Sequence record: PP400777
DNA: 64,000 nt
Direction: 5' to 3' (one strand)
From: Escherichia phage JM10
Position numbers and translations under genes: made by a program
The notes under the pieces: generated by a model
Databases searched by the model: none
What the model saw: the letters and a program-made list of their open reading frames with translations, nothing else
What the model was told of the DNA's origin: nothing
Part shown: positions 1-64,000 of the stretch, one piece after another
How the letters are laid out: the number at the start of each line of letters is the position of its first letter
How positions within the stretch are numbered: position 1 is the first letter of the stretch

Positions 1-47
1 TATATAATCCATGCTTAAAAAGCATTCGTTTTATATTCATAATTTCC

Positions 48-368
48 TCAACTGTAACGATAACATTCGTTAGCTTTACGTTTGGCTTCAGTATGAGAAG
101 TATTATAATCATAATCTTCTTTACTGTAAACATCTTTTTTCAACTTACGAACTTCTTTGCGGAGTTGTCGATTCATTTCGTTCTTGACTTCAGAATCAAC
201 GCCTTTCATACGTTTCCATTTATCTGAGCGGAAAATGTTTTCAACCATGTCTTTGTGGCTAACACCGTCAGGAGCTTTACGTTTACCAAAATAGTCATAA
301 TCACGAACTTTCAAATCTTTACGACGATACGTTTTACCCATAAGTACCTCAGAGGTTGATTGATACAA
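48..368 (-). CDS. hypothetical small basic protein
   Basis: 106-aa ORF, K/R-rich, co-oriented with the early gene block. Confidence 0.4.
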   Translation of the reverse strand: MYQSTSEVLMGKTYRRKDLKVRDYDYFGKRKAPDGVSHKDMVENIFRSDKWKRMKGVDSEVKNEMNRQLRKEVRKLKKDVYSKEDYDYNTSHTEAKRKANECYRYS

Positions 369-597
369 CGCGTTTGATAAAATTCACTTCACTTACTGAA
401 AGGTCTTTAAGACCGATTGATTCTAAACGCTGAATAAAAGTCAACATTGGGATATAGTCCCAATGTGTTTTAGACGTTTGATAAGTACGGACGCCATTAG
501 CAATTTCAACGTTCAAATCGGAAATGGTAACGAATACCGGTCGCTCATCATTAACTTTAAGGGTTAGAACAACTTTCTTTGAATCTAAACTAATCAT
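349..597 (-). CDS. hypothetical protein
   Basis: 82-aa ORF in the early-strand gene array. Confidence 0.4.
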   Translation of the reverse strand: MISLDSKKVVLTLKVNDERPVFVTISDLNVEIANGVRTYQTSKTHWDYIPMLTFIQRLESIGLKDLSVSEVNFIKRVVSINL

Positions 598-896
598 GGC
601 TTAATTTCCTTCGCAATTGAACAGAAGATACCACGGTCACAAAGCATTTCACCAATTTCTGGATATTTGATTGAACGGTACCAAACATCCAGGCTTGAAA
701 CTCTGGTTATCTGTACTGCATTACCGTTGACAGAATAGTACTGGTCAACCTTAATTTCTTTATCTTCAATTGTCATTTTATTTTCCTCTATAGTAGATGG
801 TTTAATCTTAACACATCTATTGAGGATGTAAACTGTTTTATGAAAATATTTTTGTTTTGAGAGGGGCACAAGGAGATAGTGAAGTGAAGATTCCAA
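594..896 (-). CDS. hypothetical protein (true start may be internal Met near 776)
   Basis: 100-aa ORF; internal MTIEDKEIK start is plausible. Confidence 0.3.
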   Translation of the reverse strand: MESSLHYLLVPLSKQKYFHKTVYILNRCVKIKPSTIEENKMTIEDKEIKVDQYYSVNGNAVQITRVSSLDVWYRSIKYPEIGEMLCDRGIFCSIAKEIKP

Positions 897-941
897 TGGA
901 TTATATTAGAAATGAGATAAAGAAGACCAGGCGGCACCTGG

Positions 942-1250
942 TCAATCTTCTATGATATCAGAGTCATATCCTAATGAAATCAAGGACTTTTTAAACTCTG
1001 CAATATTCTTTTGTTTCTTATCATTTAAAAATATGACAGGATAACGAATATTAAGTGAAGTGAATCCTGCACGTTTAGCAAGAGATACGATTAAAGGACG
1101 GTCATATTCAATCTTACCATTATTAGTGAGGACTTTATAAAATGTATAAGGAGCATTGAGTTCCTTTAAAAGTTTTGTAACAGTATAACATCCTGGACAA
1201 CGTCCAACTTCTTCAGGGATGCCATAAATTTCAATCTTGTTGTGTTCCAC
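942..1250 (-). CDS. nrdH: NrdH-like glutaredoxin/thioredoxin-fold protein
   Basis: CPGC redox motif near N-terminus; lies downstream of nrdG as in T4. Confidence 0.6.
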   Translation of the reverse strand: MEHNKIEIYGIPEEVGRCPGCYTVTKLLKELNAPYTFYKVLTNNGKIEYDRPLIVSLAKRAGFTSLNIRYPVIFLNDKKQKNIAEFKKSLISLGYDSDIIED

Positions 1251-1252
1251 AA

Positions 1253-1465
1253 TTATTCCTTGCCAAGAACAGAATTCAGTTTATTAGTAATTTTGTCCAA
1301 ACGTTCATTGAATTCGCTGGAGGATAAACCCTTTTCCGGAGAAATTAAACTAATCATGAAAAATACAACAGTAAAAGGAATAAGAAAAATAGCTCCAACT
1401 GCCATAAACAAAAAGAACGTTACAGTTGTAAGAAAATCAGCTAAACCTTTACGAAATTTATACAT
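1253..1465 (-). CDS. small membrane protein
   Basis: 70 aa, mostly hydrophobic. Confidence 0.35.
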   Translation of the reverse strand: MYKFRKGLADFLTTVTFFLFMAVGAIFLIPFTVVFFMISLISPEKGLSSSEFNERLDKITNKLNSVLGKE

Positions 1466-1575
1466 ATTTACCCTTAATTAACTAAGCATTGATAAGCACT
1501 AAACTATATTGCGAATAAAATTCTGGACCAAAACGAAAAATCATATCATTTATAGTATCCATAATGTAATTCAAT

Positions 1576-2046
1576 TTAATCATGTTTCCACACCCCATCA
1601 GTATTTGACCAAAGTCGCTGATTATCTGATCCTCGCCACAGCTTTTTAGTCGGAAGATTTTTCTCATACTTCCCATCAATAATAACATCAACATATTTAA
1701 GCATTTCTAGTTGTTTAATATCTTCAAACTTATATCCTGTCCACAACCAAATGCTTTTATTTGGATAAAGATTTTTAATAGTTTGAACCACAGAGTGAAT
1801 CACATCTCTGTTATCAGGATAGAGAGGGTCACCTCCGGTTATAGTCAATCCTTCTATATAATCATTATTCAAACATTCAATTAATTGTTCTAGTGTTTCA
1901 CCAGTGAATGGAATACCATTTCTAGCATTCCATGTTGATTTATTATAACACCCTTCGCATTTATGCAAACAACCTGTGACGAAAAGAACGACCCTGCAAC
2001 CAGGGCCATTCACAAAATCGCAAGGATAAAATCTATCATAATTCAT
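1576..2046 (-). CDS. nrdG: anaerobic ribonucleotide reductase activating protein (radical SAM)
   Basis: 156 aa; Cys cluster CLHKCEGCYNK; immediately downstream of nrdD. Confidence 0.9.
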   Translation of the reverse strand: MNYDRFYPCDFVNGPGCRVVLFVTGCLHKCEGCYNKSTWNARNGIPFTGETLEQLIECLNNDYIEGLTITGGDPLYPDNRDVIHSVVQTIKNLYPNKSIWLWTGYKFEDIKQLEMLKYVDVIIDGKYEKNLPTKKLWRGSDNQRLWSNTDGVWKHD

Positions 2047-3322
2047 TGGTGTTTAACCCTATGCATGATTTCTTTATTTTTACCAAGATTAAATCCGCGT
2101 TCGTTCGGATTTCCCAAATAACCGCATGTTCTTCTTATGGTGTTCATCTTTTTAGGATCACTTTCTCCACAAACTGAACAAACAAATCCGTTTTCAGTAG
2201 GAGTCATTTCATGGGTACTTCCACATGTAAAACATTTATCTACTGGCATATTAACACCAAAATAATCTAAATGTTGTGCAGCATAATCCCAGACAGCCTC
2301 AAGTCCCTTTAAATTGTTTTTCATATCTGGAAGTTCAACATAAGAAATGTGACCACCTGTCGCAATGAAATGATATGGCGCTTCACGAGAAATCTTTTCA
2401 AACGGAGTAATATTTTCTTCTACTGAAACATGGAAACTGTTAGTGTACCAGCCTTTATCGGTGACATCCTTTACACTTCCATATTTTTCTGTATCAAGTT
2501 TACAGAAGCGATAACAAAGGTTTTCAGCAGGAGTAGAATATAAACTAAAAGCAAATCCAGTTCTTTCAGACCACTGTTTAAGATGAGCATTCATTTTAGT
2601 TAAAATTTCTTGTCCAATATCACGACCGACAAGAATATTCAATTCGTGAATACCGATGTATCCCAAAGACACTGAACTTCTACCGTTTTTAAATAACTCA
2701 ATTATGTCGTCATCAGGTTTAAGACGAACCCCGAATGCACCTTCTTGGTAAAGAATAGGAGCTACAGTTGCTTTAACACCCTTTAAAGAACTAATTCTAC
2801 ACATCAAGGCTTCAAAACACAGATCCATTCGTTCATTAAATAGCTCAACAAATTTCTGTTCATTGAACTGTGTTCCAATATAAGAATCTAACGCAATACG
2901 AGGAAGATTCAATGTTACAACACCAAGATTATTACGTCCGTCAAGAATTTCATTTCCAGTTGAATCTTTCCATACACTCAAGAAACTACGACAGCCCATT
3001 GGAGAAACTGGAACTGAAGAACCAGTAATAGCTTTATTATTCTTAGCTGAAATAATATCAGGATACATCCTTTTGCTTGCGCACTCTAAAGCAAGTTGCT
3101 TAATGTCGTAATTCGGATCGTCTTTATAAAGATTAACGCCTTCTTCAACGAACATAACAAGCTTAGGGAAAATAGGAGTTATCCCATCACGTCCAAGACC
3201 TTTAATACGATTTTTCAGAATTGCTTTCTGAATCATTCGTTCGGTCCAGTCAGTTCCCGTACCAAATGTAATTGTTACAAAAGGAGTCTGTCCGTTTGAA
3301 CTGAAAAGTGTATTTACTTCAT
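2043..3322 (-). CDS. nrdD: anaerobic ribonucleoside-triphosphate reductase, exon 2
   Basis: C-terminal glycyl-radical region; joined to exon 1 gives a 605-aa product; 3' splice site inferred after an intron-terminal G. Confidence 0.8.
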
Positions 3323-3348
3323 CATTATATTCAGCATGAGTCGCAAAT

Positions 3349-4119
3349 TCATGCCCGTTTATATGAAACAACAAAATTTGGATAGTCCATAGATATGCAA
3401 CGTTCTTTTATAGTGCTAGGATGAAAATTTAGCGCTTTAGCTGCTTCTATATAAGACGTATACTTAATACCGTCAACAACCACATATTCAGGAACTTTAT
3501 GAATAGTAGTCTTAATACTCAAAACAAGAGGATGAGTTTCGACTTCACTTTCAGTGCAATTTAAATATTCCGCTGCTTTTTTAAAACTTCTAAAAGTTTT
3601 ATTTTTAAGCTTTATCGATACTTGTTTTTTACTTTTTCGACTATTGATATTATTTTGCACATGTTCCTTAGATCTTCCGTTTTTAGCATAATATTCAGCT
3701 ACAGAAGATTTTATATTGTTTTTATGAGATTCGGATAACACTTTACCCTTATGAGCATCTCTTAATTTTTGAATATGTTCTTCAGTATCCGGATGCTTAT
3801 AAAACTTTTTACCGCCTATGGATTTATTTAAACATTTTTTGCTATAAAAATATTTACGTATGACCTCTTCTTCATGTTTTAATGCATCTTTATAACTATC
3901 AAATGTTTTTAAAATTATCCATTTAGTAGGTGTATCAGTTTTTAAGCGTTCATTTATATACTTAGATGACGTTGTGTAAGTTTTCCAGTTTGTGGGCTTG
4001 TTTTTAATTGTTCTAAATTTTTTATAACCGATATAAATGTCGCCATTAGAAAACTTAACTAAGTATGTAAATGCGTCTTTATCTTTTATTTTAGTACAAC
4101 GTCTTTTTATCCATTTCAT
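3349..4119 (-). CDS. intron-encoded GIY-YIG homing endonuclease (I-TevII-like)
   Basis: 256 aa; N-terminal TYL..(x8)..IYIG module; C-terminal NUMOD-like DNA-binding repeats; lies inside the nrdD intron. Confidence 0.65.
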   Translation of the reverse strand: MKWIKRRCTKIKDKDAFTYLVKFSNGDIYIGYKKFRTIKNKPTNWKTYTTSSKYINERLKTDTPTKWIILKTFDSYKDALKHEEEVIRKYFYSKKCLNKSIGGKKFYKHPDTEEHIQKLRDAHKGKVLSESHKNNIKSSVAEYYAKNGRSKEHVQNNINSRKSKKQVSIKLKNKTFRSFKKAAEYLNCTESEVETHPLVLSIKTTIHKVPEYVVVDGIKYTSYIEAAKALNFHPSTIKERCISMDYPNFVVSYKRA

Positions 4120-4148
4120 TGTTTCACCTCGTATTCATAAGATAATCT

Positions 4149-4156
4149 TATTTATA
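4149..4156 (-). promoter_or_regulatory. T4 late promoter TATAAATA inside the intron, upstream of the endonuclease ORF
   Basis: exact TATAAATA on minus strand about 30 nt upstream of the ORF start. Confidence 0.5.
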
Positions 4157-4367
4157 CAAGATGACTGCTGCATGTCGCCATGCAGATTAGACTATATCTT
4201 CATCTTTCGATGCCGGCCGTTTCGAATAGCATTAGCTTCTATTCTACACCGCTACATTCATCACGGTTAGTCGTTAGGCATTTAGTTCAAAAGAACATTT
4301 AGCACGGGATTGTCTACTAGAGAGGTTCCCCGTTTAGACCGGTTTTACATGAGCCTGAATTAAATTA

Positions 4368-4905
4368 ACTCATACGCCTGGAATGCATCGTATACATCTT
4401 TTTCTGTTTTAGATTGAGCATAATTCAACGCATCAGCGATTTGCCATTTTTCTGCATCCTCAATATGTTTTGCATAGGTGCGTTTAACATAAGGAGAAAG
4501 AACTTTATCTACATTCGCAAATGTAGTTCCGCCATACTGGTGTGAAGCAACTTGTGCGGTAATTTGTGCCATAATTGCAGTAGCAACACCAATAGATTTA
4601 GGCGTTTCAATTTGAGCATTGCCTAATTTAAATCCATTCTCAAGCATCCCCTTTAAATCGACTAAACAGCAATTGGTAAACGGAAGAGCAGGAGAATAAT
4701 CAATATCATGCATGTGAATGATTCCACTTTCATGCGCATTCATAATAAAAGACGGGACCATATTTTTGGCAATGTGCTTAGACACAATACCAGCCATAAG
4801 GTCCCGTTGAGTTGGAAAAACACGAGAATCTTTATTAGCATTCTCGTTTAAAAGATCTTTATTAGTTTTATGAATCAGTCCTTCAATTTCTTTTTCAATT
4901 TTCAT
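4368..4905 (-). CDS. nrdD: anaerobic ribonucleoside-triphosphate reductase, exon 1
   Basis: N-terminal NrdD sequence; frame stops just inside the intron. Confidence 0.8.
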
Positions 4906-5375
4906 TTTAAACTCTTTCTAAGCTGCTTTTTGAATGAAGCTATTAATTGTGTTTTAGTATCAGATTCATTATATTCAAATCCTCTTTGAAGCATCTCAGC
5001 CATCATTTCCTCTTTACCTAGTCTTGAGAACTCTTTAGTTTTGTCTGGAACAAAATTAGGATGGATATTATTATCAGAATAATCTTGTTTCAAATAAGCA
5101 AGAAGAGCTTCAAGCCATTCGAGGTAGTCAACATCACGTCCTTTAAGACCGGAACGGTTGAACTTATGCTTCATTTGACCTTCTGCTGCGTTGCACAGAT
5201 TACAGAGTAATCCACGAACTCTACCGGCTTTTGGCCCGTTTAATTCGTGGTCGTGGTCAAGATGGTTACCTTGAACATCAGGGTCTAATTCACGGTGGCA
5301 AATAGGACACTTACCGTTCTGTGCATCATAAAATTTTTGTTTTTCTTCTTTATATTTTGCGCCTGATAATAACAT
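4902..5375 (-). CDS. 49: endonuclease VII (Holliday junction resolvase)
   Basis: 157 aa; near-identical to my recall of T4 gp49 (CPICHREL..HDHELNGPKAG..LCNLCN). Confidence 0.9.
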   Translation of the reverse strand: MLLSGAKYKEEKQKFYDAQNGKCPICHRELDPDVQGNHLDHDHELNGPKAGRVRGLLCNLCNAAEGQMKHKFNRSGLKGRDVDYLEWLEALLAYLKQDYSDNNIHPNFVPDKTKEFSRLGKEEMMAEMLQRGFEYNESDTKTQLIASFKKQLRKSLK

Positions 5376-5414
5376 GATAAACCCTTACCTTAAATAGATA
5401 AGGGTATTTATAAT

Positions 5415-5612
5415 TTAGTAAACGTTATAAAAGTTACGATGAGAACGTTTAGCTTTGCGAAGCTGACGTTTAGTAGGACGAACTGTAAATGGTTGTCCAG
5501 AGAAAAAATTCGGATCGGTTTTAATAAGCAAATACCAATCATGCTTGCCATTTTTTAATAAACGGTACAATAATTTAACTTGCATAATAATCTCTTCCCA
5601 TTTCCATGTCAA
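5415..5612 (-). CDS. hypothetical small protein
   Basis: 65-aa ORF. Confidence 0.3.
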   Translation of the reverse strand: MTWKWEEIIMQVKLLYRLLKNGKHDWYLLIKTDPNFFSGQPFTVRPTKRQLRKAKRSHRNFYNVY

Positions 5613-5713
5613 TTAATTCATTTATTGAAGGCTCATCATAACATGTTTCTTCGTCGTTGTAAACTGTTTCGACGTCTGGCTCGACAGTCTCCCATCGAGC
5701 CGAATACCACGGT

Positions 5714-6049
5714 TTAACCGCGGAGTTTATTGAGCTCTTCATAATCAATCCAGGATTCTAGTCCGGATGGCAAAGCTGATTCAATGTTCCACAGAAGCTC
5801 TTCGATGGCTTGTAGGCGATTATATTCTTCAACAGTAATAGTAACCATTGTTTCAGGCTTTTTAACCAACATGTCATTCATCAGAATATACAGGTCTTCA
5901 CAAACAGCCGGGTCGTCCCATGTCCATATTTCAGCATCTCGAACCAATGAAGTCGGAATCGAATTTAAAACTTCAAGCTTAGTAGGAGCGTCAGGGCCAA
6001 GAAGAGTTGCTACAAATTTATATGCTTTGGCGAAATCAATATTGTTCAT
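5714..6049 (-). CDS. hypothetical protein
   Basis: 111-aa acidic ORF upstream of gene 49. Confidence 0.45.
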   Translation of the reverse strand: MNNIDFAKAYKFVATLLGPDAPTKLEVLNSIPTSLVRDAEIWTWDDPAVCEDLYILMNDMLVKKPETMVTITVEEYNRLQAIEELLWNIESALPSGLESWIDYEELNKLRG

Positions 6050-6309
6050 TTAAAATATTCTCGCAGTTGGTCAAATCCACCAATATGACTTCCGTCAGGA
6101 GCAAACACTTGAGGCATAGTCAATCCGACTTGTGATTCACGCCCAAGCTTAACCAGAAGCTCAGCAATTTTCTCATCATCGAACACACCTTTTTCTGGCA
6201 TAACATTAATGAATTCGAACGGCTGTTTCTTAACAGCCAGCAATCGTTTCGCATTATCACAATAAATGCATTTATGAATAGTAGAGTCATAACCGTACAC
6301 TTTAAACAT
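6046..6309 (-). CDS. nrdC: glutaredoxin (phage thioredoxin)
   Basis: 87 aa from MFKVYGY; CIYC redox motif; matches my recall of T4 NrdC. Confidence 0.85.
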   Translation of the reverse strand: MFKVYGYDSTIHKCIYCDNAKRLLAVKKQPFEFINVMPEKGVFDDEKIAELLVKLGRESQVGLTMPQVFAPDGSHIGGFDQLREYFK

Positions 6310-6715
6310 TATTTTTCCTTTCATCGATTAAATATGCAACACCAAATACAATACATGTAATAAAACCTGTGATACCGATAGAGAACATCAACACTGTACC
6401 AAAGAACCAAATCAGGTTATCTTTAGTAGTTTGTTTGATATCCATCTCACGAATTTCTATAGCTATCGTATCACCTTTATTCAGAAGCGTATAAAATGAT
6501 GGAGATACATGCCTGTCAAAAACTCGTCCTTGTTCATCTTTATAAACTGCAATAAATTCTAATTTAGAATATTTTCCTGTAGATTGTCCTGAGATTAGCT
6601 CTACTACCTCCACAGGAATTACTTTAGTTTCCATATAAGTATTCTGGCTGTTCCAAATGAATGGAATAATGGCAAAAACTAAAGCTGCGATAAAACAACG
6701 AAGGCTATATCTCAT
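6302..6715 (-). CDS. membrane protein
   Basis: 137 aa; hydrophobic N- and C-terminal segments. Confidence 0.4.
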   Translation of the reverse strand: MRYSLRCFIAALVFAIIPFIWNSQNTYMETKVIPVEVVELISGQSTGKYSKLEFIAVYKDEQGRVFDRHVSPSFYTLLNKGDTIAIEIREMDIKQTTKDNLIWFFGTVLMFSIGITGFITCIVFGVAYLIDERKNNV

Positions 6716-7020
6716 TATAATGTTCTCTCAAATTTGTGGAAGCATTTACGACATTTCAATTTCAAGTTATCAGTGGTCCAGTTAACCAGTTGGACTTGGA
6801 TAGTTCCACATTCCGGACATGGGTGTTTTGCTGCCGATTTGGCAGCATTTTCACGTCGTTCAACCATTTTCATTATTTCGTCCCATGCCGGAGGAACGAA
6901 CTCTTCTTCACCGTGGATTTTATTTCTCTGAACAAATTCAATCTTTGAACTATCGTCAATAAACTTAACCAAGCGGTGACTAGTGTTCATATCAATATCC
7001 TCTAAAAGACGTAGGTTCAT
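6715..7020 (-). CDS. zinc-ribbon protein
   Basis: CPEC...CRKC pairs near C-terminus. Confidence 0.4.
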   Translation of the reverse strand: MNLRLLEDIDMNTSHRLVKFIDDSSKIEFVQRNKIHGEEEFVPPAWDEIMKMVERRENAAKSAAKHPCPECGTIQVQLVNWTTDNLKLKCRKCFHKFERTL

Positions 7021-7970
7021 TATAACACCTCAATGGCATTTCGTAAACCATCCGCTTTCGCATTCAGAGCTTTTAACGATTTAGTCTGTTCTTTAATCTG
7101 AGCTTCGACTTCTTTCAGACGAGATTTGAGATATTCGCGTTCTTCTCTTAAGTTATCAACTTTTTCTGCTTTAGGCTCTTTAATAGGCTTAGGTTTATAC
7201 GTATTAGGGTTCTTCAGCTTAATTTGAATACGAGAACTGAATAACATTGAACCGTTATCTTCGGATTCGTCGAACGTTTCAACAACATCCATAGTCTCTA
7301 ACAATGTAATAAGTTTATAAGACAACGAACGAACGGTTTTGTTATGCTTATTAATTTCTTCGGCTTTCATGGTACCGAGATTACGTGAGTAGTAATAAGG
7401 AACCTGGATATCAATTGACAATGATGCGTTACCATTACCAGTTGGTTTGAATACTGCAGTAACCCAATCTTTAACATGAACTTTATTTGTACGACCATCA
7501 CCGCCTGTGAATAATTTACGAGAATGTTTAAAAAGCATATTCACTTGGTTATTGAATTCACAAGCAAATTTATCAGCAAATTTAGTTTCAGGAATGGTAG
7601 AGAACCAATCAGCCAAATGAGCCTTTTTAACATCATTAACAATAGTGAATTCAACCAAATCGGTTTTAGATGTCACAGATTTAATAAAGCTCGGCTTCAT
7701 AAAGTTTTTGATGTTATCACGAGCTACAGTAGAAGATAATAAACGAGAACGTTTGAACCATTGAAGCAGTGTCCCTAATGAATGAGAATATGCATTCTGA
7801 GTATCTTTACAGATATGATTTTCTTGGCCTGTGTATGTACCAAAATCGCGAAGAATACCACTTACTACATCTCGGTGTGGAACATCAAATCCTAGTGCAC
7901 CAGAAGCGCGCTGAGCATGAACGTTAGCGATAAGACCGGCAAAGTATTCAATGTAATGTGAACGTGTCAT
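7020..7970 (-). CDS. hypothetical protein with C-terminal coiled coil
   Basis: 316 aa; K/E-rich heptad-like C-terminus. Confidence 0.45.
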   Translation of the reverse strand: MTRSHYIEYFAGLIANVHAQRASGALGFDVPHRDVVSGILRDFGTYTGQENHICKDTQNAYSHSLGTLLQWFKRSRLLSSTVARDNIKNFMKPSFIKSVTSKTDLVEFTIVNDVKKAHLADWFSTIPETKFADKFACEFNNQVNMLFKHSRKLFTGGDGRTNKVHVKDWVTAVFKPTGNGNASLSIDIQVPYYYSRNLGTMKAEEINKHNKTVRSLSYKLITLLETMDVVETFDESEDNGSMLFSSRIQIKLKNPNTYKPKPIKEPKAEKVDNLREEREYLKSRLKEVEAQIKEQTKSLKALNAKADGLRNAIEVL

Positions 7971-8027
7971 AATATTTTCCTCTCGTTAAGATAGAAAGAT
8001 TATACTCCAACCATCCTTGGTTGTACA

Positions 8028-9023
8028 TCATTCCTTAAGAAGTTTTACTACCTGAATAAGATTAGCTCGTTCTGTTTTATTTTTACCATTTAAGCCTGCT
8101 AATCGTGAGATTTCATAGTCAGTCTGTTGAATAGTTACATTAAGTTCGTTAATCAAAGCTTCAAAGTATTTGATTTGCTCAGCATGTTTTGATTCAAATT
8201 TCTGAACCGGAATAACGTCTTGGTTCAGTTCATCAATAAGGTCTTTAAGAGCATCTTCTTGGTTGATATCATATTCAACTTCTTTTATTTCTTCAGCGAG
8301 CTCGTCTTTATATCTAACGTCTTTTAGTCCTGGTGCTGGTCCTGAAATCTCTTCTTTAAGAGTACAAACATATCCAATACGGTATCCAATGCCGTCTCGC
8401 TTGATATCAACTTCGTCGATAAATCCACAATGTTTAAGACCGGAGCCGATTAGGTCAAAATATCCTTGACGTCGTCCTTCAAACGTTACACGAACTACTA
8501 AAACGGTTTTACCTGCAACCTTTTGAAGCTCGCATTTATAAAAGTCTGTTGAACCTGAATAACGCGGATGAGTTTTAAAGTTCATCTGACGATCTAGACC
8601 CATTTGTAAGCGTGCTGATACAGCCAGAAAACGTGTTTGGTTCTCGTTAAGATGAGCAACAATCCATTTCAAAGGCATTTTACCCTGTTCACGACCGAAC
8701 AAATCAGTACGTCCTAAATTACGCAGGATATTGTTAGAGTTAATCATCGACAGAATGTTAAGTTTATTCAGCGCGCTGAAGATTCCATCGGCCATTGATT
8801 TTCCGTAACCTTTACACGCTTTAATAAGTGCTCGCGGTAGATTAGTATAGATTTCAGGCGGCATATGAAAATCAAATTTACTAACCAGTAATTGATGAAC
8901 TTGGATAGCAATTTGTTCATAATTAAGTGCTCTGCGATCGTTATGGTCTTTAAACCACACTTTAATCTGTGAAGCACATAAACCGTTAATTTCATGTTTT
9001 ACCGCATCAGATGTAATGCTCAT
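8028..9023 (-). CDS. hypothetical protein
   Basis: 331-aa ORF. Confidence 0.45.
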   Translation of the reverse strand: MSITSDAVKHEINGLCASQIKVWFKDHNDRRALNYEQIAIQVHQLLVSKFDFHMPPEIYTNLPRALIKACKGYGKSMADGIFSALNKLNILSMINSNNILRNLGRTDLFGREQGKMPLKWIVAHLNENQTRFLAVSARLQMGLDRQMNFKTHPRYSGSTDFYKCELQKVAGKTVLVVRVTFEGRRQGYFDLIGSGLKHCGFIDEVDIKRDGIGYRIGYVCTLKEEISGPAPGLKDVRYKDELAEEIKEVEYDINQEDALKDLIDELNQDVIPVQKFESKHAEQIKYFEALINELNVTIQQTDYEISRLAGLNGKNKTERANLIQVVKLLKE

Positions 9024-9085
9024 AACTATTTCCTCAGATTGAATTGGAACTCAAAACCATTATAACCCGTCCTTGGGTAAAGCGT

Positions 9086-9613
9086 TTATGCGTGAACCGT
9101 CTTTAAACGTTCTTCAAATTTCCGAAGAGTACTAATACGTTCTGCTTTCTGTTTTGTATAGTTTGCAATACGTTCTGAAGTGAGAGCGTATCGTTCGTTT
9201 ACTGTTTCTTTCATGAAGTCAGGGATTTCACGAGAAGCTTTAATTTCATCAAACTTATCGAGTACTGCCTGGTCTTCAGCGATTAAATTTTCGTACATCT
9301 CGATATCTTTCTTGATAAACTCGATATCTTCCTGGGTTACTTTGGATAAATGAGATGCTTTATCCTTTTTGTACTGCTCGTTAGTTTCACGAGACCAGAA
9401 TAATGTACGTTTTTTGTTAGTGTTTTTGTAGACTTCCACAATTCCAACCGAATCGATGATAACAATCCAATTCCAGCGAGATTTGAAAATCTGACCTCCG
9501 TCCACGGTAATCTCGTTACCATAAGCAACGTCATTAAAGAACTTGCTTTGTGCTTCAGATTTAAATTTACCGTCGTTATAATTTACCAGGTTGAAAATAT
9601 CTTTAGCGTTCAT
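9086..9613 (-). CDS. hypothetical protein
   Basis: 175-aa ORF downstream of an early promoter. Confidence 0.45.
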   Translation of the reverse strand: MNAKDIFNLVNYNDGKFKSEAQSKFFNDVAYGNEITVDGGQIFKSRWNWIVIIDSVGIVEVYKNTNKKRTLFWSRETNEQYKKDKASHLSKVTQEDIEFIKKDIEMYENLIAEDQAVLDKFDEIKASREIPDFMKETVNERYALTSERIANYTKQKAERISTLRKFEERLKTVHA

Positions 9614-9640
9614 GTTTTACCTCCAGTAGTTGATAGGTCT

Positions 9641-9669
9641 ATAATAACATAACCGTAGACCTTGTAAAC
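9641..9669 (-). promoter_or_regulatory. T4-type early promoter (GTTTAC -35, 17-nt spacer, TGtTATTAT -10)
   Basis: minus-strand read GTTTACaaggtctacggttatgtTATTAT. Confidence 0.5.
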
Positions 9670-9671
9670 AA

Positions 9672-9959
9672 CTAAAAGAAACTTTTTTCGGTATTTTTTC
9701 CACTGAACCAAACAGACTTCGGGATTTTTTGTAATTTTTCAGATTTAAGTTTCTCTTCCTGTTCTTTCTTATATACACCCTTGTCGTACTGGAGCATCTC
9801 TATGGCATTCTTTTGCAAACGATCTAAGGTAATTAAGGCTTTAGTTTTTCCTTTCAAGGAAGAGTCCTGGCGAACCTCCTCACTATATTGCATCGTAGAA
9901 CTAACCATACGATGAGCATAGAGTTCGACTGCGGCTTTAATTTTTTGCATAAAATCCAT
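9672..9959 (-). CDS. hypothetical protein
   Basis: 95-aa ORF. Confidence 0.4.
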   Translation of the reverse strand: MDFMQKIKAAVELYAHRMVSSTMQYSEEVRQDSSLKGKTKALITLDRLQKNAIEMLQYDKGVYKKEQEEKLKSEKLQKIPKSVWFSGKNTEKSFF

Positions 9960-10097
9960 AACATATCCTCTTTGATTTGTACATCATTATTTTTAAATAT
10001 TTCTATGCCCTCAGTAGGTTCCTGGTGTCCTTCTTTGAGGTAAGCCATATGATTATTCATCTTTATGGCTTTTGTTACCTCAGAACTTCCTATAAGC

Positions 10098-11099
10098 TTA
10101 TTTCAGTAAAGTTACTTCAGAGATTTCCTCCCAACCATCTTTATCAGTTGAAATAAAATCTGCTACATAAAGAGCCGTACGTAATGATACATTGCGAAGA
10201 CGAGATACGTTAGCCTTCATCCAGGACAATGCTTTATACGTTTCTGCATCCGTCAGACCACGTTTCTGCATCATGTCAGTAGATAATATTACATCTTCAA
10301 CTCGAACCATAATCTCTTCATTAGAGTGTACTCCAAGGTCCAAATACACTGAACGAGATACTAAAGCTTGAAGGTGTGGAGCAAGTTTAGAACCGCGTTC
10401 TAACTCTTTATCGATATCAACGTTTGTAATGAAAACGATAGTACCTTCAAACTCAAATTCTTTATCAATACCCTTATCATCGAGATAAGATGACGCAGTG
10501 CTCCAACAAACTTTGCGTTTATCTCCGGTATCTAATGCTGCTTTAAGAAGGTTCAAGATGTCCATATCTGAGAATACGTCAACGTCGTCGATTAAGAGAA
10601 CGCTGTCTGCATCACGGTTGAGCCAAAGTTGTTCGTAAAGGCCGATACCAGAGATTTTACCATTAATGCTTTTGTATTTGATGAAACCATTATCATTAGC
10701 ATTATTAAGCGCTTTATCCAGAGAATACGTCTTACCAATACCGGCTGCACCTGAAATAATGAGTGAACGAATTTTGCCATCAATAATGCCATTCGTCATC
10801 ATGTTCATTACTTTAAAGCGTTTGTTGATACGAGTTTTCATATCTTCAGTGCTTTCAACAACTGCAACCGGTGACGTCTCAACTCCTTCCATTACGATGT
10901 CTGATTTGAAGACCCATACTCCACGTTCAGAACCATCAATCATAACGAAAATTTTACCATCACCTAAGTGGGAACATTCAGGATTAAGCTTTGCCGGGAA
11001 CCAGGTCTTTGTGGCGACATAAGAACCAGAGATTTCGTTATTACGGTAGATACCTTTTTTGATTTGAACGTTGAACATTTTATTCTCCAATTTACTCAT
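10098..11099 (-). CDS. P-loop ATPase with N-terminal extra domain
   Basis: Walker A GAAGIGKT and Walker B LLIDDVD. Confidence 0.6.
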   Translation of the reverse strand: MSKLENKMFNVQIKKGIYRNNEISGSYVATKTWFPAKLNPECSHLGDGKIFVMIDGSERGVWVFKSDIVMEGVETSPVAVVESTEDMKTRINKRFKVMNMMTNGIIDGKIRSLIISGAAGIGKTYSLDKALNNANDNGFIKYKSINGKISGIGLYEQLWLNRDADSVLLIDDVDVFSDMDILNLLKAALDTGDKRKVCWSTASSYLDDKGIDKEFEFEGTIVFITNVDIDKELERGSKLAPHLQALVSRSVYLDLGVHSNEEIMVRVEDVILSTDMMQKRGLTDAETYKALSWMKANVSRLRNVSLRTALYVADFISTDKDGWEEISEVTLLK

Positions 11100-11116
11100 T
11101 TCGTTTCGATAGGTCT

Positions 11117-11145
11117 ATAATAACATGTTTAAAGCAAAAGTAAAC
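11117..11145 (-). promoter_or_regulatory. T4-type early promoter
   Basis: GTTTACttttgctttaaacatgtTATTAT on minus strand. Confidence 0.5.
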
Positions 11146-11147
11146 AA

Positions 11148-11366
11148 TTATTTGCGACGAGATTTTTTGGTAAGAGGTTGAAAGAACACTGCTTTACCGG
11201 CTGGGGTTAAGGTGACTCGTAACGCATTACCGATTCCTAAGGATGCTTTAACTAGACCTTTAGCTTTCAGTTCACCGAATGCTTGACGTTGGTCTGCATC
11301 ACGAGTGTTAACCATAAGACCTTTATCACCAGTTTCACGAATCATTTCTAACATTTTGGTTTTCAT
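11148..11366 (-). CDS. hypothetical small protein
   Basis: 72 aa from MKTKMLE; strong RBS (AGGAGAA); longer ORF start would overlap the promoter. Confidence 0.4.
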   Translation of the reverse strand: MKTKMLEMIRETGDKGLMVNTRDADQRQAFGELKAKGLVKASLGIGNALRVTLTPAGKAVFFQPLTKKSRRK

Positions 11367-11394
11367 TTTGTTCTCCTCTTGTTTTGATAGGTCT

Positions 11395-11423
11395 ATAATA
11401 ACATATCCTAAAAGCATGTACAC
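11395..11423 (-). promoter_or_regulatory. early promoter variant (GTGTAC -35, TGtTATTAT -10)
   Basis: minus-strand read GTGTACatgcttttaggatatgtTATTAT. Confidence 0.4.
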
Positions 11424-11474
11424 TACTTTTTAAAAATATTTTGACCCCCTAAAGGGACCCGAAGGTCCCCACAT

Positions 11475-11756
11475 TTACTTATCGCACTTAGCAACATAAT
11501 TAGGCATATCACAGAATACGGAGCGAGTAACTACTCGACCCTTTGACCATGCTTCAGTTGCTTGTCCGGCCGTGCTATTAATATAGCTTGATTTAATGTT
11601 CTCAATACCCTGAGAATGTGATGCATTTACCGAACCATTAGAAGGCCCAGAAGTCTGGTTACCACCAGCTCCTGTACTACCGTTGGCTGCACCCGTGGTA
11701 GCACCAACAGAGAATGCCATCATTACTGCGAATAAACCAATTACTAATTTTTTCAT
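11475..11756 (-). CDS. secreted small protein (signal peptide; G/S/T/N-rich; C-terminal Cys pair)
   Basis: N-terminal MKKLVIGLFAVMMAFSVGA. Confidence 0.45.
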   Translation of the reverse strand: MKKLVIGLFAVMMAFSVGATTGAANGSTGAGGNQTSGPSNGSVNASHSQGIENIKSSYINSTAGQATEAWSKGRVVTRSVFCDMPNYVAKCDK

Positions 11757-11787
11757 ATTTACCTCAAGTTAATGGTTATTTATCTAT

Positions 11788-12774
11788 TTATTTATAGTAA
11801 GAATTATGATTTTCGAGATAGACTTGCTCAAGGAAATCATCCCAGAAACTCATATCTACTTTTTGTTGCATACCATTCTTGGCAGCTTGTTCCGATGCTT
11901 GTTCAACTTGGTCAACGATATCTTCTAGGAATTCTTGTACAGTTTTAAACGTATGTTTACCAAGCTTAACATCGAGAATAAATGGAGCATCCTGAAGTGG
12001 GTAAACCAGGTCGCCGGTTTTGTAAATTTCCAATAATTGAAGTCCACCACGACATGCATGACTCAATGCTTTCCAGTCAATACCTTCGTTGGCTTCAGCC
12101 TTACGAGCACGTTCGCCATAGTTCTCTTCCAGTTTAACCAGGATGGCATTGAACTCTTTATTGGTTAACGTATCTTGGAATTTACGGTCTAACAGATTAT
12201 AGAATGTTTGCTTACCTGTTTTCTCGTTTTCGGTTTCAACCCACGAAGCAAATTCACCTACAGGCAGAACATTCTTCATATGTGATAAACGAATTACTGC
12301 ACCATTATCAAAGTATTGTCCCCATTCATTAGAACGTTTAAGGGCTTGACGAAGAACAGCCAGTCGAGAACCCTTGACACCGTATTTAGAAGCTTGCTTA
12401 CGGACATACCCTAAATAAGATTTCATGTTAGTGGTATAGAAACGAGACCTGTTATCTTGAATATACTTCCATACATCAGGCAAATCAGATTTAACTACTA
12501 GACTTTGTGGAGTGTGAAGCATATCTAATGCGACGGTTTCACCATCCGCAGCTAGTTTAAAGAAATATTTGAGACTATATAACTCATGGTCCACGTCGTC
12601 TTTTGTGTTCTTAGAAGATGTGTTATTCGTGTTCTTGCTCATGTGTTCTTTAACGTTACCGGACAAGATATCACGAGCATGAGGGACATAAATTTCTTTA
12701 AAATCGACGTCAGATTCAGGAGTAGACGTTCCATAAAGGTGGCTACCAAAGTAAGCCTTAACAATCGTTTTCAT
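11788..12774 (-). CDS. Pol-beta-superfamily nucleotidyltransferase-like protein
   Basis: GSHLYGTSTPESDVD (GS...DxD) near N-terminus. Confidence 0.5.
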   Translation of the reverse strand: MKTIVKAYFGSHLYGTSTPESDVDFKEIYVPHARDILSGNVKEHMSKNTNNTSSKNTKDDVDHELYSLKYFFKLAADGETVALDMLHTPQSLVVKSDLPDVWKYIQDNRSRFYTTNMKSYLGYVRKQASKYGVKGSRLAVLRQALKRSNEWGQYFDNGAVIRLSHMKNVLPVGEFASWVETENEKTGKQTFYNLLDRKFQDTLTNKEFNAILVKLEENYGERARKAEANEGIDWKALSHACRGGLQLLEIYKTGDLVYPLQDAPFILDVKLGKHTFKTVQEFLEDIVDQVEQASEQAAKNGMQQKVDMSFWDDFLEQVYLENHNSYYK

Positions 12775-13172
12775 TATTTAGCCTTATATTCAAGAGTAGG
12801 ACAGACTTTTTCTTTACGAGCTTTAAGGTATTCACCTATTAATGATTTCTTACGTTCAATAGGCTCAAGTCCATTTTTAATTCGTTCTTGGTTTTGCGCA
12901 ATGAGCTCAATTTCTTTATAATATTTTCTGTCGTTATATTTGTCTAACAACCAAGACGGACCAATTACTAACCCGGTAGCAATAAAATCCATGACTGCTA
13001 CAATTAAAATGCCTAAACCAATTGAAGCCGGAACTAATGTCCATAGACTGCTAAAAACAAAGAATTTAGTTAAAATTTCCTGGCAAATGATTGTGACTGC
13101 TGCTAAAATCACAAATCCAATAATTGAAGCAGCCAATACCGGGATTAACGTTTTCCAAAAATAAGCACACAA
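12774..13172 (-). CDS. membrane protein
   Basis: 132 aa; several hydrophobic helices. Confidence 0.4.
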   Translation of the reverse strand: MCAYFWKTLIPVLAASIIGFVILAAVTIICQEILTKFFVFSSLWTLVPASIGLGILIVAVMDFIATGLVIGPSWLLDKYNDRKYYKEIELIAQNQERIKNGLEPIERKKSLIGEYLKARKEKVCPTLEYKAK

Positions 13173-13256
13173 CGTTTTCGGACGATTCTATGTACTATTG
13201 AACGCGGTATAAAGTTTAAAGTGCCAAGAGTTTTCATTGATAATCATAATAATTCC

Positions 13257-13799
13257 TTATTTCAAAGTTGGGATAATAGAATCGAGATAAGCTTTAAGAG
13301 CAACTGCCTCATCTTTGTCTAATGTAATGATATGTTGACGAAGGTCATCAATTTGGCGAATAACTACGACATCACCATCTTCATAAGAAGGATTAACGCC
13401 TAGGACTGTTGTATAGTCAGGGCGGTCCTGATTTGTAATAAAAGCATTACGGCATTTAGCCCATTGAAGTTTGGCCTTTTTGGCTGTTTCAGATTCCATG
13501 AATTCTTTCACCTTAGTGACAAATGTTTTCCAATTATTAATAGAAAAACATTCATCTTCGGTTTCGATATTAACCCCACTATAAAGTCCGTGATAAAAAC
13601 GAACTTGAAGGTCTTCATCAATGTTAATTACAGATGCATGACCCGGTGGATTGAGTTTCAAAATCTTGTCTAGTTCCATAGGAAGAATAGTAACAACATC
13701 ATCTTCTTGCGTCAGAACGTACGCATAACCACGTTTTTCGATACATAAATCACCAAACAACTCAGTCGTTTCAATTACAGTTTTCATATTATTCACCAA
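13257..13799 (-). CDS. hypothetical protein
   Basis: 180-aa ORF. Confidence 0.45.
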   Translation of the reverse strand: MVNNMKTVIETTELFGDLCIEKRGYAYVLTQEDDVVTILPMELDKILKLNPPGHASVINIDEDLQVRFYHGLYSGVNIETEDECFSINNWKTFVTKVKEFMESETAKKAKLQWAKCRNAFITNQDRPDYTTVLGVNPSYEDGDVVVIRQIDDLRQHIITLDKDEAVALKAYLDSIIPTLK

Positions 13800-13887
13800 T
13801 TAAAGTTTCAACAAAATTCACCAAATCATTCTGACGAGCATCAACCTGATTTCTATAAAAATTAAATAAGATTAGCTTGTTCACAGG

Positions 13888-13998
13888 TCATTTTACCATA
13901 CTCGCTTCAATAAGATTCATTACACCATTTACCATGTTATACGTAAACATCGGATAATTGTATTGTATCACAACGTATACGATAAGCAAAAGTTTCAT
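13888..13998 (-). CDS. possible small hydrophobic peptide (36 aa)
   Basis: ATG with GGAGA RBS just downstream of the 14027-14056 promoter; below the ORF-track cutoff. Confidence 0.2.
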   Translation of the reverse strand: MKLLLIVYVVIQYNYPMFTYNMVNGVMNLIEASMVK

Positions 13999-14026
13999 TT
14001 TGTTCTCCATTTGTTTTGGTAGGACT

Positions 14027-14056
14027 ACTATAACATAGTCCTACCAAGTTGTAAAC
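14027..14056 (-). promoter_or_regulatory. T4-type early promoter inside a PeSL-like cassette
   Basis: GTTTAC + 18 nt + TGtTATAGT; palindromic TAGGACTA..TAGTCCTA core. Confidence 0.5.
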
Positions 14057-14289
14057 TACCGATTGTGTTTTAAATGTTGATAAAGTTCTTCAACTTGTTT
14101 AGGGTCCAAAACAATTAAGTCATTTTCTTGACGAAGATAAATCCATCCCTTATCCCCAGGACCATTTTTACAAAACATCACCACCATATCATCATCTTTA
14201 GCGCTTTCAGGTAAAAGTTCAAGTACACCGTCTTCAGATTTTCCAGTATAATCGTAAAGCATAATATCCTCACATAATCTCGTTAACAT
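14056..14289 (-). CDS. hypothetical small protein
   Basis: 77-aa acidic ORF. Confidence 0.35.
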   Translation of the reverse strand: MLTRLCEDIMLYDYTGKSEDGVLELLPESAKDDDMVVMFCKNGPGDKGWIYLRQENDLIVLDPKQVEELYQHLKHNR

Positions 14290-14449
14290 ACATTTGCAAT
14301 TCGGTGTGGGCGTCAGCCATCTTTTTCATAGCTCTGTTAATGTCGATGTCTCCATCTTCGCAACCATGAGCATTTTCCCAATCAGATACCGCATTAGCGT
14401 ACTCTTCAATCAAAAACATTAACTTAGAAATTTTTTCTTTACGTGACAT
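14270..14449 (-). CDS. hypothetical small protein
   Basis: 59 aa from MSRKEK with GGAGAA RBS. Confidence 0.35.
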   Translation of the reverse strand: MSRKEKISKLMFLIEEYANAVSDWENAHGCEDGDIDINRAMKKMADAHTELQMYVNEIM

Positions 14450-14476
14450 AACGTTCTCCTCTAGTAAGTAAGGTTT

Positions 14477-14505
14477 ACTATAACACAACCTGAGGAGAAG
14501 TAAAC
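14477..14505 (-). promoter_or_regulatory. T4-type early promoter
   Basis: GTTTACttctcctcaggttgtgtTATAGT. Confidence 0.45.
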
Positions 14506-14516
14506 TGATAGATGCC

Positions 14517-14544
14517 AAAAAGCCCCAACCTTTCGGAAGGGGCT
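14517..14544 (-). terminator. rho-independent terminator hairpin (repeat copy A)
   Basis: minus-strand AGCCCCTTCCGAAAGGTTGGGGCT followed by a T-run; downstream of rI. Confidence 0.55.
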
Positions 14545-14550
14545 AGTAAA

Positions 14551-14853
14551 TTAGATAGATGTAGGCTCTAATTTTATTTTCATGAACTCAGCAAATTGTC
14601 TGGCAGTTTTTATGCCTTGTTCATGACATTCAAATGCATCATCACAGGGGCTATTTTTGTAATGCTTTGCCATATACTTATAGAATTTTTCAGAATTCTC
14701 GACATTTTGAATTTCAAACAAAGTATATACGTTTTTAATCCCTGATTCCATAAAGTTATCAAAATATGGGTCGATATATGCAGTACCAACGATAGGAGTT
14801 GTTGCTGCAAAAAACCACAGCATCGCCATGACAGCTATCGCTCTTAAGGCCAT
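14551..14853 (-). CDS. rI: lysis inhibition regulator RI (antiholin)
   Basis: signal-anchor N-terminus; FMESGI..PC..FEC motifs match my recall of T4 RI. Confidence 0.75.
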   Translation of the reverse strand: MALRAIAVMAMLWFFAATTPIVGTAYIDPYFDNFMESGIKNVYTLFEIQNVENSEKFYKYMAKHYKNSPCDDAFECHEQGIKTARQFAEFMKIKLEPTSI

Positions 14854-14865
14854 ATAGGCCTCCTG

Positions 14866-15078
14866 TTAATTTTGGCCAGTATTTATTTTTCGCCTTTGGA
14901 CGGCCTTAACATCTGTGAGGTATTTTTCCAGCTTGCGCTTGCGTGTATAATCAGCTTTAGAACCAGTTTGACGGATATCCTCGTTTAAATGAGAAATAGA
15001 ATGTCCTAATTCTCTTCGGATTTCATCCAATTGGGTTACAGTAAGATTACGAAGTTGTCTTTCGTTTAATTGCTGCAT
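14866..15078 (-). CDS. hypothetical small protein
   Basis: 70-aa basic ORF between tk and rI. Confidence 0.4.
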
Positions 15079-15105
15079 ATATACCTCTTGGTTAGATATT
15101 AGTAT

Positions 15106-15687
15106 TTATAACAACCCTGTCAAATCATTCCAATGCTTCCGGCATAATGACACGTATCTATCGGTATCACCAATTTCAATTTGACTGCCATCTGTAATTG
15201 GAAGTCCGTCTTCCGTGACTCTAGCTACCATTGTGGCCTTTTTACCGCAATGACAGACACCTTTAAGTTCAACAAGCTTATCGGCAATAGCCATTAATGC
15301 TTGAGAACCTTCAAATAGATTACCTTTAAAATCTGTTCGTAGTCCATATGCCATTACCGGCACATTGTATACGTCAACAATACGACTAAGTTGATACACC
15401 TTTTCAGTAGTTAAGAACTGAGCTTCGTCAACAAATACACAATGAATATCCTTTTGTGCTGCAGCCCATTTATAGAATTCAAAGATATCCATGTCTTTTG
15501 TAATTATATTGGCATCCTGACGAATACCAATACGAGAGACTATTTCACCTTTTGAATCACGAGTATCAATAGCCGGTTTAAGAACTAATACACCCATGCC
15601 ACGTTCTTTATAGTTATGTGCGGCAGTAAGTAATGAAGCAGACTTACCGGCGTTCATAGCGGCATATGTAAAAATTAAACTAGCCAT
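15106..15687 (-). CDS. tk: thymidine kinase
   Basis: 193 aa; P-loop NAGKSASLL; C-terminal Cys pairs. Confidence 0.9.
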   Translation of the reverse strand: MASLIFTYAAMNAGKSASLLTAAHNYKERGMGVLVLKPAIDTRDSKGEIVSRIGIRQDANIITKDMDIFEFYKWAAAQKDIHCVFVDEAQFLTTEKVYQLSRIVDVYNVPVMAYGLRTDFKGNLFEGSQALMAIADKLVELKGVCHCGKKATMVARVTEDGLPITDGSQIEIGDTDRYVSLCRKHWNDLTGLL

Positions 15688-15696
15688 AAGAGTCCC

Positions 15697-15879
15697 TTAT
15701 AGTGAATTCACGTAGTCAATGAGTTCTTGTTCTTTCCTGTCAAATGATTCCATCAATGCGTGATATTCTTCGTCCGTCAAAGGAGCATATTCATCGTACG
15801 CATTGGTGGCTGCTTGTTCATCCAATAGGTCATGGATAAGTTCGAACAGTTTAGCTTTCTCTTCTTTAGTTAATTTCAT
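15697..15879 (-). CDS. hypothetical small acidic protein
   Basis: 60-aa ORF. Confidence 0.35.
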   Translation of the reverse strand: MKLTKEEKAKLFELIHDLLDEQAATNAYDEYAPLTDEEYHALMESFDRKEQELIDYVNSL

Positions 15880-16370
15880 TTAGGTTCCAAATCAACAATC
15901 ACAATTTCTAGTTTAGTGGAATACGTATCTAAAATCTCTTCGATGACATCCCAGTTTCCACCACCAATACCTGCACCAATTCTTGGCATATAAATTACAG
16001 GCTTTGTTATCTTATTCTTTCCGAATTCATTTAATTCTATTATACAATTCATTAAAGCAGAGTACTCAAAATTAGGTCCCGGCTCAAACTGTGTATAAAG
16101 ATTAAAGCAATAAGCTTTATGGGTCTTAAAATATTTTTCATAAACCGAATAAGACCCGAGTTTAGACTCATCTCCGAATTCGGTTTGAAGTTTATCGGCT
16201 TCCAGAATTTTTGGATAAGCCTTTGCTAATTGTCCTGCTACACCAGCGCCCATTGTATGAAAACAATTACACCCATGCGCAATATTATTACCTTTAGAAA
16301 ACAGGGCGACAATATCGCCCTTGATATAGTTTTTAATCACTTGCTGCAAGTCCTCTAGTATAAGAGTCAA
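15876..16370 (-). CDS. macro-domain-like protein (possible ADP-ribose binding/hydrolase)
   Basis: GCNCFHTMGAGVAGQL and IGAGIGGG glycine-rich motifs resemble macro-domain loops. Confidence 0.4.
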   Translation of the reverse strand: MTLILEDLQQVIKNYIKGDIVALFSKGNNIAHGCNCFHTMGAGVAGQLAKAYPKILEADKLQTEFGDESKLGSYSVYEKYFKTHKAYCFNLYTQFEPGPNFEYSALMNCIIELNEFGKNKITKPVIYMPRIGAGIGGGNWDVIEEILDTYSTKLEIVIVDLEPK

Positions 16371-16680
16371 CTAGGCGGTCCACCATAGAATTGCATGCTG
16401 CCTTATCTTTAGGTTCCGCCACCGAGCATTCTAATATTTGCCATTTTTTATAGTATCTTTTAATTAAGGTAGACGCCTTGAACCTACTAGACGCCCCATC
16501 TTTTTCTCCGTCTTTATACGCATATAACAATTTTTGTGAAAAATCTACTTTACACTCTTGACTTTTACCACAATAATCAGACGCCGTTCTGTTTGTATAC
16601 TCCGTTACATCAGTATATGTAGTATTAGCAAGAGCGTTAAATGAAACCAAGCCAACTATTAAAGCCAACATTTTGGTCAT
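16333..16680 (-). CDS. secreted protein
   Basis: N-terminal signal-peptide-like MTKMLALIVGLVSFNALA. Confidence 0.4.
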   Translation of the reverse strand: MTKMLALIVGLVSFNALANTTYTDVTEYTNRTASDYCGKSQECKVDFSQKLLYAYKDGEKDGASSRFKASTLIKRYYKKWQILECSVAEPKDKAACNSMVDRLVDSYTRGLAASD

Positions 16681-17219
16681 TCTTTTATTTCCAGTAGTTT
16701 ATTTGATTTAAGGTAATTAGCCTTTTCTAGGACTTCAGAAGCATATTTACTTCCAGCACTTGTCTTCCATCCTGCATTATATGAGGATATAGCTTTTCTT
16801 ATATCCCCGTTATGTATATTTAACCAATAAGAAAATTCGATATAAGCCCATCTGGCTGAATTAGACCGCTTAGATAGCATTTTCTTAATTTGGGCATCAG
16901 TCATATTATAACCAAGCTGGTTAATTCTTGCCCTCATTGTCGGTAGATAATTTTGGAACATTCCATACGCATGGTGACCTTTCTTATCTTTAAGATTAAT
17001 ACCGGCAGATGATTCCTGCCATAGTATTGCGGCCATTATGTATCCAAGTCCTTTCTTATGCATATTTTCATGCGTTTTAAATTTTCCGTCCTTAGAAAAC
17101 TGTTCCCCAAACTGATAAGCATAATTCAAGTTATCGAGTTGGACATTACTAAAAGTATGCTCGGAGCTATGTGCTGATAATGAAAGAGCAAATAGACCAG
17201 CGAGTAGTGCTTTTCTCAT
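16677..17219 (-). CDS. secreted lytic transglycosylase-like protein
   Basis: signal peptide; WQESS and SYNAGW motifs typical of SLT domains. Confidence 0.5.
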   Translation of the reverse strand: MRKALLAGLFALSLSAHSSEHTFSNVQLDNLNYAYQFGEQFSKDGKFKTHENMHKKGLGYIMAAILWQESSAGINLKDKKGHHAYGMFQNYLPTMRARINQLGYNMTDAQIKKMLSKRSNSARWAYIEFSYWLNIHNGDIRKAISSYNAGWKTSAGSKYASEVLEKANYLKSNKLLEIKE

Positions 17220-17227
17220 GTTTACCT

Positions 17228-17686
17228 CTAGATTTTAATCACTGCTTTAGAAGCTTTTCCTGGTAGTCGTTTATTGTTAATAATAGCCATTCTGCATTGA
17301 AGAGACTTCATTTTGAATGCTGGATTTTCGCGACAAACTGTAAGTCCTAACCAAAGATTTCCATCAGTTATTTCTAAACGGCCTGGGCGATATTCGACAC
17401 CTTCGACAAAATCTTCATCAACATCTGGACGTGCCGGCATTGATAAAAATTCTGCAACTTCTTTAACATGATTTTTTACTTTATGAAATAATTCAAAAAC
17501 GTAATTCTCATCTATTTCTCTCTGGATGGCACGATCTAAGAGATGTTGAGAATACTTGATATGAAAGCCTGGTAGTCCAAGAGACTTTGCAGCATCTTTT
17601 ATACTGGCATTTATTTTGCGGAACTCCGTTTCAAAGATTCGACGGAGTTTATTACGGCGGATAAAAACGTCTGAATTGATAGTCAT
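17228..17686 (-). CDS. regB: RegB site-specific endoribonuclease
   Basis: 152 aa; close match to my recall of T4 RegB. Confidence 0.85.
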   Translation of the reverse strand: MTINSDVFIRRNKLRRIFETEFRKINASIKDAAKSLGLPGFHIKYSQHLLDRAIQREIDENYVFELFHKVKNHVKEVAEFLSMPARPDVDEDFVEGVEYRPGRLEITDGNLWLGLTVCRENPAFKMKSLQCRMAIINNKRLPGKASKAVIKI

Positions 17687-17714
17687 TTTGATTTCTCCTC
17701 TAGTTGACAGGTCT

Positions 17715-17743
17715 ATAGTAACACAACTAGAGGAGAAGTAAAC
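17715..17743 (-). promoter_or_regulatory. T4-type early promoter upstream of regB
   Basis: GTTTACttctcctctagttgtgtTACTAT. Confidence 0.45.
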
Positions 17744-17747
17744 TACT

Positions 17748-17963
17748 TTATTGATAAAATGGAGTTAAAGCCCAAGATTCTTTAGATACTATATTGGCGA
17801 AATGCCTCATCTCTTCGATTTGGCGACGACGCTGGTCAGCATAGTCTTCTTCGCCTTCTTCCTTACAATCTTCAAGGTCTTCTTCAAGATACTTTAAGTA
17901 TTCACTACAAATTTTGTTGACCTTTTCTTGAAAGTCCAATAACCCAGTAATAGTAGAAGCCAT
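17748..17963 (-). CDS. hypothetical small acidic protein (vs.3 position)
   Basis: 71-aa ORF. Confidence 0.4.
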   Translation of the reverse strand: MASTITGLLDFQEKVNKICSEYLKYLEEDLEDCKEEGEEDYADQRRRQIEEMRHFANIVSKESWALTPFYQ

Positions 17964-18239
17964 TAGTATTTTTCCTCAGGTCGAAATACTGCACGACATG
18001 CCCACATGCTGGCTTCTTTTAGATGTTGCTTAGCATACTTAAGAGCCTGCACTGCATCCATATCTTCTTTGGTTTGTTGCTCTGTTTCATTTTCTTTCAA
18101 GATATATGCTTCTTCAATCAGAGCATCAAACAACAATCCAAGACGGACTTCGGCATCTTTAATAGCGTTCACTTTACCGATTTTATCATCGGTATGCGGC
18201 TTGTAGCCTTTGATGTCTTCAATCGACATAAGGAATTTC
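17963..18239 (-). CDS. Acb2-like protein (T4 vs.4 position); candidate cyclic-nucleotide sponge
   Basis: 92 aa from MSIEDIK; position and size match T4 vs.4; assignment from recall only. Confidence 0.4.
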
Positions 18240-18443
18240 CTCATCAGTGGCAAGGTCATATTCGACCAATTGGATAGGCTCATTAATACCATATCCACGT
18301 ACAGTGATATCAGTTGACGGATATTTTCCAGTAATATCACCCGTTCTAAATGCTTCAATGAATGATTGCTCGCCTGAGCAACTAAACCAGGCGGCAAAAC
18401 ATTTTAAAACATCTTCAGACCCTTCTATAATCAATTTAGCCAT
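18219..18443 (-). CDS. hypothetical small protein
   Basis: 74-aa ORF. Confidence 0.4.
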   Translation of the reverse strand: MAKLIIEGSEDVLKCFAAWFSCSGEQSFIEAFRTGDITGKYPSTDITVRGYGINEPIQLVEYDLATDEEIPYVD

Positions 18444-18805
18444 TATAGACTCTCAGTAAAGGTACGAGCGATAACGTCGCGCTGCTGTTCCGGAGTCAGA
18501 GAGTTAAAGCGAACTGCATAACCGGATACACGGATGGTCAGCTGCGGATATTTTTCCGGATGCTTAACTGCATCTTCCAGAGTTTCACGACGCAGAACGT
18601 TAACGTTCAGATGTTGACCACCTTCAATTTTAACTTTAGGTTGATGTTCAATTTCAATTTCACGGGCATGCAAACCGTAGAAAATTTCCGGGTCTACAAT
18701 AGCGTCTTCTTTAAAAGTCTTAGAGACAATAATCCGGGCTTGAGTACCGTCTTCAAAATAAATAGTGCCTTTATGCGCACCTTCAAGAATTTGATATGCT
18801 TTCAT
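18443..18805 (-). CDS. autonomous glycyl-radical cofactor (GrcA/YfiD-like)
   Basis: C-terminal [25 protein letters not shown] is the pyruvate formate-lyase glycyl-radical signature. Confidence 0.75.
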
Positions 18806-18811
18806 ATAACC

Positions 18812-19183
18812 TCAATTAGAAAATAAATTTATCCAAGTTTTTTCTTTAATCAAAAATGGGTCGGAATTAAACGCCATTAAACTTTGAGTGATTAATCCCT
18901 TAAATGGCCCATCAATAAATTCCATTTTGAAATGCGGAATACTAGTCATCAACCGTGCATTAGGAGCAGTACAAAGAACCTGCTGCCCTGCGAACGGACC
19001 TTTAGTCAAACGATATCGTTTAGGTTTAAAATGGTAAATCTCGTAATTTTCTACAAGAGCCCTTTTATTGCATACTGGGCTGTTATAACAATATTCAAAA
19101 ACTTCAATAGTGGTCATCATTGCATTCCAATCACAAAAAATTGAGGACGAGCAATACCGCCGATGCAATATTTGCTTTTGCAA
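18812..19183 (-). CDS. hypothetical protein
   Basis: 123-aa ORF. Confidence 0.4.
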   Translation of the reverse strand: MQKQILHRRYCSSSIFCDWNAMMTTIEVFEYCYNSPVCNKRALVENYEIYHFKPKRYRLTKGPFAGQQVLCTAPNARLMTSIPHFKMEFIDGPFKGLITQSLMAFNSDPFLIKEKTWINLFSN

Positions 19184-19656
19184 CAGTGTTGGACTGTTTT
19201 AATATGGACATTGTAAATCTTATCCATATCAGGAGCTTTAATAGGCTCGTCAATTATGTACAGAATACGAGAAAGCGTTAATCCACGGAATTTAGAACCT
19301 TCATTGCCAATAAAACTACGAACAGAATCAGTAAATAAACGGAATCGAATATCATCGCTAGAATAACGAGAAAATTCTTTTTTAATGTTGCCAGCAGAAA
19401 TTTTAGCATAAGCTGAAGTATTAGAAAGAACAATAACAGTTCCGCCATCATACAACCAATTAGCAGCGAAGTTAGTCACAGCAATTGATTTACCTGATTG
19501 TCTGCCGCCGTCTAAACGAAGTGTACAGTACTGCTTGAGTACATCTTCAAATGGTGGGACATAACCGTTCTTACAAATTTCTTCTACTCTAGCATCAGAA
19601 TGGTGTGTAAAAGCATTCATCAGGGATAGATAAGGTCCAGTTAAAAATGTTCTCAT
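19117..19656 (-). CDS. hypothetical protein
   Basis: 179-aa ORF; start uncertain because of overlap with 18812..19183. Confidence 0.4.
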   Translation of the reverse strand: MRTFLTGPYLSLMNAFTHHSDARVEEICKNGYVPPFEDVLKQYCTLRLDGGRQSGKSIAVTNFAANWLYDGGTVIVLSNTSAYAKISAGNIKKEFSRYSSDDIRFRLFTDSVRSFIGNEGSKFRGLTLSRILYIIDEPIKAPDMDKIYNVHIKTVQHCCKSKYCIGGIARPQFFVIGMQ

Positions 19657-19769
19657 TTAGTTTCTCTTTTAGGTTGGGCCATTCCGTGGCGCATGAATTG
19701 TCCATTTCTGTATTTACCCCTCCAAGTAATTATGAATATACTATCACAATTCTAGGAGAAAGTAAACTG

Positions 19770-20072
19770 TTATTTACCTTTAATTACTTTAGCTGCTTCG
19801 ATAGCCGCTTGCTGAAGGTCATCCATAGACATACCGAATTTAGAAGCAAAGTTATCAATTTTCTTTTCGACAGCATTCAAAGGCTTTGCCTGTTTACCTT
19901 CATTAGCGCCAGGAAGAGCGAGAATACGCTCTTTGTCAATATAAAGGCTTACAAGTTTCTTACGGTCTTTATCGGACAAATCATGAAATGAATGGGCCTT
20001 TTTATTTATAGCGGCTTCTAATTTACCTGCACTCACTCGCGCTTCAGTAATAAATTCTTGATAGGTTTTCAT
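19770..20072 (-). CDS. ipII: internal protein (IpII-like) with capsid-targeting sequence
   Basis: N-terminal MKTYQEFITEA is the T4 capsid-targeting sequence (CTS); 100 aa. Confidence 0.6.
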   Translation of the reverse strand: MKTYQEFITEARVSAGKLEAAINKKAHSFHDLSDKDRKKLVSLYIDKERILALPGANEGKQAKPLNAVEKKIDNFASKFGMSMDDLQQAAIEAAKVIKGK

Positions 20073-20100
20073 GTGTTTCCTTGTTTGTTTTGATAGAGTA

Positions 20101-20130
20101 ATTATACCATATTAATACTTAAGCGTAAAC
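20101..20130 (-). promoter_or_regulatory. T4-type early promoter
   Basis: GTTTAC + 18 nt + TGgTATAAT. Confidence 0.5.
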
Positions 20131-20210
20131 CGTTTAAGCTTTACCGCCAGAAATAATTCCGAAGTTGTTAAAATCATATCCAATATCGTCAACATCTACT
20201 TTAGGACTTG

Positions 20211-20396
20211 CTACAACATAAGCAATTTCACTACGTTTTGCATAGGTGTTTTGATTTCTTTACCATCGCCACCTAAGAAAGAATACCCATTACGTTTTAA
20301 TGAGCCAAAGTCTTCCGCATCACCAATGAAAGCTTTAACTTTAAATTTAGGACCTTTGGCATCTGCTTCAACGATAAATTCTTGATACATTTTCAT
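20211..20396 (-). pseudogene. CTS-containing small internal-protein gene, apparently frameshifted
   Basis: MKMYQEFIVEA start; frame ends after 61 aa and continues in the +1 frame for about 28 more codons. Confidence 0.35.
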
Positions 20397-20563
20397 TTTT
20401 CCTTAGTAAATTGATTTACCAAAGTATTTGTACCAAGTCGGGCGTTGAGCAATTTTTTATCTAAGCGTGCTTGACTTATCGCAATGGACGCTTCGGACGG
20501 GTCATAATTTCCTCCAAGTAGTTGATGAATGTATAGTATCAAAACCCTTGGAGGAAGTAAACA

Positions 20564-20845
20564 CTATTTTTCTGAAGCGCCTGAAATATATTTTTCAAGA
20601 CGTTGTTTCATCAGCGAGCCGTTCTTAGCAATTTCTTCCGGTTTATCGCACATACGCAACAAGGCTTCAAGCTTAACGATATCACTGGTGCGCTCAAATT
20701 TGCGAGTATCTATCTTACTAGCAAGTTCAGAAATACGTGCTAATAGACTTTCAGCTTCAACCAAAGCTGCACCTAGCTTAGTTGCAAATGTGTCAGTAGC
20801 TTCGTTAAGAATAGATTCTGATAAAAATTCACTATATGTTTTCAT
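20564..20845 (-). CDS. internal protein (IpIII-position) with capsid-targeting sequence
   Basis: [13 protein letters not shown]; directly upstream of e as ipIII is in T4. Confidence 0.55.
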
Positions 20846-21330
20846 ATATACGCTTTCCAAGTTCCTGTTTTAAATGTTGAGATTACGCGTTTCGCGCGAT
20901 TAGGTGTCTGACGATACCATTTAGATTGGGCTAGATTTACTGCCGCCTCGTCCCAACGTTTCTGTTGAAGCATACGAAGAGAATTAGTAAAACCGGCGAC
21001 GCCTGCTACACCCATTTGGAAGACCATATTGACCAATGCACATCGACGAACCGCATCTAAAGAATCATATACCGGTTTAAGTTTAGCATTACCCAAGATT
21101 CCGCGAACGGCTTTATCAACGTCTTCATTAAATAGCTTTTCAGCCTCATCAAGGGTAATTGTACCGTTGCATTTACGACCGATAATTCTGTCAAGTTCAG
21201 CTTTAGCTACGGCTAAAGACGGGTTCTTTGTTACTAAATGGCCTATGCCAATCGTCCAAAAGCCTTCAGTGTCTTTATATAAAGTCAGTCTAAGACCTTC
21301 GTCATTACGAAGCATTTCAAATATATTCAT
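20842..21330 (-). CDS. e: lysozyme (endolysin)
   Basis: [17 protein letters not shown]; strong match to my recall of T4 lysozyme. Confidence 0.9.
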
Positions 21331-21364
21331 AATACCTCCCACGTTTATAGGAGGTATTTATTAC

Positions 21365-21823
21365 TTATAGGAGGGTAGTGAGCACCTTATATAATGATTT
21401 GCCCATTACATATTCCCATTGAGAAGGTTTAATTAAAGCGAATGCATCAAATTCAGGAATCTGTCGTCCGTCTGGGAATGTATGATAGGAATTACAAACA
21501 CTGTTTCTGAATTGCTCGTGCTCTACAGGGATGGTATATTGGAACAGATGAATATTCTTATTGTCTGAGTAATGATGTTCACCTAGGTCTTTCAGGAAGG
21601 CAGGGTCATATTGTGTAAACCCAGTTTCTTCTTCGCATTCACGAATAGCGGCTTCAATAGGAGATTCGCCAGGTTCGACACGGCCTTTAGGAATATCCCA
21701 CCGATGGGCTAATGCACCTTTAGGACGAGAACCAGTTACACGCCCCATGAATAATTCTTTATCTTTGGTAAGGAAAATAATACCGGCTGATAGTTCTTTC
21801 ACTTTATTTTTCTTACTCATCAT
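21365..21823 (-). CDS. nudE: Nudix hydrolase
   Basis: Nudix box GRVEPGESPIEAAIRECEEETG. Confidence 0.8.
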   Translation of the reverse strand: MMSKKNKVKELSAGIIFLTKDKELFMGRVTGSRPKGALAHRWDIPKGRVEPGESPIEAAIRECEEETGFTQYDPAFLKDLGEHHYSDNKNIHLFQYTIPVEHEQFRNSVCNSYHTFPDGRQIPEFDAFALIKPSQWEYVMGKSLYKVLTTLL

Positions 21824-22064
21824 CTCGGTCCAATGATTTGGCCATTAATTCGGACATAAATTCTTCAAGGCGCGTTTCTTTAGATGGACTTTCACTATTA
21901 GAGATCGCAAGTTTGTAATCTGCAATAGGACAGAACATATCAAGGTCCATATTAAGGTCGTCTTTGATTTTTTCTTCTGACACATCTTTATCGTATGTGT
22001 ACAGATAACTATCACATGATTCTGATTTAATGTAAATTGCTATACTCATCTCAAATTCCTGCAT
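21813..22064 (-). CDS. hypothetical small protein
   Basis: 83-aa ORF. Confidence 0.35.
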   Translation of the reverse strand: MQEFEMSIAIYIKSESCDSYLYTYDKDVSEEKIKDDLNMDLDMFCPIADYKLAISNSESPSKETRLEEFMSELMAKSLDRDDE

Positions 22065-22537
22065 TCGGTAATAAAACGTTCAACTTCATTATTCTTGGCT
22101 TTTATCTTGTCTTTATGTTCTTGTAAACTACTTTTAATAAGATTAATAATGATGCCTACAGTACCTCCACCAATAATACCACCAATAATACTTACAATAG
22201 TAGATGATAATAAGATAGCGATAATATCTAGTACAGCAAAGGCACTTACTTTAGTACTAAAAAACCATACCGACGGTACAAATATAATCCATCCTGTTAT
22301 CCATTGGCACTTATTGAAAAACTTTTCAAGCTCAGCTTGGGTTGTTCGTATTACTTCATCGATAGGTTGATATCCATTAATGTATCTGTTCACGATAATA
22401 CCTGCTGGTTTGTCGATTTTAAATGCTTGACAATGGTGTTTCACTAAGTAGGATGGACATCCTGTCCAATCTACTGAATAGTATGAAATACCTTCGTCGC
22501 CATCGCCCATGTTTGACCAGTGAATTTTCTGTATCAT
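22046..22537 (-). CDS. membrane protein
   Basis: 163 aa; hydrophobic helices in the middle. Confidence 0.4.
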   Translation of the reverse strand: MIQKIHWSNMGDGDEGISYYSVDWTGCPSYLVKHHCQAFKIDKPAGIIVNRYINGYQPIDEVIRTTQAELEKFFNKCQWITGWIIFVPSVWFFSTKVSAFAVLDIIAILLSSTIVSIIGGIIGGGTVGIIINLIKSSLQEHKDKIKAKNNEVERFITECRNLR

Positions 22538-23223
22538 TACCAGCCTTCCATAGGGAATTCCAGATAAACTTGGGCATTGACACGAATTTCATTGGTAATC
22601 TTTTTAACTCGGTCTGTACTACGAGATACACGTCCGAACCAACGCCATCCGTTACTAATTGCACGAGAACCAGTGTGCCATGTTTGCCAATCAAACTGAA
22701 GAAGAGTACGATCTGGAGCTTCCCATTTCTCTAGTTCACCTTTTTCAATTTTTTCGAGGACTTCTTTGTGCCACTGACGATAGATAAGTTCGCCATCAGG
22801 AATCTGACTGAACTCTGCAGTTCCTGTTGCAAAATGAGTAGGACACACATCAGCGTTAACAAGACCAAGAATATGTTCAGACAAATAGCGAGGATTGTCA
22901 TAGTCAGGTTGTCCTGCAGTAATAAAGTGTTGACCAACTGGAATATCAGGGCGAGGAACATCATCATGGTGATATCCAGGAATAGCAGGGTACCAGCCAG
23001 GCATCAGCATGTGGACTCGTGAATCAAATACTACATCCGAGTCTTTCCAATCGTCAGGAAGATTTTGGATAAAGCTACGAGTAATTGGGCCGCCATTATC
23101 AAAAGCAAAATTTAAATCGCAGTTAAAGAACATAGGCTCGTTTTTAATCTGGTCGTTTTTAATCGCATGAGCAAAACCACCTACTGCACGAGCTTGACTA
23201 TTAAACACTTTAGAACTATTCAT
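22537..23223 (-). CDS. hypothetical protein
   Basis: 228-aa ORF. Confidence 0.45.
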   Translation of the reverse strand: MNSSKVFNSQARAVGGFAHAIKNDQIKNEPMFFNCDLNFAFDNGGPITRSFIQNLPDDWKDSDVVFDSRVHMLMPGWYPAIPGYHHDDVPRPDIPVGQHFITAGQPDYDNPRYLSEHILGLVNADVCPTHFATGTAEFSQIPDGELIYRQWHKEVLEKIEKGELEKWEAPDRTLLQFDWQTWHTGSRAISNGWRWFGRVSRSTDRVKKITNEIRVNAQVYLEFPMEGW

Positions 23224-23224
23224 A

Positions 23225-23530
23225 TTATTTTCCTCGGCATTCTTTAATGAAATTTTCTAGATTGGTAGATTCAATAGCTTTTTTACGAGCTTCTGCGTGT
23301 TCTTCTTCGGACAATTTACATTTATAATTGACCCAGACATTATGGTCAAAACTAGTCGTGGCATATAATAACAAAGCTCCGACGAATAATAAAAACGGTG
23401 ATAAGAATACAAAACCAGGAACACCATCCATACTGTAAGCCTTTTGTAATACTGCAACAGAAAGAGCTACGTAAAAAGGTGTTGCAAATATTGTAAAAAG
23501 ACCGATTCGATTGGTTTCGCCTAATTTCAT
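23225..23530 (-). CDS. membrane protein
   Basis: 101 aa; two hydrophobic helices. Confidence 0.4.
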   Translation of the reverse strand: MKLGETNRIGLFTIFATPFYVALSVAVLQKAYSMDGVPGFVFLSPFLLFVGALLLYATTSFDHNVWVNYKCKLSEEEHAEARKKAIESTNLENFIKECRGK

Positions 23531-23558
23531 AATATTCTCCTCATGTTTTAATAGGACT

Positions 23559-23588
23559 ACTATAACATAGTCCTATAATTGTGTAAAC
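23559..23588 (-). promoter_or_regulatory. T4-type early promoter in a PeSL-like cassette
   Basis: GTTTAC + 18 nt + TGtTATAGT with palindromic TAGGACTA core. Confidence 0.5.
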
Positions 23589-23600
23589 AGTTTTGCGAAA

Positions 23601-24557
23601 TTATTTGAAAGGTTTTACAATATTGAAATTTTGTTTGAAACGTTTGACGTAATCATCATGTCCTAAGCTTTGGTACATACTTACTACTTTGCTGTAGTTT
23701 TCCCAGGCATACTCACGGAACCAACCGGAGGTTATGCTTGTACAGACTTTTTCCAATGCCATCATGAAACTGGCTTCAGGGTTAATTTTAAAGTCATTAG
23801 GAATCTGAGAACGTTCTAATGCTAGTACACATGATTCTTCATATACACCGGCCAATTTGACCATTTCTGGTAACGATTCGAACTTCTCGCGTGAGGTCAT
23901 TACTTCAGAACCATCTTTCATGTAAAATGTATAAGCCGGACGGTCTGTTAGTGCAATGGCTTCGTGAATAGTATCGTGGTCATATGTATAGATGTCATCT
24001 TTAAAGAACGCACTTTTAGAAGTGTCAAGAACCGGGTGAGCATAGTTCAAGGTTTCTTTCTGGCGTTTCAGCATAATTTCGGTAAGTTCATCGTTCAGTG
24101 TAACACCTTTACCACGAAGATACTGAATATGGTTCATAGTCTTTAAAAAGAATGGATTATTTTTCTTGAAACGATGAGACATCTTAATTGCAAGACATAT
24201 CTCAGGAGTTGCCCAGTAAAACCCGTTCAAACGGTCTTTAGTCAAATTTTTCTTGGCGTATTTTAAAAGGTCATAAGAAGACGTGAAATCTTCAGGAGTG
24301 AGTTCACCGACTAATTCACGGACATTAGTGATTGCCGGAACAATATATGCTTCAAAATGAGTTTCGCGTCCATTATGGAAGCATTTGAAAACTTGGACAT
24401 CAGGGTTATCTTGGTGAACATATACACCCATCATTTGATTTTTGAATGCATTCCAAGAACATTGGTCCGCAATAAAGTCCCAATCACTATTTTTAATAGC
24501 GCTAGAATCAATAAGACCGTGATAGTGAAGTGCACGAGAACCAATAACCAACATCAT
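23601..24557 (-). CDS. hypothetical protein
   Basis: 318-aa ORF. Confidence 0.45.
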   Translation of the reverse strand: MMLVIGSRALHYHGLIDSSAIKNSDWDFIADQCSWNAFKNQMMGVYVHQDNPDVQVFKCFHNGRETHFEAYIVPAITNVRELVGELTPEDFTSSYDLLKYAKKNLTKDRLNGFYWATPEICLAIKMSHRFKKNNPFFLKTMNHIQYLRGKGVTLNDELTEIMLKRQKETLNYAHPVLDTSKSAFFKDDIYTYDHDTIHEAIALTDRPAYTFYMKDGSEVMTSREKFESLPEMVKLAGVYEESCVLALERSQIPNDFKINPEASFMMALEKVCTSITSGWFREYAWENYSKVVSMYQSLGHDDYVKRFKQNFNIVKPFK

Positions 24558-24625
24558 AATATTTTCCTCGGATTAATTCATTAACTTAAATTTCACGACA
24601 TGCGATATCATATTCATCCCAGAGG

Positions 24626-24838
24626 TCATCGTGTGAAGCCTCTACCAATGGAACGATTGTACCCGTTTATGTCTTCATTATAAGGGCAAATTGTACAGTG
24701 CGCATCTTCGAATCGGATGCCTTTATGTTCAGATTTTTTATAACGCATATCGAATATCTTTGCAAACTTTTCACGAGTAATGGTTTTAGCAACCACTTTG
24801 GTTCCGATACTTTCGTAATAAATCATTGTGGACTCCAT
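24626..24838 (-). CDS. hypothetical small protein
   Basis: 70-aa ORF. Confidence 0.35.
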   Translation of the reverse strand: MESTMIYYESIGTKVVAKTITREKFAKIFDMRYKKSEHKGIRFEDAHCTICPYNEDINGYNRSIGRGFTR

Positions 24839-24854
24839 TTAATTTGATAGAACT

Positions 24855-24884
24855 ACTATAACATAGCCCTATCTTGTTGTAAAC
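24855..24884 (-). promoter_or_regulatory. T4-type early promoter in a PeSL-like cassette
   Basis: GTTTAC + 18 nt + TATAGT-type -10. Confidence 0.45.
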
Positions 24885-24888
24885 TGTT

Positions 24889-25086
24889 TTAGCAAGAATA
24901 ACTAGATGATACCCAGCCTTGAACAGTAATACTATTATTTGATAACGAGATTGCGTCCTGGAGATTCAGACCTGCGTTATCTTCAATCCATAATATAACT
25001 TCTTCGCGTTCTTCTGTTGCAATTTGGAACAGGTTTTCCAGAGCAGCTACTGCCGTACGTACAGCGCAATCTAATTCACGAGACAT
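24889..25086 (-). CDS. small protein, paralog 1 of the C-terminal GWVxSSxxC family
   Basis: ends ..QGWVSSSYSC. Confidence 0.45.
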   Translation of the reverse strand: MSRELDCAVRTAVAALENLFQIATEEREEVILWIEDNAGLNLQDAISLSNNSITVQGWVSSSYSC

Positions 25087-25095
25087 ATGATTTCC

Positions 25096-25368
25096 TTAAC
25101 AAGTGTGAGAAGACGCGACCCAACCACCAGTTTCGAGGCTAAGGTTGTAGTCGTATTGGTAAACGTCAGCCCATTCAGCATAGCCGTTTTTTGTACAACG
25201 TTCAAGATCGGCTTTAAGATGTCCGGGTGAATGATAGGTTCCACCCATACCATAAGCTGGGTACAAGTCGAATGTTGTGTTTTGTTTATCAGCAATTTCT
25301 TTGGCAGCCTCAATAGCTGCATAGATTTTTGCTACAGCTTCAGCCAGTTCGGTTTGTTCTTTAGACAT
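25096..25368 (-). CDS. small protein, paralog 2 of the C-terminal GWVxSSxxC family
   Basis: ends ..GGWVASSHTC. Confidence 0.5.
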   Translation of the reverse strand: MSKEQTELAEAVAKIYAAIEAAKEIADKQNTTFDLYPAYGMGGTYHSPGHLKADLERCTKNGYAEWADVYQYDYNLSLETGGWVASSHTC

Positions 25369-25377
25369 AATGATTCC

Positions 25378-25683
25378 TTAGCACAACGCAGAAGACGAAA
25401 CCCAAGCACCTTCAGTAATAACGTAACCATTACCTTCACGCTTAACATCGCCACCATTATTTTCAATTTCATTTTTCATCCACTGGGATACGATTTCACC
25501 CTTAGGATAATAAGTACGACCGCTACCATAATCACCTACAGAAAATGATACGGCATATTGGTCTGCGATCTTTGTTGCTTCTTCTTCGATACGTTCAGCT
25601 TGATTCAGAAGTTTATAAATTGCATCTGAAGCGGATTTGGCATCATTAAACTCTGGTACTTTAATTTCAATAATCTTACTCAT
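25378..25683 (-). CDS. small protein, paralog 3 of the C-terminal GWVxSSxxC family
   Basis: ends ..GAWVSSSALC; shares MSK start and internal motifs with paralog 2. Confidence 0.5.
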   Translation of the reverse strand: MSKIIEIKVPEFNDAKSASDAIYKLLNQAERIEEEATKIADQYAVSFSVGDYGSGRTYYPKGEIVSQWMKNEIENNGGDVKREGNGYVITEGAWVSSSALC

Positions 25684-26039
25684 TTTCTACATTCCTTAAT
25701 AAAGTTTTCGATTGTTTCATTTTCACGTCTAGCTAGGAGTTCATTATAACTAATCATTTGAGAAGCGTAAACCTTTTTATTTTTCTTGTTATGGTTTATA
25801 AAATCGTAGTAAAAATAGACTACAGTACAAAATGATGCGATGGATGCAAAGGCTTGGGTATACCGTAAGTCCTGCCATTGGTCTGTGAATCCACCAGTGT
25901 TCCCTATAAATCCTAACACAACGCCGTCAATAAGAAATCCAACTAATCCAAAGGCAAATCCCATGCCAATACTCATAATAAAAATTAGAATGTTCTCACC
26001 AAGAGAAGGCCATACGGTTAAGAGTTGAGGCTTTTGCAT
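25680..26039 (-). CDS. membrane protein
   Basis: 119 aa; hydrophobic helices. Confidence 0.4.
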   Translation of the reverse strand: MQKPQLLTVWPSLGENILIFIMSIGMGFAFGLVGFLIDGVVLGFIGNTGGFTDQWQDLRYTQAFASIASFCTVVYFYYDFINHNKKNKKVYASQMISYNELLARRENETIENFIKECRK

Positions 26040-26443
26040 CTTATTTCCTTAACGAATTCCATAGCTTCTTCATATTCATACTTTTTAACAGCTTCATCAT
26101 ACTGAGCTTGGGCTTTTGCGCACTGAACTTTCCATTCTCTTAATCGGGCTCTGTGATGACGACCTTGGTGCCAATATCCTACCCAATTAATAGGCATTAA
26201 TAAAAATGGTACAATAAACGACCCGGCTATAATAAGTAAAAACACTGCATCAGACGATATAACTTCACTAGAATCTAAAACAGCTCCTATAATCATAAAG
26301 ATTAAAAATGCTAAAGCTAAAATAGGGCCAAATAGTACTTCATTTGGAATTAATTTACGCTTGTATTCATACGCCAAGGGTTTAATTGGCATGTACAGGG
26401 TTGGCTTTGACATATTCTCTACATTCCATAATAAATTGCTCAA
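26018..26443 (-). CDS. membrane protein
   Basis: 141 aa; hydrophobic helices. Confidence 0.4.
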   Translation of the reverse strand: MSNLLWNVENMSKPTLYMPIKPLAYEYKRKLIPNEVLFGPILALAFLIFMIIGAVLDSSEVISSDAVFLLIIAGSFIVPFLLMPINWVGYWHQGRHHRARLREWKVQCAKAQAQYDEAVKKYEYEEAMEFVKEIRCKSLNS

Positions 26444-26999
26444 GGATTAAATTGTTAGTGAAATTAGGACTAACAACCATGGTTTCATAAAGCGCATCAA
26501 TAGCACTTAAAGCATCAACTCTTTTAAGCAAAGGCTTGCCTTCATACATAGTTTCAGAATCGATGATTAACGTAAAGTAATATTTTTTATTATCGACTAG
26601 AACTTCTGTATCGATATAAAACATATTAGACCTCAGAAGCTTATCTCTAAAACCATAATAATCTTCAGAGCGTTCGCTGATATATTCCAATTCAGTGTTT
26701 AAACAACAAACAGACCATGTAGGAGCAACGAAATCAGTGAATCTAATATCATGGTCTGCAACTAGTTTAGCAATAGCTCCGATATCATGAATCATAATAC
26801 CTGGGGCTAATAAAGATTTTCGGTGATTTGCATATTCAGTTGTCTCATAAGAAGACGACCAGTACCATTTACGTCCAGTTGCAACATATCGTAATGAATC
26901 AACTAAAGACGTAGGTGGATTTACCTTATCTCGGAACTCTTCGAACATTGAGTCAATATCATTATTTTGGTTTCGCATGTTAACTCCTTTATTATCCAA
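26382..26999 (-). CDS. hypothetical protein
   Basis: 205-aa ORF. Confidence 0.45.
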   Translation of the reverse strand: MDNKGVNMRNQNNDIDSMFEEFRDKVNPPTSLVDSLRYVATGRKWYWSSSYETTEYANHRKSLLAPGIMIHDIGAIAKLVADHDIRFTDFVAPTWSVCCLNTELEYISERSEDYYGFRDKLLRSNMFYIDTEVLVDNKKYYFTLIIDSETMYEGKPLLKRVDALSAIDALYETMVVSPNFTNNLILEQFIMECREYVKANPVHAN

Positions 27000-27027
27000 A
27001 AGGAGGACCGGAGTCCTCCGTATTATT

Positions 27028-27621
27028 TTATTTCAAAGAGTTAATATATTCTTGTACATCAGCAGAAGTGGTTTCTACACCAGCTGGAGTGCCATTGAAC
27101 GTTTCAACACGAGTCAGAGTGTCTTCGATATCAACCTTAGTCAGTGCAGCGATTTCAATTACATCATCAGCCGTAGAGATACCAAGGGCATTGGCTGCTC
27201 GAGTTTCACGAATGTATTCGAGTTTGATTGCCAGGTTCTGACGAGCATCGTCAAGTTCAACCACCTTACGAGCAATTTCAATTCGCATAGCGGCATACCC
27301 ATCAGCTTTTGTATTAAGTTGTTCGGCAGTTCTACGATACAGAAGACCAAGCTTAGCATGCATGGTAACATCTTGTCCTTCAGCCAGGAGCTTACGAATT
27401 TCACGTTCCTTAGAAGCGGCTTGCTTGTTCTTTTCATTAACAAGTTCGCGAATACGTTTTTCTTCATTAATAGATTTAACAGAAGCCGTTTTTAGTTCTT
27501 TGATTTGGGTAATCAACTTATCTGCAGCTGCGTTATACTGTTCTTCGACAGTCAGATTTTTAGCCATAGCAGTACCAAGTTTAGTGCGGATGAATTCGAC
27601 AAGTTTCTTCAGTGTGTTCAT
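27028..27621 (-). CDS. coiled-coil protein
   Basis: about 197 aa from MNTLKK; long helical K/E/R-rich region. Confidence 0.4.
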
Positions 27622-27691
27622 ATTATTACCTTTCAATTGGTGGTTTATTATCCAACGAGAGCATTATACTCTGCTCTCAAGAGTTTGTAAA

Positions 27692-27919
27692 TTATTTTTT
27701 AATCAAATTGACATAAAACTTGGCGTCTTCGGGGTGCATGCCTTCGCAGTATTCTTCAACCATGAACTTCTTAACAGCTTCATAAGGACCACTCAGATTA
27801 AGCTCAGTTGTCCAGAACTTGGAATCTTGGACTGAATCGATACGAACTTCAGGGTGTCGGTTGCGAATAACTTCTTCGGTGTATTCATAATCAACGACAT
27901 CAATACTAACTTTAGCCAT
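27692..27919 (-). CDS. hypothetical small protein
   Basis: 75-aa ORF. Confidence 0.4.
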   Translation of the reverse strand: MAKVSIDVVDYEYTEEVIRNRHPEVRIDSVQDSKFWTTELNLSGPYEAVKKFMVEEYCEGMHPEDAKFYVNLIKK

Positions 27920-27947
27920 TTTGTGTTCCTCGTATTTTGATAGGACT

Positions 27948-27977
27948 ACTATAACATAAACTTACTTAGATGTAAAT
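27948..27977 (-). promoter_or_regulatory. early promoter variant in a PeSL-like cassette (ATTTAC -35)
   Basis: ATTTAC + 18 nt + TATAGT. Confidence 0.4.
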
Positions 27978-28130
27978 TATTTCAACGTCACCTTTAGCTG
28001 CTTTATAACCTTCGGCCCAAGATACAACAGAGTTTTTATCTGAGGATTCAAATTCAGGCATTGGACTTTCACCAATATTCACACAGTATGTTTCTTCATT
28101 TTCATCGAACCAAATAATTAAAGTAGTCAT
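27966..28130 (-). CDS. possible small protein (54 aa)
   Basis: ATG with AGGAG RBS; below the ORF-track cutoff. Confidence 0.25.
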   Translation of the reverse strand: MTTLIIWFDENEETYCVNIGESPMPEFESSDKNSVVSWAEGYKAAKGDVEIIYI

Positions 28131-28198
28131 TTTGTTTACTCCTCTGTAGTTGATAAGTCTATAGTATCACCGTCCTTGGTGCTTGTACATCATTATTT

Positions 28199-28504
28199 TT
28201 AATTTTTCCAACTTAACAACTTGTAGTGTCCTTCATTCATACGTGGTTTATCCCAAGAAATACTAATATATGATTCACCGTCAATAGAAGTCGCCGGGTT
28301 TTTCTCTACCGTAAGACCTTCACTTTCCAGCCATTCGATAGTATTTGCGCATAAATCAGAAGAACACCTCATCGGGAACCGGCAAGATTTTTCACCTTTA
28401 GCTGCAGTGTTATACATCTTTTCTAAAATACGCTTTTGCACGTTTTTAAAAATAGTTTCAGCAGATTCTTCAGATTTTTTATTCAGTTCAGTGTAAAGAC
28501 TCAT
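28199..28504 (-). CDS. hypothetical protein
   Basis: 101-aa ORF downstream of an early promoter. Confidence 0.4.
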   Translation of the reverse strand: MSLYTELNKKSEESAETIFKNVQKRILEKMYNTAAKGEKSCRFPMRCSSDLCANTIEWLESEGLTVEKNPATSIDGESYISISWDKPRMNEGHYKLLSWKN

Positions 28505-28532
28505 AATATTTTCCTCTGTGGTTGATAAGTCT

Positions 28533-28561
28533 ATAATATCATGTCCTTAGAAGAAGTAAAC
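28533..28561 (-). promoter_or_regulatory. T4-type early promoter
   Basis: GTTTACttcttctaaggacatgaTATTAT. Confidence 0.5.
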
Positions 28562-28595
28562 AACTTTATGAAATATTTTTATGCCCTAGATACCA

Positions 28596-28621
28596 AAAAG
28601 CCCCAACCATAAGGAAGGGGC
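28596..28621 (-). terminator. rho-independent terminator hairpin (repeat copy B, variant loop)
   Basis: GCCCCTTCCTTATGGTTGGGGC + T-run on minus strand. Confidence 0.5.
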
Positions 28622-28627
28622 ATTCTA

Positions 28628-29092
28628 TTATTTAATTTGTTTAGCAGACCAGATACGGTCTTTAATAAGTTTTTGGATATCTTCAACATACTCAAGGCTA
28701 TGAGCGTGAGGATTATCTTTGAAGCTATGTGCTCGTGCCAGTTTCTGGCCTTCTGTTTTGATTACTAAAAGCTCTTTAAGAATTGCTTCATACTTAGAAA
28801 TAATTCCTTTGGCGATATTTTTTTCTTGAGCTGCTTTAGGGTCTGCTTTTGGCGCAGGTGCTTTACCTGTAGCTTTCTGGAACAATTCACCTGATGCAGC
28901 TAGGCTTTTAAAAACTCGGCTAACAGTATTAGCATTAGTAAAACCTTCGGCTTTAAAATCTCTAATAAAACGGAAACGTTCTTCATCAGAGGCGTCTTTG
29001 TAAGAATATTTACCTGCTTGAATTGCTGCAATCGCAGCGGCTTTTACATCTGAACTAGATTGTTCAGTCAAAAATTCAGCGTATGATTTCAT
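28628..29092 (-). CDS. CTS-tagged candidate internal protein
   Basis: MKSYAEFLTE resembles the T4 capsid-targeting sequence; 154 aa. Confidence 0.5.
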   Translation of the reverse strand: MKSYAEFLTEQSSSDVKAAAIAAIQAGKYSYKDASDEERFRFIRDFKAEGFTNANTVSRVFKSLAASGELFQKATGKAPAPKADPKAAQEKNIAKGIISKYEAILKELLVIKTEGQKLARAHSFKDNPHAHSLEYVEDIQKLIKDRIWSAKQIK

Positions 29093-29137
29093 GTTGCTTT
29101 TCCTAAGTTAATTAACTTATCTATTTATTATTATGCC

Positions 29138-29164
29138 AAAAAGCCCCAACCTTTCGGAAGGGGC
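29138..29164 (-). terminator. rho-independent terminator hairpin (repeat copy C) ending the tRNA unit
   Basis: AGCCCCTTCCGAAAGGTTGGGGCT + TTTTT on minus strand. Confidence 0.55.
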
Positions 29165-29207
29165 TATATACCTTGTCGGGGTTCCACCTGCTAAGGCAAG
29201 TGTTTGT

Positions 29208-29299
29208 ACGAAACGCCGGGATTCGAACCCGGTTATTAAGCAGTTGACGCTACTCAATATTTTTAAAAGGCCATATCTCGACCATATCCGAACGTTCCG
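29208..29299 (-). ncRNA. tRNA-like RNA (92 nt) with canonical T-arm and acceptor stem but non-canonical core
   Basis: acceptor CGGAACG/CGTTTCG (one G-U); T-arm CCGGG-TTCGAAT-CCCGG; D and anticodon arms not resolvable by eye. Confidence 0.35.
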
Positions 29300-29472
29300 T
29301 CAAAAACGCTACTCGGCTTACGGCAAAGATATTTCCTCGAATCGATAATTCGGTGCGCCGTTTCTGCTGTGATGTAAGGGGATATTAACAAATCATAAAG
29401 ATTTATTAAGACCAGTCCTTACTCAGGGAACATCAGTCCGACGACTTACCGGTAGCGACCCGGCTTCTTATT

Positions 29473-29549
29473 TGGTCGAGGCAGAAGGATTCTAACCTTC
29501 AACCTACGGATTAGAAATCCGTTGCTCTATACAATTGAGCTATGCCTCG
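29473..29549 (-). tRNA. tRNA-Arg (anticodon UCU), CCA encoded
   Basis: hand-folded cloverleaf: acceptor CGAGGCA/TGCCTCG, D-stem GCTC/GAGC, anticodon stem ACGGA/TCCGT, loop TTTCTAA, T-arm GAAGG-TTAGAAT-CCTTC. Confidence 0.75.
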
Positions 29550-29555
29550 AATATA

Positions 29556-29629
29556 TGACCCAGACCAGATTCGAACTGGTAACCTTTCCCTTATGAGGGG
29601 ACTGCTGCTAACCATTGAGCTACAGGGCC
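29556..29629 (-). tRNA. tRNA with CAU anticodon (Met or Ile2-type)
   Basis: hand-folded: acceptor GGCCCTG/CTGGGTC (one mismatch), anticodon loop CTCATAA, T-arm ACCAG-TTCGAAT-CTGGT; 6 nt from tRNA-Arg. Confidence 0.65.
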
Positions 29630-29750
29630 TAAATAACTTTCTATTATGAAAGGCACTTTAGAGTACCTTTGGTAATAGAGGGTATGAATTAATAATAACA
29701 CATAATTCTTAAAGCAAATCAATCATTTTAACAGTTGGCAAAACGATTTC

Positions 29751-30035
29751 TCACCATATTTTGTATGTGTTCTGAATGCAATCAAGTCCTAAAGGATTCT
29801 TGAAAATATCATATTCAAGAGGGCCTTTTTCTGTTTCAATAAAGAAATCAAAGTTCACTGTATTAAATTTACGGTCTTCCCATAGTAATTTGACCTGTGA
29901 AGACGAACGGTCGATATAAACCTTTTCAACCTCAAAGTTAGTCAGAATACCGTAGTCATTAACTAGTGCTTTAGCTGCACGTTGATCGCTTTCGTATCCA
30001 TTCTCAACGGATTTTACCTTAGCGTAAAGAATCAT
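29751..30035 (-). CDS. hypothetical protein
   Basis: 94-aa ORF. Confidence 0.4.
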   Translation of the reverse strand: MILYAKVKSVENGYESDQRAAKALVNDYGILTNFEVEKVYIDRSSSQVKLLWEDRKFNTVNFDFFIETEKGPLEYDIFKNPLGLDCIQNTYKIW

Positions 30036-30394
30036 GAATGTTCCACCATTTCAAAGGTATGAGCATCAACAATATGATACCAGTCAAAATTTTCTTCTGC
30101 GTTTTTATAAATTTCGCGAAGAGCCTCAACAGTTTTTCCTGTAGCAACAAGGTCGTCAATACCGCCAAGAGGATAACAGTCATAACCAGCAAACAGAAGG
30201 AAATTAATAGTTTCTGTAGGTTCTGGATGCAGAACACCGTTATCGTCTACCACTTCAAAGAAAGTGTAAGAAGGAGTACAAGTTTTAATCCAAGCCCATG
30301 CTTGAGCCGCTGAATCAAATGGTCTGCGTATCAAACGACAATCAGGGTCTTTAGAAGGATTTGCTTCAAAATCCGCATATACGTGATATTTCAT
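30032..30394 (-). CDS. hypothetical protein
   Basis: about 120 aa from MKYHVY. Confidence 0.4.
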   Translation of the reverse strand: MKYHVYADFEANPSKDPDCRLIRRPFDSAAQAWAWIKTCTPSYTFFEVVDDNGVLHPEPTETINFLLFAGYDCYPLGGIDDLVATGKTVEALREIYKNAEENFDWYHIVDAHTFEMVEHS

Positions 30395-30395
30395 T

Positions 30396-30602
30396 TTACT
30401 CACCTTTTGCAATTTTATCCATAACGATAGCGATTAAGCCGATTAGAAATGCTACTACCAACGAGATAGAGTTTTCAGTTGTTGTCAGTAGTCCACAAAT
30501 GAATCCTACAAACATCGAAAAACTAAAAGCCATTGAAGCAATTACTACAGCAACATTACGAATCAGTTCAGCGCGTTTCATTTTATTTCTCCATTTACTC
30601 AT
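30396..30602 (-). CDS. small membrane protein
   Basis: 68 aa; two hydrophobic helices. Confidence 0.35.
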   Translation of the reverse strand: MSKWRNKMKRAELIRNVAVVIASMAFSFSMFVGFICGLLTTTENSISLVVAFLIGLIAIVMDKIAKGE

Positions 30603-30650
30603 TTGTTTTGATAGGACTACTATAACATAGCCCTATAGGCTTGTATACCT

Positions 30651-30914
30651 TTATTTCAAATATATTGCGTATTTTTTATAGCCACCAGGCTCGTGTCGAA
30701 GACCTTTATCATTCGCAAAACGTTGAATGTTATTGAACTGATTTTCATCAAGTTCGGATGTGTCAAATATGAAAAAGTTTCGTTTGTTACCAAGCGTGAT
30801 ATGCGGAGTTAAGTCAATGTTATACAAATTAAGAATATCAGCAATAACCTGATTGACCGCTTTGTTAATTTTCACACCAGACGATTCTGAGATGAATTCG
30901 TTGAAAGTTTTCAT
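30651..30914 (-). CDS. CTS-tagged candidate internal protein
   Basis: MKTFNEFISE CTS from the internal Met. Confidence 0.5.
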   Translation of the reverse strand: MKTFNEFISESSGVKINKAVNQVIADILNLYNIDLTPHITLGNKRNFFIFDTSELDENQFNNIQRFANDKGLRHEPGGYKKYAIYLK

Positions 30915-30946
30915 TTTAGGTTCCATTTGGTTGTTTTGATAGGACT

Positions 30947-30976
30947 ACTATAACATAGTCCTACCATGATGTAAAC
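30947..30976 (-). promoter_or_regulatory. T4-type early promoter in a PeSL-like cassette
   Basis: GTTTAC + 18 nt + TGtTATAGT; TAGGACTA..TAGTCCTA palindrome. Confidence 0.5.
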
Positions 30977-31287
30977 TATTTTATGCCTTTAGATGAAATA
31001 GTATTCTGGCGTTTGACCCCAGTTTGTGAAAAATCATGGTTATCAATTTGGTCAACTCGCATAACACCAAATGCGGATTTAATTTTGGCTTTTGAACCTT
31101 TTTTGATACTAATTATCATATAAGTATCATTTTTCTTATATTCGAAATTTGTTACTTCAACGCCTTGATTAGAAATTGACTTAATAATAGCATTAGCGTA
31201 TTCATCATCTAACGGACCGGTGGTGTTAATAATAAAATTTTTATCGGCTTTAGTAGCTTCAGCGATAAACTCTTGATAGGTTTTCAT
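30976..31287 (-). CDS. CTS-tagged internal protein at the ipI locus
   Basis: MKTYQEFIAEA CTS; 103 aa; immediately downstream of 57B as ipI is in T4. Confidence 0.55.
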   Translation of the reverse strand: MKTYQEFIAEATKADKNFIINTTGPLDDEYANAIIKSISNQGVEVTNFEYKKNDTYMIISIKKGSKAKIKSAFGVMRVDQIDNHDFSQTGVKRQNTISSKGIK

Positions 31288-31364
31288 TTTATTTCCTTGA
31301 GGTTGTTTATTTGATAGGATGATAGTAACACACCATCATCCTTATGTAAACTGTTTTGTGAAAA

Positions 31365-32050
<686 letters not shown>

Positions 32051-32054
32051 TTTA

Positions 32055-32789
32055 TTACCTTAAGATTGTTTCAATTTTAGAATAAAGCTCTTCTAAAGAG
32101 CCGTCGTTTGTAATAACTAAATCGCCTTCTTCAATAGGCAACCCAGCTTCTGTAATATGTTTATCAGTGGATTCCGTACCAGAGCGAACCACATGAATAA
32201 CTGTAGCACCCATCGCTCTAGCGGTTTCCATTTCATGGACTTGGCGTGTATCGGTTACAATATAGTAATCGAAATCACTTCCAATATAATCCATATAGTT
32301 TAATGCAAAAAGCTTAACCCAATACATACGGTCAAATAAATTAACGACAACATCCGTACCGAGGGCTTGCATAAGACGGCGGACTGACCATGTGTCGTTG
32401 ATATTATTTATAGCTTCACGCAGGACTTCATATGGTTTAATATCTAGATACGAATATCCGCCTTCTAACGATGATAATACTTTAACATTATTAATCGGTA
32501 AATATTGACTTTGCAAATAAATTAGCGCTTCTTCCAATAATTCAATAACATCCAACTTATTGAGATTTAATGGTGTTTCACGGTCATATCCAATGCCTTC
32601 AAAGTATTCGTATTTCAACTCTGTGAATACATCAGGATTTTCAGCATGCCTACGTCCCCAGGCTATTGCTAGAGCGTCTTTAATTGGATACGCTAATTGG
32701 TATTTTACGGATTTAAAGTTTGAATTGATGTAATCAGCAGTAGTGTCTTTACCGCTACGTTTGATGCCACTTAAAAAGATTAGCTCCAT
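32055..32789 (-). CDS. 1: deoxynucleoside monophosphate kinase
   Basis: LSGIKRSGKDT P-loop; matches T4 gp1. Confidence 0.85.
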   Translation of the reverse strand: MELIFLSGIKRSGKDTTADYINSNFKSVKYQLAYPIKDALAIAWGRRHAENPDVFTELKYEYFEGIGYDRETPLNLNKLDVIELLEEALIYLQSQYLPINNVKVLSSLEGGYSYLDIKPYEVLREAINNINDTWSVRRLMQALGTDVVVNLFDRMYWVKLFALNYMDYIGSDFDYYIVTDTRQVHEMETARAMGATVIHVVRSGTESTDKHITEAGLPIEEGDLVITNDGSLEELYSKIETILR

Positions 32790-32842
32790 AGGTTTTCCTC
32801 ATATAATTTATGAGTGATTATAACATACGGAGCTAGAAGCGA

Positions 32843-33427
32843 TTAACGCAAGGAAGGGTGTCTAGAAATGGATTTAGATTCGACCGCTTGACGTGGTTGT
32901 TGAGATACAATGACTTCACCATCTTTTTCTATCGTCATATACGCATAGTGAATAGTTGCTACGCACGTAACGGCCGGGTCAGAATCTTCAGTGTAACTAA
33001 ATTCAATTTCGCTCAGATCGGAAATCCATGGTTTATAGAAATTCGCCGTCAAAACTACTTCAGTCTTATTGTTGTTTAAAATGTGCAAAGTAACAAACTC
33101 AGGGCCATCGGAGTGTGCAGTATTATGTCCGGTTATATAGTTATTAGTGCTGAGCATCCATTTATACATGTTCATCCAGGACGTCATGTCTTCATCAACT
33201 ATAAATCGTACAACAAAAGGGTCATATTCAAATGTGGTGCCTGCACGCATTGCACGTCCTAACCCCATTGTGCCTGTCACAGTTTCAACAACAGGAATTC
33301 TCACACCTGGCAACGGTGCCGTTTGGGCATTGAGCACAAAACCTGAAGTTCGTGTACTATCTGGGATATCCACAACAAAGTTTGTTATATTTGTTTGGTT
33401 AAAAATCTGTCTCGTTGGACGAGTCAT
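32843..33427 (-). CDS. 3: tail completion / sheath-stabilizer protein gp3 (by position)
   Basis: about 194 aa between genes 1 and 2; start at ATG after GAGGTG RBS. Confidence 0.5.
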   Translation of the reverse strand: MTRPTRQIFNQTNITNFVVDIPDSTRTSGFVLNAQTAPLPGVRIPVVETVTGTMGLGRAMRAGTTFEYDPFVVRFIVDEDMTSWMNMYKWMLSTNNYITGHNTAHSDGPEFVTLHILNNNKTEVVLTANFYKPWISDLSEIEFSYTEDSDPAVTCVATIHYAYMTIEKDGEVIVSQQPRQAVESKSISRHPSLR

Positions 33428-33529
33428 AAGCACCTCAAAAACGCTTTAATAAAAATGCAGTATAATGGTTTTAGGTCTCTTCCATTAATCTGGTTCAACA
33501 GAATATCAGAAGAACGGAAGAGAATAGAA

Positions 33530-34351
33530 TTAAGATTTCCAAACAGTATTCGCAGAGAAACGTTTTCCTTTTGACATAAACTGCTGAGTAGGTAACATGA
33601 TTATGTTAGCCCAGTCTTTAGGAGCTATTTCTGTTATTGTTCCTCTAATGTGGCCTGGCAAGTATGCTTTAATCATTTTGTCAGCACCTTGAAATCCTTT
33701 CACCTTGCTCCAGTCTATCTTCAACTTTGTGTTATTAGTAATAGTAGTTGTGCTAGCATATTGCTTCAGCAATTCTTCAAGAAACTGTTGTCGTGCTTTA
33801 GGTGGGATATAGTGCAAGTTTAACCCATACATCAAATTATGTTTACCTAATCCTAAATAAATAATCAAAGGATATCTGTCCCAGTATGGCAGAGTATCTT
33901 TATGTTTAGCATCATACACGTAAGTATAAATTTTGCCTGGCGTAGGCTTGACTACTTTATGACCTTTTACACTTTTCTTAATTGTTTCAACAAACCACTT
34001 AGATGATTTGTTGTTTACTGCTGCGCCTTCATTTCTAATCTTTTCTCGTATTGAACTGCGAAACGAGTTTATCATCAGAAGTTGACGTTCTTGCTTATTG
34101 AGTTTATTTTTAGGTTTAGATTCAAGCGTTTCAATTTTCTGTGCAGTCTTAATAGATGATGCATATCTAGACATTGCAGATGTAAACGACGAGTATTTTA
34201 TTCCTTTTGATTCTGCAAATGCTTTTGCAGTGATTCCTTTCTCTTTAGCTTTCTTGTATTCTAATCCTATCTCAATCCATTTTCTTTCATTCATAGACTG
34301 AGCAATCTTAGGGGCTTGTACGCCTTCAGATATAATTTGGAATATGCTCAT
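33530..34351 (-). CDS. 2: DNA end protector protein gp2
   Basis: 273 aa; position and size as T4 gp2. Confidence 0.7.
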
Positions 34352-34353
34352 AA

Positions 34354-34803
34354 TTACCCCTTGTATCCGAGTTTTCTAAGACCATCTTCGGTTAGAACTC
34401 GAAATTTTATATTTCTCTTTTCAGCAACAGCTGAGGCAGCTTTCCATTTGTCGCAGTTCACAGACCAGGTATATATTTCATTCATATAACGTTTCTTTGC
34501 TGCAGTCGTAAGATTTGCAGGCTTAATAGGTGGTTGAGTTTCTTTCTTTGGTTTTATTTCTACAAAGAACTCTTGACCTGATGCATCTTTCATCCATATG
34601 TCCATATAGTATCGACGTTTCTTACCTTCAGCATTACAAAAATATGGAATTACTGCTGTTTCACTACCCCATGCAATAATTTCTGGATTTTTATCCAACC
34701 ATTCGAAAAAGAATTTTTCCCAGTTTGAACGATACGTTATTTTGGTATGGTCTCCACGGTATTTTTTTAAATTTTTTGGGACCCATTTACCAGAGTAGGC
34801 CAT
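34354..34803 (-). CDS. 4: head completion protein gp4
   Basis: 150 aa from [10 protein letters not shown]; upstream extension in the ORF track rejected. Confidence 0.7.
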
Positions 34804-34814
34804 GTTGTCCTCCT

Positions 34815-34822
34815 TATAAATA
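34815..34822 (+). promoter_or_regulatory. T4 late promoter TATAAATA for gene 53
   Basis: exact TATAAATA about 40 nt upstream of the gene 53 start. Confidence 0.6.
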
Positions 34823-34864
34823 GTATTATTATTTATACCAATTTCATATTGGAAGGAGACTATC

Positions 34865-35440
34865 TTGTTATTTACATTCTTCGACCCAATAGGATATAGT
34901 GCTAAAACAGTTGATAAGAATGCACCTACTATTCCTATGACAGACATATTTCGTAACTATAAAGAGTACTTTAAGCGTGTTGCTGCCAATTATAGATTAC
35001 GTTCTTATTATATTAAAGGCTCTCCACGTCCTGAAGAACTAGCAAACATAATTTATGGCAACCCTCAATTATACTGGGTCCTTTTGATGTGTAATGATAA
35101 CTATGATCCGTATTATGGTTGGATTACATCTCAGGAAGCAGCGTATCAAGCTTCTATTCAGAAATATGCTAATGCAGGCGGCGACCAAATTCTTTACCAT
35201 ATTAATGAGAACCGTGAGAAATTTTACAATTTAGTTTCATATCCAGACGAGCCTTTAGTGTGGTACGATAAAGGTGATGAAGCTCGTAAGTATCCGCAAT
35301 ATAAAGGACCTTTAGCTGCAGTAGATACTTATGAAGCGGCAGTATTAGATAATGAAAAACTTCGTAAAATAAAAATTGTTGCAAAAGAAGATATAAACTC
35401 GTTTATCACAGATTTGATTCGTGAGATGGAGATTGCATAA
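34865..35440 (+). CDS. 53: baseplate wedge protein gp53
   Basis: 191 aa; apparent TTG start after a GGAGA RBS. Confidence 0.8.
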   Translation: MLFTFFDPIGYSAKTVDKNAPTIPMTDIFRNYKEYFKRVAANYRLRSYYIKGSPRPEELANIIYGNPQLYWVLLMCNDNYDPYYGWITSQEAAYQASIQKYANAGGDQILYHINENREKFYNLVSYPDEPLVWYDKGDEARKYPQYKGPLAAVDTYEAAVLDNEKLRKIKIVAKEDINSFITDLIREMEIA

Positions 35441-37173
35441 TGGAAATGATTAGCAGTAGCCTTAATTGGTTCGTGGGTGTTGTCGAGGACAGAATGGACC
35501 CATTGAAACAAGGGCGTGTTCGAGTACGAGTCGTAGGCCTGCATCCAGCACAGAGAGCACAAGGTGATGTACAAGGTATTCCTACAGAAAAACTTCCATG
35601 GATGACTGTTATTCAACCTATTACGTCTGCATCAATGTCAGGTATTGGTGGTTCTGTTACAGGTCCTGTTGAAGGAACTCGAGTATATGGTCATTTCTTA
35701 GACAAATGGAAAACAAACGGGATCGTACTTGGTACATACGGCGGAATCGTACGTGAAAAGCCTAATAGACTTGAAGGTTTTTCGGACCCGACAGGCCAGT
35801 ATCCACGACGTTTAGGTAATGATACGAACGTATTAAACCAAGGTGGTGAAGCTGGTTATTATTCAAACTCTAACGTAATTCAAGATAACAACTTGGATTA
35901 TGGTATAAACCCAGACGATACAGATTTAGCAAATATTCCAGAAGATGATGACCCTAATTTTACAATAACAGAAATGTTACGTCGTGACGAAGGTCTTCGT
36001 GATAAAGTGTATTGGGACCATCTCGGATATCCTACCGTAGGTATTGGACACCTTATCGTAATTGAAAAGACCCGAGATATGTCTCGAATTAATAAATTGT
36101 TATCTGATCAAGTAGGGCGTGAAGTAACAGGAAATCCCGGGACCATTACATTAGAAGAAGCAACAGCGTTATTTGAGAAGGACCTTGCTAAGATGCAGAA
36201 AGACATTCGTTCTAATTCTAAAGTAGGTCCTGTTTATGCTAAAATGAACAGATCTCGCCAAATGGCATTAGAAAACATGTGCTTCCAAATGGGCGTTGGT
36301 GGTGTAGCAAAATTCAATACTATGCTTAAAGCAATGGCCGAAGGCGATTGGAAAACTGCATACAAATCTGGACGCGATTCATTATGGTTCCAACAGACTA
36401 AAGGACGCGCTTCACGTGTAACAACAATTATTTTAACTGGTAACATGGAATCATACGGTGTTCCTGTTAAAACACCACCTTCACCAGGAGTTGGTGCTGA
36501 TTTAGTTACTAGAAATACCAATCCAGAAGACCCAGCCGGTCCTCCTGTTCCATTAGATTCACGCATCCTTTTTAAAGAACCGGAATCAAGTTATCGTGGT
36601 GAGTATCCATACGTTCATGCTATGGAAACAGAAAGTGGTCATATCCAAGAATTTGACGATACTCCAGGTAATGAACGTTATCGCTTAGTTCATCCAACAG
36701 GGTCATATGAGGAAGTTTCTCCGTCTGGGCGTCGTACTCGTAAAACTGTAGAAGACCTTTTTGACATCACTAATGGTGATGGAAACTTCTTGATTTCTGG
36801 CGATAAGCTTGTTAACGTTGGTGCTAATGAAATATATTATAACATGGCAGACCGCCTCCATCAAATAGACGGCAATGACACAATCTTTATTCGTGGTAAC
36901 CAATCTAAAACTGTTGAAGGCGATGGAACTCTTTACGTTAAGGGTAATATCAAAATAGTTGTTGACGGAAATGCAGATATTCTTGTTAAAGGCGATGCTA
37001 AAACTCAGGTCGAAGGGAATCATGATTACACTGTCAACGGAAACGTTAAATGGACCGTTAATGGTAATGTTGATATGACTGTTGCCGGGGATTGGGCAGA
37101 AACAATGTCTACAATGAGCTCAGTAGCTTCAGGACAATACACTGTTGACGGATCTCGTATTGATATTGGGTAA
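35440..37173 (+). CDS. 5: baseplate hub / tail lysozyme gp5
   Basis: 577 aa; lysozyme motif DEGLRDKVYWD..GYPTVGIGHL; C-terminal beta-helix repeats. Confidence 0.9.
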   Translation: MEMISSSLNWFVGVVEDRMDPLKQGRVRVRVVGLHPAQRAQGDVQGIPTEKLPWMTVIQPITSASMSGIGGSVTGPVEGTRVYGHFLDKWKTNGIVLGTYGGIVREKPNRLEGFSDPTGQYPRRLGNDTNVLNQGGEAGYYSNSNVIQDNNLDYGINPDDTDLANIPEDDDPNFTITEMLRRDEGLRDKVYWDHLGYPTVGIGHLIVIEKTRDMSRINKLLSDQVGREVTGNPGTITLEEATALFEKDLAKMQKDIRSNSKVGPVYAKMNRSRQMALENMCFQMGVGGVAKFNTMLKAMAEGDWKTAYKSGRDSLWFQQTKGRASRVTTIILTGNMESYGVPVKTPPSPGVGADLVTRNTNPEDPAGPPVPLDSRILFKEPESSYRGEYPYVHAMETESGHIQEFDDTPGNERYRLVHPTGSYEEVSPSGRRTRKTVEDLFDITNGDGNFLISGDKLVNVGANEIYYNMADRLHQIDGNDTIFIRGNQSKTVEGDGTLYVKGNIKIVVDGNADILVKGDAKTQVEGNHDYTVNGNVKWTVNGNVDMTVAGDWAETMSTMSSVASGQYTVDGSRIDIG

Positions 37174-37176
37174 TAT

Positions 37177-37692
37177 ATGGCACAAATACTTCCTTTAAAT
37201 ACCGACTTAGGAGAAGACATGGAAGGGGCGTCTATTGACGTCCTTTTTACTCCACAGTTAGAAACATCCGAAACTTTAGTGTCAATAAATATAACAGATT
37301 ATGAACCGACACAAGGCATTACGGTAGATGGTAATCGTTTATATGGAACATATGAAAGTGTGTTTAGCTTTTCTTCGGATGCATTGAAATACCGATTAAA
37401 TGATGATTTTGAAACCGCATCTTCATGGGATGATTTACCAAAAGATGAATCCACACAGTTATATTTGTGGAGGGCTCCTCAGAATCTTCGTAAAGTGTTT
37501 AGTTATACGGTTGAAATGATTTATAACTACCAAGAAGAAAGTTCATCAGGCGGTTCTAGAAGTGACTCTGGTACAGAACCTCCACCGGCTCCAGTACAAA
37601 AAACTCTTACTAAGGTTTATACAAAAACTATAGTAGGAAATTGGAGCAAATGGGCTCATCAATTACGAAACTATGTTTATGTGAGGCCGTGA
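37177..37692 (+). CDS. gp5.1-like protein
   Basis: 171 aa between genes 5 and 5.4. Confidence 0.5.
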
Positions 37693-37694
37693 AA

Positions 37695-37988
37695 ATGTCT
37701 GGCTTAAGTTACGACAAGTGCATTACAACAGGTCATGAAGCGTGGCCTCCTACTGTAATAAATGCTTCCCAATCTAAAGTGTTCACCGGCGGTATTCCTG
37801 TTCTTGTGGCAGGAGACCAAATAACACCTCATACAGAAATTAAAAAACCATACGAGACTCATGGAGGTGTTACTGAACCTCGTACATCTAAAGTATACGT
37901 CACCGGTAAAAAGGCCGTTCAAATGGCTGACCCAATTTCATGCGGGGATACTGTTTCTCAGGCCTCGTCAAAAGTCTTTATAAAATAG
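37695..37988 (+). CDS. 5.4: PAAR-like spike tip protein gp5.4
   Basis: 97 aa from MSGLSYDKC. Confidence 0.6.
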
Positions 37989-37996
37989 GAATTAAA

Positions 37997-39970
37997 ATGG
38001 CAAACACTCCTGTAAATTATCAATTAACCCGAACAGCGAATGCTATTCCCGAGATTTTTATCGGGGGCACATTTGCCGAAATCAAACAGAACATTATCGA
38101 ATGGCTTAATGGGCAGAATGAATTTCTTGATTATGATTTTGAAGGTTCACGCTTAAACGTATTGTGTGACCTTTTAGCATATAACACTCTTTACATCCAA
38201 CAGTTCAGTAATAGTGCAGTGTATGAAAGTTTTATGCGCACTGCAAACTTGCGTAGTTCTGTTGTACAAGCGGCTCAAGATAACGGATATCTACCTTCAT
38301 CTAAATCAGCAGCACAAACAGAAATTATGCTCACATGTACGGATGCATTAAATAGAAACTACATCACCATTCCACGTGGCACTCGTTTCTTAGCATACGC
38401 TAAAGATACTTCTGTTAACCCGTATAACTTTGTTTCTACCGAAGATGTCATTGTAGTTAAAGACAAAAATAACCAATATTTTCCACGTCTTCGATTAGCT
38501 CAGGGTCGTATTGTTCGCACTGAATTAACATTTGATAGATTAAAACCTATCATTATTCGTGATAAGAATATTGACCGTAATTTGGTTAAGTTGTATGTTG
38601 ACGGAGCAGAATGGATTAACTGGACTCGTAAGTCGATGGTTCACGCTGGTTCTACGTCAACAATCTATTATATGCGTGAAACAGTTGATGGGAACACCGA
38701 ATTTTATTTTGGTGAAGGCGAAATCTCTATTAACACATCAGAAGGTGCGTTAACATCTAACTATATTGGTGGTCTTAAACCTGTTCAGGGTTCTAAAATC
38801 GTAATTGAGTATATTTCTACTAATGGCGCAGATGCTAACGGTGCTGTAGGATTTTCTTATGCTGATACATTAGCTAATATCACGGTAATCGATATTAACG
38901 AGAACCCTAGCAATAACCCAGACTTTGTTGGGGCTGACGGTGGCGGTGACCCTGAAGATATTGAACGTATCCGCGAATTAGGCACAATTAAACGCGAAAC
39001 TCAACAACGTTGTGTAACCGCTTCCGACTATGACACATTCGTCTCTGAGCGGTTTGGTTCTATTATTCAAGCGGTTCAAACATTCACAGATTCATCTAAA
39101 CCAGGGTACGCATATATTGCTGCTAAGCCTAAATCCGGATTGTATTTGACTTCTGTCCAACGCGATGATATCAAAAACTATTTGAATGATTATAACTTAG
39201 GGACTATTACACCTGTTGTTATTTCGCCTGATTATTTGTTTATCAAAATGAATATCAAAGTTACATACGCGTTGAATAAACTCCAAGAATCAGAACAATA
39301 TCTTGAAGGGCAAATTATTAATAAAATTGACCGATATTATATTGAAGATGTAGAAATTTTTAACTCATCGTTTGCAAAATCTAAAATGCTAACTTATGTC
39401 GATGATGCAGATATTTCTATTATTGGTTCTTCAGCTACCATTCAAATGGTTCGCGAAGTACAAAACTTCTATAAAACGCCTGAGGCCGGTATTAAATACA
39501 ATAATCAGATTAAAGATAGATCGATGGAATCTAATATATTCTCGTTTGATTCGCACAGACCTAATCCAGAAAATGCAAACGAAACTATTAAATACGGTGT
39601 TCGCATAGTATCTTCTGACCGTAATGACCGTGGCATAGGTCAAGTTATTATTGGTCCATTTGCGGACGGTGATGTTGTTGAAAACGAAAATATACAACCT
39701 TATACAGGTAATGATTTTAATAAACTTACTGTTACTGACGGACGAAACAAATATTATTCAATTGGTGAAGTGAATTATCCTGCCGATTCGATTTATTGGA
39801 ACATTGCTAAAATTGACCTCACTTCAGACCGTTTTGAAGTTCAAACAATTGAACTTTATTCCGACCCTGCAGATGATATTATTTTTACAAAGGATGGTTC
39901 TTTAATCGTATTCGAAAATGACTTACGTCCTCAGTACTTAACTATAGATTTGGAGCCTATTTCACAATGA
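37997..39970 (+). CDS. 6: baseplate wedge protein gp6
   Basis: about 657 aa from MANTPVNYQ. Confidence 0.85.
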   Translation: MANTPVNYQLTRTANAIPEIFIGGTFAEIKQNIIEWLNGQNEFLDYDFEGSRLNVLCDLLAYNTLYIQQFSNSAVYESFMRTANLRSSVVQAAQDNGYLPSSKSAAQTEIMLTCTDALNRNYITIPRGTRFLAYAKDTSVNPYNFVSTEDVIVVKDKNNQYFPRLRLAQGRIVRTELTFDRLKPIIIRDKNIDRNLVKLYVDGAEWINWTRKSMVHAGSTSTIYYMRETVDGNTEFYFGEGEISINTSEGALTSNYIGGLKPVQGSKIVIEYISTNGADANGAVGFSYADTLANITVIDINENPSNNPDFVGADGGGDPEDIERIRELGTIKRETQQRCVTASDYDTFVSERFGSIIQAVQTFTDSSKPGYAYIAAKPKSGLYLTSVQRDDIKNYLNDYNLGTITPVVISPDYLFIKMNIKVTYALNKLQESEQYLEGQIINKIDRYYIEDVEIFNSSFAKSKMLTYVDDADISIIGSSATIQMVREVQNFYKTPEAGIKYNNQIKDRSMESNIFSFDSHRPNPENANETIKYGVRIVSSDRNDRGIGQVIIGPFADGDVVENENIQPYTGNDFNKLTVTDGRNKYYSIGEVNYPADSIYWNIAKIDLTSDRFEVQTIELYSDPADDIIFTKDGSLIVFENDLRPQYLTIDLEPISQ

Positions 39971-42900
39971 CAGTAAAAGCGCCAGCAGTCACAAGTCTCA
40001 GAATATCCAAGTTGTCCGCTAACCAAGTTCAAATACGCTGGGATGACGTTGGTGCTAATTTCTACTATTTCGTAGAAATCGCTGAGACTAAAACGGCAGA
40101 CGGGGAAATAATTCCCCCTGCCAACTACAGATGGATAAATTTAGGATATACTCCTAATAGCAACTGGTTCGAAAGTAGCTTAGACCCATTAACTTCTTAT
40201 ATTATTCGTGTATCAACTGCAGCCGAAGGCTTCGAGAGATCTGATTGGGTATATACCGAAATATTTGAATCATTTCAGACTAACGCGTATACATTTCAAC
40301 ATATGATTGAAATGCAATTGGCTAACACTTTTATTAGAGAAAAATTTACAAATAATAACATGGCTTATGTCGATTTTAATAACGACACTATAATGGCAGC
40401 TCTAATGAATGAATCATTCCAATTTAGCCCTGCTTATGCGGATATTTCATCTATTAAAAATTTCATTATTGGCGAAAATGAGTATCATGAAATTCAAGGT
40501 TCGATTCAACAGGTGTGTCATGATATAAACCGTGTTTATTTGATGGAATCCGAAGGAATTCTTTATTTGTTTGAACGGTATCAGCCTGTGGTTAAAGTCT
40601 CTAATGATAAGGGACAAACCTGGAAATCGGTTAAATTGTTTAATGACCGTGTAGGGTATCCTGTATCAAGAACAGTGTATTACCAGACAGATTACACCAC
40701 GTATGTTCTTGGGTATGATAAATTATTTTACGGTCGTAAATCAACAGACGTTCGATGGTCTGCTGATGATGTGAGATTTAGTTCCCAAGATATAACATTT
40801 GCTAAAATTGGCGACCAATTAAATTTAGGATTTGATGTAGAAATATTTGGTAACTATGCATCATTACCTGCTAACGTATCACGTATTGCAGAAGCTATCG
40901 TTTGCAATGACGATTATGTATATGTCGCTGCTCGAGATAAAGTTCGTTTTATTAAAACTAGTAATGCCCCTATTGATTCAGACCCGTTATCTCCGACATA
41001 TTCCGAACGTTTGTTTGAACAAGAAACATTTAACATCACAGGTAACCCTAAGGCAGTTTGCTATAAAATGGATTCTGTCGGTGGTAAAATATTTGCACTG
41101 ATTATCGGTGAAGTTGTTAATCTTAATGACGACCCGAGGACCACTCCTATTGTTGATTCTGCTGATAAGGGTGTTTATGTTCTAGACCATGATGCTGGCA
41201 CATTTAAACGTGTGTTTGGTAATACTGAAGAAGAACGCCGTCGTATTGAACCTGGGTACACCAGTATGTCTACTGATGGTGTTGAGTTATCTATTTCATC
41301 TAGTAATTTTAAATTTCTAGAATCAGATATTGTTGATGACCAAAAAACACAAGTCAAGTACGGTTTAACTGGTGCTGTTAAATATGAGTATCCTCGCGAA
41401 TGGTTGGCTGATAAACATTATCATATGATGGCATTTATTTCAACTGAAGACTCTCAATGGGAATCGTTCACTCCTCAACCGATGGAATACTATGCTGAGC
41501 CATTCTTTAGTTATTCTAGAAAGTCTGGTACTCGATGTTGGATTAATAACTCAGACAAGGCCGTTGTAATTTATTCTGATTTACTTTACACTAAGGTTAT
41601 TGAGAATCATCCACTTAGTTCTTCAGACCGTGAAGTTCATGAATATTGGAAGGACGGTGACTGTACAATAGTGATGCCTAACGTAGATTTCACCGGATTT
41701 AAAAAATATGCATCCGGCATGATTTTCTATAAATCGTCAGGTGAGATTATTTCTTATTATGATTTTAGTTATCGTGTTAGAGATAATGTTTCTATAATTT
41801 GGAAGCCTACTAATATATTCTTAACAGCATCGTTACAAAACCAAGAAAAAGATACCACATGGACTCCTGTAGAAGAGAACGGTATTGCAGACCCAGATTT
41901 ACGTCCATTGCTCACTACAATGATGCCGGAGTCTTATCTTTTAGATAATACAAACTTCGAAGCATTCTGCGAGGCTTATATTCAGTATCTTTCTGATGGT
42001 TATGGGACCCATTATAATAACCTTTTGAATCTTATTAAAAATCAATATCCGCGAGAAGAACATGCGTGGGAATATTTATGGTCCGAGATTTATAAACGAA
42101 ACATTTACTTAAACGCCGAAAAACGCGATTTAGTGTCTCGTTTCTTTGAATCAAGAAGTTATGACTTCTATTCAACTAAAGGAACTGAAGCATCATATAA
42201 ATTCTTGTTTAAAGTGCTTTATAACGAAGATGTTGAAATTGAAATTGAATCTAGTTCCGGGACCGAATATGATATCATCATTGAATCTGATTCGTTGACA
42301 GAAGATTTGGTCGGACAAACCATATACACCGCTACAGGACGTTGTAATGTGACGTATATCGAGAGAAGTTACTCTAAAGGTAAATTACAATGGACTGTAA
42401 CAATTCACAACCTCTTAGGTCGTTTAATCCAAGGACAGGAAGTTAAAGCTGAAAGACTCCCGGGTTTTGAAGGTGAAATTGTTCGTGGTATTAAAGGTAA
42501 AGAGCTTTCTCAGAACAACATCGATTACATAAATCGTGGTAGAGCATACTACGTAATGAAGATTAAATCTAAACTTCCATCATCTCGTTGGAAATCAGAC
42601 GTATTACGTTTTGTTCATCCGGTTGGATTTGGATTTATCGCAATTACCCTTCTCACAATGTTTATTAACACCGGATTAACACTTAAACATGTTGAAACCA
42701 TTATTAATAAATACAAAAACTATAAGTGGGATTCTGGATTACCGACTAAATATGCAGGCCGAGTGGCTAAATTAGACCCACAAGGAAATGTTGAGTTTGA
42801 CCCTATTACAGGTAAAGCGATATATGAAATAGGCCCTATGGCTGGTCAAGATTATCCATTGCCTGAAGATTATAACGCTGAAAACAATAACTCCATATTT

Positions 42901-43065
42901 CAAGGTCAACTTCCATCGGAACGACGTAAACTGATGAGCCCATTATTTGATGCGTCCGGAACAACATTCTCTAGATTTAGAGATTTGGTTGAACAACGGT
43001 TAATCGATAATGTAGGAAATCCAAGAGACCCCGTGAATCCACCACAGGTTAAATTAGATGAATGA
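39967..43065 (+). CDS. 7: baseplate wedge protein gp7
   Basis: 1032 aa, same length as T4 gp7. Confidence 0.85.
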   Translation: MTVKAPAVTSLRISKLSANQVQIRWDDVGANFYYFVEIAETKTADGEIIPPANYRWINLGYTPNSNWFESSLDPLTSYIIRVSTAAEGFERSDWVYTEIFESFQTNAYTFQHMIEMQLANTFIREKFTNNNMAYVDFNNDTIMAALMNESFQFSPAYADISSIKNFIIGENEYHEIQGSIQQVCHDINRVYLMESEGILYLFERYQPVVKVSNDKGQTWKSVKLFNDRVGYPVSRTVYYQTDYTTYVLGYDKLFYGRKSTDVRWSADDVRFSSQDITFAKIGDQLNLGFDVEIFGNYASLPANVSRIAEAIVCNDDYVYVAARDKVRFIKTSNAPIDSDPLSPTYSERLFEQETFNITGNPKAVCYKMDSVGGKIFALIIGEVVNLNDDPRTTPIVDSADKGVYVLDHDAGTFKRVFGNTEEERRRIEPGYTSMSTDGVELSISSSNFKFLESDIVDDQKTQVKYGLTGAVKYEYPREWLADKHYHMMAFISTEDSQWESFTPQPMEYYAEPFFSYSRKSGTRCWINNSDKAVVIYSDLLYTKVIENHPLSSSDREVHEYWKDGDCTIVMPNVDFTGFKKYASGMIFYKSSGEIISYYDFSYRVRDNVSIIWKPTNIFLTASLQNQEKDTTWTPVEENGIADPDLRPLLTTMMPESYLLDNTNFEAFCEAYIQYLSDGYGTHYNNLLNLIKNQYPREEHAWEYLWSEIYKRNIYLNAEKRDLVSRFFESRSYDFYSTKGTEASYKFLFKVLYNEDVEIEIESSSGTEYDIIIESDSLTEDLVGQTIYTATGRCNVTYIERSYSKGKLQWTVTIHNLLGRLIQGQEVKAERLPGFEGEIVRGIKGKELSQNNIDYINRGRAYYVMKIKSKLPSSRWKSDVLRFVHPVGFGFIAITLLTMFINTGLTLKHVETIINKYKNYKWDSGLPTKYAGRVAKLDPQGNVEFDPITGKAIYEIGPMAGQDYPLPEDYNAENNNSIFQGQLPSERRKLMSPLFDASGTTFSRFRDLVEQRLIDNVGNPRDPVNPPQVKLDE

Positions 43066-44062
43066 TTCAAGTGTTATCTATCGTGCAATAGTTACATCAA
43101 AATTTAGAACAGAGAAAATGCTGAATTTTTACAATTCAGTTGGGGATGGAGATGATAAGAACTCCATTTATATTACGTTTGGACGTTCAGAGCCTTGGGC
43201 GTCAAATGAAAATGAGGTGGGCTTCGCCCCACCTTATCCTACAGATTCTGTTCTTGGTGTTACTGATATGTGGACCCATATGATGGGTACCGTTAAAGTT
43301 TTACCTTCAATGTTAGATTCTGTTATTCCTAGACGTGATTGGGGAGATGTGCGATATCCAGACCCTTACACGTTTAGAATTAACGATATAGTCGCATGTA
43401 ATACTGCTCCGTACAACGCGACAGAAGTTGGAGCTGGTTGGTTAATTTACCGTTGTTTAGATGTCCCTGACGTAGGGCTCTGTTCAATAGAATCTTTAGA
43501 TAATAAAGATGAATGTCTTAAATTGGGTGGTAAATGGACTCCATCTGTTCGTTCTATGTCTCCTCCTGAAGGCAGAGGCGATGCTAATGGGGTTATCGAA
43601 ACCGGTGATGGATATATTTGGGAATATCTTTATGAGATTCCTGCCGATGTGTCAATTAACCGTTGCACTAATGAATATCTTGTAGTTCCATGGCCGGAAG
43701 AAATTAAAGAAGACCCCACCCGTTGGGGATATGAAAATAACTTAACTTGGCAACAAGATGACTACGGTTTGATTTACCGTGTTAAAGCTAATACGATGCG
43801 GTTTAAAGCATATTTTGATTCTGTTTATTTCCCTGAGGCAGCTTTGCCTGGTAACAAGGGTTTTAGACAGATATCAATTATCGCAAACCCGTTAGAAGCT
43901 AAGAAAAATCCAAATGACCCTAATGTTAAAGCAGAAAAGGATTATTACGACCCTAGAGATCTGCAACGTCATTCTGGTGAAATGATTTATATGGAAAACC
44001 GACCACCTGTTATTATGGCAATGGACCAAACAGAAGAAATTAACATTTTGTTTATGTTTTAA
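43058..44062 (+). CDS. 8: baseplate wedge protein gp8
   Basis: 334 aa. Confidence 0.85.
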   Translation: MNDSSVIYRAIVTSKFRTEKMLNFYNSVGDGDDKNSIYITFGRSEPWASNENEVGFAPPYPTDSVLGVTDMWTHMMGTVKVLPSMLDSVIPRRDWGDVRYPDPYTFRINDIVACNTAPYNATEVGAGWLIYRCLDVPDVGLCSIESLDNKDECLKLGGKWTPSVRSMSPPEGRGDANGVIETGDGYIWEYLYEIPADVSINRCTNEYLVVPWPEEIKEDPTRWGYENNLTWQQDDYGLIYRVKANTMRFKAYFDSVYFPEAALPGNKGFRQISIIANPLEAKKNPNDPNVKAEKDYYDPRDLQRHSGEMIYMENRPPVIMAMDQTEEINILFMF

Positions 44063-44065
44063 TTA

Positions 44066-44089
44066 GGGAGCCTTCGGGCTCCCATTTTT
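44066..44089 (+). terminator. rho-independent terminator after gene 8
   Basis: GGGAGCC-TTCG-GGCTCCC hairpin + TTTTT. Confidence 0.6.
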
Positions 44090-44094
44090 GTATC

Positions 44095-44102
44095 TATAAA
44101 TA
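44095..44102 (+). promoter_or_regulatory. T4 late promoter TATAAATA for gene 9
   Basis: exact TATAAATA about 33 nt upstream of ATG. Confidence 0.65.
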
Positions 44103-44134
44103 GAATATAATATCGGACAACAAAAGGCAGAATT

Positions 44135-45007
44135 ATGGCATTTTTTAAGCAAACTCCTAAACAATTAATCGATACCGGCGAAATTGGTAATGCCTCAACA
44201 GGTGATATCTTATTCGACGGTGGTAATAAAATAAATGACGATATCAACGCTATTTACAATGCATTTGGCGATCAACGTAAAATGGCCGTAGCAGATGGAA
44301 CCGGACCTACAGGTCAAACTATTCATGCCACAGGATATTATCAAAAAGGAAAGGCGGTCGATTATCAAACTCCTATTAAACCAGGCACTATGCATGATAT
44401 TGATGCTTCTGATGGCGGTGTGATTGTTATTATTGACCGTCCTGAATTAGGTGACTCTGTAGAATTCATAAACTCTAATGGGTCTATTTCTGTTAACAAT
44501 CCTTTAAGTATCCAAGTAACCGATGGTTCAATTAAAGGTGTTCTTAATAATCTTGTTATTTCCATCCCTTATACCCATGTTGTTCTTCGTTGTGTTGAAC
44601 TTAATGGGACAACTTCAGTATGGAATTATTCTACTGATAGCATGTTTGGGCAGAAAGAATCTCCTGTCGATGGGACTTGGAGTCTTACAGGAAACACAGT
44701 TTCTATTCCTCTGTTTTATCGCACAGATTATAACACGGCTAAATTGCTTGTTACATGCCAATCCGCTGACGGTAGAAAAATAAAAACATGCGAAATAAAT
44801 ATTCTAATAGATACAATTAACTCAGAAGTTCTTTCTACCGAATTTGCAGTAATGCGAGTTGGTAATGTAGATGAAACCGACGAGATTGCTAATATTAGCT
44901 TTAGTATTATTAACAACTTTGCTACTATGACGATTACATCCGATATTATTGGATTACGTTCGGCAGTTAAAATTATCTCAACTCAGAAAATTGGGGTCGC
45001 TCAATAA
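44135..45007 (+). CDS. 9: baseplate protein gp9 (long tail fibre socket)
   Basis: 290 aa. Confidence 0.85.
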   Translation: MAFFKQTPKQLIDTGEIGNASTGDILFDGGNKINDDINAIYNAFGDQRKMAVADGTGPTGQTIHATGYYQKGKAVDYQTPIKPGTMHDIDASDGGVIVIIDRPELGDSVEFINSNGSISVNNPLSIQVTDGSIKGVLNNLVISIPYTHVVLRCVELNGTTSVWNYSTDSMFGQKESPVDGTWSLTGNTVSIPLFYRTDYNTAKLLVTCQSADGRKIKTCEINILIDTINSEVLSTEFAVMRVGNVDETDEIANISFSIINNFATMTITSDIIGLRSAVKIISTQKIGVAQ

Positions 45008-46812
45008 TGAAACAAAATATTAAAATTGGTAACGTCGTTGATGACGGACAAGGCGATTACCTTCGTCGAGGTGGTGAAAAAATAAATGAGAACTTTGACG
45101 AAATCTATTATGAATTAGGTGATGGTGAAGTTCCTTATGCCGCTGGCGCATGGAAGACTTATGATGCGGCTGATGGTCTTAATCTTAAGGCTGCTTGGGG
45201 TAAATCTTATGCAATTAATACTACTTCTGGACGAGTTTCGGTAAATCTTCCTAAAGGGACAATTGCAGACTATAATAAAGTTATTCGTGCTCGTGACGTA
45301 TTTGCAACTTGGAACATTAACCCTGTTACTTTAATTCCGGCAAACGGAGACACGATTAAAGGTTCTTCATCTCCGGTAGAAATTAACGTTCAGTTCTCTG
45401 ACTTAGAATTAGTTTATTGTGCTCCTGGACGTTGGGAATACATCAAGAACAAACAAATTGACAAAATAGTTAGCTCTGACATTAGTAACGTTGCTCGTAG
45501 AGAATATCTGGTTGAAACCCAAGGTCAGACCGATTTCATGGATGTTTTTAATGGAACATCTTATAACGTTAACAACATTCGCGTAAAACATCGTGGCAAC
45601 GAATTGTATTATGGTGATGTATTCAGTGATAATAGTGATTTTGGTTCTCCAGGCGCTAATCCTGGTGAACTGGTTGCACTCGATGGATTTAATATTAGAT
45701 TACGCCAACCATGTAATGTTGGGGACACTGTACAAATTGAGACATTTCTAGATGGCGTTTCTCAGTGGCGTAGTTCATATACTCGTCGACAAGTTCGCAT
45801 TTTAGATAGTAAATTGACTGCTAAAAAGTCTATTGATGGAAGTATTTACGTCACTGATTTGAGTACGTTCCGGTCTATTCCATTTACAGCATTTGGTATT
45901 AATCCTACAGAACCACCTAACCCGAATTCATTAGAAGTTCGCTTCAATGGTATTCTCCAAGAATTAGCTGGTACTGTTGGAACTCCTATTTTCCGTTGTG
46001 AAGGTGTGGATGCTGATTCTGAAGAGTCATGCGCTAATCTCGGTGGGACATGGACTCAATCGTATACAGATTATGCGATTGAATATACTGATAATATCCC
46101 TAGCGCAATTCTGTTTGACCGTCAATTTGAAGACCAAGACATTATTACCATCACATGGTTTAATAACGATTTAGGAACTCTTCTTGAAATGGAAGAAATT
46201 CTTGATGTCGCTGATGAGAAATATGTTTCTCAAGGGTCTAACATTGAAATTACTGGTGACGTTGCATTAACCGATTTCGATAAAATTGGATGGCCTAATG
46301 TAGAACCTGTTCCTAAGTATGAACGTGAATTCTCGACTATCTCAGCAATATTTGACACAATTTATCCTGTTGGGACTATTTACGAAAATGCTGTTAACCC
46401 TAATAATCCGGCAACTTATTTAGGTTTTGGTTCGTGGAAAATTTGGGGACAAGGCAAAGTATTAGCAGGTTGGAATGACGACGCGTCGGATCCTAATTTT
46501 GCATTAAATAATAATGACCTTGACGTCAATGGTAACCCTACTCATACCGCAGGTGGTACCGTTGGTGTAACAACCATCACATTAGAAAATGCTGATTTAC
46601 CAGCTACACAAACCGATGAAAAGGTTCTTATTTCTGATGATAATGGTACAGTAATTATAGGCGGTTGCCAATACGACCCGGATGCAGAAGGTCCTATTTA
46701 CACTAAATATCGTGAAGACCATGCAAAGACTAACGGATCTCATGTTCCAGCGCGTTCTATAACTAATATTCAGCCATCTATAACTGTATACCGTTGGGTA
46801 AGGATTGCATAA
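45007..46812 (+). CDS. 10: baseplate wedge protein gp10
   Basis: 601 aa. Confidence 0.85.
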
Positions 46813-47471
46813 TGACTGTACTTAATACAAAGGCGGGAGTTATTTCCCGTCATGCTGATTTTTTGAATTACAGAAAAAATCCAGCTCAAATTGATGTTTT
46901 AAACAACCAAGCTGTAGGTTCCGTGACTATTTCTCAGTTAGCTCGCGGTTTTTATGATGCTAACGTAGAATCTGCAATAAATGATGTCCATAATATGGCA
47001 CGAGCTGATATTGGTACTGTTGTCACAAACACTTCAGGCATATCGCCTGAAGGTACAGCACAAGTTGATTATTGGACTTTTTCTGGTGATGTTCTCGACG
47101 ATACTTTGGCCCCTGGAACGCCGGTCGTTATTAACGTATTTGGACTTGCTGTTAAAGCAACAATCGGTATGACTGATAACGAATTAACGGCACAAGTTCG
47201 TATAGCTTTACAAGAAGCCATTGCTAATCAAATCGCTATTTCTTCTTATAGAGACCATCCGTCCGAAGGTAATAAACTTCAGGTGACATATTTAGATAAC
47301 CAACGTCATGTGTTGCCAACATATGCTTCGTTTGGTGTAACAATTTCGCAAGAAATTTTGTCTGAAGCAAAATCCGGATACGGAACATGGAATTTATTGG
47401 GTGCCCAAACGGTTACTCTTGATAACCATGATACTCCTACCGTTTTCTACCACTTTGTGAGAGCCTCATGA
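46812..47471 (+). CDS. 11: baseplate wedge protein gp11
   Basis: 219 aa from MTVLNTKAG; ATG overlaps the gene 10 stop (TAATG). Confidence 0.85.
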
Positions 47472-49051
47472 GTAATAACAATACATACCAACACGTTTCA
47501 AATGAATCTATTTACGTTGAATTCGACCCCGTAGGGTCGAATTTTCCAGATACAGTCACTAATGTCCAAGCCGCATTAGCTGCCATTTCTCCTTCAGGTG
47601 TTAATGGCGTACCGGAAGCAACAACTACTACACCTGGAATTATTCAAATAGCTACTCCACAAGAAGTTATTGATGGATTAGATAATAGTAAAGCTGTTAC
47701 TCCGGCAACACTGAATGCTCGTCTACAATATCCTAATGCAACCGAAACTCAATATGGCTTAACTCGTTATGCTACTGAAGATGAAGCAGTAACCGGAACT
47801 ATTGACGATGCATCAATTACTCCGCTTAAATTGAATCAAAAAATAGACAATGTATTTCAGACAAAAGTGTCAACAGAAGCAACAAATGGTGTAATTAAAA
47901 TTTCAACTTCTGCTGCGGCATTAGCTGGTTCTGACGATACAACGGCAATGACCCCGTTAAAAACACAACAATTAGCAATTAAACTTATTTCACAAATTGC
48001 TCCAAATAATAGTGACGCCACCGAATCTATTACCGGTGTTGTTCGTTTGGCTACAGTTGCTCAAGCACAACAAGGCACCCTGCGTGAAGGCTATGCAATT
48101 TCACCTTATACCTTTATGAATTCAGTAGCATCAGAAACTAATAAAGGTGTCGTTAAACTAGGGACACAGACTGAAGTAAATAGTAACAACTCTTCAGTTG
48201 TAGTGACTGGCGCAACATTAAACGGGCGTGGGGCTACAACTTCTTTACGTGGAGTTGTTCGTTTAACTACACAAGCGGGTAGCCAATCAGGTGGTGATGG
48301 TTCTTCTGCCCTTGCTTGGAATGCTGATGTTATCCACCAACGAGGTGGACAAACTATTAATGGCACGCTTCGCATTAATAATACGTTGACGGTTGGTTCT
48401 GGTGGAGCTAATATAACTGGTAATGTCAATATGACCGGTGGTTATATTCAAGGCAATCGTATTGTGACTCAAAATGAATTAGACCGAATTCTTCCAGTTG
48501 GCGCTATTACAATGTGGGCTGCAGATAGTTTACCGAGTTCTGACTGGCGCTTCTGTCACGGTGGGACCGTTTCTGCTTCAGAATGTCCGGTATATGCTTC
48601 CAGAATTGGGACACGATATGGTGGTAGCTCTTCTAACCCAGGCTTGCCTGATATGCGTGGATTATTTGTTCGCGGCTCAGGTCGTGGTAACCATTTAACT
48701 AACCCTAATGTTAATGGTAATGACCAATTCGGTAAACCTCGTCTGGCGGTAGGTTGTACCGGTGGATATGTTGGTGAAGTGCAAAAACAACAGATGTCAT
48801 ATCATAAGCATGCTGGTGGTTTTGGTGAACATGACGATTCCGGTGCATTTGGTAATACTCGTCGTTCAAACTTTGTTGGTACTCGTAAAGGACTTGACTG
48901 GGATAACCGTTCATATTTTACTAACGAAGGATATGAAATTGATCCAGCGTCTCAGCGTAACTCTAAATATACCATGAATCGTCCAGAATTAATTGGAAAT
49001 GAAACTCGTCCATGGAATATTTCTTTAAACTATATTATTAAGGTAAAATAA
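47468..49051 (+). CDS. 12: short tail fibre gp12
   Basis: 527 aa. Confidence 0.9.
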
Positions 49052-50499
49052 TGGCTGATATAACTCTGGTAGATTTACCATATGTTGACGGCCCGCCAGA
49101 CGCGGGTCAGAGTCGTATTGAATGGATTAAAAACGATGAAGAAATAACAGGTGCTGACACAAAATACGGTTCTGAAGGTGTAATGAACCGTCCTATTGTT
49201 GAAGTTCAACGTAACGTAGAAGCGTTAGATGTTAATATTAAAACTATAGCATCTTCTTTGAATACGGCCAATGAAGATATCAAAGTTATTCAAGGTATTT
49301 TAGATGTTTCTGGGGATGTTGATGCTCTTGCACAGATAGGTCAGAACACCCAAGATATTGATGTCATTAAAGTCACAGTTCAAACCCATGCTAGTGAATT
49401 GAATGATTTGAATGAACATATTGATGCGAATACTGATGATATTGGTGTTTATAATCAGGAAACAGATTCAGTTTATAGAACGGTTCGTAATGACCTGCTT
49501 TGGATTAAAAATGAATTAGGACAATATACTGGTCAAGATATTAATGGGGTTCCTACTCCAGGAAATGATAGCACTGGTATGAAACGCCGTATTATGACTA
49601 ATAGCTCTGTAATTGTTGACCACGGTGTTCGATTAACTGATTTAGAAACTAAATTTGCTGATTCTGATGTTGGCTCTTTAACTCTTGAAGTTGAACACTT
49701 GCGCGAAGAAATGGGGCCTCGTACTTCTTTCACTACTCCAGTGTTTAGTCGTCTTTCCGGTATTGATTTAACTTTGTCGCGTCAAAATGCTGACTTGGAT
49801 GGCATTAAACAGTCTATTGGGTATCCTAATACGACTTCTATTATTACTACAACTAATGCGAATAGTTCAGCAATAAACGACATTAATCTTGAGCTCAATC
49901 AATCCGGTGGTATTAAACCTCGTTTGACTACAGTAGAAACTGCCATTGGCGCTGATGATTTGCCTACTACAATCCAAGGACGTATTAAACTCAATACTGA
50001 TGCTATCGGAGCATTGAACACTGTTGTCGGCTCTGATTCTTCGTCAGGATTGCGTTTTAATGTGTCATGGTTAAATAACGTAGTCGGTGTTGACGCTTCA
50101 GGTGGTAAACCGGAACCAGACGGCTCTTTGCTTTATCGTACTCGAGAGCTTGAAGGAACTATCGGTGGGCTGAGTAATGACATTCAGAACATTCAAACTG
50201 ATGTTGGGACTAATTCCACAGGAATTAAGGGTTCTGTAAACACATTAAATACTCTTATAAATGGCACCAACCCAAATGGTTCAACTGTTGAAGAACGCGG
50301 TATATTGCCTACAGTTAAAAGTCATGATACGACAATTAATGGTTTAACTTCTAGAATTGCTACTCTTGAAACTGATTTGGCCGCTGCAGAAGCTGAAATT
50401 CAAACTCTTAAGGACGCTGGATATATTGAAGATGCTCCTTCAGACGGTAAATTCTATGTTCGCAAAGATGGTGCATGGGTTGAACTTCCTACAGCTTAA
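49051..50499 (+). CDS. wac: fibritin (whisker antigen control)
   Basis: 482 aa; coiled-coil repeats; C-terminal foldon GYIEDAPSDGKFYVRKDGAWVELP. Confidence 0.9.
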   Translation: MADITLVDLPYVDGPPDAGQSRIEWIKNDEEITGADTKYGSEGVMNRPIVEVQRNVEALDVNIKTIASSLNTANEDIKVIQGILDVSGDVDALAQIGQNTQDIDVIKVTVQTHASELNDLNEHIDANTDDIGVYNQETDSVYRTVRNDLLWIKNELGQYTGQDINGVPTPGNDSTGMKRRIMTNSSVIVDHGVRLTDLETKFADSDVGSLTLEVEHLREEMGPRTSFTTPVFSRLSGIDLTLSRQNADLDGIKQSIGYPNTTSIITTTNANSSAINDINLELNQSGGIKPRLTTVETAIGADDLPTTIQGRIKLNTDAIGALNTVVGSDSSSGLRFNVSWLNNVVGVDASGGKPEPDGSLLYRTRELEGTIGGLSNDIQNIQTDVGTNSTGIKGSVNTLNTLINGTNPNGSTVEERGILPTVKSHDTTINGLTSRIATLETDLAAAEAEIQTLKDAGYIEDAPSDGKFYVRKDGAWVELPTA

Positions 50500-50504
50500 T
50501 GAAA

Positions 50505-50520
50505 AGGGCCTTCGGGCCCT
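50505..50520 (+). other. GC-rich stem-loop after wac (no clear T-run)
   Basis: AGGGCC-TTCG-GGCCCT. Confidence 0.4.
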
Positions 50521-50531
50521 AAAGGATTTAT

Positions 50532-51458
50532 ATGTCAGGTTATAATGCACAAAACCCTAAAGAATTAAAGGATGTAATATTACGTCGTTTAGGCGCTCCT
50601 ATTGTAAATGTTGAATTAACTACAGACCAAATTTATGATTGTATTTCACGAGCGTTAGAACTTTATGGCGAATACCATTTTGACGGGTTGAATAAAGGTT
50701 TCCATGTATTTTTTGTTGATGACGAAGAAAAATACCGTCACGGCGTATTTGATATGCGTGGTTCTAACGTATTTGCTGTAACAAGAATTATAAGAACAAA
50801 TGTTGGCTCTATTACTTCAATGGACGGTAATGCAACTTATCCATGGTTCACTGATTTCCTTTTGGGGATGGCAGGTGTTTCAGGTGGTATGGGTAGTAAT
50901 TGTGGTAAATTCTACGGCCCAAACGCTTTTGGCGCTGACCTCGGGTATTATTCTCAATTAGTATCTTATATGGGTATGCTTCAAGATATGATTGCTCCTA
51001 TTCCGGATTTTTGGTTTAACTCTGCAAACGAGCAATTAAAAGTAATGGGTAACTTTAGACAGAAAGATGTCATTATCGTTGAATCGTATGTTCGCTCTTA
51101 TATCGAGACCCATAAGATGGTAGGAAATACAGTAGGGTACGGTCAGGTAGGTCCTCGTGATTCATGGTCTATTTCTGAACGTTATGATAATCCAGACAAT
51201 AATTTGGTCGGACGTCGAGTTGGTGAAGATCCTGCAACTAAACAAGGCGCATATAACAACCGCTGGGTTAAAGATTATGCAACTGCATTAGCTAAAGAGC
51301 TTAATGGACAAATTCTTGCTAAACATCAAGGTATGATGTTACCAGGTGGCGTCACTGTTGATGGTGTTCGATTAATTGAAGAAGCTCGTTTAGAGAAAGA
51401 AGCTTTACGAGAAGAGTTATATTTACTGGACCCTCCTGCAGGTATTTTGGTAGGTTAA
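50532..51458 (+). CDS. 13: neck protein gp13
   Basis: 308 aa. Confidence 0.85.
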
Positions 51459-51459
51459 T

Positions 51460-52095
51460 ATGGCAACATACTACAGATTGTATATTACAACATTTGAAAC
51501 ATCCACCGGTATAAAGATTTATGGTGGTAAACACAAATCAGTTTACGAAGACCCTTCAAAAGACCCTTATACTGGGTCTGGTACCTTTATACGAAGAGCC
51601 AAAAGAAAATACGGTCCGTCTTGTATAAAAGAAATTATATGGTCTAAGCCATTTGAATCTAAAGCTCTAATGGATGAAGCTGAAGAGTTACTGGTAGATG
51701 AATTATCCATTTTAGAAAATTGCGCAAATCTTGTTAAAGGGGGTGCAGGCGGAAGGTCGTATATTAACCCAGAAGATAATCCATCTATAGGACAAAAACG
51801 TTCAGTCCAATCTAAAAAGAAAATGTCTGACGCCGCGAAATCAAGAAAATGGACTGAAGAAGGGTTAAGAAAACGTAAAGAATCTACAGCAAGAATGTGG
51901 AAAGATTTCAAACATAGACATCCTGATTTTTCTGGTTCAAAAAATCCAGCAGCTCGAAAAGTTAGTGTAAATGGTAAAATATTTAACACCTGCAAAGAAT
52001 GTGGTGAAGAATTTAATATCACATCAAGCGCGGTTATAGGCCGATGCAAAAACAACAAACCTAAATGGGCAGGATGGAATTATGTCGACGTATAA
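51460..52095 (+). CDS. free-standing GIY-YIG homing endonuclease (Seg-like) between genes 13 and 14
   Basis: YRLY..(x11)..KIYGG module; NUMOD3-like basic repeats; C-terminal CKECG zinc-finger-like segment; overlaps gene 14 start by 14 nt. Confidence 0.6.
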
Positions 52096-52846
52096 TTCAA
52101 ATTTATTTGCAAAGTTAGAAAATCGAGAAGGCTATTCTAAAACTAATGAAACCGAGATTTTAAACAAATACGTGAACTTCAACAAATACGAAAATAGTCA
52201 AACCCTAGCTGATGTTCTAGTGGCAGAAAGCATACAGATGCGCGGTATTGAATGTTTTTATGTTCCGCGTGAATATGTTGCCGTGGACCTTATCTTTGGT
52301 GAGGACCTTAAAAATAAATTTACTAAAGCATGGAAATTTGCTGCATATCTGAACTCTTTTGAAGGTTATGAAGGAGCGAAATCGTTCTTCAGCAACTTCG
52401 GAATGCAAGTTCAAGACGAAGTTACATTATCTATTAACCCGGGTCTTTTCAAACACCAGGTCAACAATCAGGAGCCCAAGGAAGGTGATTTAATATACTT
52501 CCCAATGGACAACAGTTTGTTTGAGATTAACTGGGTTGAACCATATGACCCATTCTATCAAGTAGGTAAAAATGCGATTCGTAAAATTACTGCAGGCAAG
52601 TTTATTTACTCTGGCGAAGAAATCAATCCGGTGCTTCAGAAAAATGAAGGTATCAATATACCTGAATTTAGTGACTTGGAACTTAACCATGTTAGAAATC
52701 TTGACGGTATCCATGACATTAATATCGATGAATATTCTGAAGTTGAGCAAATCAATTCAGAGGCAAGTGAATACGTTGAGCCGTATGTAGTAGTTAACAA
52801 CCGTGGTAGACAAAATTCACCGTTTGACGACGGGTTTATGAATTAA
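52082..52846 (+). CDS. 14: neck protein gp14
   Basis: 254 aa. Confidence 0.85.
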
Positions 52847-52895
52847 TAAATAGATAAGATAAAGCAAACACCGGTCGAAAGGCCGGTTAGGAGAA

Positions 52896-53720
52896 ATGAT
52901 GTTTGGTTATTTTTACAACTCGTCGTTCAGGCGATATATCACAATGATGGGCGATTTGTTTTCAAATATCCAAGTTAACCGTCAATTGTCTACAGGCAAT
53001 AAATTAATTAGAGTTCCTATTACGTATGCATCTAAAGAGCACTTTATGATGAAACTTAATAAATGGACCTCTATAAACTCACAAGAAGATGTGGCTAAAG
53101 TCGAAACTATTCTACCACGTATAAATCTCCAAATGGTGGATTTCGTTTATAACCCAACGTTTAAAACGAATATATTGAATAACTCTCTTTTGAGTAAATC
53201 GACTAAGGATATTGTAGACCAATACAACCCATCACCAATTAAAATGATTTTTGAACTGAGCATCTTTACTCGTTATGAAGATGATATGTTCCAAATCGTT
53301 GAGCAAATTATTCCATATTTTCAGCCGCATTTTAATACGACTATGATTGAGCAATATGGGCAGGATATTCCATTTGAAAGGGATATTAAAGTCGTATGGA
53401 TGGCAGCAGCAATGGATGAACAAATAGACGGTGATAATTTATCTCGTCGACGTTTAGAGTGGTCATTAACATTTGAAGTAAATGGATGGATGTATCCTCC
53501 GGTAGGCGCAGCTGAAGGCCTTATTAAAACGACTTATCTTGATTTTCATGCTAATGAACGAGACCTTCAAACAGCCGCCAGTGTTTTTGAATCAGTTGAT
53601 ACAGAAATTAAACCGAGAGACGTTGAAGCACAAGATTGGAATGGCGAAGTTGAACAAACTTATACTCATGATATTCCAATCCCGACTCCACCAACCCCTC
53701 CTGGTCCTAGAAAACAATAA
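52896..53720 (+). CDS. 15: tail sheath stabilizer / connector gp15
   Basis: MFGYFYNSSFRRY..; 274 aa. Confidence 0.9.
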   Translation: MMFGYFYNSSFRRYITMMGDLFSNIQVNRQLSTGNKLIRVPITYASKEHFMMKLNKWTSINSQEDVAKVETILPRINLQMVDFVYNPTFKTNILNNSLLSKSTKDIVDQYNPSPIKMIFELSIFTRYEDDMFQIVEQIIPYFQPHFNTTMIEQYGQDIPFERDIKVVWMAAAMDEQIDGDNLSRRRLEWSLTFEVNGWMYPPVGAAEGLIKTTYLDFHANERDLQTAASVFESVDTEIKPRDVEAQDWNGEVEQTYTHDIPIPTPPTPPGPRKQ

Positions 53721-56046
<2,326 letters not shown>

Positions 56047-56073
56047 AAATAAAGCAAATTAAGAGGAATTAAA

Positions 56074-58056
56074 ATGTCACTTCTCTCTCCGGGCGTTGAG
56101 CTCAAAGAAACTACCGTACAGAGTACTGTAGTTAATAACTCCACTGGTACTGCTGCCCTGGCTGGAAAATTCCAATGGGGACCTGCATTCCAGATTAAAC
56201 AAATCACTGATGAAGTTGCATTGGTTGATATGTTTGGTACTCCTAATACGGATACAGCAGATTATTTCATGTCTGCTATGAACTTCCTTCAATATGGTAA
56301 TGACCTTCGTGTTGTACGCGCAGTTGATCGTGATACTGCTAAGAACTCATCTCCTGTAGCAGGCAATATTGAATTCACAATCTCTGCTGCTGGTAGTAAC
56401 TATGCGGTTGGTGATAAAATTATCGTTAAGTATTTGACCGAAACTGTTGAAGCAGATGGTTATGTCACTTCAGTTGATGTCGATGGTAAAATTCGTAACA
56501 TTTATATCCCAACCGGTAAAATTATTGCTCGTGCAAAAGAAATTAATGAATATCCGGCATTGGGTTCTAACTGGACCGCCGAAGTTGCCAGTTCTTCTTC
56601 TGGTCTCTCTGGCGTTATTACAATTGGTTCTATCGTAACCGATTCGGGTATTCTGTTAACTGAAGTTGAAACTTCTGAAGAAGCTATTACTTCTCTAACT
56701 TTCCAAGAATCTATTAAAAAATATGGTGTCCCAGGCGTAGTTGCTCTTTATCCTGGTGAACTTGGCGACCAACTCGAAATTGAAATCGTATCTAAAGCAG
56801 ACTACGACAAAGGTGCTTCAGCCCAGTTAAAAATTTATCCTGATGGTGGTACTCGTGCATCTACTGCTAAAGCAATCTTTGGGTACGGCCCACAAACTGA
56901 TGACCAATATGCAATTATAGTTCGTCGTAACGATGCTGTAGTCCAGAGTGTAGTTCTTTCTACTAAACGCGGTGAACGCGATATTTATGGTAGTAATATC
57001 TTTATTGATGATTTCTTTGCTAAAGGCGCAAGCAATTATATTTTCGCTACTGCACAAGGTTGGCCAAAAGGTTTCTCTGGCGTAATCAAACTGGGCGGCG
57101 GCTTATCATCTAATGAAACTGTTGACGCTGGTGATTTAATGGAAGCTTGGGATTTGTTTGCTGACCGTGAATCTGTTAATGCGCAGTTGTTTATTGCTGG
57201 TTCTTGTGCAGGTGAATCTTTAGAAGTTGCTTCTACAGTTCAGAAACATGTTGTAGCAATTGGTGATTCTCGCCAAGATTGTTTGGTTCTTTGCTCACCA
57301 CCACGTGCAACTATAGTCGGTATTCCTGTTAATCGTGCAGTTGATAATCTGGTTGATTGGCGTACTGCGTCAGGAACTTACACTGATAATAACTTTAATG
57401 TAAGTTCTACTTATGCTGCTATTGACGGTAACTATAAATATCAATATGACAAATATAATGATGTGAATCGTTGGGTTCCATTAGCTGCTGATATTGCTGG
57501 TCTTTGTGCTCGCACAGACAATATTTCTCAGCCTTGGATGTCTCCTGCCGGTTATAACCGTGGACAAATTCTTAACGTTATTAAGCTTGCAATTGAAACT
57601 CGCCAAGCGCAGCGTGATCGTTTGTACCAGGAAGCTATTAATCCTGTTACTGGTACCGGTGGTGATGGGTATGTTCTGTACGGTGATAAAACTGCCACTT
57701 CTGTTCCTTCACCATTTGACCGTATTAACGTTCGTCGTTTGTTCAATATGGTTAAAACGAACATTGGTTCAGCATCTAAATATCGCCTGTTTGAATTGAA
57801 CAACGCATTTACCCGTTCTTCTTTCCGTACAGAGACTTCTCAATATCTACAGGGTATTAAAGCTCTCGGTGGTGTATATAACTTTAAAGTTGTTTGTGAT
57901 ACTACCAATAACACACCAGCAGTTATCGACCGTAATGAATTTGTAGCTACTTTCTACTTACAACCTGCGAGATCGATAAATTATATTACGTTGAACTTTG
58001 TAGCAACAGCAACGGGTGCCGATTTCGACGAACTAATTGGTGCTGTAGGTGCCTAA
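56074..58056 (+). CDS. 18: tail sheath protein gp18
   Basis: 660 aa. Confidence 0.9.
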   Translation: MSLLSPGVELKETTVQSTVVNNSTGTAALAGKFQWGPAFQIKQITDEVALVDMFGTPNTDTADYFMSAMNFLQYGNDLRVVRAVDRDTAKNSSPVAGNIEFTISAAGSNYAVGDKIIVKYLTETVEADGYVTSVDVDGKIRNIYIPTGKIIARAKEINEYPALGSNWTAEVASSSSGLSGVITIGSIVTDSGILLTEVETSEEAITSLTFQESIKKYGVPGVVALYPGELGDQLEIEIVSKADYDKGASAQLKIYPDGGTRASTAKAIFGYGPQTDDQYAIIVRRNDAVVQSVVLSTKRGERDIYGSNIFIDDFFAKGASNYIFATAQGWPKGFSGVIKLGGGLSSNETVDAGDLMEAWDLFADRESVNAQLFIAGSCAGESLEVASTVQKHVVAIGDSRQDCLVLCSPPRATIVGIPVNRAVDNLVDWRTASGTYTDNNFNVSSTYAAIDGNYKYQYDKYNDVNRWVPLAADIAGLCARTDNISQPWMSPAGYNRGQILNVIKLAIETRQAQRDRLYQEAINPVTGTGGDGYVLYGDKTATSVPSPFDRINVRRLFNMVKTNIGSASKYRLFELNNAFTRSSFRTETSQYLQGIKALGGVYNFKVVCDTTNNTPAVIDRNEFVATFYLQPARSINYITLNFVATATGADFDELIGAVGA

Positions 58057-58088
58057 TAAGACGCCTGATGGGCTATTTCGGTAGCCCA

Positions 58089-58096
58089 TATAAATA
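58089..58096 (+). promoter_or_regulatory. T4 late promoter TATAAATA for gene 19, preceded by hairpin 58070-58087
   Basis: GGGCTA-TTTCGG-TAGCCC hairpin then TATAAATA. Confidence 0.6.
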
Positions 58097-58168
58097 TACT
58101 ATATCGTTTAAAAATTAATTCTATGGGCATCCGGTTAATCCTAAGCCCATATTACTACAGAGGCTAAT

Positions 58169-58660
58169 ATGTTTGTAGATGACGTAACTCGTGCCTTCGA
58201 ATCAGGTGATTTCGCTCGCCCTAACCTGTTCGAAGTAGAAATCTCTTATCTTGGGCAAAACTTTAGCTTCCAGTGTCGTGCTACGGCTCTTCCTGCTGCG
58301 ATCGTTGAAAAGGTTCCTGTTTCTTATATGAACCGTAAAATTAACGTGGCCGGCGATCGTACATTTGATGATTGGACTATTACAGTAATGAACGATGATG
58401 CTCATAGCATTCGTCAGAAATTTGTTGATTGGCAAGGTATTGCAGCAGGACAAGGTAATGAAATTACCGGTGGTAAACCTGCTGAATATAAAAAGTCTGC
58501 TATCGTTCGTCAATTTGCTCGTGATGCTAAAACGGTCACTAAAGAAGTTGAAATTGTCGGCTTGTGGCCTACTAACGTTGGTGAAGTATCTCTTGATTGG
58601 GATTCGAATAACGAGATTGAAACGTTCGAAGTAACTCTTGCTCTTGATTGGTGGGAATAA
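58169..58660 (+). CDS. 19: tail tube protein gp19
   Basis: 163 aa. Confidence 0.9.
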   Translation: MFVDDVTRAFESGDFARPNLFEVEISYLGQNFSFQCRATALPAAIVEKVPVSYMNRKINVAGDRTFDDWTITVMNDDAHSIRQKFVDWQGIAAGQGNEITGGKPAEYKKSAIVRQFARDAKTVTKEVEIVGLWPTNVGEVSLDWDSNNEIETFEVTLALDWWE

Positions 58661-58708
58661 TCTGGTTGGGGAGAAATCCCCAGCTTCCCGTGATGACGGA
58701 GAAGTCCA

Positions 58709-58716
58709 TATAAATA
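58709..58716 (+). promoter_or_regulatory. T4 late promoter TATAAATA for gene 20, preceded by hairpin 58668-58681
   Basis: GGGGAGAAATCCCC hairpin then TATAAATA. Confidence 0.6.
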
Positions 58717-58744
58717 TAACTATAATTCCCATTCGGAGAATACA

Positions 58745-60316
58745 ATGAAATTTAATATCTTAAGTTTGTTTGCTCCATGGGCAAAAATGGACGAACGTGA
58801 TTACAAAGACCAAGAAAAAGAAAATTTAGAATCTATCACCGCACCAAAATTAGACGACGGCGCTAAAGAATACGAAGTATCTGAAAATGAAGCACAGCAA
58901 ACATATAATGCTATGTTTCAGAGAATGTTCGGTAGTCAAGAACCAGGGCTCAAATCAACCCGTGAATTAATCGATACGTATCGAAATTTGATGACGAACT
59001 ATGAAGTGGATAATGCAGTCTCTGAAATAGTTTCCGATGCTATCGTATATGAAGATGATACAGAAGTCGTTTCTATAAATTTAGACAACACAAAATTTAG
59101 TCCAAATATAAAATCAATGATGTTGGATGAATTTAACGAAGTGTTGAATCATTTATCTTTCCAACGTAAAGGTTCAGACCATTTTAGGCGTTGGTATGTA
59201 GATTCTCGAATTTTCTTCCATAAAATTATTGACCCTAAACGCCCTAAAGAAGGTATTAAAGAGCTTCGTCGTTTAGACCCACGTCAAGTTCAATATGTCC
59301 GTGAAGTTATTACAACCACTGAAGCCGGTGTTAAAATAGTCAAGGGTTATAAAGAATATTTCATTTATGACACATCACACGAATCTTATGCTTGTGATGG
59401 TCGCATATATGAAGCTGGCACAAAAATAAAAATCCCTAAAGCCGCGATTGTTTATGCCCATTCTGGTTTAGTTGATTGTTGTGGTAAAAATATCATCGGT
59501 TATTTGCATCGGGCTATTAAGCCGGCGAACCAATTAAAACTTCTTGAAGATGCCGTCGTAATTTATCGTATTACTCGTGCTCCCGATCGTCGTGTATGGT
59601 ACGTTGATACAGGTAATATGCCTTCAAGAAAAGCAGCAGAACATATGCAACATGTTATGAATACGATGAAAAACCGTATTGCATATGATGCTACTACAGG
59701 CAAGATTAAAAACCAACAGCATATTATGTCGATGACCGAAGATTATTGGTTACAACGACGTGACGGTAAAGCAGTAACAGAAGTTGACACATTACCAGGT
59801 GCAGATAATACTGGAAATATGGAAGATGTACGTTGGTTCCGTAATGCGCTTTATATGGCTTTACGTATTCCTATTACCCGTATTCCAAGTGACCAAGGTG
59901 GTATACAGTTTGATGCTGGTACTTCTATTACACGAGATGAATTGTCATTTGGTAAATTTATTCGTGAGCTGCAACATAAATTTGAAGAGATATTCCTAGA
60001 CCCGCTTAAAACTAATTTAATTCTTAAAGGAATTATTACAGAAGATGAGTGGAATGATGAAATAAATAATATTAAGATAAAATTTCATCGGGATAGTTAT
60101 TTCTCGGAATTAAAGGATGCTGAGATTCTGGAGCGTCGCATTAATATGCTTCAGATGGCCGAACCATTTATTGGTAAATATATTTCTCACAGAACAGCTA
60201 TGAAAGATATTCTTCAGATGTCTGATGAGGAAATTGAACAAGAGGCTAAGCAAATTGAAGAAGAGTCGAAAGAGGCTCGTTTCCAAGACCCCGACCAAGA
60301 ACAAGAGGATTTTTAA
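58745..60316 (+). CDS. 20: portal vertex protein gp20
   Basis: 523 aa. Confidence 0.9.
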
Positions 60317-60546
60317 TGGACGATTTAATTCAAGCTATTAAATCAAACGACCTCGTTGCTACTCGAAAGTTTTTTGAAAGTGCAATGGCAGAAAAAACGG
60401 TTCGTTTGATTGAAGCACGCAAAGCAGAAATCGCTTCTCAATTTTTGATTGAAGGCGAAGAACCTGAAGAAGAAAAGAAAGCTTCGGAAGACGACGCTGA
60501 TGAAGGCGATGACGACGAAGACGAAGATGATGAGGACGATGAATAA
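60316..60546 (+). CDS. 67: prohead core protein gp67
   Basis: 76 aa with acidic D/E-rich C-terminus. Confidence 0.75.
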
Positions 60547-60971
60547 TGTATCTTATCCCTGAATCTTATGAATTGGTACTCGAAAATGTCGAAGCACTTA
60601 TTCCTGAAGCACAGGGCCGAATCGATGCATTGTCTTCTGCTCTCGATATTGACGATATAAATACTATTATCGAGAACATGCTTGAAACTGAAACGGATTT
60701 AGCTGTTGCAATGGCTTCCATTATTAATGAAGAACAGTTAAATGAGTTTATCGTTAAACATGTTTCTTCTCGTGGTGAAGTCACCCGCACTAAAGACCGT
60801 AAAACTCGTGAACGTAACGCGTTCCAAACCACTGGTCTTTCTAAAGCAAAACGTAGACAAATCGCTCGTAAGGTCGTTAAAGCTAAAAAAGCTAACCCTT
60901 CAGGCCAAGTTAAAGGCTTGCGTAAGCGTAAAAAAGCTCTTAAACGTCGTAAAGCATTAGGATTAAGCTAA
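60546..60971 (+). CDS. 68: prohead core protein gp68
   Basis: 141 aa. Confidence 0.75.
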
Positions 60972-61612
60972 TGAATAAACCCGAGTTACTTATTGAAACT
61001 TGGGGTCAACCCGGTGAGATTATTGATGGCGTTCCAATGTTGGAATCTCATGATGGAAAAGATTCTGGCTTAAAACCAGGGCTTTATATAGAAGGTATTT
61101 TTCTTCAGGCAGAGGTTGTTAACCGAAATAAACGTTTATATCCTAAACGCGTTTTGGAAAAAGCAGTAAGTGACTATATTAAAGAACAAGTCGCAACCAA
61201 ACAAGCCCTTGGAGAATTAAACCATCCACCTCGTGCAAATGTTGACCCTATGCAAGCCGCTATCATTATTGAAGATATGTGGTGGAAAGGAAACGATGTA
61301 TATGGACGTGCTAGAATTATTGAAGGCGACCATGGTCCCGGTGATAAATTAGCTGCTAATATACGAGCTGGTTGGATTCCAGGTGTTTCCTCTCGTGGTC
61401 TTGGTTCTTTAACCGACACCAATAAAGGGTACCGTATCGTGAACGAAGGATTTAAATTAACCGTCGGCGTAGATGCCGTATGGGGACCTTCTGCTCCAGA
61501 TGCTTGGGTTACTCCTAAACAAATATCAGAATCAGAAAATTCGGTGGAAATCACCAAAAACAGTGCTGACGAAGCATTTAAAGCTCTCGCAGAGAGTTTA
61601 AAAGCATTATAA
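60971..61612 (+). CDS. 21: prohead core protease gp21
   Basis: 213 aa. Confidence 0.85.
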   Translation: MNKPELLIETWGQPGEIIDGVPMLESHDGKDSGLKPGLYIEGIFLQAEVVNRNKRLYPKRVLEKAVSDYIKEQVATKQALGELNHPPRANVDPMQAAIIIEDMWWKGNDVYGRARIIEGDHGPGDKLAANIRAGWIPGVSSRGLGSLTDTNKGYRIVNEGFKLTVGVDAVWGPSAPDAWVTPKQISESENSVEITKNSADEAFKALAESLKAL

Positions 61613-61615
61613 ATA
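61608..61615 (+). promoter_or_regulatory. T4 late promoter TATAAATA for gene 22
   Basis: exact TATAAATA overlapping the gene 21 stop. Confidence 0.55.
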
Positions 61616-61645
61616 ATAATGTAATCTAAACCACAGGACACTAAA

Positions 61646-62458
61646 ATGATCAAAGAACAACTTTTGAAAGAAGCTCAGAACATCGAGACTTCAGTTGCTC
61701 TTAATAGTGTTTTCGAATCAGTAGAACTGTCTCCGGACGTTAAAGCTAATTTCAGCACTGTATTCGAAGCCACCGTTAAGCAGGAAGCAGTCAAACTTGC
61801 TGAATCTCATATCAAAGCCATCGCCGAAAAGGCCGAAGAAGAAGTTGAAAAGGCTAAAGAAGATGCTGAAGAGAAAGCTGATAAAAAATTGGCTGAACAA
61901 GCTTCTAAATTCCTAGACCATCTTGCAAAAGAATGGCTCGCAGAAAACCAAATCGCAGTTGATAAAGGCATTAAAGCTGATTTGTTCGAATCCATGCTTG
62001 GTGGTCTGAAAGAACTGTTTGTTGAACATAACGTTGTTGTTCCAGAAGAATCTGTAGATGTTGTAGCAGAAATGGAAGAAGAGCTGGCCGAACATAAAGA
62101 AGAAACCGCTCGTTTGTTCGAAGAAGTTACCAAACGTGATGCATATATCAATTACGTTCAGCGTGAAACCGCTATTAATGAAAGCGTAAAAGACCTGACT
62201 GAATCTCAGAAAGAAAAAGTTATTGGCCTGGTTGAAGGTATGGATTATTCTGACGCATTTGGTACTAAGTTAACTGCTATTGTAGAAATGGTTAAAGGTT
62301 CTACTAAAGAAGAAGCCGCTATTACCGAAAGTATAAATACAGTTGACAATGACGCTGCCGGTCTTAATTTTGTTGCCGAAGCAGTTGACACTACCACAAC
62401 TCAGGTAGAACAGAATTCTAATGTAAGTTTATATGCGAAAGTCGCATCTCGTTTCTAA
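61646..62458 (+). CDS. 22: prohead core scaffold protein gp22
   Basis: 270 aa; acidic and helical. Confidence 0.85.
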   Translation: MIKEQLLKEAQNIETSVALNSVFESVELSPDVKANFSTVFEATVKQEAVKLAESHIKAIAEKAEEEVEKAKEDAEEKADKKLAEQASKFLDHLAKEWLAENQIAVDKGIKADLFESMLGGLKELFVEHNVVVPEESVDVVAEMEEELAEHKEETARLFEEVTKRDAYINYVQRETAINESVKDLTESQKEKVIGLVEGMDYSDAFGTKLTAIVEMVKGSTKEEAAITESINTVDNDAAGLNFVAEAVDTTTTQVEQNSNVSLYAKVASRF

Positions 62459-62475
62459 TTTAAAGGTTAACACAA

Positions 62476-64000
62476 ATGACTACTATCAAAACTAAAGCTC
62501 AGCTCGTAGACAAATGGAAAGAACTGCTGGAAGGTGAAGGCCTGCCGGAAATCGCTAATAGCAAGCAGGCTATTATCGCTAAAATCTTCGAAAACCAGGA
62601 AAAAGATTTCGAAGTATCCCCTGAATATAAAGACGAGAAAATCGCTCAGGCATTTGGTTCTTTCTTGACCGAAGCTGAAATTGGTGGTGACCACGGTTAT
62701 AATGCTCAGAACATCGCAGCAGGTCAAACCTCTGGTGCAGTAACCCAGATTGGGCCGGCAGTTATGGGTATGGTTCGTCGTGCTATTCCTAATCTGATCG
62801 CTTTTGATATTTGTGGTGTTCAGCCTATGAACAGCCCTACCGGTCAGGTATTTGCTCTCCGTGCAGTATATGGTAAAGACCCTATCGCTGCTGGCGCTAA
62901 AGAAGCTTTCCATCCGATGTATGCTCCAGATGCGATGTTCTCTGGTCAGGGTGCTGCTAAGAAATTCCCAGCTCTGGCTGCTAGCACTACTACTGTTGTA
63001 GGTGATATCTATACTCACTTCTTCCAGGAAACTGGTACTGTATATCTGCAAGCTTCTGCTGTCGTAACACTTGATTCTGGTGCAACTGATGCAGCTAAAT
63101 TAGATGCAGAAGTTAAGAAACAAATGGAAGCTGGTGCACTGGTAGAAATCGCTGAAGGTATGGCTACTTCTATCGCTGAACTCCAGGAAGGTTTCAACGG
63201 TTCTACCGATAACCCATGGAATGAAATGGGCTTCCGTATCGATAAACAAGTTATCGAAGCTAAATCTCGCCAGTTGAAAGCTGCTTACTCTATCGAATTA
63301 GCACAAGACCTCCGTGCAGTACACGGTATGGATGCTGATGCTGAACTGAGCGGTATTCTGGCTACAGAAATTATGCTAGAAATCAACCGTGAAGTTGTTG
63401 ATTGGATTAACTACTCTGCACAGGTTGGTAAATCTGGTATGACCCTGACTCCGGGTTCTAAAGCTGGTGTATTTGACTTCCAGGACCCGATTGATATCCG
63501 TGGTGCTCGTTGGGCCGGTGAAAGCTTTAAATCTCTGTTGTTCCAGATTGATAAAGAAGCAGTTGAAATTGCTCGTCAAACCGGTCGTGGTGAAGGTAAC
63601 TTCATTATCGCTTCCCGTAACGTAGTTAACGTACTGGCTTCAGTTGATACTGGTATTTCTTACGCTGCACAGGGCCTGGCTTCTGGTTTTAATACCGACA
63701 CTACTAAATCTGTATTTGCCGGTGTACTTGGTGGTAAATACCGCGTATACATAGACCAGTATGCTAAACAGGATTACTTCACCGTTGGTTACAAAGGCGC
63801 TAACGAAATGGATGCAGGTATTTACTATGCTCCTTACGTTGCACTTACCCCACTGCGTGGTTCCGATCCTAAGAACTTCCAGCCGGTAATGGGCTTTAAA
63901 ACTCGTTACGGTATCGGTGTTAACCCGTTTGCTGAAAGTTCCCTGCAGGCTCCAGGTGCTCGCATCCAGTCTGGTATGCCGTCTATCCTGAACAGCCTTG
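62476..64000 (+). CDS. 23: major capsid protein gp23 (3'-truncated by window end)
   Basis: MTTIKTKAQLVDKWKELLEGEG.. N-terminus; runs to the window edge. Confidence 0.9.
   Translation, partial: MTTIKTKAQLVDKWKELLEGEGLPEIANSKQAIIAKIFENQEKDFEVSPEYKDEKIAQAFGSFLTEAEIGGDHGYNAQNIAAGQTSGAVTQIGPAVMGMVRRAIPNLIAFDICGVQPMNSPTGQVFALRAVYGKDPIAAGAKEAFHPMYAPDAMFSGQGAAKKFPALAASTTTVVGDIYTHFFQETGTVYLQASAVVTLDSGATDAAKLDAEVKKQMEAGALVEIAEGMATSIAELQEGFNGSTDNPWNEMGFRIDKQVIEAKSRQLKAAYSIELAQDLRAVHGMDADAELSGILATEIMLEINREVVDWINYSAQVGKSGMTLTPGSKAGVFDFQDPIDIRGARWAGESFKSLLFQIDKEAVEIARQTGRGEGNFIIASRNVVNVLASVDTGISYAAQGLASGFNTDTTKSVFAGVLGGKYRVYIDQYAKQDYFTVGYKGANEMDAGIYYAPYVALTPLRGSDPKNFQPVMGFKTRYGIGVNPFAESSLQAPGARIQSGMPSILNSL

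What the first reader, a model, noticed from the sequence alone, without database searches (positions are those of the whole stretch)
15876..16370. Macro-domain-like protein next to tk
The 164-aa ORF has glycine-rich motifs (HGCNCFHTMGAGVAGQLAKAYP and RIGAGIGGGNW) resembling macro-domain ADP-ribose-binding loops. A phage macro domain could remove ADP-ribose marks, for example countering DarT-type ADP-ribosylating defence toxins or tuning the phage's own ADP-ribosyltransferases.
Basis: inference. Interest (0 to 1): 0.55.

Follow-up and report, generated by a model that had tools for sequence, protein, structure and literature searches.

The report
Phage macrodomain Tk.4 (AdfM), known

Summary
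The window is an RB69-like T-even phage (98.9% DNA identity). The flagged ORF is gene tk.4, lying in the order regB, vs.1, vs, tk.4, tk.2, tk. T4 has ATG where the window has GTG (16340), with a conserved GAGGA upstream, giving a 154-aa protein at 15876..16340(-).

It is clearly a macrodomain: Pfam Macro scores above its cut-off, the AlphaFold2 model has pLDDT 96, and Foldseek finds TARG1, Poa1p, BT1257, DarG and SCO6735.

It is 84% identical to T4 Tk.4. A 2025 preprint renamed T4 Tk.4 AdfM because deleting it makes T4 sensitive to DarTG2.

What I add:
- The protein is not a DarG derivative. It has an invariant Gln where DarG and TARG1 have the catalytic Lys, as SCO6735 does. It has no DarT-binding domain.
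- None of its 80 cellular relatives has a DarT gene within 6 kb.
- The same family contains Adpp, the ADPR-1''-phosphate phosphatase of phage NARP1 operons. That activity is the main rival or a second function.

No biochemistry exists for this clade.

The parts
15876..16340 (-). tk.4 / adfM coding sequence, 154 aa, GTG start at 16340, TGA stop at 15878..15876
   Evidence: ORF list. RB69 annotation RB69p113 maps to these coordinates. T4 has ATG at the same position. 84% identity to T4 Tk.4. Three residues differ from RB69 Tk.4.
16341..16370 (-). They lie inside the 3' end of vs.
   Evidence: T4 has an in-frame TAG directly before its ATG, and the homologues start at MI(K/V)xYIKGD.
16351..16355 (-). 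GAGGA ribosome-binding site, 10 nt before the GTG start, conserved in T4
16242..16277 (-). Residues H22-G33 (HGCNCFHTMGAG): first ADP-ribose-binding loop. N25 aligns with DarG N22 and PhiKZ AdfM N23; H22 aligns with Poa1p H23.
   Evidence: Alignments. H22, G23, N25 and C26 are kept in 80 of 80 cellular homologues, but these residues were part of the search pattern.
16089..16103 (-). Residues N80-Q84 (NLYTQ). Q84 sits where TARG1 K84, DarG K80 and PhiKZ AdfM K78 are, and where SCO6735 Q85 and the BT1257 Gln are.
   Evidence: N80, Y82, T83 and Q84 are invariant in the 66-sequence family alignment. Q84 is kept in 80 of 80 cellular homologues and was not part of the search pattern. Alignments.
15951..15986 (-). 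Residues P119-W130 (PRIGAGIGGGNW): glycine-rich diphosphate-binding loop. G126 sits where TARG1 D125 is.
16333..16680 (-). vs (valyl-tRNA synthetase modifier), the upstream gene; its last 8 nt overlap the tk.4 start
15697..15879 (-). tk.2, the downstream gene; its ATG overlaps the tk.4 stop (ATGA)

Best explanation
The gene is the Mosigvirus (RB69-type) orthologue of T4 tk.4, also called adfM. It encodes a 154-aa stand-alone macrodomain, read from the same strand as regB, vs.1, vs, tk.2 and tk; the short overlaps with vs and tk.2 suggest translational coupling.

The most likely job is to bind ADP-ribose that the host toxin DarT2 has attached to thymidines in single-stranded phage DNA, and to hydrolyse the bond. 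That would restore replicable DNA and cancel DarTG2 defence.

Shown here: the fold, the orthology, and the intact ADP-ribose-binding loops.

Shown by others: T4 lacking tk.4 becomes sensitive to DarTG2.

Inferred: the enzymatic removal from DNA. Also inferred is that catalysis follows the SCO6735 scheme rather than the Lys-based scheme of DarG and TARG1. In SCO6735 a Gln at the former Lys position is essential, and its authors propose that it positions the substrate while a water-mediated step cleaves the bond. The window protein has an invariant Gln84 at that position.
For: Fold:
- Pfam Macro scores above its cut-off.
- Profile search of the PDB gives BT1257 5e-17, TARG1 1.7e-16, SCO6735 3.3e-14, Poa1p 3.5e-14 and DarG 4e-14.
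- The AlphaFold2 model has pLDDT 96.
- Foldseek TM-scores (normalised to the query) are 0.67-0.82 to TARG1, Poa1p, BT1257, DarG and SCO6735.

Orthology:
- 84% identity to T4 Tk.4 over 153 residues.
- Same neighbours in the same order.
- All 12 invariant family positions are kept.

Function of the orthologue:
- tk.4 was the only significant hit when the T4 transposon library was grown on a DarTG2 host.
- The clean knock-out was DarTG2-sensitive (10.1101/2025.11.20.689424).
- T4 lacking adfA and adfN stays DarTG2-resistant, so another factor was expected (PMC11825919).

Plausibility of the chemistry:
- SCO6735 has Gln85 at the same aligned position. It removes thymidine-linked ADP-ribose from DNA and rescues E. 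coli from DarT. Its Q85A and Q85E mutants are inactive (PMC9411070; alignment).
- PhiKZ gp104, another stand-alone phage macrodomain, removes DarT2 marks from DNA in vitro (PMC13309987).

Consistency:
- A review lists RB69 as a DarTG1 target and T5/SECphi18 as DarTG2 targets.
- T5, the DarTG2-sensitive control, has no member of this family in bases 1-86000.
Against: - No enzymatic assay exists for T4 Tk.4 or any close relative. The preprint says only that enzymatic removal 'seems likely'.
- The catalytic Lys of DarG and TARG1 and the Asp of TARG1 are both absent: Gln84 and Gly126 take their places.
- The protein also lacks Lys34 of SCO6735, which becomes Ala32, and lacks the longer Lys-bearing mobile loop of SCO6735. 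Both matter for DNA activity in SCO6735.
- A member of the same family is a proven small-molecule ADPR-1''-phosphate phosphatase.
- The ALC1 macrodomain also has Gln at this aligned position. From my own knowledge it is an ADP-ribose binder rather than a hydrolase, so Gln alone does not prove catalysis.
- The RB69-type allele has not itself been tested.
Confidence: 0.7

Rival explanations
1. It is mainly an ADP-ribose-1''-phosphate phosphatase, like Adpp and Poa1p. It would act on a small molecule, for instance the product of RES-type NAD+ phosphorolysis by the aRES defence, and not on DNA.
For: - Public records have long called it a 'phosphatase' with an 'A1pp phosphatase motif', and PHROG 335 is named 'phosphatase'.
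- Poa1p is among the best structural matches, with TM 0.80-0.82, and shares the H-x-C-N-C motif.
- Adpp of Vibrio phage Gary converts ADPR-1''-P to ADPR in vitro (10.64898/2026.01.28.702374).
- Its 94%-identical homologue in phage Bennett is 39% identical to the window protein. It scores 122.6 bits on the Tk.4-family model against 41.8 on a DarG model, and it keeps the Gln.
Against: - Adpp works only together with Adps and Namat in a NARP1 operon.
- The RB69-type genome has no Adps or Namat ORF. I searched the window plus RB69 bases 1-45000 and 105000-167560 with phmmer at E<=10.
- The only phenotype reported for T4 tk.4 is DarTG2 sensitivity.
- The two activities are not mutually exclusive: viral macrodomains that hydrolyse ADP-ribosylated substrates are also reported to dephosphorylate ADPR-1''-P in vitro.
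Confidence: 0.15
2. It neutralises DarT2 without catalysis, by binding the toxin or shielding its product. This is the 'interaction-inhibition' seen with DarG and SCO6735.
For: - Catalytically dead SCO6735 Q85A, DarG K80A and TARG1 K84A still inhibit DarT in vitro, and SCO6735 does so most strongly (PMC9411070).
- The known anti-DarT factor AdfB is proposed to act through direct interaction with DarT (PMC11481870).
Against: - Every ADP-ribose-binding and putative catalytic position is invariant across phage and cellular homologues. That fits an enzyme better than a toxin-specific binder.
- The cellular homologues have no DarT nearby to bind.
- There is no DarT-binding C-terminal domain.
Confidence: 0.08
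3. It reverses or trims ADP-ribosylation made by the phage's own transferases (Alt, ModA, ModB), or ADP-ribosylation or RNAylation of RNA, or it deacetylates O-acetyl-ADP-ribose.
For: - RB69 encodes modA, modB and alt.
- Some metagenome annotators name homologues 'O-acetyl-ADP-ribose deacetylase'.
- TARG1 in the PDB carries that same name.
Against: - Alt and ModA act on arginine. From my own knowledge, macrodomains of this class are not known to cleave that linkage.
- tk.4 is not near these genes.
- The family is widespread in phages and bacteria. I did not test whether those genomes carry Alt/Mod homologues.
- No phenotype points this way.
- The 'deacetylase' names are automatic transfers, not tests.
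Confidence: 0.05

Closest known systems
T4 Tk.4 = AdfM (anti-DarT factor Macrodomain; bioRxiv 10.1101/2025.11.20.689424)
   Same: 84% identical over 153 residues. Same length, same start position and same neighbours vs and tk.2. All invariant residues are shared.
   Different: - 24 substitutions, for example GIGGGNW here against GIGKGNW in T4.
- T4 has two extra small genes, tk.1 and tk.3, between tk.4 and tk.
- The RB69-type allele has not been tested.
DarG antitoxin macrodomain (T. aquaticus 5M31/5M3E, M. tuberculosis 5M3I)
   Same: Same fold, with TM 0.73-0.77. The Asn of the first loop is conserved: N25 here, N22 in DarG. The presumed substrate is the same, thymidine-linked ADP-ribose on ssDNA.
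   Different: - Gln84 replaces the catalytic Lys80.
- No C-terminal DarT-binding domain: 154 aa against about 340-370 aa.
- No adjacent darT.
- 31.4 bits against a 250-bit cut-off for the NCBIfam DarG model.
- 33.6 bits on a DarG-macro HMM against 213 on its own family HMM.
PhiKZ gp104, also named AdfM (Cell Rep 2026, PMC13309987)
   Same: A stand-alone phage macrodomain that counters DarTG2. Removal of ADP-ribose from DNA has been shown in vitro.
   Different: It belongs to a different lineage. PhiKZ gp104 is DarG-like: 90.7 bits to M. tuberculosis DarG, 132 bits on the DarG HMM, and Lys78. Against the window protein it gives only a 23-residue BLASTP match of 24 bits. Two unrelated-lineage proteins now share one name.
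SCO6735 (Streptomyces coelicolor, 5E3B) and BT1257 (2FG1/2AFC)
   Same: Gln at the position of the catalytic Lys. Both are stand-alone proteins of about 150 aa. SCO6735 hydrolyses thymidine-linked ADP-ribose on DNA and rescues cells from DarT. BT1257 is the best PDB sequence match.
   Different: - Only 22-30% identity, and 43 bits on a BT1257/SCO6735 HMM.
- Lacks the longer mobile loop carrying Lys89 and Lys93.
- Has Ala32 where SCO6735 has Lys34.
Adpp, the NARP1-associated ADPR-1''-phosphate phosphatase (Vibrio phage Gary; bioRxiv 10.64898/2026.01.28.702374), and yeast Poa1p (6LFQ-6LFU)
   Same: Adpp-type proteins fall in the same sequence family: 39-40% identity and 123-153 bits on the Tk.4-family HMM. 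They share H-x-C-N-C and the Gln. Poa1p is a top structural match.
   Different: Adpp genes sit between or next to Adps and Namat. The RB69-type genome has neither. Poa1p has Ser, not Gln, at the aligned position.
Human TARG1 / OARD1 (4J5R, 4J5S)
   Same: Best Foldseek hit at E 2e-10. Shares the MGAG first loop and the PRIG-x-G second loop.
   Different: The catalytic dyad Lys84/Asp125 is replaced by Gln84/Gly126.

Membership tests
Macro domain (Pfam PF01661) | Score at or above Pfam's gathering cut-off | tested here: met
   27.4 bits against a cut-off of 22, E 3.5e-6, covering profile positions 2-117 of 118.
Macro domain (Pfam PF01661) | Three-layer alpha/beta/alpha fold of solved macrodomains | tested here: met
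   AlphaFold2 model with pLDDT 96 and pTM 0.91. Foldseek probability 1.00 and TM 0.67-0.82 to TARG1, Poa1p, BT1257, DarG and SCO6735.
Macro domain (Pfam PF01661) | Both ADP-ribose-binding loops present (N-containing loop 1; G-x-G-rich loop 2) | tested here: met
   HGCNCFHTMGAG and PRIGAGIGGGNW align with the corresponding loops of TARG1, DarG, BT1257 and SCO6735.
Macro domain (Pfam PF01661) | Binds ADP-ribose | not testable with these tools
   Needs ITC, thermal shift or co-crystallisation.
AdfM in the T4 sense (Tk.4 orthologues) | Orthology to T4 Tk.4 (sequence and gene order) | tested here: met
   84% identity over 153 residues. Gene order regB, vs.1, vs, tk.4, tk.2, tk in both phages.
AdfM in the T4 sense (Tk.4 orthologues) | Required for plaque formation on DarTG2-expressing hosts | not testable with these tools
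   Shown for T4 only. A review lists RB69 as a target of DarTG1, not DarTG2.
DarG antitoxin (NCBIfam NF048014) | Score at or above the curated cut-off | tested here: not met
   31.4 bits against a cut-off of 250. The PADLOC DarG model gives only 31.6 bits.
DarG antitoxin (NCBIfam NF048014) | C-terminal DarT-binding domain | tested here: not met
   The protein is 154 aa and consists of the macrodomain only. Plasmid DarGs are 336-371 aa.
DarG antitoxin (NCBIfam NF048014) | Adjacent darT toxin gene | tested here: not met
   No DarT-like ORF in the window or the rest of RB69, nor within 6 kb of any of 80 cellular homologues. DarG-type relatives on plasmids do sit next to DarT.
DarG antitoxin (NCBIfam NF048014) | Catalytic lysine (K80 in T. 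aquaticus and M. tuberculosis DarG) | tested here: not met
   Gln84 occupies the aligned column. It is invariant in 66 family members and in 80 cellular homologues.
SCO6735/BT1257-type (Gln-type) ALC1-like macrodomain hydrolases | Gln at the position of the TARG1/DarG catalytic Lys | tested here: met
   Q84 aligns with SCO6735 Q85 and the BT1257 Gln.
SCO6735/BT1257-type (Gln-type) ALC1-like macrodomain hydrolases | Extended mobile loop with Lys89/Lys93, and Lys34 in the first loop | tested here: not met
   Six-residue gap opposite the SCO6735/BT1257 loop, and Ala32 opposite Lys34. Only 43.3 bits on a BT1257/SCO6735 HMM.
Adpp (ADPR-1''-P phosphatase of NARP1-AP) | Sequence-family relationship to the characterised enzyme | tested here: met
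   39% identity to Bennett gp178, which is 94.3% identical to the Gary protein. Bennett gp178 scores 122.6 bits on the Tk.4-family HMM.
Adpp (ADPR-1''-P phosphatase of NARP1-AP) | Encoded in an operon with Adps and Namat | tested here: not met
   The neighbours are vs and tk.2. No Adps or Namat ORF in the RB69-type genome.
Adpp (ADPR-1''-P phosphatase of NARP1-AP) | Dephosphorylates ADPR-1''-P to ADPR | not testable with these tools
   Needs an LC-MS assay like the one described.

The most novel reading that the evidence does not exclude
Tk.4-type macrodomains form their own Gln-type clade. They are not orphaned DarG antitoxins. Phages use this clade for two different anti-defence tasks with essentially one active site: removing DarT2 marks from DNA (T4 AdfM) and dephosphorylating ADPR-1''-P for NAD+ rebuilding (Adpp). 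The T4/RB69 enzyme may be bifunctional, and its DNA de-ADP-ribosylation would then run by a lysine-independent, SCO6735-like mechanism.
Probability: 0.3. Interest if true: 0.5.

Novelty: already known. Interest (0 to 1): 0.22.

Why it matters
ADP-ribosylation of DNA by DarT is an established anti-phage defence, and T-even phages carry layered counter-measures: AdfA, AdfN and now AdfM. Knowing that RB69-type phages keep an intact adfM helps explain why RB69 is reported as a target of DarTG1 and not of DarTG2.

The modest new point concerns lineage. This AdfM is of a different lineage from DarG and from PhiKZ 'AdfM', it lacks the catalytic lysine, and it belongs to the same family as the NAD+-salvage phosphatase Adpp. 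That matters for annotation, because the labels 'phosphatase', 'AdfM' and 'Adpp' are currently applied to one family. It also matters for choosing which residues to mutate.

Tried and rejected
- DarG membership was tested and rejected. The score is far below the cut-off, there is no Lys, no C-terminal domain and no DarT neighbour.
- I looked for DarT next to cellular homologues. I scanned 94 immediate neighbours from 63 loci with Pfam and PADLOC, then searched all ORFs of 80 loci with a DarT HMM and with phmmer. Nothing was found. Caveats: the Pfam and PADLOC tables show only the top 25 families, the DarT HMM came from four sequences, and one of those (Calothrix) may not be a true DarT.
- I searched plasmids for DarT-linked relatives of Tk.4. 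There were 32 hits and none was annotated next to DarT. The PhiKZ-type query, by contrast, found DarT-adjacent genes.
- Net charge was tried as a discriminator between DNA-acting and small-molecule enzymes. It was uninformative: Tk.4 has pI 5.9, but the proven DNA enzyme PhiKZ gp104 has pI 5.05.
- Promoter and terminator scans of 14800-18500 gave no more sites than shuffled sequence.
- The hairpin inside the 5' end of the gene is predicted but not significant, with z about -1.9.
- A literature search for the word 'AdfM' was swamped by journal DOIs.
- T5 bases 86001-121750 (structural genes and the terminal repeat) were not scanned.

Full report
**What the window is.** The region 15000-17300 matches Escherichia phage RB69 at 98.9% identity over its full length, and about 150 related Mosigvirus genomes match at 95-99%. 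In RB69 coordinates the flagged ORF is tk.4 (RB69p113), annotated 'phosphatase; contains A1pp phosphatase motif'. The gene order is regB, vs.1, vs, tk.4, tk.2, tk, all on the minus strand. T4 has the same order with two extra small genes, tk.1 and tk.3. Other public records already label the gene 'macro domain protein', 'Poa1p-like family protein' or 'ADP-ribose binding module'.

**Checking the observation.**
- The 164-aa length is the longest possible reading, from a TTG.
- RB69's annotation starts 30 nt later. T4 has ATG where the window has GTG (16340). Both have GAGGA about 10 nt upstream.
- In T4 an in-frame TAG sits immediately before the ATG, so the T4 protein cannot be longer.
- I therefore take 15876..16340 (154 aa) as the gene.
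- Its start overlaps the end of vs by 8 nt, and its TGA overlaps the ATG of tk.2. This suggests translational coupling.
- tk itself lies one small gene further on.

**Is it a macrodomain?** Yes.
- Pfam Macro scores 27.4 bits against a cut-off of 22. PHROG 335 gives 3.7e-66.
- A single-sequence search of the PDB finds BT1257, Poa1p, SCO6735, TARG1 and the DarG macrodomains.
- A profile of 66 homologues raises these to E-values between 5e-17 and 2e-12.
- An AlphaFold2 model built on 66 sequences has pLDDT 96.0 and pTM 0.91.
- Its best Foldseek matches are TARG1 (E 2e-10), Poa1p (TM 0.80-0.82), BT1257 (0.77), DarG (0.73-0.77) and SCO6735 (0.71).

**What is known about the gene.** The window protein is 84% identical to T4 Tk.4 and differs from RB69 Tk.4 at three residues.
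- A November 2025 preprint (10.1101/2025.11.20.689424) screened a T4 transposon library on a DarTG2-expressing host. It found tk.4 as the single significant hit.
- A clean deletion sensitised T4 to DarTG2. The authors noted structural similarity to M. tuberculosis DarG and named the gene adfM. They state that enzymatic removal of ADP-ribose from DNA 'seems likely'.
- Earlier work had shown that T4 lacking adfA and adfN remains DarTG2-resistant, and predicted a further factor (PMC11825919).
- A review lists RB69 as a target of DarTG1 and T5/SECphi18 as targets of DarTG2.
- T5, the DarTG2-sensitive control, has no member of this family in its first 86 kb.

**It is not a DarG derivative.**
- The NCBIfam DarG model gives 31.4 bits against a cut-off of 250.
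- The protein consists of the macrodomain only.
- Neither the window nor the rest of RB69 has a DarT-like ORF.
- In the family alignment N80, Y82, T83 and Q84 are invariant.
- The profile-to-PDB alignment puts Q84 opposite TARG1 Lys84, and Gly126 opposite TARG1 Asp125.
- A multiple alignment puts Q84 in one column with DarG Lys80 (both species), PhiKZ gp104 Lys78, the BT1257 Gln and SCO6735 Gln85. Residue numbering was checked against the published Lys34, Lys89 and Lys93 of SCO6735 and N22/K80 of DarG.
- SCO6735 hydrolyses thymidine-linked ADP-ribose on DNA, rescues E. coli from DarT, and is killed by Q85A or Q85E (PMC9411070). So a Gln at this site is compatible with the proposed activity.
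- However, Tk.4 lacks the longer Lys-bearing loop and Lys34 of SCO6735.

**Where the family sits.** I built HMMs and scored reference proteins against them.

| Protein | Tk.4-family HMM (bits) | DarG-macro HMM (bits) | BT1257/SCO6735 HMM (bits) |
|---|---|---|---|
| Window Tk.4 | 213 | 33.6 | 43.3 |
| PhiKZ gp104 | 35 | 132 | 4.3 |

- PhiKZ gp104 was independently named AdfM and shown to remove DarT2 marks in vitro (PMC13309987).
- BLASTP between PhiKZ gp104 and the window protein finds only a 23-residue match.
- So two different macrodomain lineages carry the same name.

**Cellular relatives.** A scan of one genome per species found 369 relatives. I examined the best 80.
- Nearly all are stand-alone genes of about 150 aa.
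- All 80 keep Gln84, a residue that was not part of the search pattern.
- None has a DarT-like ORF within 6 kb.
- Among 94 immediate neighbours, Pfam shows NADAR (3), NUDIX (2) and assorted housekeeping and defence-island ATPases, with no DarT in the listed families.
- By contrast, plasmid relatives of PhiKZ gp104 sit directly downstream of DarT.

**A second function in the same family.**
- In Acinetobacter phage Rocket and Vibrio phage Bennett, the Tk.4-like gene is wedged next to 'ribose-phosphate pyrophosphokinase' and 'nicotinamide/nicotinate phosphoribosyltransferase' genes.
- This arrangement is the NARP1-AP operon described in January 2026. The macro protein Adpp of Vibrio phage Gary converts ADPR-1''-phosphate, the product of the aRES defence, to ADPR for NAD+ rebuilding (10.64898/2026.01.28.702374).
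- Bennett gp178 is 94.3% identical to the Gary protein and 39% identical to the window protein. It shares H-x-C-N-C and the Gln, and scores 122.6 bits on the Tk.4-family HMM.
- So phosphatase activity is the main rival, or a second activity.
- Against it as the primary role here: Adpp needs Adps and Namat, and the RB69-type genome encodes neither.

**Verdict.** The gene and its role are already described, so interest is low. What remains open is the biochemistry, in particular whether this Gln-type enzyme really hydrolyses thymidine-linked ADP-ribose, and whether it also acts as an ADPR-1''-P phosphatase.

Noticed in passing
window 16303..16321 (-), inside the 5' end of tk.4; T4 equivalent L002:6330-6415: An 8-9 bp GC-rich hairpin (AGGGCGAT-AUU-GUCGCCCU) followed by a U-run starts 20 nt after the tk.4 start codon and is conserved in T4. 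In the window the flanking bases can also pair with the GAGGA ribosome-binding site. Folding energy is only about 1.9 sd better than shuffles. Much of the pairing is forced by the conserved peptide KGDIVAL, so it may be coincidental.
   Followed up: partly
L088:967-4471 (Acinetobacter phage Rocket) and L089:3129-6135 (Vibrio phage Bennett): Tk.4-family macro genes sit inside NAD+-reconstitution (NARP1) gene clusters, with start codons overlapping the upstream stop codon. This matches the published NARP1-AP/Adpp system. One family therefore covers both 'AdfM' and 'Adpp'.
   Followed up: yes
L003:22518-23003 (PhiKZ gp104) compared with window 15876..16340: Name collision. 'AdfM' was given independently to PhiKZ gp104, a DarG-like Lys-type macrodomain, and to T4 Tk.4, a Gln-type macrodomain of a separate family. 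The two share only a 23-residue BLASTP match.
   Followed up: yes
cellular loci L005-L083 (immediate neighbours of the macro gene): Three of the 94 neighbouring proteins are NADAR-domain proteins and two are NUDIX. A macrodomain next to a NADAR protein without any DarT could be a toxin-free de-ADP-ribosylation pair. I did not identify which loci these were.
   Followed up: no
window 15106..16340 compared with T4 L002:4764-6390: T4 has five genes here (tk, tk.1, tk.2, tk.3, tk.4) and the RB69-type window has three (tk, tk.2, tk.4). In the RB69 record, a gene labelled tk.1 ('helicase loader') is annotated about 1.2 kb beyond tk, on the side away from tk.4 (L001:1713-1892).
   Followed up: no
T2 tk.4 (literature, bioRxiv 10.64898/2026.06.19.733364): RIL-seq reported the host sRNA ArcZ pairing with the T2 tk.4 transcript, with no change in protein level in an arcZ deletion strain. 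That paper describes tk.4 as a 'putative thymidine kinase', which is a mislabel.
   Followed up: no
PLSDB record CP057073.1, 19865-20308 (hit H66): An E. coli 'plasmid' of 137.6 kb carries a 43.7%-identical homologue. The identity and match length are the same as for phage vb_EcoM_bov10K2 (135.9 kb, hit H41).
   Followed up: no
RB69 L091:25268-25681 (gene 30.3 / adfN), outside the window: The literature reports that RB69 adfN carries a frameshift that truncates the protein, which makes RB69 uniquely DarTG1-sensitive (PMC11825919). By contrast the adfM/tk.4 copy in this window is intact.
   Followed up: partly

Follow-up and report, generated by a model that had tools for sequence, protein, structure and literature searches.

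How does a family of proteins that look periplasmic by sequence, and whose gene is directly beside that of what appears to be an exported murein enzyme, come to bear the textbook T4 annotation of a valyl-tRNA synthetase (ValRS) modifier? The question is raised by a two-gene locus of Escherichia phage JM10 (sequence record PP400777), for which a stretch of 64,000 nucleotides, here called the window, was analysed. Its answer would set right a gene assignment that has stood for forty years, or else show what an early, non-lysis murein enzyme does in a lytic phage.

An earlier note on this DNA, made from the letters alone, had described two adjacent open reading frames at 16333-17219, and both are present there on the minus strand (Table 1). 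The approximately 3.5 kb around the pair (tk-regB) has 98.8% DNA identity to RB69, genus Mosigvirus, and the matching ORFs of the RB69 record, located between regB and tk.4 in a gene order that T4 has as well, are annotated as vs.1 (a "conserved hypothetical protein") and vs (the "valyl-tRNA synthetase modifier"). JM10 Vs.1 is 83% identical to T4 Vs.1 and approximately 99% identical to the RB69-type protein (AAP76017), while JM10 Vs is 67% identical to T4 Vs and matches phrog_1256 (E=5e-35). Identical or near-identical database proteins carry the names "lytic transglycosylase domain-containing protein" for Vs.1 and "valyl-tRNA synthetase modifier" for Vs. JM10 thus carries RB69-type orthologues of both T4 genes, vs.1 and vs, and the pair is already known as the annotated vs.1 and vs genes of RB69-type T4-like phages. 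The 115-aa ORF had not been recognised in the earlier note as the classical "valyl-tRNA synthetase modifier" gene vs.

Table 1. Features of the vs.1-vs locus of Escherichia phage JM10, with positions in the window.
Feature	Positions	Strand	Description or basis
vs.1 CDS, 180 aa	16677-17219	minus	exported SLT/GH23-fold protein (predicted)
vs CDS, 115 aa	16333-16680	minus	four-helix protein with predicted export; database name "valyl-tRNA synthetase modifier"
ATGA overlap of vs.1 stop and vs start, 4 nt	16677-16680	minus	ORF coordinates
Vs.1 predicted Sec signal peptide, residues 1-16, MRKALLAGLFALSLSA, cleavage before H17	17172-17219	minus	heuristic
Vs predicted Sec signal peptide, residues 1-18, MTKMLALIVGLVSFNALA, cleavage before N19	16627-16680	minus	heuristic
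Vs.1 WQESS, residues 67-71, SLT motif I (E-S), invariant E69	17007-17021	minus	alignment, DNA read-back
Vs.1 GMFQN, residues 86-90, corresponding to SLT motif II (G-L-M-Q)	16950-16964	minus	G86, Q89, N90 invariant
Vs.1 SYNAGW, residues 146-151, corresponding to SLT motif III (A-Y-N-x-G)	16767-16784	minus	Y147, G150 invariant
Vs Cys pair 1, C37...C43, flanking the helix1-helix2 turn	16552-16572	minus	17 representatives, at most 60% identity
Vs Cys pair 2, C85...C96, flanking the helix3-helix4 turn	16393-16428	minus	invariant; family-wide, 8-10 residue spacing
Vs invariant C-terminal motif SMVDRLVDSYxRGL, residues 98-111	16348-16389	minus	alignment columns
Promoter-like site of T4 early type upstream of regB, GTTTAC, 17 nt, TACTAT	17715-17743	minus	sequence

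Export signals were sought in both families with a crude heuristic rule that asks for an n-region of net positive charge, 8 or more uncharged residues whose mean Kyte-Doolittle value is at least 1.6, and either a -3/-1 site or a lipobox; the rule was run on 79 IMG/VR loci, with all other ORFs of at least 80 aa at the same loci as background. The impression recorded in the earlier note, that both JM10 proteins begin like signal peptides, is borne out: each N-terminus combines an n-region containing K/R with a hydrophobic core, 11-13 residues long and free of charge, and a small-x-small site, and the residues that follow the predicted cleavage are HSSEH in Vs.1 and NTTY in Vs. The rule was passed by 61 of 66 distinct Vs.1-family sequences, including those of FelixO1-like phages (in the five that failed, the start was miscalled or the sequence truncated), and by 46 of 47 distinct Vs-family sequences, against 71 of the 626 background ORFs (11%). 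Five Vs homologues, all of one clade, have a lipobox, LSGC (...ALSGC/K), instead, and among 17 representatives of at most 60% identity the N-terminal segment of Vs keeps its n-h-c character and not its sequence. In the predicted structures, residues 1-20 of Vs.1 (pLDDT approximately 53) lie outside the fold, and residues 1-17 of Vs (pLDDT below 50 in the AlphaFold2 model) are disordered and lie outside the helix bundle. Export of Vs is likely on these grounds, and its location is probably the periplasm.

The AlphaFold2 model of Vs, built from an alignment of six sequences, is a four-helix bundle (H16-37, H41-63, H69-85 and H90-114; pLDDT 84) in which the conserved cysteines are placed as two pairs at the hairpin turns. 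In a natural deletion variant from Dhakavirus the first pair is gone as a unit and the second is retained. A zinc site formed by the four cysteines, which would permit a cytoplasmic Vs, was considered and judged less likely, since the spacing within the pairs varies (x5-6 and x8-10) and one pair can be lost as a unit. The C-terminal motif is kept by distant relatives in the degenerate form L..Y..G[LI]. Close homologues have a precomputed assignment to PF26829; no model in the local copies of Pfam and NCBIfam matched Vs, a sequence search of the PDB with Vs and with Vs.1 gave no significant match, and a fold search with the Vs model returned only generic helical matches and no known inhibitor fold. 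Removal of the predicted signal peptide would reduce the 13-kDa precursor to a mature protein of approximately 11.0 kDa. T4 Vs carrying an N-terminal His-tag proved insoluble on cytoplasmic expression and formed inclusion bodies (PMC8076793), a behaviour that fits, as weak evidence, a protein whose proper place of folding is the periplasm.

The distribution of the two genes was examined across phages. Relatives of Vs.1 were found by tblastn in 2060 phage records, with T4-like, Ackermannviridae and FelixO1-like phages among them. A single-sequence search with Vs found 4 relatives with a word index and 7 in a library of 1.8 billion representatives, and the Vs family was revealed by synteny and a custom HMM to be wider than such searches suggested. 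Klebsiella phage KpnM6E1 and Acinetobacter phage Mokit have no BLAST-detectable vs, yet each has an ORF directly 3' of vs.1 that resembles Vs in size, N-terminal signal peptide, layout of four cysteines and C-terminus, and hhalign confirms homology to Vs (probability 97%, E=7e-11 for KpnM6E1; 71%, E=3.7e-5 for Mokit). With the HMM (E from 1e-55 to 1e-14), a Vs-family ORF was located -8 to +7 nt from the vs.1 stop at 52 of the 79 loci, comprising several genera, Acinetobacter phages included, and every T4-like locus except four (L061-L063 and L078), which presumably belong to Aeromonas T4-like phages. The HMM had no match in these four loci, in two further loci or in the FelixO1-like phages, and a Vs-family ORF was not found in the Ackermannviridae phage Ag3. 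There are thus Vs.1 homologues with no accompanying Vs among the Aeromonas T4-like, the FelixO1-like and the Ackermannviridae phages, and Vs is not obligatory. What the analysis adds is the breadth of the Vs family and its standing as a constant exported neighbour of Vs.1 in most T4-like lineages.

The 4-nt overlap of the JM10 genes makes translational coupling possible, and adjacency and overlap are weak evidence of any coupling because T4 genes are tightly packed in general. Published fitness data from T4 bear on the same point. In the HIDEN-SEQ transposon preprint (10.1101/2025.11.20.689424), vs and vs.1 are both non-essential, and no gene is depleted more strongly than vs when M9-glucose is compared with LB; a knockout confirmed this, and its defect in minimal medium was tied by those authors to ValRS. 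The supplement of the same preprint gives mean LB insertion counts of 26.6 for vs and 22.6 for vs.1, with higher counts in the flanking genes regB (178.6), tk.4 (289.6) and vs.3 (652.1). From LB to M9, the log2 fold change is -2.19 for vs (adjusted p shown as 0) and -0.87 for vs.1 (p=0.0055, adjusted 0.155), and on the isolate CFE299 there is depletion of vs.1 (-1.20, adjusted p 0.015), while vs follows the same trend (-1.04, not significant) (10.1101/2025.11.20.689424). A fitness profile that is common to vs and vs.1 and not to their neighbours fits a common function, or alternatively insertions in vs.1 that are polar on vs. A functional coupling of Vs to Vs.1 is proposed tentatively.

The classical account of vs has to be weighed against this picture. 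T4 infection alters the host ValRS in vivo through tau, a peptide of approximately 10 kDa, and the change does not occur with vs mutants. Neidhardt, Marchin and colleagues (1966-1980) reportedly attributed the in vivo change of the cytoplasmic ValRS to gene vs, and Mueller and Marchin are said to have put tau at approximately 10 kDa in 1977. If the annotation is right, a cytoplasmic tau binds ValRS, the N-terminus of Vs is no working export signal or part of the pool is cytoplasmic, the synteny is inherited and functionally meaningless, and Vs.1 is an independent exported murein enzyme. Every database carries the ValRS-modifier name, the homology of JM10 Vs to T4 Vs is clear at 67%, the T4 vs knockout has its defect in minimal medium, and tight gene packing in T4 leaves little meaning in the overlap alone. 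The predicted mature mass of about 11 kDa is also compatible with the approximately 10 kDa of tau; indeed, it fits tau at least as well as does the 13-kDa precursor, although Vs, once cut by signal peptidase, would be separated by the membrane from a cytoplasmic ValRS.

Several features of the Vs family speak against a cytoplasmic location. Sequence prediction opposes it, with a signal peptide or lipobox in 46 of the 47 sequences, a conserved n-h-c layout and, in one clade, LSGC; the four conserved cysteines are at hairpin turns, and the deletion variant lacks two of them together, as a pair. In addition, vs is directly 3' of the gene of an exported enzyme at 52 loci, it has its transposon fitness profile in common with vs.1 only, and its product is insoluble on cytoplasmic expression. 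An exclusively classical reading, although the strongest of the alternatives considered, is on this evidence unlikely. The fuller proposal, that Vs is an exported, disulfide-stapled periplasmic protein forming a conserved two-gene module with Vs.1 in many T4-like phages, that either the classical function of vs was assigned to the wrong ORF or Vs has a second role, in the periplasm, as partner or regulator of an early phage lytic transglycosylase, and that the module aids fitness in slow-growing or wild hosts, is put forward as possible, with somewhat more reserve than the functional coupling itself.

A periplasmic Vs could instead be an inhibitor or immunity protein that restrains Vs.1 until lysis, by analogy with Spackle and the gp5 lysozyme, PliG and the g-type lysozymes, or Tsi3 and Tse3. 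Such a function appears improbable. Insertions in vs.1 are themselves costly (in LB, in M9 and on strain CFE299), which, unless they are polar on vs, speaks against Vs.1 as a mere hazard that is neutralised by Vs; many phages have Vs.1 without Vs, and the fold search matched no known inhibitor. The two mature proteins are, moreover, both predicted to be basic (pI 8.3 and 9.6). Charge complementarity between the two proteins, tried as a separate indication, fails for this reason and is uninformative.

The preferred reading, in which Vs acts together with an exported murein enzyme, depends also on the nature of Vs.1. The sequences WQESS and SYNAGW, which the earlier note had picked out in the 180-aa ORF as typical of SLT-family transglycosylases, were read back from the DNA, and Pfam SLT matches across the family indicate that the resemblance is more than chance. 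A domain search of the kind that had been suggested there gave a match of JM10 Vs.1 to Pfam SLT (PF01464) with E=0.0013 and 18.8 bits, yet below the gathering cut-off of 21.3 bits; the same model matched 37 of 40 Vs.1 homologues with E<0.01 (the best 1.3e-7), and several homologues have a precomputed PF01464 assignment. The local copy of NCBIfam contained no Vs.1 model. The predicted structure of Vs.1, a confident model, has the goose-lysozyme-like, all-helical GH23 fold, so that the SLT fold on which the note had staked its reading was obtained. The SLT similarity of vs.1 is itself already known, having been in the literature since 2006, when Nolan et al., who also referred to previous PSI-BLAST results on T4, reported a match that was marginal yet conserved across six T4-like genomes (PMC1524935).

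Residue conservation in the Vs.1 family follows the pattern of the SLT motifs. When 40 homologues were aligned, the most distant at 41% identity, the positions without variation included W67, E69, G86, Q89, N90, Y147, G150 and Y159, the last of which comes after SYNAGW; E69-S70 is invariant or nearly so, and the Y-N-x-G motif is present in every lineage surveyed but one (no match in L064). The motifs E-S, G-L-M-Q and A-Y-N-x-G, together with a conserved Tyr, are those of family-1 lytic transglycosylases in the classification of Blackburn and Clarke. An hhalign comparison of the Slt70 C-domain with the Vs.1 profile was weak (E=0.08) and was used for residue correspondence only; it pairs GMFQ with GLMQ, and E69 with the Glu of Slt70 QES (E505 in the precursor, which we take to be the catalytic E478 in mature numbering). 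The invariant E69 is, from these alignments, the predicted catalytic acid of Vs.1. Export of Vs.1 together with its SLT fold is highly probable, and catalytic activity as a lytic transglycosylase, suggested by the same conserved residues, is somewhat more likely than not.

Other activities were considered for Vs.1, namely those of a g-type-lysozyme-like muramidase, a chitinase-like enzyme or a non-catalytic murein binder. The Vs.1 profile gave only sub-threshold matches in the PDB, to g-type lysozymes with E of approximately 0.3, in which the WQESS region was aligned to RES. In g-type lysozymes (GEWL), Asp residues are found in the segment after the catalytic Glu, whereas in the alignment of 40 Vs.1 sequences E69 is not followed there by another acidic position that is conserved, which favours a lytic transglycosylase over a hydrolase. 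The catalytic Glu and the three SLT motifs are invariant in 40 diverse sequences, and a chitinase-like activity is opposed by a host that has no chitin. This group of explanations is about as improbable as a role for Vs as inhibitor, and a lytic transglycosylase is the reading of Vs.1 that is carried forward.

Expression of the pair was predicted from the upstream sequence. A scan for MotA-box promoters between regB and vs found none, and a dedicated middle promoter for vs.1 and vs was rejected. The promoter-like site upstream of regB (Table 1) has an equivalent upstream of T4 regB, TTTACT-17-TATAAT with TG, and it is likely, judging from this sequence, that an early regB-vs.1-vs transcript starts there. 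The T4 orthologues of vs.1 and vs are classed as early RNA and middle protein (supplement of PMC9697503), in keeping with the early expression that had been supposed for JM10. The distinction drawn in the earlier note between this enzyme and the endolysin also holds, as the late T4-type endolysin e is another gene, at approximately 21330 on the minus strand. The suggestion made there that an early periplasmic murein enzyme could serve superinfection exclusion is very improbable, for although Vs.1 would be early and periplasmic like T4 Imm and Sp, those two proteins are, to our understanding, sufficient to account for T4 exclusion, and the variation of T4 transposon phenotypes with medium and host strain is not predicted by it.

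The best explanation of the locus as a whole, which we hold with modest confidence, is that an exported murein enzyme, Vs.1, is accompanied by an exported Vs that acts with it. In this mechanism regB, vs.1 and vs would constitute an early transcription unit. Vs.1 would be made as a 20.6-kDa precursor, exported by Sec and cut, probably after Ala16, to yield a single GH23/SLT domain in which E69 would be the single catalytic acid and GMFQN and SYNAGW would line the glycan groove. It would cleave murein glycan in the periplasm in an E69-dependent manner from early or middle infection onward, most likely as a family-1-type lytic transglycosylase. Vs would be exported in its turn as a mature four-helix bundle of approximately 11 kDa, with each hairpin turn closed by a conserved Cys pair, and it would most likely be a periplasmic partner or regulator of Vs.1 rather than only a cytoplasmic modifier of ValRS. 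The purpose, at a guess, may be to loosen or remodel the infected cell's sacculus locally, which would count most in slow-growing or wild hosts.

Among known systems, the nearest to JM10 Vs.1 are T4 Vs.1 (UniProt P13311) and RB69 Vs.1 (AAP76017), which are the same gene in the same place between regB and vs; nothing of substance differs, and T4 Vs.1, by the transposon data, is non-essential yet not neutral. The 115-aa ORF is likewise the orthologue of T4 Vs ("tau", UniProt P13310), whose classical target is cytoplasmic, whereas the traits of the Vs family (a signal peptide or lipobox, two Cys pairs and an exported enzyme as neighbour) predict a periplasmic protein. The family-1 lytic transglycosylases Slt70, MltC, MltD, MltE and MltF (PF01464, CAZy GH23) are more distant, the similarity of Vs.1 to them being marginal (18.8 bits). 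Compared with these enzymes, Vs.1 is a bare catalytic domain of approximately 164 residues, with neither a superhelical or LysM module nor a lipid anchor; a helix at its N-terminal side (residues 25-38, with invariant Q27, A34 and G38) is additional, and the protein is phage-encoded and made early.

Small lytic transglycosylases with dedicated partners offer analogies for the pair. EtgA, a small lytic transglycosylase, is stimulated by EscI, and it may be that Vs affects Vs.1 in a comparable way; the partner proteins of the EtgA-like enzymes of type III secretion are unrelated to those of Vs.1, and we know of no envelope-spanning machine that is assembled early in T4 infection. T4 Spackle (gp61.3) with the gp5 tail lysozyme is a further conceptual model. 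Spackle, a small helical early T4 protein with a signal peptide, has a murein hydrolase as its periplasmic target, as Vs may have Vs.1.

A natural variant of Vs, the predicted exported 'valyl-tRNA synthetase modifier', occurs in Dhakavirus vB_EcoM_005 and at one further compared phage locus. It lacks the residues equivalent to about 36-68, including the first cysteine pair, and retains the signal peptide, the second cysteine pair and the invariant C-terminus. In two T4-like phages, Klebsiella phage KpnM6E1 and Acinetobacter phage Mokit, more small ORFs with signal-peptide-like N-termini follow vs. One family of these encodes proteins of ~135 aa that start ...A|WE; the next two ORFs of Mokit encode another protein with a hydrophobic N-terminus and the antiholin rI. 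The region resembles a cluster of genes for exported products. The rI gene of JM10 is another envelope-directed gene, located a few genes downstream of vs.

Names in GenBank and UniRef have drifted in this region: vs is often called 'valyl-tRNA synthetase', which is the enzyme rather than its modifier, and vs.1, encoding the predicted exported SLT/GH23-fold protein, is sometimes called 'endoribonuclease', 'RegB' or 'site-specific RNA endonuclease', labels that were apparently copied from the adjoining gene. The GrcA-like nature of vs.6 was noted earlier by Nolan et al. 2006 (PMC1524935).

Coordinates of features near vs and of related ORFs in other phages (window, JM10; L-numbers, compared phage loci)
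Feature	Location	Strand	Remarks
rI	window 14551-14853	-	lysis-inhibition regulator (per RB69 annotation); long hydrophobic N-terminus, MALRAIAVMAMLWFFAATTPIVG...
tk.4	window 15876-16370	-	macro-domain protein; Pfam Macro E=3.5e-6
Palindrome	window 16303-16321	-	GC-rich, 8-bp stem, then T-run; 12 nt past vs stop
Hairpin	window 17693-17737	-	14-bp inverted repeat upstream of regB (17228-17686)
vs.6	window 18443-18805	-	120-aa ORF ending ...RVSGYAVRF...; GrcA-like autonomous glycyl-radical cofactor
85-aa Vs variant	L005:1893-2150 (vB_EcoM_005)
85-aa Vs variant	L028:3541-3798
Small ORF after vs, KpnM6E1	L006:2309-2707
Small ORFs after vs, Mokit	L007:2282-2707, 2707-3006, 3003-3305

The macro-domain protein is orthologous to that of T4 tk.4, named AdfM (anti-DarTG2 factor) in the HIDEN-SEQ preprint (10.1101/2025.11.20.689424). 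Read from the DNA, the tk.4 start according to the RB69 annotation is a GTG at 16340, with the last 8 nt of vs shared between the two genes. The palindrome and T-run downstream of vs, which are located within the 5' end of tk.4, may act as a leaky terminator that closes a regB-vs.1-vs transcript; alternatively, they may simply encode the conserved IKGDIVALF of Tk.4. Both are kept in T4 (L002:4852-4872).

The hairpin upstream of regB has a predicted dG of -21.6 kcal/mol (z = -3.6 compared with shuffled sequences). The early-type promoter-like site has its -10 element inside this hairpin, and the regB Shine-Dalgarno sequence, GAGGAG, is base-paired within the inverted repeat. A translational or RegB-autoregulatory role for this element is possible; in T4, stem-loops ahead of regB and vs have been noted previously.

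What the first reader, a model, noticed from the sequence alone, without database searches (positions are those of the whole stretch)
17963..18239. vs.4-position small protein: candidate Acb2-like cyclic-nucleotide sponge
A 92-aa ORF two genes upstream of regB matches the position and size of T4 vs.4, which has been reported as the anti-CBASS sponge Acb2. The call rests on synteny and recalled sequence only.
Basis: inference. Interest (0 to 1): 0.45.

Follow-up and report, generated by a model that had tools for sequence, protein, structure and literature searches.

The report
RB69-type Acb2 anti-CBASS nucleotide sponge

Summary
The gene is real. It runs 17963..18229 on the minus strand and encodes 88 aa, not 92.

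The window is a Mosigvirus (RB69-like T-even phage) with the T4 gene order vs.5 / vs.4 / vs.3 / regB.

- **Homology:** the protein is about 65% identical to T4 Vs.4 (Acb2), solved with cGAMP as PDB 7UQ2 (E 1e-30). It passes Pfam PF24729 (Acb2/Tad1 hairpin) at 65.7 bits against a cutoff of 27.
- **Functional residues:** every T4 residue shown to contact cGAMP is kept (Y8, H11, K23, S74, R79, F82). So is every residue shown to hold the hexamer together (L29, F33, A66, A73, A77).
- **Fold:** the predicted helical hairpin has 7UQ2 as its best match in the PDB.
- **Database status:** the identical protein lies on 172 public contigs, and UniRef already names it an Acb2/Tad1 hairpin protein.

It most likely forms a hexamer that sequesters cyclic dinucleotides and so blunts CBASS, working alongside Acb1 (31365..31820).

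One feature is mildly new. The middle of the protein (aa 37-65) is only 18% identical to T4, and related phages exchange it as a cassette. Its significance is unknown. No binding was tested.

The parts
17963..18229 (-). acb2 (vs.4 orthologue) CDS, 88 aa plus stop TAA
   Evidence: Searches give the ORF and frame. PDB 7UQ2 matches at E 1e-30 and Pfam PF24729 at 65.7 bits.
18238..18242 (-). Shine-Dalgarno-like GAGGA, 8 nt upstream of the ATG at 18229. It lies inside the 3' end of the vs.5-like gene.
   Evidence: Read directly from the sequence.
18122..18229 (-). Codons 1-36: N-terminal arm and start of helix 1. Carries Y9, H12, T13, K24 (ligand contacts) and L30, F34 (hexamer contacts).
   Evidence: 33 of 36 residues identical to T4. 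Y9, H12 and K24 are invariant in 55 homologues. dN/dS is 0.03-0.13. Residue roles come from PMC10097602.
18035..18121 (-). Codons 37-65: variable middle (end of helix 1, hairpin tip, start of helix 2). It includes the positions that line the cyclic-trinucleotide pocket in PaMx33 Acb2.
   Evidence: 5 of 28 residues identical to T4. dN is 0.7-1.9 with dS saturated. It is exchanged as a cassette between phages that share a backbone.
17966..18034 (-). Codons 66-88: C-terminal half of helix 2 and C-terminal arm. Carries A66, A73, A77 (hexamer contacts) and S74, R79, F82 (ligand contacts).
   Evidence: 20 of 23 residues identical to T4. A66, S74, R79 and F82 are invariant.
18219..18443 (-). vs.5-like gene. 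Its 3' end overlaps the acb2 start by 11 nt.
   Evidence: 69% aa identity to T4 vs.5.
17748..17963 (-). vs.3-like gene. Its ATG shares one base with the acb2 stop (TAATG).
17228..17686 (-). regB endoribonuclease, the synteny anchor
   Evidence: Pfam REGB_T4 at 233 bits.
31365..31820 (-). acb1 (T4 57B orthologue), the second anti-CBASS gene of this phage. It is a cyclic-nucleotide phosphodiesterase.
   Evidence: PDB 7T26 Acb1 at E 1.1e-58. Pfam PF23474 Acb1 at 197 bits.

Best explanation
The gene encodes the Mosigvirus (RB69-type) orthologue of T4 Vs.4/Acb2, an anti-CBASS sponge.

Inferred mechanism, by homology to T4 Vs.4:
- Each 88-aa chain folds into a two-helix hairpin with short N- and C-terminal arms.
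- Six chains interlock into a hexamer.
- Each of three dimer interfaces forms a pocket that holds one cyclic dinucleotide, such as 3',3'-cGAMP and probably other CDNs.
- In that pocket the bases would stack on Tyr9 and Phe82, and the ligand's remaining hydrogen bonds and salt bridges would come from His12, Lys24, Ser74 and Arg79.
- The ligand is held, not degraded. Free signal therefore stays below the level needed to switch on CBASS effectors, and the phage completes its cycle.

Like T4 Acb2, it probably does not bind cyclic trinucleotides. It acts beside Acb1, which this phage also encodes and which destroys such signals.

Shown here: homology, conserved residues, predicted fold, purifying selection and synteny. 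Inferred: hexamer formation, ligand binding and CBASS inhibition.
For: - **Sequence homology:** 7UQ2 (Vs.4 with cGAMP) at E 9.8e-31, about 65% identity end to end. Pfam PF24729 at 65.7 bits against a cutoff of 27. PHROG 717 at E 3.6e-28. A family profile hits PaMx33 Acb2 at E 5e-5, and hhalign gives 85% probability, E 6e-6.
- **Conserved residues:** 12 of 12 functionally tested T4 residues are kept: Y8, H11, T12, K23, L29, F33, A66, A73, S74, A77, R79, F82. Mapping is and roles. Of these, Y9, H12, K24, A66, S74, R79 and F82 are invariant across 55 homologues; T13, L30, A73 and A77 are at least 90% conserved.
- **Selection and context:** dN/dS is 0.03-0.13 in both arms. The T4 gene order is kept, and 39 of 47 T4-like loci have regB downstream.
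- **No trinucleotide site:** T4 Acb2 binds CDNs but not cA3/cAAG. The residues matching PaMx33 R67 and T74 are Q61 and Q68 here. The PaMx33 kink motif E-P-G has no counterpart, and helix 2 is predicted continuous.
- **Partner gene:** Acb1 is present in the same window.
Against: - No binding, oligomer or infection data exist for this allele. I found no paper that mentions both Acb2 and RB69. The allele is not among the proteins tested by Hadary et al..
- The middle third of the protein is only 18% identical to T4. Affinity and ligand range could therefore differ.
- The hexamer could not be modelled with the tools available.
Confidence: 0.9

Rival explanations
1. The protein is an Acb2-family sponge with an altered or wider ligand range than T4 Acb2. 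The remodelled middle segment would open or re-line the three-fold pocket, letting it bind a second class of signal (a cyclic trinucleotide or another nucleotide) in addition to CDNs.
For: - The six T4 positions discussed for the cA3 pocket all differ: Y37I, A57M, L60V, D61Q, T64K, T68Q.
- The acidic D61 of T4 is lost, and a Lys (K64) and a Tyr (Y65) appear at the positions matching PaMx33 A70 and I71.
- The middle segment is swapped as a cassette between phages whose backbone is otherwise 93% identical overall (95-100% in the immediate flanks). The same middle is 100% identical between genera.
- Acb2 relatives are known to differ in ligand range, including a Thoeris 3'cADPR binder.
Against: - Neither PaMx33 R67 nor T74 is matched: the residues here are Q61 and Q68.
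- There is no Pro/Gly kink motif, and helix 2 is predicted continuous. In T4 that geometry blocks cA3 even after the D61R change.
- The middle evolves near neutrally, with dN/dS about 0.5-1 and dS saturated. That fits a scaffold under loose constraint as well as it fits adaptation.
Confidence: 0.08
2. The gene is a decayed or inactive allele, like the T2 or PaMx41 acb2 variants. Such an allele might be kept because losing sponge activity avoids Panoptes-type decoy sensing.
For: Natural loss alleles exist. The literature reports T2 and PaMx41. In my loci, L043 has a frameshifted C terminus and L050 is cut short at 74 aa.
Against: - The ORF is intact and of full length, and all ligand and hexamer residues are conserved.
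- Both arms are under strong purifying selection.
- The identical protein is found on 172 contigs.
Confidence: 0.02

Closest known systems
T4 Vs.4 / Acb2 (PDB 7UQ2; Jenson et al. 2023, PMC10097602)
   Same: - Same locus: vs.5 / vs.4 / vs.3 / regB.
- Same length, 88 aa, and about 65% identity.
- 92% identity in the N arm and 87% in the C arm.
- All cGAMP-contact and hexamer residues are identical.
- Same predicted hairpin fold.
- Acb1 is also present in the genome.
   Different: - The middle 28 aligned positions are only 18% identical.
- There is one extra residue (Ser2) at the N terminus and one fewer in the middle.
- The positions lining the three-fold axis are Q61/K64/Y65/Q68 instead of D61/T64/I65/T68.
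- This allele has no biochemistry.
Pseudomonas phage PaMx33 Acb2 (PDB 8H2J, 8IXZ; Huiting 2023, Cao 2023, PMC10312549)
   Same: - The CDN-pocket Tyr and Lys align: Y9 with Y11, and K24 with K26.
- R79 aligns with R85, and P84 with P90.
   Different: - About 25% identity (hhalign).
- PaMx33 has a second pocket for cyclic trinucleotides, built from R67 and T74 and a helix kink at E64-P65-G66.
- Here those positions are Q61 and Q68, and there is no kink motif.
Acb2_43 and other Thoeris-inhibiting Acb2 homologues (Hadary et al. 2025 preprint)
   Same: Same family, with a hexameric hairpin architecture.
   Different: - Acb2_43 has extra terminal beta-strands and binds 3'cADPR through L6, V7, H5, K19 and K55. 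It did not inhibit CBASS.
- The window's protein keeps the T4-type CDN pocket instead.
Tad1 (Thoeris anti-defence sponge)
   Same: It shares the Pfam hairpin domain PF24729 and the sponge principle.
   Different: It belongs to a different family with different ligands. No direct sequence match to Tad1 was seen here.
Acb1 (T4 57B; PDB 7T26)
   Same: Same target pathway (CBASS signals), and it is encoded in the same window.
   Different: It is an enzyme that cleaves the signals. It has an unrelated fold and works by a different mechanism.

Membership tests
Acb2 (anti-CBASS 2) sponge family | Significant sequence similarity to an experimentally characterised Acb2 | tested here: met
   T4 Vs.4 (7UQ2) at E 9.8e-31 and about 65% identity. 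A family profile reaches PaMx33 Acb2 at E 5e-5, and hhalign gives E 6e-6.
Acb2 (anti-CBASS 2) sponge family | Match to Pfam PF24729 (Acb2/Tad1 hairpin) above the gathering score, and to PHROG 717 | tested here: met
   65.7 bits against a cutoff of 27, covering profile positions 1-58 of 58. PHROG 717 at E 3.6e-28.
Acb2 (anti-CBASS 2) sponge family | Protomer of about 90 aa, built as two long antiparallel helices with short N and C arms | tested here: met
   AF2 pLDDT 86.7, with helices 14-41 and 50-81. 7UQ2 is the best PDB match. The fold is generic, so this counts as weak support.
Acb2 (anti-CBASS 2) sponge family | Cyclic-dinucleotide pocket residues (T4 Y8, H11, K23, S74, R79, F82; PaMx33 Y11, K26) | tested here: met
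   Y9, H12, K24, S74, R79 and F82 are all present and invariant in 55 homologues.
Acb2 (anti-CBASS 2) sponge family | Hexamer-interface residues (T4 L29, F33, A66, A73, A77) | tested here: met
   L30, F34, A66, A73 and A77 are present.
Acb2 (anti-CBASS 2) sponge family | Forms a hexamer | not testable with these tools
   Only single-chain prediction was available. This needs AF-multimer, SEC-MALS or AUC.
Acb2 (anti-CBASS 2) sponge family | Binds 3',3'-cGAMP or other CDNs without cleaving them, and inhibits CBASS | not testable with these tools
   This needs ITC, a CapV assay and phage genetics.
Acb2 subgroup with a cyclic-trinucleotide pocket (PaMx33/JBD67 type) | The equivalents of R67 and T74, plus the helix kink (E64-P65-G66) that opens the three-fold pocket | tested here: not met
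   The equivalents are Q61 and Q68. There is no Pro/Gly, and helix 2 is predicted continuous. T4 Acb2 has the same geometry and does not bind cA3.

The most novel reading that the evidence does not exclude
The RB69-type middle segment (aa 37-65) may be a functional module rather than a mere scaffold. It is swapped as a cassette between T-even genera and re-lines the three-fold axis with Q61/K64/Y65/Q68. On this reading it changes what the hexamer binds, or how host sensors recognise it, and gives this allele a ligand range or an evasion property that T4 Acb2 lacks.
Probability: 0.08. Interest if true: 0.45.

Novelty: already known. Interest (0 to 1): 0.15.

Why it matters
It confirms that this Mosigvirus carries both known anti-CBASS genes, the sponge Acb2 and the nuclease Acb1. 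That is useful for annotation, because most GenBank phage records still call this gene 'hypothetical protein'. It also helps predict host range on CBASS-carrying strains and, conversely, sensitivity to Panoptes-type systems that are triggered by Acb2.

The cassette-like exchange of the middle of the protein gives a cheap set of natural variants. These could be used to ask whether that segment tunes ligand range.

It does not open a new question.

Tried and rejected
- **Promoter and terminator scan, 17000-20300:** counts were no higher than in shuffled sequence.
- **T4 promoter motifs:** the late-promoter (TATAAATA) and MotA-box motifs are enriched in the window as a whole. None lies on the minus strand between 18230 and 19700. 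No dedicated acb2 promoter could be assigned, so the gene seems to be read as part of the close-packed vs.8-to-vs.3 run.
- **NCBIfam:** no family matched either Acb2 or Acb1.
- **Fold search as an independent test:** 7UQ2 ranks first, but hundreds of unrelated helical hairpins score nearly as well. I do not count it as independent proof.
- **Positive selection in the middle segment:** dS is saturated in between-type comparisons, so dN/dS near or above 1 cannot be interpreted.
- **Literature:** a search for Acb2 together with RB69 found nothing. The tested set of Hadary et al. does not contain this allele. Their larger homologue table is truncated in the held copy, so absence from it proves nothing.
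- **ATG at 18244 as the start (93 aa):** rejected. It has no Shine-Dalgarno sequence, it overlaps the SD of the 18229 start, and no homologue aligned or annotated here has such an extension.

Full report
**What is in the sequence.** The stretch 17963-18239 lies inside a run of abutting minus-strand genes. The purely mechanical ORF is 17963..18397 (144 aa from a TTG).

ATG 18229 is preceded by GAGGA 8 nt upstream. The homologues aligned start M(S/A)IEDIKGY or MIEDIKGY. The annotated orthologues in Escherichia phage vB_EcoM_G2285 and in T4T (gene vs.4) are both 267 nt, 88 aa.

The gene is therefore 17963..18229 (-), 88 aa. The upstream vs.5-like gene overlaps its start by 11 nt. Its stop shares one base with the ATG of the vs.3-like gene (TAATG).

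**Where the window comes from.** The 1-kb region around the gene is 99% identical to vB_EcoM_G2285, a Mosigvirus (Straboviridae, Tevenvirinae). The gene order is tk, a macro-domain gene, vs, vs.1, regB, vs.3, vs.4, vs.5, vs.6, vs.7, vs.8, as in T4. regB is confirmed by Pfam at 233 bits. Of 47 T4-like loci fetched from IMG/VR and GenBank, 39 keep regB and vs.1 just downstream of the homologue.

**Identity of the protein.**
- phmmer against all PDB sequences gives one significant hit, 7UQ2, 'Vs.4' of T4 in complex with cGAMP (E 9.8e-31, residues 3-88).
- Pfam gives PF24729, the Acb2/Tad1 hairpin domain, at 65.7 bits against a gathering score of 27, covering the whole profile.
- PHROGs gives phrog_717 at E 3.6e-28. 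This is the group Jenson et al. used to collect Vs.4 homologues (PMC10097602).
- A profile of 55 homologues also reaches Pseudomonas phage PaMx33 Acb2 (8H2J, 8IXZ) at E 5e-5, end to end. hhalign gives 85% probability and E 6e-6.
- The identical 88-aa sequence is already on 172 public contigs. UniRef labels it 'Acb2/Tad1 hairpin domain-containing protein, Mosigvirus', and RB69 Vs.4 falls in the same 90% cluster.
- In GenBank phage records it is mostly 'hypothetical protein'.

**Functional residues.** Jenson et al. showed several things for T4 Vs.4.
- It is a hexamer holding three cGAMP molecules, with a Kd of about 30 nM.
- Y8 and F82 stack on the bases.
- Y8, H11, K23 and R79 make the hydrogen bonds and salt bridges.
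- Mutations at Y8 and F82 abolish inhibition of CapV, and so do mutations at the hexamer-interface residues L29, A66, A73 and A77. F33A destabilises the hexamer.
- The screen mutations T12I, S74N and A77I also destroy activity.

I mapped these residues by pairwise alignment. All twelve are identical here: Y9, H12, T13, K24, L30, F34, A66, A73, S74, A77, R79 and F82. In the 55-sequence alignment, Y9, H12, K24, A66, S74, R79 and F82 are invariant, and T13, L30, A73 and A77 are at least 90% conserved. PaMx33 Y11 and K26, which are essential for CDN binding, align with Y9 and K24.

**Modular divergence.** Identity to T4 is 33/36 in residues 1-36, 5/28 in the middle, and 20/23 in residues 66-88.

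Codon analysis against 38 other distinct alleles gave these results.
- dN/dS is about 0.03-0.13 in both arms.
- In the middle, dN is 0.7-1.9 with saturated dS, so the ratio of roughly 0.5 to above 1 cannot be interpreted.

The middle thus evolves almost freely in sequence and in length (81-98 aa among the database homologues) while staying helical.

The middle includes the positions that Cao et al. tie to cyclic-trinucleotide binding. PaMx33 R67 and T74 correspond to T4 D61 and T68. T4 Acb2 binds the same CDNs as PaMx33 Acb2 but not cA3 or cAAG, even after the D61R change, because its helix is not kinked (PMC10312549). Here those positions are Q61 and Q68. The E-P-G kink motif of PaMx33 has no counterpart, and helix 2 is predicted continuous. 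I therefore expect a CDN-only sponge like T4's. The neighbouring changes (T64K, I65Y, and loss of Asp61) leave room for a difference that only experiment can settle.

**Cassette exchange, seen in passing.** Three IMG/VR genomes carry this allele at 93-100% nucleotide identity across window 17960-18220 only: L005, L006 and L008. L006 has the contig length of vB_EcoM_VR26. UniRef places the 87-aa form of this allele, carried by VR25 and VR7, in Gaprivervirus. Their flanks are 40-70% identical at the DNA level and 38-66% at the protein level.

L005 and L023 share a backbone that is 93% identical over 4.9 kb and 95-100% identical in the immediate flanks. Identity drops to 42-45% only across L005 positions 2600-2704, roughly codons 35-69 of acb2. 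The middle segment is thus swapped between phages, with the breakpoints in the conserved arms. T-even genomes are well known to be mosaic (my own knowledge), so this is a modest observation. I cannot say whether it is adaptive.

**Context.** The same window encodes Acb1, the T4 57B orthologue, at 31365..31820 (-). It matches PDB 7T26 at E 1.1e-58 and Pfam Acb1 at 197 bits. Cao et al. note that T4 likewise carries both.

Carrying Acb2 has a known cost. The Panoptes system is triggered when Acb2 soaks up its decoy, 2',3'-c-di-AMP. T4 escapers lose acb2, and T2 carries a mutation that probably disrupts the CDN site (PMC12657218). Two of my loci carry broken alleles, L043 (frameshifted C terminus) and L050 (74 aa). 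The window's allele is intact.

A transcriptome atlas reports middle/late expression for T4 acb1 and acb2. I found no dedicated promoter signal upstream of this gene.

**Verdict.** The gene is the RB69-type orthologue of a characterised anti-CBASS sponge, and UniRef (with Pfam) already labels it so. Novelty is 'already known' and interest is low. Hexamer formation, ligand binding and CBASS inhibition by this allele are inferred, not shown.

Noticed in passing
window 31365..31820 (-): Acb1 (T4 gene 57B orthologue), the anti-CBASS cyclic-nucleotide phosphodiesterase, lies just upstream of a 244-aa ORF (32055..32789). It matches PDB 7T26 at E 1.1e-58 and Pfam PF23474 at 197 bits. The phage therefore carries both known anti-CBASS genes.
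   Followed up: partly
window 17960-18220; loci L005, L006, L008, L023: The acb2 allele is 93-100% identical at the DNA level to the allele in VR7/VR25/VR26-like phages, whose flanks are only 40-70% identical. Two phages sharing a backbone that is 93% identical over 4.9 kb (95-100% in the immediate flanks; L005 and L023) differ only in the middle of acb2, where identity is 42-45%. The hairpin-tip segment is exchanged as a cassette.
   Followed up: yes
L043:2501-2788 and L050:2501-2725: These are naturally broken acb2 alleles. L043 has a frameshifted C terminus that loses R79 and F82. L050 stops after 74 aa. This is consistent with the published idea that some hosts select against an active sponge.
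   Followed up: no
window 19770..20072, 20211..20396, 20564..20860, 28628..29092, 30976..31287 (all -): Several small ORFs begin with near-identical N termini (MKTYQEFI.., MKMYQEFI.., MKTYSEFL.., MKSYAEFL..). From memory, this resembles the capsid-targeting leader of T4 internal proteins. It was not tested.
   Followed up: no
window 15876..16370 (-): A macro-domain protein (Pfam Macro, 27.6 bits against a cutoff of 22) sits in the position of T4 tk.4. Such domains act on ADP-ribose derivatives. Its role here is unknown.
   Followed up: no
window 18443..18805 (-): The vs.6-like gene, two genes upstream of acb2, encodes a glycyl-radical domain protein (Pfam Gly_radical, 67 bits). Many phage records annotate it as the autonomous glycyl radical cofactor GrcA. 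It is absent from many related loci.
   Followed up: no
whole window: The T4 late-promoter motif TATAAATA occurs 16 times against 7.9 expected. The MotA-box motif WWTGCTTYA occurs 28 times against 9.8 expected. Both are enriched, as expected for a T4-type transcription programme.
   Followed up: no
loci L046, L048, L049, L051-L082: 35 distant Acb2 homologues (31-41% identity) lie on contigs of 4-78 kb, most of them 5-55 kb. They have none of the T4 neighbour genes, so the family extends well beyond T-even phages.
   Followed up: no

Follow-up and report, generated by a model that had tools for sequence, protein, structure and literature searches.

Vs.6 of Escherichia phage JM10, a probable GrcA-type spare part for oxygen-damaged host pyruvate formate-lyase encoded by a mosaic gene

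The vs.6 gene of Escherichia phage JM10 encodes a small protein with a glycyl-radical signature at its C-terminus, and the same phage encodes an anaerobic ribonucleotide reductase (RNR) that also has a glycyl-radical domain. Which of two systems does Vs.6 serve, the pyruvate formate-lyase (PFL) of the host or the RNR of the phage, and where did the gene come from? We analyzed a stretch of 64,000 nucleotides of JM10 DNA (sequence record PP400777), referred to below as the window. From the letters alone, the original prediction had described this gene as coding for a stand-alone cofactor like bacterial GrcA/YfiD that could either rescue PFL or interact with the RNR activase NrdG.

The vs.6 locus and its product

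The gene and its immediate signals are as follows:

18443..18805, minus strand: vs.6 (phage grcA) coding sequence, an ATG-to-TAA reading frame of 120 amino acids plus stop, 13.8 kDa calculated
18810..18813, minus strand: GAGG ribosome-binding site (Shine-Dalgarno), 4 nt 5' of the vs.6 ATG, read from the sequence
18521..18523, minus strand: codon of Gly95, the predicted radical glycine inside RVSGYAV, aligned with GrcA Gly102 and PflB Gly734

The gene had been placed in the vs.x block, and synteny with phages T4 and RB32 bears this out. As in these two phages, the order is vs, vs.1, regB, vs.3, vs.4, vs.5, vs.6, vs.7, vs.8, and the block is likewise syntenic with that of phage AV116. Reading frames flanking vs.6 carry RegB and Acb2/Tad1 domains. 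The 2-kb surroundings of vs.6 match 825 phage records, the best of which are Mosigvirus phages of E. coli (AV116, for example, at 98.5%). The TAA stop of vs.6 shares bases with the start codon of the gene that follows (TAATG), a kind of stop/start coupling that is common in T-even phages, and vs.6 is translationally coupled to vs.5. Around the gene, a scan for promoters and terminators gave no excess over shuffled controls (14 versus 15.8 and 4 versus 3.2, respectively).

Two neighbors in the block were also assigned. A vs.4 homolog (17963-18397, minus strand) lies two genes downstream of vs.6, with vs.5 between them, and contains the Acb2/Tad1 hairpin domain PF24729 (E = 1.4e-17). Translation probably starts at an internal ATG and yields a product of about 88 amino acids, which we take to be the known T4 anti-CBASS cyclic-nucleotide sponge Acb2. 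The vs.1 homolog (16677-17219, minus strand) encodes 180 amino acids with a signal-peptide-like N-terminus; vs.1 orthologs resemble SLT lytic transglycosylases (Nolan et al. 2006).

To assign Vs.6 to a family, we compared it with domain models and solved structures. The sole Pfam domain is Gly_radical (PF01228) at residues 60-101, scoring 67 bits (E = 2.1e-18) against a gathering score of 22 bits; the C-terminal PFL glycyl-radical signature originally read in this 120-residue protein is present exactly as quoted, including the PFL-type radical loop RVSGYAV. The top NCBIfam model is TIGR04365 (autonomous glycyl radical cofactor GrcA), which spans Vs.6 residues 18-120 and model positions 23-126 of 126 at 158.6 bits (E = 8e-47). 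This score lies just below the curated equivalog cutoff of 170 bits because the N-terminal part has diverged. The next NCBIfam models are GrcA2, GrcA3 and the formate C-acetyltransferase C-terminus. E. coli GrcA/YfiD (6OWR) is the closest solved structure (E = 1.8e-42), and the stretch 696-759 of the pyruvate formate-lyase PflB comes next (E = 3e-26). By these scores the similarity of Vs.6 to glycyl-radical proteins is far above chance, and the GrcA/YfiD-like identity originally proposed agrees with both the structure and the TIGR04365 match. That proposal would have failed had an alignment with GrcA and the PFL C-terminal domain lacked the radical glycine; it is there, as Gly95, and aligns without gaps to both GrcA Gly102 and PflB Gly734. 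Vs.6 is thus a small stand-alone glycyl-radical domain protein (120 amino acids, 13.8 kDa) without a catalytic barrel.

By sequence and synteny, Vs.6 is the ortholog of T4 vs.6 (NP_049730.1), with 113 of 120 residues identical. Its identity to the T4 and RB32 proteins is 94-95%, and identity of at least 90% together with the syntenic position defines the T-even vs.6 orthologous group. RefSeq and UniProt name the T4 protein "autonomous glycyl radical cofactor" (GRCA_BPT4, P13316), and Vs.6 shares one 90% cluster with P13316. The exact JM10 protein has already been deposited under the same name for Mosigvirus phages AV115 and PhAPEC2. A tblastn search placed homologs of Vs.6 in 1,588 phage records, and in 1,532 of these the match is near full length. 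Among the phages concerned are T4-like ones of Escherichia, Klebsiella, Cronobacter and Aeromonas, as well as T5-like Salmonella phages and one Erwinia jumbo phage. The vs.6 gene is ordinary for the T4-like group, and the original prediction correctly re-identified a gene that is already known and routinely annotated. The identification itself is thus not novel, the T4 protein Vs.6/Y06I having been biochemically validated since 2001.

A probably host-derived 3' half

Comparison with bacterial grcA divides vs.6 into two parts of different character:

18629..18805, minus strand: codons 1-59, the phage-specific N-terminal part, delimited by amino acid identity, GC content and nucleotide comparison
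18446..18628, minus strand: codons 60-120, the glycyl-radical domain, 60 of 61 residues identical to E. coli GrcA 67-127
18453..18625, minus strand: 173-nt core tract, a putative host-derived conversion tract with one synonymous mismatch to E. coli grcA in the nucleotide alignment

Residues 60-120 are thus those of the E. coli protein with a single exception. Over residues 1-59, identity to E. coli GrcA falls to 29%, whereas GrcAs from Enterobacterales and Pasteurellaceae retain 67-94% identity with the E. coli protein in this part. Among phages this N-terminal part is shared to varying degrees: 90% with T4, 71% with a Klebsiella Jiaodavirus, 53% with RB43 and 49% with an Erwinia jumbo phage. 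Across four other T4-like genera the identity is 41-71%, and in two Aeromonas phages it is 25-38%. Base composition follows the same division. The GC content of the N-terminal part is 36.7%, with a window mean of 37.7%; that of the C-terminal part is 48.1%, with 47.7% for E. coli grcA.

To place the 3' half among host genes, we counted nucleotide differences over the last 183 coding nucleotides. The JM10 segment differs from E. coli grcA at 5 positions (178/183 identical), that of T4 at 4 and that of RB32 at 6. Over the same segment E. coli grcA itself differs from its Citrobacter counterpart at 14 positions and from that of Salmonella at 29, and the median distance of the JM10 segment to 81 host genes is 30 nt. 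The encoded peptide is nearly invariant across host genes despite these nucleotide differences; therefore, synonymous sites are free to drift. On these distances the vs.6 3' segment nests inside Escherichia. A further comparison comes from coliphage RB43, in which 59 of the 61 C-terminal residues equal those of E. coli GrcA, yet 33 nucleotides differ. Protein-level constraint therefore cannot account for the near-identity of the T-even segment to E. coli grcA.

The limits of the matching tract are equally well marked. We found no E. coli nucleotide match 5' of nucleotide 141 of the vs.6 gene. In the E. coli genomes listed, the top-placed match to vs.6 is grcA, not pflB, with about two further, weaker matches per genome. 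The E. coli grcA tract occurs at 95% identity or higher in about 624 phage records, and in every full-length match among the matches listed its 5' boundary falls at approximately nucleotide 200 of grcA. This boundary, at GrcA codon 67, falls near the point where the structured domain of YfiD (residues 61-127) begins. The pattern indicates a recent transfer from host to phage that takes in almost all of the structured domain. Most simply, E. coli grcA sequence would have replaced the 3' half of an old grcA homolog of the phage lineage after the split between Escherichia and Citrobacter. Because the tract boundary is constant, the data argue for a single event followed by spread among T-even phages.

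We also considered recurrent conversion from each phage's own host; our searches did not demonstrate fresh Salmonella or Klebsiella tracts, and the E. coli to T-even event alone is solid. When Salmonella and Klebsiella grcA were used as queries against the phage collection, no hits of at least 95% identity were obtained; for Klebsiella, 15 records fell at 90-95%. Separately, Vs.6 of Klebsiella phage Shinkou (locus L085, 1501-1863) has the motif LLDAVEH, typical of Klebsiella, Salmonella and Enterobacter GrcA, where E. coli has LEDAVKH. The Shinkou gene is 23-26 nt from every host gene sampled, and its motif could reflect either an older host-matched exchange or convergent selection.

A shallow literature search found no discussion of the vs.6 mosaic. 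The 3' tract offers a clear, if modest, case of sequence passing from host to phage, and the host-identical tract together with the conserved phage-specific N-terminus are the sole points of this locus that possibly merit a short follow-up.

Function of Vs.6 and the glycyl-radical enzymes it could serve

We consider it very probable (roughly 0.88) that Vs.6 is a phage GrcA-type spare part which repairs oxygen-damaged host PFL, encoded by a mosaic gene with an E. coli-derived C-terminal domain. In this mechanism the 13.8-kDa protein would be made during infection. When active host PFL meets oxygen, its chain would be cut at the site of the radical, Gly734. Vs.6 would then bind the cleaved enzyme through its C-terminal domain, which by alignment count is 79% identical over 61 residues to PflB 699-759, and supply a new radical loop. 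Host PflA would place a radical on Gly95, restoring the conversion of pyruvate to acetyl-CoA and formate.

Andorfer et al. 2021 (PMC8683613), who cite Wagner et al. 2001, report that oxygen-cleaved PFL regains its function through YfiD of E. coli or Y06I of T4. According to these authors, rescue needs the PFL-activating enzyme (PFL-AE) to install the radical, followed by formation of a complex with cleaved PFL, and YfiD and Y06I are the only two validated spare-part proteins. The PFL cleavage, complementation and radical-installation steps described there are in vitro results for the T4 ortholog. A 2026 review repeats the YfiD mechanism.

Y06I is presumably the vs.6 product under old UniProt naming. 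Its size, the UniProt name GRCA_BPT4 and the single tblastn place among the T-even records listed are consistent with this. For JM10 the present analysis establishes the identity, domain, motif and orthology of Vs.6, and the original suggestion that it rescues oxygen-damaged host PFL is supported, in agreement with the databases and with what PMC8683613 reports for Y06I. As for the benefit to the phage, we infer that Vs.6 maintains the fermentative supply of acetyl-CoA, formate and ATP. A phage-made protein may be useful because the host, after shut-off, cannot synthesize its own PFL or GrcA, for instance in a micro-oxic gut with intermittent oxygen. The literature searched contained no report of how a vs.6 deletion behaves in vivo.

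Because the phage carries its own glycyl-radical enzyme, we mapped the RNR genes in the same window:

1576..2046, minus strand: nrdG, anaerobic RNR activase (Pfam Fer4_12, E = 7e-49, and Radical_SAM)
2043..4905, minus strand: nrdD in two exons (reading frames 4360-4905 and 2043-3374), with Pfam NRDD and Gly_radical on both reading frames
3349-4119, minus strand: GIY-YIG/NUMOD1 homing-endonuclease reading frame in the nrdD intron, separating the nrdD reading frames
4168-4403, minus strand: group I intron core in nrdD (Rfam RF00028, 70.9 bits, focused scan)

The nrdD gene is split by an intron, as is nrdD of T4, and related records annotate "intron-associated endonuclease 2" at the intron site. 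The window therefore does hold the two glycyl-radical modules originally claimed, NrdG and the intron-split NrdD alongside Vs.6. In a motif scan, nrdG was the sole reading frame in the 64-kb window with a CxxxCxxC motif of the radical-SAM type; therefore, the window shows no sign of a PflA-like activase.

The intron also provides a check on the RNA searches. At the gathering threshold, the whole-window Rfam scan returned two tRNAs only and missed the nrdD intron, even though its 70.9 bits exceed the gathering score of 50, so that negative whole-window Rfam results call for caution. The two tRNA genes (29476-29549 and 29556-29629, minus strand; RF00005, 72.6 and 54 bits) match part of the tRNA cluster of T-even phages. 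In AV116, the closest relative in the vs region, nrdD is uninterrupted and a free-standing homing endonuclease lies between nrdD and gene 49; this endonuclease is absent from the JM10 window.

Arrangements in two distant phages bring the homolog and the RNR genes together. In the Erwinia jumbo phage pEa_SNUABM_50 the vs.6 homolog (locus L090, 1495-1857) has nrdD on one side and nrdG on the other; that of Aeromonas phage AsFcp_2 (locus L091, 1501-1878) directly follows nrdD. In both, the homolog is thus inside or beside a cluster of nrdD and nrdG that also includes nrdC and nrdH, which suggests an "anaerobic module" arrangement unlike that of T-even phages.

With NrdD and NrdG encoded in the same window, Vs.6 might serve the anaerobic RNR rather than host PFL, being activated by NrdG, providing oxygen-cleaved NrdD with a replacement radical domain, or both. 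The adjoining genes of pEa_SNUABM_50 and AsFcp_2 are the sole hint in this direction from gene order. Nolan et al. 2006, who counted vs.6 among eleven T4 ORFs of unknown function kept in all T4-like genomes compared, speculated about a role in nucleotide metabolism. We regard an RNR function as quite improbable, since not only the loop but the whole structured domain of Vs.6 is of the PFL/GrcA type and not of the NrdD type (IRRTCGYLGNP). Vs.6 also stands outside class III RNR, as it has no NRDD domain and its loop reads RVSGY rather than RTCGY. Nor did the tblastn search pick up NrdD at E<=1e-5, all but about 11 of the 1,588 records giving a single place. Within JM10 vs.6 lies about 16 kb from nrdG, and for the T4 ortholog PMC8683613 reports both activation by PFL-AE and complementation of PFL. 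The interaction with NrdG put forward in the original prediction accordingly finds no direct support, the Vs.6 loop being PFL-type and that of NrdD quite different. A broader version would have the phage N-terminus kept in order to retarget or broaden activation, for example by NrdG besides PflA, with the docking domain repeatedly reset to host grcA by gene conversion. If true, Vs.6 would bridge the glycyl-radical systems of phage and host. We give this only a slim chance; the host-derived 3' tract on which it draws is well supported, but the NrdG link is not.

The divergent N-terminus bears on two further explanations. The N-terminal region of YfiD governs the efficiency of radical installation, so a divergent phage N-terminus could alter how Vs.6 is activated. 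With 59 N-terminal residues at 29% identity, against the 67-94% seen among bacterial GrcAs, Vs.6 might even be a decoy or modulator that competes with GrcA and PFL for PflA, or occupies PFL, and so redirects pyruvate metabolism. This seems very unlikely to us: the catalytic glycine and a complete, host-identical docking domain are retained, as expected of a working replacement and not of an inhibitor, and functional reconstitution has been reported for Y06I (PMC8683613). The opposite half of the gene, with 3' 183 nt nearly equal to E. coli grcA and a host-like GC content, could instead mark vs.6 as a passenger without function, a piece of host grcA brought in by illegitimate recombination. Hardly any probability attaches to this. 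The reading frame is intact, has a Shine-Dalgarno sequence and is coupled to vs.5; the N-terminal part is kept in several T4-like genera and is recognizable in one T5-like and one jumbo phage. Moreover, about 1,590 phage records carry the gene, it is found in all T4-like phages compared by Nolan et al. 2006, and the evidence for purifying selection is already strong. Repair of host PFL by a GrcA-type spare part is the reading that we retain.

Comparison with known glycyl-radical proteins

The closest characterized relative of JM10 Vs.6 is Vs.6 (Y06I) of T4, which has the same length of 120 amino acids and the same place between vs.5 and vs.7 in the regB-denV block. The two proteins are separated by seven substitutions, A10T, T21I, A35S, I36F, H54P, K57T and R73H, six of which are N-terminal. 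The best whole-region matches of the window are Mosigvirus records, not T4 itself.

E. coli GrcA (YfiD; NMR structure 6OWR) is, like Vs.6, a stand-alone glycyl-radical domain protein with an equivalent radical glycine. In contrast to the bacterial protein, the N-terminal part of Vs.6 is 7 residues shorter and lacks the NSFWLLD motif. The likeness extends to the C-terminal domain of PflB (PDB 1H16, 2PFL), with Vs.6 residues 57-120 aligning gap-free to PflB 696-759 including Gly734. However, Vs.6 lacks the catalytic barrel of approximately 695 residues; it is therefore no enzyme alone and can act solely as a replacement radical domain. NrdD and Vs.6 both carry the Pfam Gly_radical domain with an RxxGY loop, but the NrdD loop reads RRTCGYLG where Vs.6 has RVSGYAV, the two show no cross-match at E<=1e-5, and NrdD has a dedicated activase in NrdG.

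Follow-up and report, generated by a model that had tools for sequence, protein, structure and literature searches.

Escherichia phage JM10 (sequence record PP400777) contains, downstream of its lysozyme gene e, three minus-strand ORFs whose N-termini resemble the capsid targeting sequence (CTS) of the T4 internal proteins, a sequence reportedly studied by Mullaney and Black and reviewed in PMC9026906 and PMC3012670. The middle ORF is interrupted. This raises the question of what the interruption represents: the decay of an internal-protein gene, a loss that benefits the phage, a sequencing error, or a programmed frameshift. We addressed this question in a 64,000-nt stretch of the phage genome, referred to here as the window, by comparing the locus with those of related phages and metagenome contigs.

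Where PMC3012670 (citing Repoila et al. 1994) and PMC9026906 treat internal proteins, T-even phages are described as having polymorphic loci that encode a diversity of non-essential internal proteins tagged with a CTS. The locus in the window is similar to these in that it consists of cassette-like, unrelated small genes that have only the CTS in common and are gained and lost between close relatives. The work of Repoila et al. 1994, as it is cited in PMC3012670, concerns the ipI locus and cassette exchange, whereas the change described here is a point frameshift in the e-denV-ipII region.

Gene layout and identity of the internal proteins

Every gene between positions 19100 and 21900 was found on the minus strand. 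In transcription order, the region begins with nudE (21365-21823), followed by the lysozyme gene e (20842-21330), which encodes 162 aa and is 82.6% identical to T4 e. The stop codon of e overlaps the ATG of the next gene (at 20845) in the sequence ATGA. This next gene encodes an internal head protein of 93 aa of the Ip5/RB69ORF127c type (20564-20845). It is separated by a non-coding-looking stretch, a remnant of denV (20403-20505), from the disrupted gene, which belongs to the RB69ORF125c type of internal head proteins and has a whole footprint of 20134-20396, corresponding to 86 aa in its intact form. The ipII ortholog (19770-20072; 100 aa, beginning MKTYQEFITEA) and vs.8 (19117-19656; 91% identical to T4 vs.8) complete the region. 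This order (e, ip5-type, denV, ORF125c-type, ipII) resembles that of RB69 and differs from that of T4, which is e, ipIII, ipII, denV.

Several further features of the region were observed. A strong promoter-like site of the sigma-70/T4-early type (20101-20129, minus strand; TTTACG-17-TGnTATAAT) lies between the broken gene and ipII; it has 10 of 12 consensus matches and an extended -10 TG, and is putative, being identified by its match to the consensus. Putative T4-early-type promoters of the form GTTTAC-N17/18-TATAAT or TACTAT precede both ipII (20101-20129, minus strand) and the denV remnant (20525-20560, minus strand), and, as a result of the denV deletion, the distance from the putative denV promoter to the broken internal-protein gene downstream is only about 130 nt. 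A perfect T4 late-promoter motif, TATAAATA, is located within the ipII coding sequence (20003-20010, minus strand) and is the sole such motif on the minus strand between 18500 and 22500. Where the e stop overlaps the start of the Ip5-type gene, two ENA metagenome contigs (L015, ~1500-1530; L017, ~125-155) have a longer (TA)n tract at the equivalent of window positions ~20845-20860, the junction reading GTATATATATATATATATATG in the contigs and GCGTATATATG in the window. Such an expansion would change the C-terminus of e or the coupling of the Ip5-type gene to e. At the other end of the region, phage FL44 has one annotated ORF of 858 nt (L001, 2745-3602), where two genes, vs.8 (540 nt) and vs.7 (330 nt), are found in the window (at 18812-19656) and in other relatives. 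The FL44 ORF may be a vs.8/vs.7 fusion or the result of an indel in FL44.

The N-termini of the three ORFs were compared with the CTS consensus MKTYQEFIAE. In T4 IPIII, the first 10 residues suffice for capsid targeting. Within the CTS, positions 4 and 7 play an important part in targeting, and positions 8 and 10 do so in cleavage by the gp21 protease, which has the motif L/I-X-E (PMC9026906). All three ORFs have Y4, F7, I or L at position 8, and E10 in their 10-residue CTS, and residues 8-10 (L-S-E, I-V-E and I-T-E) satisfy the gp21 motif in each. The CTS is thus common to T4 IPI, IPII and IPIII and to all three ORFs in the window, in agreement with an earlier reading of the DNA from its letters alone (the sequence-only reading), which had described three CTS genes with the middle one interrupted; both the ORFs and a second frame ending at a TAA (20134-20136) were seen.

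The three proteins differ in their relation to known internal proteins. The 100-aa protein is 93% identical to T4 IPII over 100 of 100 residues and matches phrog_7857 (E = 4.5e-55), and the copy of this gene in FL44 has a precomputed match to PF26874 (Phage_T4_IpII). It is therefore an IPII ortholog, as its earlier description as IpII-like had suggested. The other two proteins have only the CTS in common with the T4 internal proteins. The 93-aa protein is 92% identical to RB69ORF127c and matches phrog_3499 'internal head protein' (E = 1.2e-46). Compared with genes annotated as ip5, it is 47-51% identical to those of T2 and RB51 and 89% identical to ip5 of VR20. The sequence-only reading had placed this gene at the position of ipIII. 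It does occupy the position of T4 ipIII and does carry a CTS, but it is not homologous to IPIII: blastp gave no match to T4 IPIII or to the IPIII ortholog of phage JoYop, with which it shares the CTS only, and we rejected an IPIII identity in favor of the phrog_3499/ip5 type. An IPIII ortholog (PF26861) is absent from the window, so that the earlier label of an ipII/ipIII locus holds for ipII and not for ipIII.

The middle gene is a homolog of RB69ORF125c (NP_861815, 'internal head protein' in RefSeq), and its protein, when the frame is repaired, matches phrog_2667 'internal head protein' and phrog_35655. RB69ORF125c and its 86-aa homologs in Mosigvirus and Tequatrovirus are located directly after denV and have a CTS-type N-terminus, as in the window; in Salmonella S16-like phages, homologs of 87 aa were found. 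Neither of the two non-IPII proteins had a match in Pfam, and a sequence search of the PDB returned chance-level matches only (E >= 0.2). An AlphaFold2 prediction from a four-sequence alignment of the intact homologs was too poor to interpret (pLDDT 53.9, pTM 0.45).

The 2-nt insertion and the lost half of the protein

We aligned the middle gene of the window with those of FL44, Pu-Krd-SF5, JoYop, FL12, JM17, BF15, RB69 and UFV13. Most homologs of the RB69ORF125c type are intact, at about 86 codons, whereas the copy in the window has a 2-nt insertion and can yield a product of 61 aa only. On the coding strand the insertion changes AA to AAAA after codon 48, which corresponds to TTTT at 20249-20252 on the plus strand, where intact alleles have TT. 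Intact alleles read GGT AAA GAA ATC AAC ACC TAT GCA, and the window reads GAA ATC AAA ACA CCT ATG CA. At the lesion itself FL12, JM17, BF15, RB69 and UFV13 have ATC AAC ACC and JoYop has ATA AAC ACC. The indel is clean, and the surrounding DNA is nearly identical to that of these six phages.

The translatable ORF of the disrupted gene (20211-20396, minus strand; beginning MKMYQEFIVEA) has 61 codons followed by a TAG. Native homology stops at codon 48; the 13 codons after it (49-61, KTPMQNVVKLLML) are read out of frame. Up to codon 48 the sequence is 94% identical to RB69ORF125c, and the remaining 38 codons are found in another frame. The TAG at 20211-20213 is merely a consequence of the insertion upstream. 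The sequence-only reading was thus correct that translation stops after 61 codons, but the true break is at 20249-20252, after codon 48, about 40 nt upstream in gene orientation of the interval in which it had proposed to look for the lesion (20200-20215). It had also described the frame as resuming in +1 for about 28 codons. By coordinate arithmetic, the downstream frame is -1/+2 relative to the first ORF ((20396-20136) mod 3 = 2), and the stranded part comprises 38 native codons plus the TAA (20134-20250, minus strand). Codons 1-48 and the -1/+2 frame together give the 86-aa protein of the JoYop/RB69 type. The stranded frame (20134-20250) contains no in-frame ATG, GTG or TTG, and separate translation of the 3' part was rejected because it lacks an in-frame start codon.

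The lost C-terminal half (AKRxEIAxVV..KVD..D..DFxxFG) was found to be invariant or conserved down to Salmonella-phage homologs of 66-67% identity. This conservation indicates that purifying selection acts on the half in phages whose gene is intact. Compared with the closest intact alleles, the stranded 3' part in the window shows a synonymous difference only. Because the stranded part has no further damage, the insertion event is recent.

The consequences for the protein can be outlined as follows. The insertion shifts translation into a frame that meets a stop 13 codons later, so that only a 61-aa product is possible. This product would consist of the CTS (residues 1-10), 38 native residues and the 13 out-of-frame residues KTPMQNVVKLLML, and would lack the conserved C-terminal half of 38 residues. 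By analogy with CTS fusions in T4 (PMC9026906), the truncated product is probably still directed to the prohead and cut by gp21 after E10. The native function is most likely lost, judging from the conservation of the missing half. The phage would tolerate this loss, since internal proteins are not needed on standard hosts.

Spread of the allele and the explanations weighed

We searched 50,697 phage records by blastn with an allele-specific 63-nt query and found the segment in 181 of them. The exact allele of the window was present in 7 (~4%): FL23, FL44 and Pu-Krd-SF1, 2, 5, 6 and 7. The other 174 (96%) aligned over 61 nt, 2 nt shorter, and all of those that were read encode an uninterrupted 86-aa protein, so that the single-frame homolog that the sequence-only reading had proposed to look for in related phages does exist. 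A tblastn search detected the 86-aa protein in 217 records, and among the 60 matches listed a split into two pieces occurred only in records with the +AA allele. FL23 and FL44 come from pig faeces in Denmark, and the Pu-Krd-SF phages from piglet faeces in Russia. The same insertion was identified in ERZ27280748 and ERZ28616113, two metagenome contigs from ENA that are independent assemblies and encode the 61/59-aa product. Nearby differences of these contigs from the window are a 9-bp deletion upstream, no loss of a G in the denV remnant and the (TA)n expansion. The 59/61-aa product is annotated in FL23 and FL44; in GenBank, the identical allele appears as a protein of 59 aa labelled hypothetical or 'internal head'. 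IMG/VR contained no copies of the exact allele, and a protein-guided scan of that database returned the loci of only five relatives, all of them intact.

The same change is found across laboratories and metagenomes on distinguishable backgrounds, and the insertion is therefore inherited rather than a read error. Very probably, the window carries a heritable decayed allele of an RB69ORF125c-type gene for accessory capsid cargo, in a pig-gut-associated sublineage. Of the explanations in the sequence-only reading, that of a decaying internal-protein gene is thus the one that gained support, given the intact homologs in 174 of the 181 records and the 86-aa protein in 217. On this reading, the frameshifted allele represents the ordinary decay of a gene in a region known to be hypervariable, and the identical allele is already in GenBank. 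For annotation, the locus should be flagged as a disrupted RB69ORF125c-type gene instead of being listed as a new short protein or as a site of recoding; the wider import is small.

Other lesions of the same gene were found in public assemblies, with at least four that are independent of the one in the window. UFV13 (L014; gp125/gp126) has lost 2 nt, a cluster of eight contigs (P0007) has lost 1 nt, and a cluster of three contigs (P0009), one of them at ~5,600x coverage, has gained 1 nt. Clusters P0005 and P0010 and loci L018 and L020 also belong to the set of broken alleles. In UFV13, P0007, P0009, P0005 and P0010, the gene is split centrally by small indels, as in the window. These alleles differ from that of the window in having -2, -1 or +1 nt at other sites, and they are therefore independent events. 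In P0004, P0011 and P0012, the gene has undergone in-frame or fusion deletions, the in-frame ones between short repeats, and in P0012 codon 30 of denV is fused to the C-terminus of the RB69ORF125c-type protein. Some of the single-contig variants among the broken alleles may be assembly artefacts. The locus in the window further illustrates how rapidly the non-essential e-denV-ip region in T-even phages erodes and recombines, with small indels and deletions between short direct repeats both contributing. In a clustering of proteins at 90% identity, DenV (137 aa) and the 84-86-aa internal proteins share one cluster of 475 members. This cluster is presumably bridged by denV-IP fusion products such as that of P0012, and the names attached to it should be read with that in mind.

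The persistence of the allele on several haplotypes would also fit a truncation that is tolerated or even favored, and not simple decay alone. An adaptive explanation would hold that the lesion is real and has been kept since losing or altering the injected protein helps the phage, for example by escape from a defence that senses the full-length protein, or because the 61-aa product, which has gained a hydrophobic tail, acts differently. In keeping with this, the allele is present on at least three haplotypes, all four combinations of the frameshift and the denV deletion exist, public assemblies show at least four further independent frameshifts and several deletions in this 86-codon gene, and T4 IPI is a known player in the arms race between defence and counter-defence (PMC3012670). 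However, the allele is rare (~4% of records), and T-even phages recombine freely, so that the shuffling of haplotypes needs no selection. The broken gene gave split matches in 3 of 60 sampled records and the neighboring Ip5-type gene in 1 of 60, which, as a crude control, is no meaningful difference, and the possible assembly artefacts among the single-contig variants further weaken the case. We consider this explanation unlikely. The broader proposal, in which selection for inactivation recurs in some host populations and the +AA allele, the other lesions and the denV deletions are all adaptive loss and not neutral decay, is decidedly unlikely. Under that proposal, the injected full-length protein might trigger a host defence, and the 61-aa remnant with its CTS might still be packaged as altered cargo. 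The finding would gain interest if it were true that repeated breakage of an injected protein is selected.

A sequencing or assembly error, with AA and an intact 86-codon ORF in the true genome, had been raised by the sequence-only reading, which suspected a short homopolymer. The site is indeed a short run of A, and perfect preservation of the stranded 3' part is what an artefact would leave as well. Yet reading A2 as A4 would mean calling two extra bases in a very short run, an error atypical of any platform. The identical allele is also present in 7 GenBank records from two laboratories and countries, one of which has documented Illumina data (the FL phages are MiSeq 2x250 assemblies; PMC12032242), and in the two independent metagenome assemblies with differing backgrounds. 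This recurrence makes an error highly improbable.

Programmed -1 (or +2) ribosomal frameshifting within 20211-20262, which would yield an 87-aa-like full-length protein beside the short form, has next to no chance of being correct, since the ~17-codon overlap of the frames and the intact downstream frame that speak for it are outweighed by the absence of a 0-frame X XXY YYZ heptamer from the directly inspected overlap (20211-20262), the mispairing of tRNA-Lys expected in a -1 slip from AAA onto CAA, a predicted folding energy no lower than that of shuffled sequences for a 113-nt segment that includes the site and the sequence after it (MFE -14.6 vs -15.2 +/- 3.1 kcal/mol, z = 0.18), the single-frame allele in 174 of 181 records, which leaves the two-frame arrangement unconserved, and an A4 run far too short for transcriptional slippage. 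We therefore reject this third suggestion of the sequence-only reading, as slippery heptamer, stimulatory RNA structure and conservation are all absent. Peptides from NTYAKRSEIAYVV in virions, if present, would indicate recoding.

The denV remnant and the IPIII cassette

The locus around the decayed gene is itself decaying more widely: only a 103-nt remnant of denV is left, and there is no ipIII. We read the remnant (20403-20505, minus strand), which the sequence-only reading had not mentioned, by alignment with the intact denV of Pu-Krd-SF5 and JoYop. Of 414 nt, 103 are left, and the ORF from the denV ATG has 9 codons; a complete DenV ORF of ~137 codons (PF03013, Pyr_excise) is not present at the locus. 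The missing 310 bp were deleted between imperfect 13-bp direct repeats, AATTATG(A/C)CCCGT, located at the start of denV and near its end, with the junction within 20497-20509. In addition, a G has been lost between 20458 and 20459 (GAT(G)AAAAAA). The phage should thus lack pyrimidine-dimer excision repair, and the denV fragment should be flagged as a pseudogene. The same junction was found in the pig-derived phages FL12, FL23, FL44, JM17 and BF15 and in two ENA contigs. FL18 matches in one piece, over the same length as JM17, which suggests the same deletion.

The denV deletion and the +AA frameshift were found in all four combinations among the relatives (loci L002, L009, L010, L011, L015 and L017). 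For instance, Pu-Krd-SF phages have an intact denV with the frameshift, and FL12, JM17 and BF15 have the denV deletion without it. The loss of the G and the 9-bp promoter-proximal deletion are also independently distributed among relatives. The presence of all four combinations implies recombination between sites ~150-250 bp apart, or recurrence.

In JoYop and BF15, the middle gene and ipII are separated by an IPIII ortholog (192 aa, 579 nt) that is absent at this place in the window (20073-20100, compared with L003 2600-3260). In JoYop, the IPIII gene is flanked by direct repeats of a Shine-Dalgarno and CTS-coding sequence (AAGGAAACAnATGAAAAC.TAT.AAGAATTTAT). These repeats would allow a clean loss or gain of the IPIII cassette.
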